This document shows, piece after piece, positions 1-32,907 of a stretch of 32,907 nt of DNA. The stretch is from Sarea resinae (lineage: Eukaryota), in contig JAPEUD010000122.1 of NCBI GenBank assembly GCA_026026165.1, positions 1 to 32,907 of the forward strand. Reading direction: 5' to 3'. A model generated the notes under the pieces. It searched no databases. It had not been told where the DNA came from and saw only the letters and a list, made by a program, of their open reading frames with translations. Numbering within the stretch: position 1 is the first letter of the stretch; each line of letters starts with the position of its first letter. The position numbers were made by a program, and so were the translations under genes.

Positions 1-341
1 GGGGTAAAGAGCGTAAGAAGGTCTGGAAGGCAGAAGTTGCTAGAAGATATTAGGAAAGGGGATTAGCAAGGTCGGATGACGTAGATCAGATCTGAAACAA
101 GAAGGAAGAAAGAGAAAGAAGAGAGGATTGGAAATGAAGTTGAAGATGGATGATTCTACTGTGTTTGTACTTGTTGTATTCGTGCTGTACTGTGTCTAGA
201 GGGTTGGATAGGGTGGGGAAAGAGGGGGGAAAGGGGGGTAAGGAGGGGGGAGGGATGCTTTTTTCTTTTCGTCGGCTATAGTGAGTATAGAGAAGGAAAG
301 GAAAAGAGTGGTGTAGGGAGAGCATAGTGTAGAAATGAGGT

Positions 342-344
<3 letters not shown>

Positions 345-384
<40 letters not shown>
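345..384. repeat. (GA)n microsatellite
   Basis: Uninterrupted GA run of about 20 units. Confidence 0.95.
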
Positions 385-388
<4 letters not shown>

Positions 389-576
389 AGAAGAGGTAGA
401 AAGAGGGGATCAAAGATACAGATGTATTATTATTTAGTAGTCAGCTATTATCTTTATCTTTACCTACCTAGGTGAAATTACTCTCTCTTTTTTACCTTTC
501 TTTTTCACCTTTCTTCTATCCTTCTCTCCTCTGACTTCTCTTCTCTAACTGACTTTTTCTTTTCTTTTCTACTTTT

Positions 577-659
577 TCTTCTTCTTCTTCTTCTTCTTCT
601 TCTTCTTCTTCTTCTTCTTCTTCTTCTTCTTCTTCTTCTTCTTCTTCTTCTTCTTCTTC
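577..659. repeat. (CTT)n microsatellite
   Basis: About 27 tandem CTT units. Confidence 0.95.
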
Positions 660-1200
660 CTCTCTATCTCTATGTTAAAATCGAGATTAAAAGTAGCGAG
701 GAAGTTTAGAAGAGAGAGAGAGATATATATATATATATCTATAGAAGAGAAGGTGTTTATTTACTTACTTACTTACTTACCTTACCTATTTATCTACCTA
801 CTTACTTACTTAGGTATATAGAGAATAGAGAATAGAGAATAGAGAATAGAAAAGGTAGGTAAGTAGATAGGTAGGTAGATAAATCTAGTAGAAGAAAGAT
901 AGGAGGATAGATAAGGTAGTAAAGGATAAGGTAGTAAGAGATATAGTAGTAAGAGATAGATTGTAGAGCATAGATATATAGAACAGTGATAGACAGAAGA
1001 TATAGAGAGACTAGTTAGGAAAGTAATATAGAAGACTTGTACTAGAGATAGAAGATAGAGAGAAAGGATAGAGCAGATAGAGAGAGCGACACAAAACAGA
1101 GAAGGGAGTTAAGAGAGAGAGGATAGAGAGAGAGATAGAAAGATAGAAAGATATAGCACGAATAGATAAATCAGCTAAGAAAAGAGGAAACACAAACAAA
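660..1200. other. TpA-rich low-complexity spacer with short tandem repeats (TTAC, AGAAT, TAGG); RIP-like composition
   Basis: CpA/TpG are visibly scarce while TA/TAG/CTA are abundant; no credible ORF. Confidence 0.6.
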
Positions 1201-1481
1201 AGAAAAAAACAAAATCAAAAAGCAAGAAGCATAAGACCTAATAAAAAAAAACAAAAGCAAAAGAAAAAGGAGACGCTGACCAGCAGCGAGCGTTCCTTGC
1301 CATACAATACTACCTTTTACGACCTTATACCATCTGTCGTGCACCCTACTCACCCACCTACCCACCTACCTTTCTCCTCCATCTTATGACCTCCTACTAC
1401 CCTCTATCTGTCTAGCTGTCTAGCTGTCTATAAGCCTTAGTGCCACAGCAGCACTAACTGGTCAACGGCGCGTCCGGGGGA

Positions 1482-1484
<3 letters not shown>

Positions 1485-1528
<44 letters not shown>
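1485..1528 (+). repeat. 44-nt poly-G tract
   Basis: Homopolymer run read directly from the sequence. Confidence 0.9.
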
Positions 1529-1530
<2 letters not shown>

Positions 1531-1589
1531 TCTCAATGGGTGGAGATGGGATGGGCTCATCGATGGCCGTTGGACTCAACCACCCTAGC

Positions 1590-2606
1590 CTATCCCCAGG
1601 CCCAAACTTGCCGCCTGGAGCGCCGGAGCTGGCGCGCGTATTTCTGGTCTTCGGCCTCGGATTCTGATTGCTGCTGCTGAGAGGTGGTAGTAGGAGGGGT
1701 AGGGGTAGGGGTGGTGGTAGAGGGAGTGGGAGCGGGAGAGACGGCCGTGATGTAGCCTTTTTGCGGCGTGAGATAGACGGGCGCTGGCTTGGTGATGGGG
1801 AGGGTGGGGTTCGGGAGGGGTGGAGGGGAGGAGGAGGAGGAAGAGGAAGAGGAGGAGGAGGAGGAGGGAGGGTGGGGATGGGGATGGGGATGGAGATGGG
1901 AGTGGGACTTGGGCTTAGCGGAGGTGGCAGGAGACACAGTGCGGCTGGGCACGTTGTGGCGAGGGACACGAGCCGAAGAAGCAGGAGAACAAGAACGGGG
2001 CAGCAAAACACCCCCGTCAGACGTACACGACGAGTCATCCGAGAACCAAGACGGGGGTATACTCTCGTGGTCCTTGTTGCTGCTGTTGTTCTTCTTATTG
2101 CTGTGGCGCAGGTTCGCCTCGGTCAACAACAAAGGCATGGGCATGGGTACCGGGGGAATATACGAAGAGCCGATCTCCACTGGGGAGGAGTTCAGCGCCG
2201 ACTGTGCGAGGTGCGCCGGGTAGAGATTACGCGAGGATTTCAGCAGCTGGGGCAGCCCCGGGGTAGCGGGGAGTTCGATCGGCGACGTGTTGATGTATGT
2301 GCCATCGGTGCGGAAGGGGTGAGGGTAAGTGCGAACATGGACATGGTGGTGTTGGTGGTCAGGGTTATGGCGTTGGGGATAGGTAGTGCCATCGTTGTTA
2401 TGGAGTGACGATACGGCAGCCCCCTCTTCTTCTACTACGGTTTCCAAGCGGAGATGCATTTGCTGCTTCTGTGACTCGTTGTCGTCGTCGTAGAGCTCAG
2501 AAGTCAGCATCAGGTCGTGCTCGCTGGGGGAGAGCGTGCTCACAACGGTGGGCGCCGCCTCGCCGGCCTGCGGCGTGTTGACGTGCTGCGAGGGAGAGTT
2601 AGACAT
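1590..2606 (-). CDS. Hypothetical low-complexity Ser/Pro/His-rich protein (338 aa)
   Basis: ATG-initiated ORF in good context (CACCATG), longest ORF in the area, with composition typical of fungal disordered proteins. No recognisable domain. Confidence 0.45.
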   Translation of the reverse strand: MSNSPSQHVNTPQAGEAAPTVVSTLSPSEHDLMLTSELYDDDNESQKQQMHLRLETVVEEEGAAVSSLHNNDGTTYPQRHNPDHQHHHVHVRTYPHPFRTDGTYINTSPIELPATPGLPQLLKSSRNLYPAHLAQSALNSSPVEIGSSYIPPVPMPMPLLLTEANLRHSNKKNNSSNKDHESIPPSWFSDDSSCTSDGGVLLPRSCSPASSARVPRHNVPSRTVSPATSAKPKSHSHLHPHPHPHPPSSSSSSSSSSSSSPPPLPNPTLPITKPAPVYLTPQKGYITAVSPAPTPSTTTPTPTPPTTTSQQQQSESEAEDQKYARQLRRSRRQVWAWG

Positions 2607-3941
2607 GGTGCAGGAGTGCTATTGTGCGGGGTGATATTGTGGAAAGTTGGCAGAAGATATCTTGTTAGGAAAAGCGGATGGGGATCTCGACCTGCGAGGG
2701 CGGGACTGGTGATCGGTGATTTTTGGAAGAAGCTTCGGGACGATGGTTTGGCTATCAAAGACAAGTTGCAACGACCAGGAGTTCCTTGGGGAGAGATGGG
2801 AAGATTGGGGGGATTTGGGGGGGATTTATGTTGGCGGAGAGGATGCTGTTCAGGAATATGTGCTGTGCCTGTTCAGGAGAACAAGCGTGCGTCCGCTGTT
2901 GTTCACCTCTTTGTTCAAGGTAGGCTTATTCGGCGTTCAACAACATCTTCTCACTGTTCACCCGGGAGTATCACTCAAGGAATTTGCTCGAAGAGGGGAG
3001 GACTGGTGCTTTGTTTTGCAACGCCGAAACACGGACAAATACATGACAGATCGACAAGCAATAAAAGAGCAAAGGATAGACAGAGGCTCTTCTCCCAGCT
3101 CGATGAGAGCCGCAGACACACTCATGTGCCGACATCTAAATTACGAAGCCATCGTCGAGAAGAGATGGACCCGTACTCAAAGAGCGTCGAGGAAGTCTGT
3201 CTTGTCTCGTACGACCGGACCGTTGGACGGGCCGGCGCATCCAGCTCAAGGTCTGATGATGAAGGCATCGGATCGAGCGAGGCCGGAGACGTGGAGTTGT
3301 CCAAGGTAAGCAGGACCGGGGGAGAGGCAGATTGGATGTACGTAGAAATGAAGAGGGCGAGGTGACAGAAGGGGACGGGTTGTGCGGATGTGATAGGGTC
3401 AAAGAAGAGAGCATTATGCAGAACAAAGCATTATGCCGAACAAAGATGATGGAGCTGTCATTGTTCGCGAGTGATATACATGTTGTTGTTGTTTTTTTGA
3501 TGTTCATCTGGACTGGAGGATCAAGGCATGATGGTGATGGTCCTGTTCGATGTTCGAGAACAATAGAAGAAAGGTCCGCCACGTGACGGGAGAGGCACGT
3601 GTCGGGCGAGTTGCTCGAAGGGAGCCGGGAGTCACCAAGAGCCCGAGACCTTTCGAGGTTGTCTCATGCGTCGGGCACCTCAGACATCAGACATTGGATG
3701 CAACGGCATGATCGAGCCAATCCGTAGGTATGGATGTGTGCCCGGCGTGTGAAGGTGGCTTGAACCCTTATCAATCTAATCGGGCCATCGTGGCCGACTC
3801 CTTTCTCGTGCCGGCCGGGGGGCGCATGACTCGTCGACTTGTCCGCTTTGAGCTGACGACGCCGCCAAGACCATCCATGGATGCCAAGCCAAGGAGGTGC
3901 AAATTCTCGTATTGCGTATTGCCTCTGGTCGGATCGGACGC

Positions 3942-3985
3942 AGTACTACGGAGTACTACGGAGTACTACGGAGTACTATGAGTAC
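3942..3985. repeat. 10-bp tandem repeat (GAGTACTACG), about 4 copies
   Basis: cagtactacg gagtactacg gagtactacg gagtactatg agtac. Confidence 0.85.
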
Positions 3986-4873
3986 ATAGGATGTTCCAAT
4001 GCCACCTCTCAATATCGAGACGCCTGACACGATGATGCTCAACACCCTCTGTCGGCTGTCATCCTGCGCAGTAGCTTCGTACCTATAAGTACTGCGCGAC
4101 CGGTGATTGTCCGTGTCGCTCGTCTCCCCCGTCAGCGGCGTCTTTAACGTTGGTGTACCTGGCAGCGGGCAGTGGGCAGCCAGGGTCTGCGCTAATCTTA
4201 TCTATCGGATCGGCTGTCTCTGCATCTGCTGTCTGTCTGTCCCGAACCCGCCAGCCATTTCCGATGGACGTTGGAGAGCCTTGGGGGTCATGATCCAGGC
4301 GATCCAGGCGATCCAGGCGGAGAGGGACATGGAGATGGAGCCATGGATGTGCTATAGAGGAAACAGAGGGGGATCTCCATCATACATAGCATAGGCCGTA
4401 GCGTATTCGAGGATTCGACTGACAGAGCGCTTTCCCCCTCCGTTTCCGCTCGAACCATGAGCCAAGACTTTCGGGCACGGCCAGCAGGGATTCCCGCGCC
4501 TGGACTTGTGCTCGCAATCATCGACGCCAAGTCGGCGGACACCTCCTGAACTAATCAACGTGATATGACGGCGGCCCGTCGTCCGTCTCACTCGTCCGCT
4601 ACTTCCGCCCGTTCACCGTACTACTGCTGTCTGTCTGTCTGTCGGTCGGTCGGTCTCGTGCCGTGCTACTCTATTCGGACACGATGCCTTCATCTTCATC
4701 TGCAGCGCTCCGCTAGACCACCCAAGACACCAGCCCTCTCATCTGTAGCCGGATACCATCGATGCATGAGAGACCAGGCAGGACGCTGACTCTTTCTACG
4801 CCCGACGACTCGCCTTCTTCCCTTCGGTCCTTTCCGTCATGATACTGTTCCTTCGCCGCTGGACCCATCGCTC

Positions 4874-7804
4874 ATGATCCTTCGTGCCGCCAAGATGGCT
4901 CCCGCTCCGAGGTGGCGCGCCCGGATGCCAACCCGATCGCAACTCTTCCACAAGAGCTTTTTGGTTCTGTTCGTGGGCGTGGTCGTCTCGGCCCTGTATC
5001 GCTACATATGGCTGGGTGAGTTGGGATCGGCATGGACGAGAAATTTCAGAGCAGAGACTGACGGCGAGCAGATACCACGGATCCATTCAAATGCGAGGCT
5101 CTCAAGAACGGAGGACGATGGCTCGACCCTCCGCAGGGCCCGTATCTCAACCGCCCATACCAGAACTGGCAACCAGAGGGTTGTGTCATGCACGAATACA
5201 AGAGCCCGGACATTCGCAGCTGCCTCGAACATAAGCGGCTGGTCTTTGCGGGCGATTCGACCGTTCGACAGCTGTTCTGGGCCGTGGCCAAAAAACTGGA
5301 CAAGGGCAAGGCTACCAAGGAAAAGCGCTTGTCACACAAACACAGGGACCTCGAGTTCGCCAAGAATGGCGTGGAATTGAAATTCTTGTGGGACCCGTAT
5401 CTCAACTCGTCAACGCTCCACGACGAACTGGAAGCTTTCTCGGGAAAGAAATCCGGCGACGGGAAGACGGAGGGGGCTTCGCTGATGTTAATTGGGGCCG
5501 GGCTTTGGTTCGCCAGACACATTCCTCTGAACACGCAAAAGGCTTTCAAAGATGCAATCGACAGCATCGTTCCATATGCGGCCTCTTCTCCGAGAGAAAT
5601 GCCTTCCAACCTGGCATCGGGGCTGTCTAGAGGCGTGGGACCGGCAAGCCTGGTCTTTGCGCCCGTCATGGTGCCATATTATGACAAGCTCTCTCCCTCG
5701 CGAGAGCTCACGCTCACGCCGGAGAAGATCGACCCGATGAACGAGTATCTCCAGCAGCTATCGGTAAACCAAGGCGTCGAAGTCCTCTGGAGCTATGCCG
5801 AGATGATGTCCATCCGGTCGACCTACGCTGAAAGCGGCATCCATGTCATTGAGAATGTCGCGATTCGAAAAGCAGATGTTCTCTTGAACCTCAAATGCAA
5901 CGCCCAGGCTCAGGCAGACGGGCACTTTCCGTACAACCGGACCTGCTGCAGCAATTACACGTCTCCGAACTGGGTACAGTGGGTGTTCTTGCTCGGGGGG
6001 GGTGGCCTGCTGCCCGTGTTGAACAGCATCGGTGTTCGAGACCGACGGCTCCTACCATCGGCCCGTGTACTTCGTGCAGCCATGATCTTCGCCGCAATCC
6101 TGTGCTACTGCTTCTACGCGGATCGAACACAGATCTTCAACAAGATCCAGAAACAATATGTGTCCAAGGAATTCCTCACTCTGAGCGGCTTCACACTCCT
6201 TCTCGGCATTCTGTCCATCCGCCGTTCGTCGGTGAAGCTCGACGGGCAAGGCAAGCCCGCAGACCAGCCCATGCTGTCCAGAGACCAGACCGAGGAATGG
6301 AAGGGATGGATGCAGTTTGGAATTCTGATCTACCATCTCACGGGCGCGTCCCAGGTGCTGTGGATCTACGAGATCATCCGATTGCTGGTGGCCTCGTATC
6401 TTTTCATGACCGGATTCGGCCATACCATCTACTTTTACACCAAGAGAGACTACTCCCTGCGGAGAGTGGCGAGCGTACTGATCCGACTCAACCTCCTCAG
6501 CTGTACTCTGCCGTACGTGATGCACACGGACTACCTTTTCTATTATTTCGCGCCCCTGGTCAGCTTTTGGTTTTTGGTCGTCTACGCAACCATGCGGATC
6601 GGCCACGAGAGAAACAAATCCCCACTGTTTCTCATCGGCAAGATCGTCTGCTCGGCCATCCTCGTCACTCTCTTTACCAAAGTCCCGCACGTTCTCGAGG
6701 TTGTCTTTACGATCCTGAGATATACCTGCCGCATCCACTGGGACGTCAACGAATGGCGGTTCCGCGTCTTCCTCGACATGTTCATCGTCTACGTCGGCAT
6801 GCTCGCGGCAATGCTCTACGTCTCCTTGACGGCTTTGTTTTCCCACCACCACACGCACGCCTACACGAAAAAGAACGCCCTCCTTGCCCGAGTCAAACCC
6901 TACCTGCCCCTGCTCCGAGCTCTCCTCATCCTTTTTGCTTTGATAATCCTCCCGGCATTCTGGTCGCTGACGCGGCGGTCGCCGGATAAATACGACTACA
7001 ATTGGTGGCAGCCGTACATTTCCTTTCTGCCGATCCTGGCCTTTGTAGTCTTGCGCAACAGCCACCGCCACCTGCGCAACTTCCACTCGTCCATCTACGC
7101 CTTCATCGGCCGCTGCTCGCTCGAGACGTTTACCCTGCAATTCCACATCTGGCTCGCGGGCGACACGCGCGGCCTGCTCAGCCTCGGGCTCACGCACGAC
7201 CGCGGCACGGACCGGCCGAACCGGTGGAAGGAGTTTGCGGCGATTACGGTGGTGTTTCTGTGGCTCAGCTGGTGCTGTGCGGCTGCGACGGCGGTGCTGA
7301 CGAGGTGGATCGTCGACGGGGGCGATGTCGCAGGGCCTTCTGCTGTTGGTTCTGCTACCGCTTCAGCCAGGAAGACCGACGAGAGGAAGCGGCCGATGGA
7401 GGAGGACGACGACGACGAAGAGCAACAGGAGATGCAATTGCCTCTGACGGCACCCGCGGCTACCACATCCACATCCTCGTCGACCTCTACGTCTGCCCCC
7501 GCCAATGGCAACGGATACGCCAACGGCCACGCGGCGGGCCACCACGAGCGCCACCTGAGCCAGAGCTACAGCTATCCCCACTCGCATTCGAACGCGCCTG
7601 CTCACCGCGGCGGCATCCCCGCCACGCGTCTGGGCCGGCTGGTGCGCCGCTGGAAGCAGGACCTCCGGGTGCGCATCCTGGTGCTGCTGGGGGCGATGTG
7701 GGTCTGTAATATAGTAAGTCGCGTGTCCGTTTTGTTTGGTGGTGATGCTACGATGTTGTGTTACCGCGAGTGCTAATATTTTGTTATAGTTGTATACTTC
7801 TTGA
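4874..7804 (+). CDS. CAS1: Cas1p/CASD1-family O-acetyltransferase (SGNH-like domain plus 10-TM acyltransferase), about 932 aa
   Basis: Exons 4874-5015, 5072-7713, 7790-7804. Introns GTGAGT..CTGAC..CAG (5016-5071) and GTAAGT..CTAAT..TAG (7714-7789) join in frame. Motifs WQPEGC, FAGDSTVR (GDS), LSRDQTEEWKGWMQ, YLFMTGFGH, YYFAPL, EWRFR, SLETFTLQFHIWL. Confidence 0.93.
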
Positions 7805-7852
7805 CTGCTTGCATTGAAGCGAATAGAAAGCCCTCTTTCTCCACCTCTATCC

Positions 7853-8390
7853 CTCTCGCGCCGCATCCTTTCTTTTGTACGATGCACCTCTTTGACGTTG
7901 GCTGCTAGCTGTCCTTGTCTGGCTACTAGGTGGCTGCTAGCTGCCCTCTATAGACGACCTAGCTGCCTGCCCGCCTGTATAGCTGCATAGCTACCTATAT
8001 AGCTACCTACAGTACATACCTAAACACCTACCTACCTACCTAAATAGTACACACCTTGTTAGCTATACATATCACCTCCTTTTTCAACCTATGCTACCTC
8101 TTAACCTCTCTACCTACTCTACCTCTCTCGCGCCGCATCCTTTTTTTTTTGTACGATGTACCTCTTAGACTTTTTAGCTACTAGCTAGCTGCCCTCTATA
8201 GACGATTTGGCTGCCTGTGTATCTGCCTGCCTATCTGGTTGCCCGCCTATCTGCCTGCCTACCTATATAGCTGTATAGCTACCTAAAGACCTAGCTATAT
8301 ACCTTACATAGCTACCTACATACTAACGCACATACCTACATACCTAAACAGACACCTTATTAGCTAAATATAAGCTCCTTTTTTAAACCT
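7853..8390. repeat. Diverged tandem duplication, period about 272 bp
   Basis: ctctcgcgccgcatccttt..ttttgtacgatg(c/t)acctctt starts at both 7853 and 8125; further shared blocks (ctgccctctatagacga, tatagctg(c/t)atagctacct, cctt(g/a)ttagcta) follow in the same order. Confidence 0.85.
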
Positions 8391-9201
8391 ACTCTACCTA
8401 CTCTACCTATTTAACCTACTCTGCCTCCTCTACTCTCTACCTCTCTACCTTTCTATATCTCCTTTCTCTATAGAATATAAAAAGGAAAAAAAAAAAAGGA
8501 AAAAAAAAAAGAAAAAGAAGAATAAAAAAGGAATAAAAACTACACTAGGATAGGAGTTCGAGATCTTTTGTCTACCTATAGTAGTAGGTAGGTAGATTTT
8601 GTTTTCTATATTAGGATAGTTAGATAAGACTATAGGAGCGTAGGAGAGTAGGAGAGTAGGAGAGTAAGAGAGAGAGAGAAGGAGAGAAGGAGAGAAGGAG
8701 AGTATGAGTAAGAGAGTGACTAATTAACGGTGAGTAAATGGTCAACTAAGAGAGAGAGAGTGTGTAGTTTAGACAGTAAGGAATTATCGATGTGACATTG
8801 ACGAAACCGTTGATTTAAAGTGAGTGAGTGAGTGAGTGAGTGATCAAGTGGTTCAGAGGTCAACTAGTTGATCGGTTCATTAGTTGATTGATTAAGTGAG
8901 TGAGTGAGTATATTGATAGAGATAGATATCGAGTGAGCAAGAGAGTGAGTGAGAGAGTGACCAATCGACCACCAAACCCACCAGCACGGCCAAAGAGCAG
9001 AGTGCAAAACAGGGCATCCATCCGAGCCGTAGTTCCAACCCATTCGAACCCAACCAGTCTAGTCTAATCCAATACAGTACAACACGACACAATACAGCCG
9101 TCATGGAGTCCATTCCATACCAAAGGAACAGGCAAGCCGGCATGCCGCCAGAGGAAAAGAAGACCACCGACAAACGGAAAAAAGGCTCAGTCGGACCGAG
9201 T

Positions 9202-12103
9202 CTAAACATCGATCAAACGTTCCTCGGCCGCCGCGGGCGCTACTCGAGACTGCTGCCGCTGCTGCTCGTCTTGAGTGCTGCCGGGCCCGTCGTGACGAGA
9301 GTTAGAGCTAGATCGTTGGTGATGCTGGTGATATTGCTCGGCAGGCAGCGCATCGACAGGACTAGAGCCACGGCTTCCATTGCCGACCTCACCCTCACCC
9401 ACGCCTTCATTCTCCACTGCCGCATTCTCGCTGCCCCGTGCCTCACCCTCACCCACGCCCTCATTCTCCATTGGCGCATTCTCACCCTCCACCACCGCAT
9501 TCTCACTTTCCTCCGTCTCACGCCCTCTCTGCTCGAGCTCCCTCGCCTGCATCTGGGCTACTAAGCGGACCGCGTCGGCCTCTTCCTGCGCCGCAACGTG
9601 CCGCTCGCCAATCCCCGGGACCAAGCTCGCAAGAAACAAGAACAGAGCCCGCTCGATCCTACGACCGAATCCCTGGACAGCACCGCGATCTCGCTCTTGG
9701 CGTTCGCGGATGAGTCTTTCGGCTGCTGCTTGCGGGTCAGGCTCGGCTTGTGGCTCGGCATTTGCCGCAGCAGGCTGTGCATCTGCCTCATTTCCACGGA
9801 CAGGGGCAGCCGCAGCAGCACCACCTGCGGCCATAGGTGGACGTGCCACATTGTCTGGGGGCGGAAGTAGCCCGTCGAGATGGCGTCTAATGGGGTCCCA
9901 GATGGCGTGCTGTAAACTGGTAAATATGCCTACCTGATGCAGGAAGAAAATGAACGCTGAGATGAGGACGAGAATGGTGCGACGCCAGCCTCCGTTGCCG
10001 ATGAAAAAGTAAGCAATGCCGAAGACGCGAAAAATTAGCCAGAGGGGACCTCCCAGGGGCATGAAAAGACGAGCCAGTGCGTTGGGTCCATTTGGCGGCG
10101 GCTGCTGCTGCTGATGATCATGATGCTGTGGATGCTGCAGCTGAGCCTGCTGTTGGACCTGAGGAGCATCGGCTGGAGGATGTGCTGGTTGTTGTGGCTG
10201 TTGGCGGCTTTGGAGTTGTTCACGCAGTTGCGCCTGCATCTGTAGCAAAGCTCGTTGTTGTACGATCCGAGGGTCTTCCATGATGTTCAGGTGTTGGTGG
10301 GCGAATTGAAGATTGGGGGCCCCGTACTGCGGAGGACTAGCAAAGGTGCCTGAAGGCGAAAACAGCAAAGCCTGAGGCCCGGTTGGAGAAGCGAGAAGAT
10401 AGACCGAAGTAGAAGTAGGTTCGGACGGAGCTTCCGAAGGGGGAGCAGAGATGCTCTGTCTCATGGGTTGTGATGAGGGAGAAGAATCTCGTTGCGAAGC
10501 TGCAAGCATTTCGCGGTTGATTCGTCGAGTGTTTCTGACCTGTTCGGATCGTGCTGCAAGGTCCACTATCCGTCTATTAAAGACGGCCTCAAGCATATTG
10601 AGCTGATTGGGAAATGATGCTTGTTGAGAGCGGACGTTGGTAATATCTAGCTCGGAAGGAGCATCACCTCTCGCCAGACTGTTCTCAAGCCTCGTCAAGC
10701 GATGATGTAGCGTCAGTACCATCTCACTGAGCCTCTGACTCTCAGTTTGATTGATCCCCTGTAACGGAGATGGACTTCGCTGCTGAGACCATATATTTGG
10801 AACCTGAGGCTGGGCCTGAGGCCCCAAAAAGGAACCTTGGTGGATTGGAGCTCCATGCTGATGAGGCGGTCCATGCTGGTGAGGGGCTCCGTGCTGCTGA
10901 GGTACATGACGAGCTGTGGGTGGCCGATTTGGAAGCCCAGCTAAGCCACCGAATATCGTCTCCAATCCCGGAATCGGATTGTTGTTGAGCTGCCCGGGCT
11001 GACCTGCTTGTCCCAGACCGGCTAAGAGGTTAGGAATGGCTGCAGTGGTCTCGTTGATGGTTATATTCCATCGCTCCCCATTCGGTCCTAGGCCTTCTCT
11101 GACAGTGGTGTTCGTACGCGGTTGCATCAAAGGGTTTGGCGTAGTTGATTGACTCCGTGGAGGTTGCTGCGCTTGCTGACTTGCGTTGTTCGGATCAGTG
11201 CCTCGATGAGCTTCATCGCCGGTAAGCACTCCATGCAATCCCGAGGCGGCACGGGCTTGCTGTTGCTGAGCCACGAGCTGTTGAAACGTGGGCTGAGGTG
11301 GAGGATTGGCGCCTGGGTGTGGAGGTGGAATGTTTGCCGTCCCGTAAGACGGTAAAGGCTGACCGGGAAGCCGAGGAAGCTGCTGTATCTGGGCATGGGC
11401 GGGGCCTTGGCCGTGATTCTGGGCCAACGCTGCCGCCGCCGGATTGTTAAGGAGACTCTGGAACTGAGGGGCTAATGCACTAGGTGGAAGGATATGAGTC
11501 GCATTGTTGTAGAGACGGTGGTTTGGCTGATAGAGGTGCGGGTTTGGGTCTACCTGAGGCCGGCGCTCTTCGGGATCGCGGGCGCCCGAAGGCGAGCTCG
11601 TTCGCGACGATGATCGTGACGACATTCTCGGAACAGGCAATACAGGTCGTAACGAGGGGTTTTCTAACGGACGATTGAAAGACACTGGCTCCGAGGGAGT
11701 CGGGCGCAAGACGAGATGCAAGTTCTTTGGAGAGGGATCGTTGAGCTAGATGACAGTCAGCACCCGCTCGGAAGCAGCAAATGGGGCCGGGAGTTCCTAC
11801 CGCCTCTTGACCAAAGACATCGCTCATGCTGTCCGTGTCCTTGGCTAATAAATGGCCGCGGTGGATCAGCCGCTGCCTGTCCAAGGCGGGCTTGGAAGGC
11901 ACGGCATTCTGGATCATGTGCTTGAGCTCCAGCACCGTCGTCGTGGGAGAGATGGTGAACGACAGCAGATGAGGAACTTCGGTGGTCGAGGGCGAGAGGA
12001 CATGCAGAGAGATGGCCGGGCCGCTGGCGGACGACGACGACGACGAGGCATCAGAGGGCAGAGGGATGCCTCCATCTGCCGGTCTGCCTTCAGCCGCCAT
12101 CAT
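9202..12103 (-). CDS. N-terminal ubiquitin-like domain membrane protein, Usa1/HERP-like ERAD scaffold, about 948 aa
   Basis: Exons 12103-11801 and 11745-9202; 55-nt intron GTAGGA..CTGAC..TAG. UBL: ISLHVLSPS..TTVLELKHMI..QRLIHRGHLL..LHLVLR. Long Q/P-rich region, two hydrophobic helices (LWLIFRVFGIAYFF; TILVLISAFIFFL) and C-terminal LFLASLVPG motif. Confidence 0.82.
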
Positions 12104-12710
12104 GGGCCGACGCTTGCAGGCCTGAATAGCTTCACTTTACTCCGTCTCACGTCTCAGAGCAATTCAGCTCCTACGAGGTTGCGGTGTGAGAGGGGACATG
12201 AAAAGTCGGGCCATGAATCATGAATAAGAATGTCGAATGAGAGTGGAGGGGCGTAGGGGCATCGATGGTGATGTTGGACCTCGTGAGGGCCAGAGAATGC
12301 AGAAGATGCAGAGGATGCAGGTCGAAAGCGTCCACTTCGTCGACAATGATTGTTGATGTTCAGCTCGACCTTAGTGAAGGACACATTGGCCGATTCGGGG
12401 ACGATGAGCTCAGCAGGACGAAGTACCTCGCAATACTAACTCGGTGCGCCTGTACATTGATGATCCCATGCTTTGGCGAGCGAACGGATCCAATGCAATG
12501 GAAACATCATGGATCCCATCCAACCCATTCACGCCCCAACATCAACACCAACCTCTGCACCGTCAAGATCCGTAAACCTCAATTCCCCCCCCCACGACAT
12601 GGATCCATACACTCGCCATACAAGCTGCACATAGCAGGCCCTGGACACATCCAGCATCCGCGAGGACTCCTCACTCCCGTTCCAGCTCTGCCGTCGCAAG
12701 CAGCGCAACC

Positions 12711-14593
12711 ATGGCCACACCGCAGATAGCACGCCTAGCGACGAGAAAATATGCATCTTCGGCCCTTTTATTAGACAACATGAATTCGACCTCGGCGCAC
12801 GCCTTTGCGCGCTCACAGCTAGTATACCGACGACGAAACAACTCCATCCGCAACTTCAACTCCACTCGCCACCAGCAGCAAGAACAGAGGAAGCGATCAT
12901 CCTCATTCAGATCACGATTACGCATCGCTTTGAAAAACACAAAGGTGGAATGGTATCAGATACCCGTGGGTCTGGGCATTGGTTTTCTGGGTCTGGCGCA
13001 GCTCTACAAGATCCAACAGAGGGACAAGAGCAATGAGGACGACGAAGATAGACGCTCGATCAGCTCAGGGGGTTCTGACGATCAAGGGGAAGGGCGCCCG
13101 AAGAAGAGAGAAAGGATACGACCGAGTGGTCCTTGGTATGGCCCGCAAATCCTGTTGTTCTGATATGTATTAACGCTCTCTTTCCGTGCCCCAGGCAGGT
13201 CCAGATCATGTCAACGTTGCCCCTGAAGGCGCTCTCTCGACTTTGGGGCCGTTTCAACGAGCTCGAAATCCCCTATTATCTCCGCGTTCCTGGCTTCCGA
13301 TTATACTCCTGGGTCTTCGGTGTCAAGTACGTCTAGACCCTACCCATTACTTATCTCATCTCCAGTACACATCTCACACTGACCGCCCACCTCGCCAGTC
13401 TCTCCGAAGTGGCGGAACCCGACCTCCACAGCTATCCCAACCTCGCCTCCTTCTTCTACCGCACGCTCAAACCAGGCTCACGCCCACTCGACCCTAATCC
13501 CAATGCCATCCTCTCCCCAGCCGATGGTCGCATTCTGCAATACGGCATCATCGAGAAGGGCGAAGTGGAGCAAGTCAAAGGGATGACGTACAGCCTAGAC
13601 GCGCTTCTGGGCGCCCAACCACCCTCTCCGGCCCCAGCACCTCCCGGTAGTAATTTCTGGGCGCCCAACGACGCACCGCCACCTGGCACGGCCCCCCATC
13701 ATCGCTCCCGTGTCGGCGACGAAGAAATCATCCATTCCGACGAGGAGTTCGCCCGCGTGAACGGCATCTCGTACACCTTGCCCAGTCTCCTATCAGGCGG
13801 CCCGGCATCATCATCATCCCCCTCCACATCGTCCCAAAACACCAGCGCCACTGATACCAAAGCCACCGACGCATCGACCACCCCTTCGTCGACCTCCGAG
13901 ACCGCCGTCCGCCGCGACCTCTCTCTGGGCGAATACAGCGCGCCATGGTACACGCCCTCGGCCACGGCCTCCCGCCCCTCCAGCCTGCACTACGCCGTGA
14001 TCTACCTAGCGCCCGGCGACTACCACCGATTCCACAGCCCCTGCGCCTGGGTGGTTTCCTCACGGCGGCACTTCGCGGGGGAGCTCTACTCGGTCTCGCC
14101 ATACCTGCAACGCACGCTGCCGGGCCTCTTCACGCTGAACGAGCGCGTGGTGCTGCTGGGCCGGTGGCGCTGGGGCTTCTTCAGCCTGACGCCCGTCGGC
14201 GCCACCAATGTCGGCAGCATCAAGATCAACTTCGACCGCGAGCTGCGCACCAACAGCCTTACCACGGACACCGAGGCCGACCGCGCCGCCGAGGCCGCCG
14301 CCAACCGCGGCGATTCCTGGGCTGGCTACGTCGAGGCGACGTATGCGGGCGCTAGTCGCGTGCTCGGTGGCTTCGCCCTCCGGCGCGGCGAGGAGATGGG
14401 CGGGTTTCAGTTGGGCAGTACCGTCGTGCTGGTTTTCGAGGCGCCGGTTGGTGCGGCTTCGCCTGACGCGGGCTCCGTCGGCGATGGGGCGAAGGAGAGC
14501 AAGCCGGCGGCGGCCGCGGGCTGGAAGTGGGTCGTCGAGCGTGGACAACGGGTCAAGGTGGGCGAGGCGCTCGGCGTCGTTGTTGATGAGTGA
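12711..14593 (+). CDS. PSD1: Mitochondrial phosphatidylserine decarboxylase proenzyme, about 583 aa
   Basis: Exons 12711-13135, 13195-13326, 13399-14593 join in frame. Arg-rich presequence and TM (IPVGLGIGFLG); motifs STLPLKALSRLWG, FFYRTLKPG, SPADG, YLAPGDYHRFHSP, NERVVLLG, VGATNVGSI and the LGST pyruvoyl autocleavage site. Confidence 0.96.
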
Positions 14594-15783
14594 GCGAGTG
14601 AGTGAACCGGTCAGTCGACCTCAGGCGCTATCATCCCTTCCTCCCACCCTTCCTTTCTTTCCATCTAGACCTTGACATGGATGCCCAACGACTTCTCCAG
14701 CGTCACGCTCACATCTCTCCGTCCAACGAACTAGACATCCACATCTACATACCCATACACACACACATCCACGCAAACACAGTCACGTACACACACGCAC
14801 ACAGCCGAGCACTCTATAGCTCTACAGCCCTACCTGTAAATAACATACCGTACTATACTATACTGTACATAGAATCCCAGAAAGCAACGGCCCGCAACGG
14901 CCGCATACCCTCCCCGGGTGTTGTTTTGTAGACATCTCCCTCTCCCTCTCTCTCCCTCTATCTCTCTATCTCTCTCTTTTACTTTCTCCCTCTCTCTCTA
15001 TATATAGAAAAATGTGTGTATGATATATATATATGACATTCATACTCTTTCTATACTAATCTTCTACCGTTGATCCCCTACCTACCTACCTACCTACTCT
15101 CTTGTATACTATCTTTCCATATATTCTCCCTTCCCCTCTACCTATCTATCTATCTATCTCTCCCTCTATCTATCTCTCGCTCGTTTTCCTGTTTCTAGAC
15201 CCCCAATCCCGCGTAAAAGACCAAAGGGAAGAAAAAAAAAGAAGAAGGAAAAAAAAGATAAACAGCATAAAAGGGGAAAATGAAGGGGAAAACAGCTTCT
15301 GGGTTTTAAAAGGCCCCTGACTCTGCCCGTCTGTGGCGGACGGACGGTGTCAGTGCAGGGATGGAACCCCCGGGCCGGGGGGATTCTGGCTGTCGTGGGG
15401 AAGAGAAACAAGGGGGGGGGGGAATGCATGGGTGATGTGATAGAGGCCGTGCGGGTAAAGACGTAGGAGAGGAAGCGGAGGATGACGGGGGATGAGGAGG
15501 TGGACGACGAGAAGGATAGGGAAGGATGTAGGTGGAAGAGTTTGACTGCGTATTGCAGAGTCACGAATCAATGGAAAGGAGGACAGACGGACTGACCACA
15601 ACTTACCACAAGCAACATCCCACGAGTAGAGGCCAAAGCGAAATAGGGGCAGGGGGAAATCAACGACTGAGAACAGAAGTAAAGACCGTAAAAGTGGAAG
15701 AACACCCTGATGATCCCAGACCATACTGGTACATATGCAACAAGTTTCGCACCGCCAGCTTCATGCTTCCTTCTCGGATTATA

Positions 15784-17040
15784 TCATAGTCTCGATCCCG
15801 AAGACGAACCATCAGATGTGTCATCGGTGCCACTGCCCTTCCTGCCGCCTTTCTTGTGCCCCTCGACCACGACGCCCAGTTCTGTGCCCGCATCCAGCCC
15901 GAGAGCCTCGGATGGGTGTTTCGGCGGCGCAAACGACTCGTCGCCGGAGAAACGCCATCCTCTCTCTTCGCCGCCGGAAAGAAAACTGCAATCGCCGTTA
16001 ATGATACAATCCCAGCCACCACCGACGCCGTTCCCGTCACGCCAATGGATCGTCTCTTTGGCGACTTGAGCCGCCTTCTCGGCATCGACGCTGTCGTTTC
16101 CAGGTGCCTCGACGGGTCCGCCCGGCCGTCTTCGTACGAATTTACTCAGACTGCAAGTAAAAGGACGGAAGTCCTCGGCTTCGACTGAGTCGGGCATGCG
16201 GCCTGTGAGGACTCTGCCGATGGCGATGAGCGGCGCCGCGTGCGTGCATAGGAGAACGGCTTTTGGGCCCGCGGGGTCGGAGTCCAGCTCGTGGATCATC
16301 TGGGTCAGGGCGTAGGCGACTCGGTCGTGCATGCCCGGGATGGTTTCGCCGGCGGAGGAGGGGATGATATGAGGTTTATAGGTCAAGGAGTAGGAGGGGA
16401 AGAAGGAGTGCAGAACTGATGGGGAGGCGGGGGACGGGTGGTCGAAGCGGGCTGTGCCGTACCATTCTCTGGTTTTTTTTGGATGATCAGCGACCATGCT
16501 TCTTCTTTTCGATCATCGCGATCTTCAGATCAATCGAATACATACCCGATACCGTTCTCCCCTCTAATGTCGCCCACCCCCTTTCCTGCCTCGGCCAGTT
16601 TTCGCACACTCGGATCGATCGTCTCGATACATCTATAGAAGGGCGAAGAGTAGACTCTCTCGACAGGCGGATCTAGGGTGACGACGTGGTCGGCTAGTTG
16701 GCGCGCCTGGTCGACGCCGTAGCTCGCGAGGGCGGGATCGGCGGCGATTCCTGTAGGGGAGCGGATCGTGCTGTTATATGTGCCAGTCTCTGGATCGACG
16801 ACCCAATTGGAGCGGAACTAGCATCCTCTGTCAGTCTTAACCAAACCACCTTTGATGACGGCTTTTGAGGGTGCATTGCAGCCAAACGCATATACATGCG
16901 CGCTTGCAAGGTGGCGGTGGATAACGCAGCAGGTGAAGCGGACATGGCGAGGTCCACTGACGGGGGAGACACGATATCAGAATAGCAGTAAAGGAACGAC
17001 TCACACCATGCCTGGTCACATAGATGACCTCTAAGACCAT
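15784..17040 (-). CDS. Histidine phosphatase / phosphoglycerate-mutase family protein (TFIIIC tau55-like), about 330 aa
   Basis: Exons 17040-17005, 16817-16546, 16468-15784. Motifs IYVTRHG|FRSNW, DPALASYGVDQA, YSSPFYRCIETI, GIGEWYG, LLCTHAA, NGDCSFLSGGEERGW. Confidence 0.88.
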
Positions 17041-17627
17041 GCCTGCGACGACTCGTGGCGGTTGATGCACACGGTTTGGGGATGTGGAGAGGGAGGGGCT
17101 GAATCTGATGCCGCTCTGACGCCCCAGACGACAGGCGAGGTCGATGATGATTCTGCAAGGCGGTGAACTTCGCTCGTTCCTGGGGATCGCCTCCGCTCGC
17201 CTCACTACTTTAGTGTACTCTCTCCAACTTTCTCCACCTCTGTCTCCTCTCTTTTTCTTATGAGTGCAGTTCATATGAGGCATTTACGACGATGTTTCAC
17301 TTGGGCTGAGTTCCGGGTCAGATCGGGAGCACGACTGGCTAGCCAGGAAGGGGGTCAGCTGCTTGCAAGGCGTCTATCGTTGGCATTCCGACTCCCTAGG
17401 TAGCTGTTGAAAAAGAAACCGACGAGCGATTGCCATCACCATCACCAACTCAGCAAAGTGAGAAACACTAGTAGCAATGAACCTTTGAGCACATTTTCTT
17501 CACAGGCTTTTGATTGTTTGTCGATCGTGTCATGTCAGACATTATCTACATTTCCTAATATCCTGACACAACTGCCCAACGCAGGCGCGCGCGGCGGGAT
17601 ATAGAGGCATCAGGCAGGCAAACAAAT

Positions 17628-18265
17628 CTAGTAGAAGAAACCGATGATCTTTCCAGCCACGTGTTTCCGTCGGGCCTCCTCGTGGTCCATGATACCCGCC
17701 GAGGTGGTGAGGACGATGTAACCGAATTGACGCGATGGCAGAAGCTTGACGACCCACTTCTCGAGATCCGCAAGGCGGACGTTGAAGCGGGGGGAGATGA
17801 CACCGGTCTTGTTGAGGCTGTTTCGACGTCAGAACACTGCTTCACTGTCGAGGGAACAAAGATCTTACCGTCCGTTGAGCTGGATGACAATCTTGCCGTT
17901 TCGGTGGTCATCGACCTCCTCGAACTCGCCAATGTAGCCTGGGCAGAAAAAGTCAGTCATGTCGCGACAATTTAAACGTTGTACATCAGGGAAACATCAG
18001 AGAACGTGTAAGATCCTCGCTGAGATGATATTCCGGATACTTAAAAGGCAAGGGTCGTGGAGTTATGTTTTATTGAGACCATTGTCTAGTTATCAACCCG
18101 GGTGAAGACAAAACAAAAAACCTATAGCTTACCATGCTTCTGCATAACGTGCAGGAACTTGACGATGACCTTCGAGCTGGGTCTGATCAAGACCTGTCGC
18201 TTTCCGGACTTCTCGGCGTTGTTGATGGCGTTGAGCGCATCGTTCAGGACACTGGTCTTGACCAT
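17628..18265 (-). CDS. RPS22: 40S ribosomal protein uS8 (S22/S15a), 130 aa
   Basis: Exons 18265-18133, 17938-17869, 17817-17628 give [100 protein letters not shown]. Missed by the ORF track. Confidence 0.98.
17957..18103 (-). ncRNA. SNR44: Intronic H/ACA snoRNA, snR44-like
   Basis: Inside the 194-nt RPS22 intron: hairpin CCGGG..TCCGG, H box ATATCA, second hairpin, ACA just upstream of the branch point. Pocket pairs GATAACT/TTTAA and TCTTACA/TTTAAA complement 18S UUAAA-UC-AGUUAUC and 25S UUUAAA-UA-UGUAAGA (rRNA sequences recalled). Yeast snR44 lies in an RPS22B intron. Confidence 0.85.
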
Positions 18266-18316
18266 TGTGACGGTAGGGAATCGAGATTCTCAAATCGGCG
18301 TACGGATATGAGGTAT

Positions 18317-18507
18317 CTAGAGAAGTGGCATGTTAGCCCTAGGGAGCCTTAAGCCAAAGAGTGCCCTTGGGATTCAAGGGTTCTTCAGCTTATTCCGCGA
18401 AGAGAACAGCGTATCGCCGCGAGACCGTGGACGGAATCATGGCGATGGCCGACCCTGGCTGCCGAAGGGCACTCCGAAGAAACGATCACGGCATGGAGAA
18501 ACTTTAC
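18317..18507 (-). other. Putative 5'UTR intron of RPS22
   Basis: Strong branch/acceptor GCTAACatgccacttctcTAG ending at 18317, 51 nt upstream of the ATG. Candidate donor GAG|GTAAAG at 18507; GTGAGC at 18670 is an alternative. Confidence 0.65.
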
Positions 18508-18683
18508 CTCGAAAGTCCTGAGGGCGGGAATTGGGTATTAGAGCGAAGTTGAGGCGTTGAATTCGTGATTCGCAAAAGTCAGTCGGTCTGCTGCCCTGGG
18601 TTGCGCGGTGGGCACTAAGCGAGAACGCCAAGCCATGAACGTTGCCCGGACTCTTAGGGTTTTCGCTCACTTTTGCCCTGATA

Positions 18684-18749
18684 CAAGTCAGAGGTACCTC
18701 TGTCTTGATATACCTATCCGATCTTATCTCTAATCGATAAGATCGATAG
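18684..18749. promoter_or_regulatory. Two adjacent inverted repeats, one with paired GATAAG sites, in the RPS22/LysM divergent promoter
   Basis: Perfect palindrome CAGAGGTACCTCTG (18689-18702); CGATCTTATC (18719-18728) and GATAAGATCG (18736-18745). Function is inferred. Confidence 0.4.
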
Positions 18750-18914
18750 CGTCATTGCCACCATCCACACCACGAGTATCTGTCGATGCTGTCGTTCACC
18801 TCCTTAGGACATAGAGACCCTTTTCATCGTGACTGCTGATAGCTTCAACATTTTCATCCCCTCCGGAATCATCGTATCTATATCATTTTTGGCCTGTCTG
18901 TCCTGTGCACTATC

Positions 18915-19999
18915 ATGGCTGAATGCTGCTGCACCTGTGCAACTCTCCTCTCAACGACCCCGCCATTATATGACGATTCCAAGACACCGCCATCACTGCC
19001 CGCCCATCGCTCCGAATGCTGCGGCCGAGTGATCTGCAACAGATGTATAGAGGTATGATTTTCGCCCAAGTTTCTAGCTTCTCTGTCTTCGATCGTCTAC
19101 TAAGTTGTTCCCGTCATCAGACAAATCCCCGCTTTGAAACTTACTGCAAGTGTCCCCCACCAAGCCACCGTCACATCACCACCCCTAACAAATCCAGGTC
19201 CATTCTGCCAAATATCCAGTAAACCGACCTCCCTCCCTCAAGGTGGCCTGCGAGACCCTCCCGCCTACTCTCCGCCTCCATCTCCACGACCCGCCCACGC
19301 CGTCCTCGCCTCACCCGTGCCACCGGAAGAAGCAGACCCGAACGCCTCCCCGCCAGCATACTCCAGCGTCGACCCAGAAACTGACGCCCGACATAAGAAG
19401 CAAACAAAAGCCTATCCGCCCTCAACGCCCTCCGGGCCTTCAGACGCCCCGGCAGAGGACGTCCTCCACTTTGTCGACCCAGCCCATGATACCATCGCCT
19501 CCCTCTCTCTCCGCTACGGCGTGCCTGCACGCGAGCTCCGCCGCACCAACGCCCTCTACGCAGACCACCTTCTCCCCGCGCGTCGCACGATTCTCATCCC
19601 AGGTGCATTCTACAAAGGCGGCGTGAGTCTGAGCCCGAGACCACCCGAGGGTGAAGAGGAAGAGGCGCGAAAGGGTAATATTAGGAAATGGATGGTCGCA
19701 TGTAAAGTTGCCGAGTACGTCGCGGAAGGATATCCTCCTATTGAATGTTGTCTATCAATGGTGCTGACTAGTCGGATGGTCACAGGTACGACATCGCACT
19801 CCTCTACCTCCAGCAAACCTCCCCCCCTTACGATCTCGACGCCGCAATCGCTGCCTACAAAGCCGACGAGAAATGGGAGAAAGATCACCCTCTTGCTTCC
19901 ACGACTACCCAAAAAGGGAAAATGGACCCGAGCTCGAAAGCCAAACCCAAGCGACGGAGTCTGTGGGGTTCCAGTGGCGGATTGACCGGTCAATTGTGA
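18915..19999 (+). CDS. Cys-rich (RING-like) N-terminus plus LysM domain protein, about 297 aa
   Basis: Exons 18915-19052, 19121-19145, 19198-19714, 19786-19999; intron 2 is GC-AG. CCTC..CCGRVICNRC..YCPFC; LysM-like LHFVDPAHDTIASLSLRYGVPARELRRTNAL..ILIP; C-terminal YDIALLYL..YDLDAAIAAYKADEKWE. Confidence 0.88.
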
Positions 20000-20779
20000 T
20001 AGTGGTAATTAAGCAAAAGGAAGGGAGGGATGCCACCCATCAGTTCTTCGATCTGAGCTCTCAATCCAACCCACCAACACCTCCTATCTCACCTGCGCCA
20101 TTAAAAATCTCGACCATTGTTTTCGAAGCCGTCCCTTTTTTCGACAAGGACAAAAGAGAAGGACGCCCACATGGCTCCAAACGAGGCGTAAACCAAACCG
20201 AACCACGACACAATCGCCAGACCGAACATAACCCCTTTAACCGCAAACAAACCCAAGATCCAGAGTCCCAAAACCAGACTAAGGAGCCAGACATAAAAGC
20301 CTCTTTCTCTCTCATCACCGAAACCACAGCCACAGACATCTGAGACCCTTGGGATCTTCCCTCACCCACTTCCCTCCGTCCGCGTCTCTTGGCGCGAAAG
20401 AAGATAGCTATATAAACGGACTCCTCGGACACCGTTATCTGTGTATCGGACATCAAGCGGTATCAAAGTCCCGAGATACAGATACAGAAATGCCGTCTGG
20501 CATGGGATCCGGGACCACGGTTGTCAAGGGGTTTCAAGGGCTTTGATGGCGTGGGCGTGGGCGTGGCTTATTAGGAGCCGTCTACCGCATATAGCAGAAC
20601 GTCCATACATACATACATACAAACGTACATTGCGTAGGCAGCATATCACAATCTACAGATTTCCACCCCACCTACCTGCCACACGAGGTCGGGTCTACTA
20701 CGTACATGCCCACCCCTCCAGCTTAGTTTCAAAATTCCATCATTCATCAATTCAAACATCGTCATCTCCATTCCCTCTT

Positions 20780-20784
20780 TGACT

Positions 20785-20815
<31 letters not shown>

Positions 20816-21250
20816 TCCTCAGTGGGCAAACGCACAATGAGCATCATCATCACGGCACGGCACGGCACGGCACGGGACGGGAGAAAGGTATTGTATGTCG
20901 CTGAATTGGCCGTTTTGGGGGTTTCGGGGCTTTGGCATCTCTCGTTGCTTGTTTGCTTGCGCGCTTGCTTGCTCTGGAGAGCGAGAGATGGAAAGCGAGA
21001 AATGGAAAGCGAGAGGAAGTGACCCAAGATGGGGAAGAAAGGAAAAGGAAAGGAAAGGACACGAAAGGAAACGAAACGAAACGAAACGAACGAACATGCC
21101 AGGAAAAGAAAAGAGGAGGCCGTGAAATGGGACTTGATGCGGATGAACGCGGCGGCGGGGTGACTTGATGTGATGTGATATAAGATGGAGATGGTGCGGT
21201 AGAGGAAAACACAACGGATGGATGGATGGATGGATGGATGGATGGATGGA
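20780..21250. repeat. Cluster of short microsatellites (TTTC, CACGG, GAAAC, GGAT) between convergent genes
   Basis: Read directly, e.g. (GATG)n at about 21217-21250 and (GAAAC)n at about 21069-21088. Confidence 0.85.
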
Positions 21251-21660
21251 GTGAGTGGGGTTGTCTGATGGGTGGGATGGGGATGCGAAGAGGGGAGATG
21301 GGGATGGTGAAGGAGATGAGGATGGAGGAGATGGGGATGATGGATAGGAGGTGGTGGGACGAGAGGAGACGGAGTTGGGGGGAGAGGAGTCAGCCAATTG
21401 GATTGGGCTGGGAAGACTGAGCTGAGTGGCTTTGTGAGAGGGGAGAAGGAGTGCGAAGTTGGGGTAGATAGGTGTGAGTGGGGAGAAGAGGGTGAGTCGA
21501 ATGGGAGATGTGGGCGTGCGTTCCTGTTCTTTCTCTTCTCTCCCCCACTCGTCTTTCTCTCATATCTCCTGTTCCTCCCATGTTACACACCACAGACCAC
21601 AAACATCCATCATTTTATTCCCGTCTCTTTCCCCTTTCCGTGATCCTCTGCCACATGTCC

Positions 21661-24600
21661 CTATCGCTCCACGACCTTGACCTCCGCTCTCACGGCCTCG
21701 GGTAATTCATCCGCCCCGATCACTCCCAGCGCCAAGACGTCGCCCCAGAAAAACATGGCCCGTTCATGCGCATAGGCGAGGTAGTCGAATTCGTCTTCGT
21801 CCTCGTCCTGCGGTGCGGCAGTAGTGGCGGATGTGGGATCGACGGCTGTGGCAGTGGGAGAAGCCTCGGGACGTTTAGCGTCGAGGTCTGCGAGCGCTGC
21901 TTTGGTCTCTGGAGATAGCGGATCTGATCCTGGTACTGGAACGGGGGCTAATGAGGGAGTGGTATCATTATCGTCGTTGGACTTGACCGCCGACTTATCG
22001 CCCTCTTCTTCGTTTGCCATGCCCGGAAGCTTGGCCTGCATGATCCCCCAGGCGACCCACTGCGCTGAGTTCGCGGCACGCCACCAGCGCAACTCCTCCA
22101 CGAGTCTCTCAACCTCCTTCTCTGTCACTAGTTCCGCGGCTCGTTCTTCTTCGTCGAGGAGCTGTAGCTGGCTGGTGGAGGGACCGCGCGAGTCCAGCAT
22201 GAATGAGGAGATGGTACTAGAGGGCCCGGCCGTGGGCGTCATGAGAGGCGTGCGAGGGTGGTAGTGCGGACGGTGCTGGATGTAGGCGCGAAGGAAACGT
22301 CGTTGTTCTTCTAAGGAAGGGTAGGCGGAAGTGTTGAGCGCGTGTGGCGTGCTGGCGTCGTGGTAGTTATAGCACCACTCTGTCTGTTGGTGTATGTGAG
22401 TTTTGGTAGGCTTTTTGTTTTCGCACTGGGTTGCTTACAAAGTGATTTGCGAATTCTAGCGCTGGAAGGTTCGCTGACGCGTATTCAAAGTCGATAACAA
22501 TCAACTGTTTATGTTTGTTTGCTGGTAGGAGTAGGGGCGATTCTCCGCTTGGCTCGAGACGGAGGATATTGCCGTATTGAGTCTTCTCATCTTAGCCTTG
22601 ATCCCGAATTGAACGTAAAAAGTTACTACTCACGTCGTTGTGCGCAAATACTAGTTGTTGTCTGACACCAGCAGGCCCGCCGTATTGATCGTCGAGCCAC
22701 TTTCGATACCGTCCAACTGCACGACAGAAGAGAGGCCACTCTACACCACAGACAAAGGCTCGATTTTCCCACCCTTTCTCGCCTGACAAGGTTTGCTTGT
22801 CGATGTACGAAGTAATCTGTCCGCATCTCTCGACCCACTTGTCCCAATTTCTCCATACGAAAGCCCCGGCATCGCGCTCTTCTTCCAAGAGCTCAATGCC
22901 GTCGTGAAGCTCCCTCATTCTTTTGGCGATCTGCTTGGACGTCTCGGGAACGCGGAGGTCCTCTGGCGTCAAGGTCTTCGCATGGAAGAACTCTTCGAAC
23001 CTGCCGTTGGTGAAAGTCCCGAGGAGACGAGGGCCGATTTTCTTCTTCGCCAGTCGCTCAAGAATTTGCAGTTCGCTCTCCCGGTCAATCAAGTGCTCGA
23101 CCTGCGGACCGTAGATGCGCAATAATAACTTCCTGTATTTGATTAGTATGGCCTTTCTAGAACAATGATAGAACTCACGGTGGTGGCTTCACTGGTTTTG
23201 CAATACCATTACTGTCTGTTGTGTCCGAAGGCGGTAATGGTAGATTCCTTGGCGGCGACACAACGTACACTGCGTTAGTCAAAGCTCCGCTCAATCGCTC
23301 GACGTCAATTTCACTACCCCGATTCAAAGGAACCCTTCTCCACCCTTTCAATCGAAGAGTATGGGCTAAGCGTAGGATTTCGTTCTTGAAAGTGTTCCAG
23401 GCCTCGCGCTCCTTAGTAGCACGTTTACCGGTGTTTGGTAGGCTCACATCTGACTCACTTCCACCGCTGTAGGCAAGCGTCTTCGAATTGTCAAGTACTG
23501 CCTCACAGCTGGGGACCAGCAGATCACCATCCTGGTATTCATTATCCGAAGAAGCTGCTGTGGATGGTCGCTGAAGGTGGCGGATTGAAGGGCGCCGATG
23601 ATGATGATAGGAAGCGCCTTTATTTCCAGGCGGAGGTCGCGTGCGTTTTTCATGGTTTAACGACATATTCTGTTCCAAAATCTTTTCCAATTTCCGAAGA
23701 GCGTCATCTTCGTCCGACGATTCTGACGGACTCCTTGGCGCCGTATCTTGCGGAACAGTCTCTTCTGTTGAAGCGATTTTCTGCGATCCCGCCCCTTCCA
23801 TCTTCGACTCAGCCGCGCGCTGCTTTCGCCTGGTCTTTCGCGCAGCCCTGTGCGCTTTCTCTCCCTCTAGCCACTCCGCAACTTGAGTCAAGAAGCCACT
23901 GTACGACTGGCGGCTCTTATTGGTCCGGTCGGTGTCATCTTCTTCGGATTGATCCCAATCAGCTTTAGGAATTGACGAGGTGCTTTGGTTCGCAAGAGCA
24001 TGCAACATGGGACTAATTGCTTCGACGGACGCACGTCCGGAGAGCCGCTTAGCAACGTTCGCGCGATGCTGTTTGGGGACGCGTGACTGGAAAAACTCCT
24101 CGCTCTCTTCTCCCGGCCGTGCTGGCCGCATCCTGGGAGAGATGCTTTCTGGTTCCGCAATCGATACAGCTGTGGCAAAGAACGATGAGTAAAGTTTAGT
24201 ACTTGGCTCCACCCGAACTGATTCATTCATAACTTGCGCCTGCTATAAGGAGATAAATAGACCCTAAGCCAGGGGTATAGTATCGAAAAGGTAACTGCTA
24301 CTAAGGTATTGCTTGAGAGGTAAAGAGGGGGCCTCGGCCGGATGCGTGCTCTAGCGGCATAGAGCCTCTCGTTGTAGCGCGTCCGATCCGAACAAATAAG
24401 AATAGAGATCAAACGAAACAGGAAGACAAATTACTCGAGGTTCTGAATTTATGTGCGCATCATAAAGGTTTCTTGCAACGGCCAGTAAAAAGACGAAGGA
24501 TATGGAATTCTCAAACAGTACATAAAATAAAGTTGAAACAGAGCAGCCGGCGGGGCAAAATAATCATGAAACCAAAAACATAGACTCCTGGAGTTTTCAC

Positions 24601-24732
24601 CTCAGACTCACCTTTTGAAGGACCTGATCTTGGTGACAGCGGCGGTGAACTGGCTCCAGCGACTTCTGGTGATAGAGTGCGTTGGGCATCCGGTATCACG
24701 GAGTCCGCAAGCTGCTGATGACTGGAAGACAT
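21661..24732 (-). CDS. CKI1: Choline/ethanolamine kinase, about 825 aa
   Basis: Exons 24732-24612, 24169-23179, 23132-22634, 22582-22439, 22383-21661 join in frame. Motifs RLSGALTNAVY, LLLRIYG, GPRLLGTFTNGRFEEF, Brenner motif FAHNDTQYGNIL, VIDFEYAS..ANHFTEW, FDYLAYA. Exon 1 is the least certain. Confidence 0.93.
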
Positions 24733-27599
24733 CTCGCTGCGAGTCGAATTTCTCTCGAATGCACAACAAATATACTCTGACAGTTTCGATCTGAGCCGGA
24801 CGGGGCTTGAGGTTCTTTTAATTGCTGCTCACCGTCTGATCAGACGATGTTTCACGATGAGGCTTTGGACAGCTGCGAACGTCACATGGCAGAATCAGTG
24901 GCAGACCCTAGCAAGCGCCGTACCTGGAATTCTCTCGTAAGAGTCGCTACCTTGCCCTACTATGGAGTAGTTCGTGGGGGAAATCCCGGTTAGCGACTGG
25001 AAAATGACGACGCCCGCGTTCGGTGATTCTTCTAGTCTGCACGCTTCACCTACTCGATCTCGACCTTCCAGATATGGCCCAGCTCGAGGCGACGGCAACT
25101 GATCTCGCAGAATTCGCAGAGCACAAAACGACGATGACAGAGGTAAGTCGAAGCAGGAACAGAGATGCAGAGATGAGAGAAGAAGAGGCGAAAGAAGGCT
25201 CTTGATAACAGAGTGAGAAGACTCTCATGCTTTTTCTCTCTCGTGCCCTGTTACTGTTCCCTGCTCCTTCCTCCTTCCTGCACATTGCCTGGATGGAGAT
25301 AGCAGGCCGCGTACAAAGTACTGTACGCCTTTCTCGTTATCTTTCCCTTGGCCACATCTGGCTCGACCAATCCGAACCGAGGACGAGAAAGAGGACGAGG
25401 ACGAGGACAGGGACCCTTCGGCTAAAGATGCAGTCCCGACGTCCCTCGCTCCTAGCCCCTTACGGTAACCTGGTACTCGACCCGGAAGGCTTCTTCTGAC
25501 CTCATCCCCTATCATCACTGCTCCAGGGGGCTACTGATATTGATATCTCTAGATTGGTGACTGGTGAAGTCTATCCGGCGTCAGCGTCTGTCATTCACCT
25601 AATAGCCGGCATATTTTTACGTATAATGGATCTACTGTTTCCTTGCCTCACTCCCTTCCCTACTTCTTCCCAAGCATATCTTGTTCTTCGCAATTCGTGA
25701 ATCTCAGATGATGATTATTTCTGTTCTTCGAAGTAACGAGTCTACTCTTATCCTCTGGGTTTCTGGTTTTCCTTTTCTACAACTGTCAAAACCATGCTAC
25801 CCCAAACTTGATCCTTTACTCGATTCGTTTCCTTTTCTTTCCCTAGGCATAAATCAGCCTGACGAACTCCTTTCACTTTCTGCACACATTGCCAATTTCT
25901 GTTTGCCTTACGAAGAAGGCTCTTAAAGTCGCTGCTTTAGTCGGTCATGTCTTATCAATTCACAGCTATCCTCGGAGATTTTTCAAAGAACAGCCGTGTT
26001 GCTCTTGAAACCCCTTGGCATAGGATACCGAAGAGGGAGGAAAGACTGGACAAATGACCCCTGGGACTTTAATGCTTCAGCTTTGTTGTCGATGACGAAA
26101 GAGCATATGCTACCAAAGAAGGAATCTCTGGTGGCCTACATTTGACGCAAACGACCACCACGACATGCGGCCTAGATACAACTAATATCTCGGAACAGAA
26201 CAAAAGGCGTATTTTCACAGTACCTGGTCTGCAGGTGCTTCTCAAATGCTCCAGTGTCACCTTGTCAGGTCTAGGAGCTTTACCTAATGCGTTACCTTAT
26301 CAAGTTTGCTAGAGGGAACGTGCCATTACCAACTAAAGGCAGCTCGCAGATGCCTGACATTGACATCCTGGTCCCTACGAGCGTCAAACTTCACAAAGTT
26401 GTCTATGATCTCAAAGGAAGGAAATGTTATCACGACTCTTCGCGGCAAGTACCGCCTTCTAAATCTCGCGAACGCGCAGTCGAACTGCGATTGCGGGACA
26501 AAACACCCTGTCAGGAAATAACGTCATGGCAGCGACAGTATATATCAAAGTGCAGCTCACCGCTTCCTAACAGCATAGAGAGTAGTAATGAGAACAGAGG
26601 GAAAGGCTCGATGGAGATGCCTACTTTATGCGAAGGACAGCACTTAAAACAAACAAATGCCATATAGGATATTAATCTGTCGGCGCTCTACAGCTAGTAG
26701 ACAGATTCAACCTGGCCACGACTAACAAGGATGCCAAGGGCACAATGATTTGGGAAAATACAACGACTTTTACGAAACAAAGTGAATTCATTGGTCTACT
26801 ACCTCGCCTGTTCACTGTTGCTAGGCTCTTCAGCCGCGAGTCCTTCACTATAAGAGAGAACCCTCCGCCTCTTCTTTTTCTTCTTTCTTTCTTTTTGAAC
26901 AACACTTTCCGCGAGCTATATCCTTCTTCCAACAGCATCATCCATGTTATAGAAAACTGACACCGTCACCTAATGCCATTCTTCATCGAAAAAGCTCGCG
27001 AAAGCCAGGTGCTTCAATCTGACGACACCTCAGTCGGCCAGGCATTGGCAGCAACTCTACGGGGCTGCAAAGGCTACTGGGACTATGGTTTGCAGGAGGG
27101 AAATGACCCTAACAAGGTAGTCGGAATCGGCTACCGGATCGGAGGCCAAGATATTCATCAAGTCGAATGATACCGAATTTGACTCGCTTTAGAATATTCA
27201 GAAGGTGGTCGCCATTGCCGTTGCCGCTCCGTCGTACCGCAACAACCCCAGGACATTTACTCGTTCTGCGCCTTCATGACGAATACCACTGCCGCTTCGT
27301 GGATGAAGATGGCGAGATCTGTGCAAATGAGGTATGTTCTGATGCCTCTAAAGAATGAGGTTCTGTCTGCAGAGGATTCTACATCCGCGACGATCTTCCA
27401 ATTCGCGGACCCTGCGAGGGTATAGAGGCATATTAGGCATATGATGCGGCCCACATTCGCCGACTGTCATGTATTCATTCACTTCGCCCAAGGCTTTATG
27501 ACATCCCGCTTTTCGGACATGGTTTTTGCTTCGAATTCACACGAGCCATGATAGATCACCTGCTCTCGCCTTCACAAACGATTGGCTGTTACATTAGCT

Positions 27600-28600
27600 A
27601 ATCTTATGATGAAATATGTGGATATATAACGAGGATATCTGAGCAGTGGAGGAAATCATAGTCTTAAGGATCGGAATAAGCAGGAATGCAGGTATCAGAG
27701 TCTTGTAATGAATTTAATCTACTTTGCTAACACAGCGACAACAACTCTAAGGCAGAAGACCCTGTGCTAAAAGTCTCGATTAAGCAGCTTGAGAAAGACT
27801 ATGCTAATGAGAGATTACCGACCTGGCCTTTGACAGAGGTTATATCTTACATTGCGGGCCAGGAGAGGAAAATATCTTCTTCGATCATGACGAGCCCTCA
27901 AAGTATGTCCGTATGAGGGCATTTCCTGGAGGGGAGCCTGCAGTCATTCGCCCTTGGCAGAGATTTCGAGGCTGCTAATCAAAACCAAGTTGCAGAAGCA
28001 ACAATACCGAGAATAATCTAAAGAATGGGTTAGGAACCTCTTAGGGGCAGCCCTGGCAATATATGAAGCGTACTGAGAATGGACGCGCATAAAGCAGGAA
28101 GAGAGAATGGCAAAGCAAGCCGAATAGGCAGCAGAAGCAAGGTCGGCACATGAGAGCTAAGTGGCTGAGTCGAGAAAATGGAAGCGAGATAATTGGGACG
28201 AGCACAGAAGGGAGGACGAAATAAATTACTTCCGAAGGTGGGAAGAACATTGCAGAGAATGCATGAATAGAGAAGAGCTTCAAGAGCACAAGGCTGCATG
28301 TGCGGCGAGGCATAGGAAATTAAGAGGCAAAAAGGCTAAAACGATGACCGAGGAAGAAAAGGAGAAAGAATAGGAGGAACAGAAGGAGTATTTGCAAGGG
28401 TATAGAGATCAGAGAATGGAGCTGAACGCAGCAAAGGCCCCTACCATAAGGGCAGCATAGCTGCTCAGAGACAACGAGGCGCGGAAAAAGAAGAACGCCG
28501 TTATGACAGCAGAAAAGAGGGCAGAGATAATTGCTAATGTTGCCTTTAAATTTGGACTACTGACATTAATCACACTAACAAGCAATCGACGCATTCGCTG
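27600..28600 (+). pseudogene. Decayed intron-containing gene with E/K/R-rich coiled-coil C-terminus, product unknown
   Basis: Intron-like GTATCAG..TGCTAACACAG (27692-27735). One frame reads LAEISRLLIKTKLQKQQYRE*SKEWVRNLLGAALAIYEAY*EWTRIKQEERMAKQAE*..EEEKEKE*EEQKEYLQGY with stops where Q/R would fit. Confidence 0.55.
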
Positions 28601-29779
28601 AGCTAACAATGAGCCTACGACGATATTGGAAATCTATCAAGATAAGACTTCACATTCTTCCTGAATTGTCTGCAAGCCTTCCTCTACATGCCGAATCTCT
28701 GCTAAGAGTGACTCGTTCCAAGGTTCTCATTTCCGGTGATCGGAACTCAGTCATAAAGTTCGGTATTGAGTTCTTGAAAAGAGAACGAACAATTAGCACT
28801 GAACCCAGTCTCCGTCGTATACGCTTTCGATCGAGCAGTACGATTTCGAAATAGCATGATCTCGATCATTGGAGAACTGAAATAGAGGCGTATGTGTGTG
28901 CTGCCTTGGAGAAGGAGAAAGCCCAAACTTCGTCAGAGCATTTGAGGGCGCCTTCTTGGATGGTGGGCTCCCGAGTGCGAAGTGATTACTTAGTCCTCTC
29001 CACATGAGATTGGAAATTTTGAGATCTAGAAGATTTCCACGCGACATTAAACAACTGCTAAGAAGATATAACTCAACGCCGAAGTGTACAAATTAAGGAC
29101 GATAATACCACAGCCTGTGGCGATTGACGCCCTCTCTAGCTCGCGTCTATTTAGGCGCATGTCAATCTATAGCTTCGTGTCCACGAAGATCGGATCCTCT
29201 GCTTCACAGCAAAGTTCTGTTCACCACTTATACTCTGATGCTCGCGCTGTGGAGTGCTCCGACACTTGTTATAATCGGCATCCTTGGCCTGCCGTTGCCT
29301 GCTAATGGAGTATAGCGCTTAGTACTACATCTGACGGGGACGAAATGTCTAGGACTCAATCTGTATAAGGTTGAGTGCCCTTGCGACAACAAAACTACTA
29401 CGGCACAGCTATCAAAGTAATAGATACTCTAACTATTGTCATCTGCCTAGGACACTTGATAGGGGCTTGATTCACGAGTCTGATAAAATTTTCACAAAAG
29501 AATAGACAGATCGCTGTCCTATTTACCTAGAACACGGAGAAGAGGATAGGGGAATATATGTGCCCAAGTCATATTTATATATATACATGCATCTGCACAC
29601 ACTAGTACCGGCTCTGCTATGAATGAATTTATCTCAGGGCGGCCATGTTCGCACCGTCCGTCGCTCTTCTTAGAGGAGCGCAGGAGCACCCAGCAACGCC
29701 TAATCCAACTCGTGTTCTTAGACTAAAAGCAGGAGCGGCCTCTAACATGTTTCACTGATAAAATCCTTTCAACATCCTT

Positions 29780-30750
29780 TCTTCGAATAGAACGTCGACA
29801 GCACGCGACAAGTGATTGAGGGCATGCGAGGAGCCTACGAAAGGCGCTTTTATGGCGTTTACTCGAACTTTGTCGATGTCGATACGGGGAGAGTTAGATT
29901 CTAGTGTGTTAAGGACAAGGCCCCTTACTACTGCACTTCTTTCCTATAGCTAGCTAGTAAGAAGAGGATATATCGAATGCTTTCTCAAGAAAAACTTACT
30001 TTTCTACAGCCCATGCCTAAGGGAAGCCAGATGCTAATAGAACTTAAATGTTAGGATCTACCCTCTTGGAGACATATTTCCAAGATAGGGGATTTTATTG
30101 TGCGATTAAATTGCACGAAGTTAACTCCTTTTCGACTGCTATGCTCGAACTGTGGCCGTACCTCAAGAAAGTGCTCGCCGCGAAAGAGCTTTTGAGTCTT
30201 CTATCTTTCAGTTCGTTTTTTTCATTGACGTTTTTTTCCGCCTCCGAAGAATTCCTTTCCTTTACTTCTCCGACCACGACCTTCACGGCGTTGACGTCTT
30301 CAAAACGCTCAAGTACAGGTCAAAAAAGTCCACCTTGGGCTTCGGCCATCCACATCTGCCCCTAGCTACGCTGGAAAGGGCCGACCGAGACGGATATCCG
30401 CTCGTATGTTACCAACATGCCAACAATGAAAGGTCGGAGGAGTCACGACAGATACACTCAGAATGGAACGATGCCCTATTGGCGTTGGAACGTGACCAGT
30501 GGACTGTCAATCAACAGAAAGCATTGGATTTGAGCCTTGTGAAGACTATGGAAAAGACCGATCGGAATTTCTACAAATCGTGAGAGACATCTGGCATATT
30601 GCGATGGGAGCCAAAGATCAGGGCAGCCGTACACAACGTGATAGCCAACTAAAAGTGTAAGCCAGCTGTTTGCTACATAGAGGAGATATGTTGACTCGAG
30701 ACCGGCCCCGCGACACTAGGACAAGATGGAGATACCATGCTAATGGCCTT
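29780..30750 (+). pseudogene. Decayed, divergent Spo11/topoisomerase VI subunit A-like gene
   Basis: Collinear fragments across stops and frameshifts: KAPYY (YY at 29926-29931), FLQPMPKG, DFIV/AI[K<E], IPFLYFSDHDLHGVDVFKTLKY[R<G]S (DHDLHG at 30272-30289), HICP*LRWKG (LRWKG at 30366-30380), MEKTDRNFYKS..EPKIRAAV. Confidence 0.6.
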
Positions 30751-30974
30751 TGAGTTAAGGTTTGAGCCTTGGTCTTATTGAAAAGTAAGTATTTCTTCCA
30801 AACAGTTCTATCACATGTAATTTCCGTTAGTCCTTGGTTACCCAGCGTCGACGCTTGAATGTTTCTAGCCTATTGAAAAAGCTCTGCATATACTTCTTTT
30901 CCCTCTAATGGATGATGCTTACCTCAATCGGAATTCCTCTGCATTCACTACCCTTGGCGGTCTATCCTCTCTAA

Positions 30975-31250
30975 AAGAAACACATATCTTATCAGGATAC
31001 AGCAGATTCAGCGTCAAATTATGAAAGGACTCCAAACTCTTGCATTTGCTTGTGTCTCTACAGAGATAGAAAGGGCTTTTCGCAACTAGGCATAAGACAT
31101 ACTTGCTAAAGGACTATCACCGAGAGACAGAGACTCATTCGATTCAAGTACAAACGAAGTGTCATAATATATCTTAAGCGCTCGTGGAAAGGCTGCTAGC
31201 CAAAATACTGTCTCGTACAACTCGATGGTATTCCTAACGTCGTGATCGAT
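30975..31250 (+). pseudogene. Possible further decayed ORF fragment
   Basis: Frame reads RNTYLIRIQQIQRQIMKGLQTLAFACVSTEIERAFRN*A*DILAKGLSPRDRDSF; helical and protein-like, no family recognised. Confidence 0.3.
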
Positions 31251-32780
31251 GTTGCAATCGCAAATGACACCGGATCCGACCTTCAGACCATCTAGACCGC
31301 AGATATAGCTATTATTCGAAACGATTCTCTAACATATCAGGGCATTAGAGGTTTGGTTTGCACCTCTCTAACGCACTTCTACTAGCTATAACATACCGGT
31401 GTGCTGTGCTGACCTATAAGGGTTTGGCTATTCTTACACCACAATATATCGTCTTCCGTAACTATTAAATCTTATCTACAGAACAATAATAAGTCCCCCT
31501 ATCAGCTACCCCGTTCGCTCAGTTTGCTTTCGGCAGTATGCCCTTCGGTGCCCGCCCGTCCGGTCCTGCTCCCGCGTTCGGTCCCTATGTACGCCAACGG
31601 CCAAATGGCAGCAACTACTTCGCCGGTTCGACGAGGTCGAGCGTGGCCCTGTGACGGCTCCGGTCCCGTGTGCGAACTGCGCGTCCAAGGGTTATGCGTG
31701 CCACATCGGACGTGGCCACGTACCTTCGGCCCAATGTTCGCGATGCATGTCTAAGTAGCCTAGGGCGATTAAGGACTCCCATGTTCCGAGACTCCAAGGA
31801 TGGCCTAAAATAGGATCACACATCTCCAATAGGTTTGGTCCCGGCAATCCTAGCAGATACTCTTTCTTCCCAACTAGCTCTTTTCTCCTACGATATAGTT
31901 CTGCTAGACAGGCCTGCAGAAAAACGGCTCTAGTGGAAAACGGTGTCCATTGGCGCGCTCTGTTCGGGCTATCGTTCAAGTCGTAGTTCTGGTGGATTAC
32001 GAGGTCCTGGGCCGGCGTGCCCGTGTCAATTCGTTAAGAAGATGCGGGCAATGGCTCTGATAAGGGGCGCGATAGATGGAAGAGACAATCAGGGGCCGAT
32101 GACCCAGATCAATAGCCCGAGCTGTTCAGTCAGGAGGGGAGAGCAAATGCCTGAATGACGAGCTGGTATCGCATCCTAATATCGCGCCTCCTCGTAATCC
32201 TCGTCATCTGGTAGCCCATCAAGGAAATACCGGCGATCCTATAGTCCAGTCCAATCTCCGCCGGTCGAACGCAGGCCGCCACACATCTAACGTTCTGAGC
32301 CGAGAGGAGATGAGAGCAAGGAACGGAACCTGTTCCATGATACGAGAACCACGCGATCGGATCCGCCCTCTCGATGGCCCAAGCGCCAAACACGAAGAAG
32401 CCATGATGGGCAGAAATGCACCTTTCCGCTCCGAGGAAACAAAGCGCAAGGATTCCAACAAGATCAGACCAGCGAGAAAACGCCGCCTTGACGGTGCGTC
32501 AATATTGATCTCGCGGGCGGCGAGGTTTGTTCTATTGTCGACCGACTGACCGACCGACCGACCGACCGACTGGGGGCCTGGACGGTTCGGTCGAGGATGG
32601 AAGCTGTGGGGGAATCTGTCGTTGGAGTGTTTTCAGGGGTGGGGGTTTTTCAGGGGGCGGGTTGTTGTTGGAGGGGAAGATGCAGACGAGATCTTATCAC
32701 GAGGCCGTGGATAGGTAGAAGGAACTCTGAAAAGGATGACTCCTGATTCTCAAGACGAAGAGGAGAGGGAAAAGGAGAGG

Positions 32781-32907
32781 AAAGCAAAGCAAAGCAAAGC
32801 AAAGCAAAGCAAAGCAAAGCAAAGCAAAGCAAAGCAAAGCAAAGCAAAGCAAAGCAAAGCAAAGCAAAGCAAAGCAAAGCAAAGCAAAGCAAAGCAAAGC
32901 AAAGCAA
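32781..32907. repeat. (AAAGC)n pentanucleotide array, at least 25 perfect copies, runs off the window
   Basis: Read directly from the sequence. Confidence 0.97.

Follow-up and report, generated by a model that had tools for sequence, protein, structure and literature searches.

Introduction

Fungi are, to our knowledge, generally treated as one-Spo11 organisms. A tBLASTn survey of 2026 (PMC13251820, available in part) reports a single SPO11 copy in the vast majority of ascomycetes and multiple copies in a few; in its data S1 part 3, only Millerozyma farinosa is given two SPO11 copies, and each of 34 Lecanoromycetes has one. According to the available part of the same paper, the Spo11 protein of Fusarium graminearum (FgSpo11) carries both of the Pfam domains TP6A_N (PF04406) and PF21180 (TOP6A-Spo11_Toprim). 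For the Stereocaulaceae, PMC11515122 (available in part) describes a spo11 of the canonical kind that has the usual domains.

Here we describe a locus on contig JAPEUD010000122.1 of Sarea resinae, of which the whole stretch of 32,907 nucleotides was analysed (the window; all coordinates without further label refer to it). An earlier note on this DNA had proposed a fossil of a highly divergent Spo11/Top6A-like nuclease at 29780-30750. Our analysis makes it very probable that the part from 30177 to 30685 is an inert, 5′-truncated pseudogene of a small, undescribed and fast-evolving Spo11/Top6A-like family in Pezizomycotina. The interesting part is the intact relatives with all cutting residues; the leftover in the window is inert.

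Results

Homology of the fossil to its relatives

A phmmer search with the open reading frame 30125-30583 against 1.84 billion representative proteins gave four matches (best E 4e-8), three of which lie above the cut-off of PF21180 and the fourth just under it. When the relatives were in turn compared with the window by tblastn, the best E value was 2e-17. Family HMMs applied to the six-frame translation of the whole window detected one site only, 30239-30685, with i-E values of 5e-20 (profile A3) and 8e-15 (profile A4), and the frame-shifted stretch 30318-30446 at that site scored 4e-5 and 2.5e-4, respectively. Frameshift-tolerant alignment exceeded shuffled sequences with z values of 17-50 in all five scored queries.

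When the pieces of the window were searched alone (E up to 10), the sole Pfam match was one to DUF659 that is due to chance (E 0.14), and phmmer found no PDB chain; the Spo11/Toprim assignment of the fossil therefore rests on the relatives. A search for longer homologues with the window pieces and a plasmid megablast both returned nothing. The check by a Spo11/TOPRIM profile that the earlier note had suggested has two outcomes, positive for the relatives (15 of 16 match PF21180) and negative for the window pieces themselves. Its main proposal, that a highly divergent gene of the Spo11/Top6A type has left a fossil here, is supported by the relatives above the PF21180 cut-off and by the matches of their profile to Top6A and Spo11 structures.

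Amino acid identity of the fossil amounts to 27% with the family protein P0004 and to 33-38% with P0001, P0013 and P0014, and, in line with the earlier note, the fossil does not resemble a canonical SPO11 that decayed recently. In the phylogenetic tree the fossil has an end branch of 2.28, and the deep nodes are poorly supported. AU tests rejected neither a grouping with P0004 (p 0.55) nor one with P0001/P0013/P0014 (p 0.51). The tree and the AU tests thus do not place the fossil, which may be an old duplicate of the resident gene or belong to a different lineage.

Extent and lesions of the fossil

The fossil lies on the plus strand and shows three frame changes and two internal stops (TAG at 30363 and TGA at 30581). 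Its four pieces are listed in Table 1, together with the upstream region that had been proposed as the N-terminal half.

Table 1. Pieces of the gene fossil and the region proposed upstream of it (window coordinates)
Feature	Positions	Strand	Reading frame	Letters	Remarks
Piece 1	30177..30230	+	frame of 30177	AAKELLSLLSFSSFF	earliest detectable part of the fossil
Piece 2	30239..30331	+	other frame than 30177	RLRRIPFLYFSDHDLHGVDVFKTLKYRSKKS	Toprim DxD core
Piece 3	30333..30419	+	frame of 30177 again	PWASAIHICP*LRWKGPTETDIRSYVTNM	TAG 30363-30365
Piece 4	30440..30685	+	frame of 30239	..EWNDALLALERDQW..KTMEKTDRNFYKS*ETSGILRWEPKIRAAVHNVIAN*	HMM A3 alignment and tblastn (P0001, P0013, P0004)
Proposed N-terminal half	29782..30176	+		KAPYY, KG, DFIV / AIK, four TAG	no detectable family homology; not counted in the fossil

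The first piece (AAKELL..) is the counterpart of the helix A-T-[RK]-E-F-L, which in intact relatives comes after the GxPD loop. Residues 134-195 of P0005 matched 30177-30386 with E 1.45e-5 (tblastn); taken alone, piece 1 reached a marginal E of 0.05 at search space 1 against HMM A4, and it is collinear with piece 2. The frame changes within T-runs at 30231-30238. Piece 2 shows 51-68% identity to P0002, P0003 and P0005 (tblastn) and keeps the metal-binding motif DxD(xxG), read as S-D-H-D-L-H-G at 30266-30286. The Gly of the LKYGS motif, near-invariant in the family, is changed to Arg in the fossil (AGG at 30317). An A-run near 30332 marks the second frame change. Piece 3 is 44% identical to residues 291-324 of P0015 (tblastn), and its TAG aligns with Gln or Arg in close relatives. 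Piece 4, which corresponds to the helices past the Toprim domain, contains an in-frame TGA (30581-30583) and an in-frame TAA (30650-30652). The HMM A3 alignment extends as far as 30685, and the last 60-100 residues of the family protein are undetectable in the fossil.

The frame changes sit at homopolymer runs, with 1-20 bases between the pieces. About 170 codon-equivalents are left of a full protein of 400-500 residues, and the fossil differs from the family at 18 of 46 conserved columns. It starts a few codons past the site where relatives (L002, P0013) have an intron and the GxPD loop. Detectable homology begins just past that segment, in agreement with the earlier observation that it is missing.

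The region upstream of the fossil

All letters quoted in the earlier note are present in the window: KAPYY, KG, DFIV, AIK, AAKELLSLLS, IPFLYFSDHDLHGVDVFKTLKYRS, ICP*LRWKGPT, MEKTDR..EPKIRAAV and four TAG stops. The frame that starts at 29782 contains TAG at 29788, 29902, 29947 and 30052, and KAPYY followed by KG 29 residues on, which had been read as the catalytic tyrosine and a downstream motif of Spo11/Top6A. Family HMMs detected nothing anywhere upstream of 30177, and the peptide encoded by 29791-30101 gave no match to them even at search space 1. The N-terminal halves of ten family members aligned to 29500-30176 with z values of -1.5 to +1.4. In an anchored test, the 50 residues ahead of A-T-R-E-F-L in each of 12 members were compared with 30040-30176 (137 bases); the sum of scores was 231, shuffled sequences gave 239.6 +/- 15.9, and a sum equal to or above the observed one was reached in 69 of 100 shuffles. 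Pfam found no family in 29782-30176.

Because all four upstream tests (HMMs, peptide, N-terminal halves and anchored test) stayed at chance, the KAPYY tyrosine, the KG and the near-Toprim-Glu are chance-level readings. The suggestion that AIK is one change away from the Toprim AIE was rejected, as the anchored test left this segment without any homology. Of the extent given for the fossil, the part from 30177 onward is far above chance, and that from 29782 to 30176 is not. Without a detectable N-terminal half, the fossil therefore lacks two Spo11/Top6A features, the Toprim glutamate and the catalytic tyrosine with an arginine four residues earlier. The N-terminal half may have decayed past detection instead of being lost.

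The family of relatives

After the phmmer search, two further searches led to 14 clusters, and the family set was made up of the cluster members with two metagenome loci (L001, L002) added. The relatives number about 20 proteins, all without a name; they stem from lichen-forming members of the Caloplacoideae, from Sarea and Cirrosporium, and from environmental contigs of fungi. Named members come from five Gyalolechia species, two Seirophora and one Variospora (all Teloschistaceae, subfamily Caloplacoideae), from Sarea resinae (Sareomycetes) and from Cirrosporium novae-zelandiae (Xylobotryomycetes), with one protein per named species, all from MAGs and annotated as 'hypothetical protein'; the members other than these were drawn from ENA, Logan or JGI records. 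A profile search, which sees only proteins sharing exact five-residue words with the query, found no member from Xanthorioideae, other Teloschistaceae subfamilies or other Lecanoromycetes. Genera within the one subfamily share no more than 45-60% identity. The clade of the Caloplacoideae agrees with the relationships of the genera and has support of 100/100.

PF21180 scored above its gathering threshold in 15 of 16 members (best E 2e-17), and L001 and L002 match it as well. TP6A_N was found in none of the 16 at E up to 1, so that the combination of PF04406 and PF21180 typical of canonical SPO11 is not seen in the family; in the canonical Ascomycota Spo11 clusters of the Atlas, 95-98% of members carry TP6A_N. 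The Atlas features of P0008 place Ascomycota Spo11 clusters nearest to it, at 0.95.

In the ten members with an N-terminal region, Y121, E219 and H220 (P0008 numbering) are invariant, and R117, D273, D275, K286, G288 and S289 are nearly so. Profile A4, built from ten members, matched the PDB entries 1d3y (E 1.8e-8, both domains), 2zbk (1.9e-7) and yeast Spo11 8urq (0.0015). The Arg and Tyr of the family fall on R131 and Y135 of yeast Spo11 (8urq), the latter of which we take to be the catalytic tyrosine. They likewise fall on positions 31 and 35 of the 1d3y chain, which correspond to R99 and Y103 after the construct offset, residues that are named for M. jannaschii Top6A in the available part of PMC7671362. 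The Toprim Glu (E219) aligns on that of M. jannaschii Top6A, and the DxD motif aligns on 1d3y, 2zbk and 8urq. As Arg, Tyr, Glu and DxD align across both domains, the family is homologous to Spo11/Top6A over its full length and retains the complete set of catalytic residues. By HMM alignment, intact members carry a predicted 5Y-CAP-type catalytic Tyr with an Arg four residues before it. Such proteins would be expected to cut DNA in the manner of Spo11/Top6A, with two protomers that together make a metal-dependent double-strand break linked to the tyrosine.

Signatures peculiar to the family are T-E-H-R-N, S-D-H-D-x-H-G and, as an extension at the N-terminus, D-L-R-W-R-D. A stretch K-F-x-M-x-E-L-D occurs in the Caloplacoideae and in P0004, has its Glu replaced by Asn or Ala in other members and is undetectable in the fossil; no Top6A alignment covers it. 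The gene in L001 appears to be intact; directly past the tyrosine motif it is interrupted by a GT..AG intron (3658-3741 of that locus), and its neighbours are a weak NB-ARC fragment on one side and ankyrin-repeat genes on the other.

Copy number and turnover

The stretch was found in a single sequencing run, X1, from which the window possibly derives (the depth of the window's contigs is 347 and 372); it was found neither in runs X2 and X3 nor in any RNA run. The fossil is single-copy in X1, the depth of its contig being equal to that of its flanks. A second record in X1 (4560 nt, depth 383) matches 30254-30288 only, with five differences, and when its loose ends were translated by eye, all 20 of 20 residues agreed with P0004. 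Since this record runs on into P0004-coding letters, the X1 sample has a well-preserved family gene in addition to the fossil. At 80% likeness or more, X1 contained no family locus beyond the fossil and this very different one, and the multi-copy state that had been proposed finds no support in these data.

P0002 and P0005, which share a 90% cluster, are encoded on separate contigs. Between them, 17 of 190 positions are different; nine of the differences are unambiguous G>A changes, and a tenth (Gly to Lys) would require two G>A steps. One of the nine turns the Toprim Glu into Lys in P0002. P0003 looks like another decayed piece. We infer that the family would turn over by duplication and decay, in which case the window locus would be one decayed copy.

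RIP indices and sequence surroundings

The lesions had been attributed to RIP. At 29-31 kb, the composite RIP index was -0.28 to +0.03, i.e., about 0, with a TpA/ApT ratio of 0.85-1.05 and a substrate index of 0.99-1.13, while RIP-like islands elsewhere in the window (1-1500 and 7500-9000) reach composite values of 1.0-1.3. Of twelve single-step changes of the fossil at conserved columns, three were G>A and one C>T, which is no excess of C:G>T:A (4/12). These data do not bear out the attribution.

The fossil lies within a gene-poor stretch of 45% G+C, and its upstream neighbours are ordinary genes for a Cas1p-type acyltransferase, a phosphatidylserine decarboxylase and a choline kinase. None of the 100 open reading frames of at least 45 aa in 24.3-32.7 kb matched Pfam, and by this measure there is no transposase, reverse transcriptase or recombinase around the fossil. 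Terminal or long direct repeats around it were not found either.

Discussion

Could the gene be alive after all? The frame changes would then be introns, and the TAG stops would be repaired by A-to-I editing of the mRNA, as in F. graminearum. According to the available part of PMC13251820, sexual development is the phase in which a TAG of FgSPO11 becomes TGG by editing, and such editing arose several times in Sordariomycetes; introns are moreover present in the relatives L001 and L002. The frame changes, however, coincide with homopolymer runs in the midst of coding sequence that is conserved and collinear, and they are not introns because the 1-20 bases between the pieces are too short. One of the stops is TGA, relatives carry Gln or Arg and not Trp at TAG 30363, the near-invariant Gly of LKYGS is gone, and the N-terminal half is undetectable. 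Editing of the TAG would leave the frame changes, the TGA and the missing front half as they are; rescue by this route was rejected, and we give a living gene practically no chance. The earlier note had suggested a multi-copy Spo11-like nuclease that possibly is carried by or serves an undescribed fungal mobile element, with lesions here that look like RIP. The patchy distribution over three classes would fit this, as would the decayed copies elsewhere (P0003 and the G>A-skewed P0002 compared with P0005), the gene-poor surroundings of 45% G+C and the confinement of the prokaryotic type IIB relatives Topo VIII and Mini-A to mobile elements (PMC7671362, available in part). Yet the fossil is flanked neither by Pfam-matching open reading frames (0/100 in 24.3-32.7 kb) nor by terminal or long direct repeats, and in X1, at 80% likeness or more, it is a single-copy locus. 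Its RIP indices are neutral, and the excess of C:G>T:A is absent. The intact gene of L001 lies between ankyrin and weak NB-ARC genes and not among transposon genes, and inheritance in the Caloplacoideae, which follows the genera, looks vertical. We therefore regard a mobile-element nuclease as very improbable.

A more serious competitor is that these lineages have a fast-evolving SPO11 and the family is nothing but this orthologue; the window would then contain an old truncated duplicate, or remnant, of canonical SPO11. Each named species has a single family protein, the clade is congruent with the genera, the catalytic residues are conserved, and the nearest Atlas clusters are those of Ascomycota Spo11. 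The survey gives exactly one SPO11 for Gyalolechia ehrenbergii in the available part of PMC13251820, and this single copy could be the family protein P0010 itself, in which case the family would be the SPO11 of that lineage. On the other hand, TP6A_N is absent from all 16 members and present in 95-98% of the canonical clusters, the family profile reaches yeast Spo11 only at E 0.0015, and genera of one subfamily share just 45-60% identity. No member was found in Xanthorioideae or other Lecanoromycetes, yet SPO11 is reported from all 34 surveyed Lecanoromycetes (PMC13251820, same part), and two very different family loci occur within the one sequencing run X1. Taken together, we consider orthology with SPO11 rather unlikely, and the family is probably a separate lineage, distinct from the single-copy SPO11 that is canonical in ascomycetes.

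Going beyond the locus itself, we lean towards the view that several classes of Pezizomycotina (Lecanoromycetes with the Caloplacoideae, Sareomycetes, Xylobotryomycetes) and some environmental fungi carry a second, catalytically intact Spo11/Top6A-like lineage. Its evolution would be rapid, with copies that arise by duplication and disappear through G>A-skewed decay and loss. The window would then hold one fossil beside a living copy in the same genome, and the intact enzymes would break DNA outside canonical meiosis. If this is true, the second-lineage enzyme might partner or antagonise Spo11, or serve in genetic conflict or defence, and programmed DNA breaks in fungi would have a new candidate source in a divergent lineage that keeps Tyr, Arg, Glu and DxD. 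The value of the window locus is that of a pointer to the family, and of evidence that family copies are born and die.

Among known systems, the plant proteins SPO11-1, SPO11-2 and SPO11-3 provide a precedent for ancient divergent paralogues in one genome, all of which keep the catalytic tyrosine (PMC12203943, available in part). A fungal counterpart, i.e., a description of a Spo11 paralogue family in fungi, was not found in the literature searched, including the accessible parts of PMC9665070, PMC11302465 and PMC12203943. With Mini-A, Topo VIII and Wadjet JetD the family shares the character of divergent, stand-alone Top6A-like Toprim proteins, and a C-terminal 'S-E-L-D' in some members recalls the xWELDAL box of Mini-A, although this box is not conserved across the family. 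Unlike Mini-A and Topo VIII, no mobile-element context was seen around the family genes. Membership in JetD was rejected, the best E values of 0.0014 for JetD_C and 1.8e-4 for DUF2399 lying under the Pfam gathering cut-offs and PADLOC JetD profiles giving 11-31 bits. A scan of 185,579 prokaryote genomes with two family patterns resulted in 23 pattern matches, none of them a relative.

The best matches of the family to solved structures are archaeal Top6A proteins, those of M. jannaschii (1d3y), S. shibatae (2zbk) and M. mazei (2q2e), with E values from 1.8e-8 to 4.6e-6. In contrast to archaeal Top6A, for which the NCBIfam equivalogs NF003332-NF003337 have cut-offs of 424-675 bits, the six family members tested all scored 14-44 bits, and the family is eukaryotic, has spliceosomal introns and has no known B-subunit partner. 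It differs from canonical fungal Spo11 (PDB 8urq/8uru; FgSpo11) in the lack of a detected TP6A_N, in its own signatures and in its patchy distribution, and the copy in the window is dead and without its front half. What the intact members share with canonical fungal Spo11 is the order of the motifs along the protein, R-x3-Y, the Toprim Glu, G-Y-P-D..T-R-x-F-L, DxD..G and K-Y-G-S.

Sequence features of the window

Two AT-rich islands in the window combine a low G+C content with strong RIP-type dinucleotide indices (see the table). The TpA/ApT ratio is 1.6–1.9 in both, and the composite RIP index reaches 1.0–1.3. Both islands also contain A-rich tracts besides runs of (GA)n and (TTC)n, and ordinary genes are flanked by them.

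The 8-kb stretch at 24300–32700 has a G+C content of 43–49%. The longest ORF in this stretch does not exceed 152 aa, and none of its 100 ORFs matched a Pfam family. A purine-rich reading at about 28160–28560 (+), rich in Glu and Lys, lies within it and may be another decayed gene.

In the sequencing run X1, which holds the window sequence, 79 bases of 31226–31304 (minus strand) were found again on a second contig (1579 nt) with 6 differences. The depth of this contig is much lower (51.7 versus about 360). The recurrence represents either a small repeat or sequence of another organism in the sample.

Features of the window and of the metagenome contig L001
Feature	Position	Strand	Remarks
AT-rich island	window 1–1500		G+C 37–40%, RIP-type dinucleotide indices
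AT-rich island	window 7500–9000		G+C 37–40%, RIP-type dinucleotide indices
847-aa open frame	window 9205–11745	-	no Pfam match (E ≤ 0.01)
(AAAGC)n microsatellite	window 32771–32907		continues past window end
NB-ARC-like fragment, weak	L001 526–1098		E 0.008
Long ankyrin-repeat gene	L001 6295–9502		

The family related to the fossil

P0002 and P0005, two members of the fungal Spo11/Top6A-like family, fall into one 90% cluster and are located on different contigs. Over 190 aligned residues they differ at 17 positions; nine of these differences require G>A changes, among them one by which P0002 has Lys in place of the Toprim Glu, and one further difference, Gly to Lys, would need two G>A steps. 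The pattern resembles that of a family gene copy from a different source that has undergone RIP-type mutation.

The intact family gene on L001 is located between the NB-ARC-like fragment and the ankyrin-repeat gene, and such neighbours are the make-up of fungal NLR-type loci.

As seen in the family alignments A3 and A4, every metal-binding acidic residue has a histidine next to it (T-E-H, D-H-D-x-H). These histidines (H220, H274 and H276, P0008 numbering) are invariant or nearly so across the family, and the Top6A and Spo11 chains have no counterpart histidine at the aligned positions. The metal site may be an altered one.
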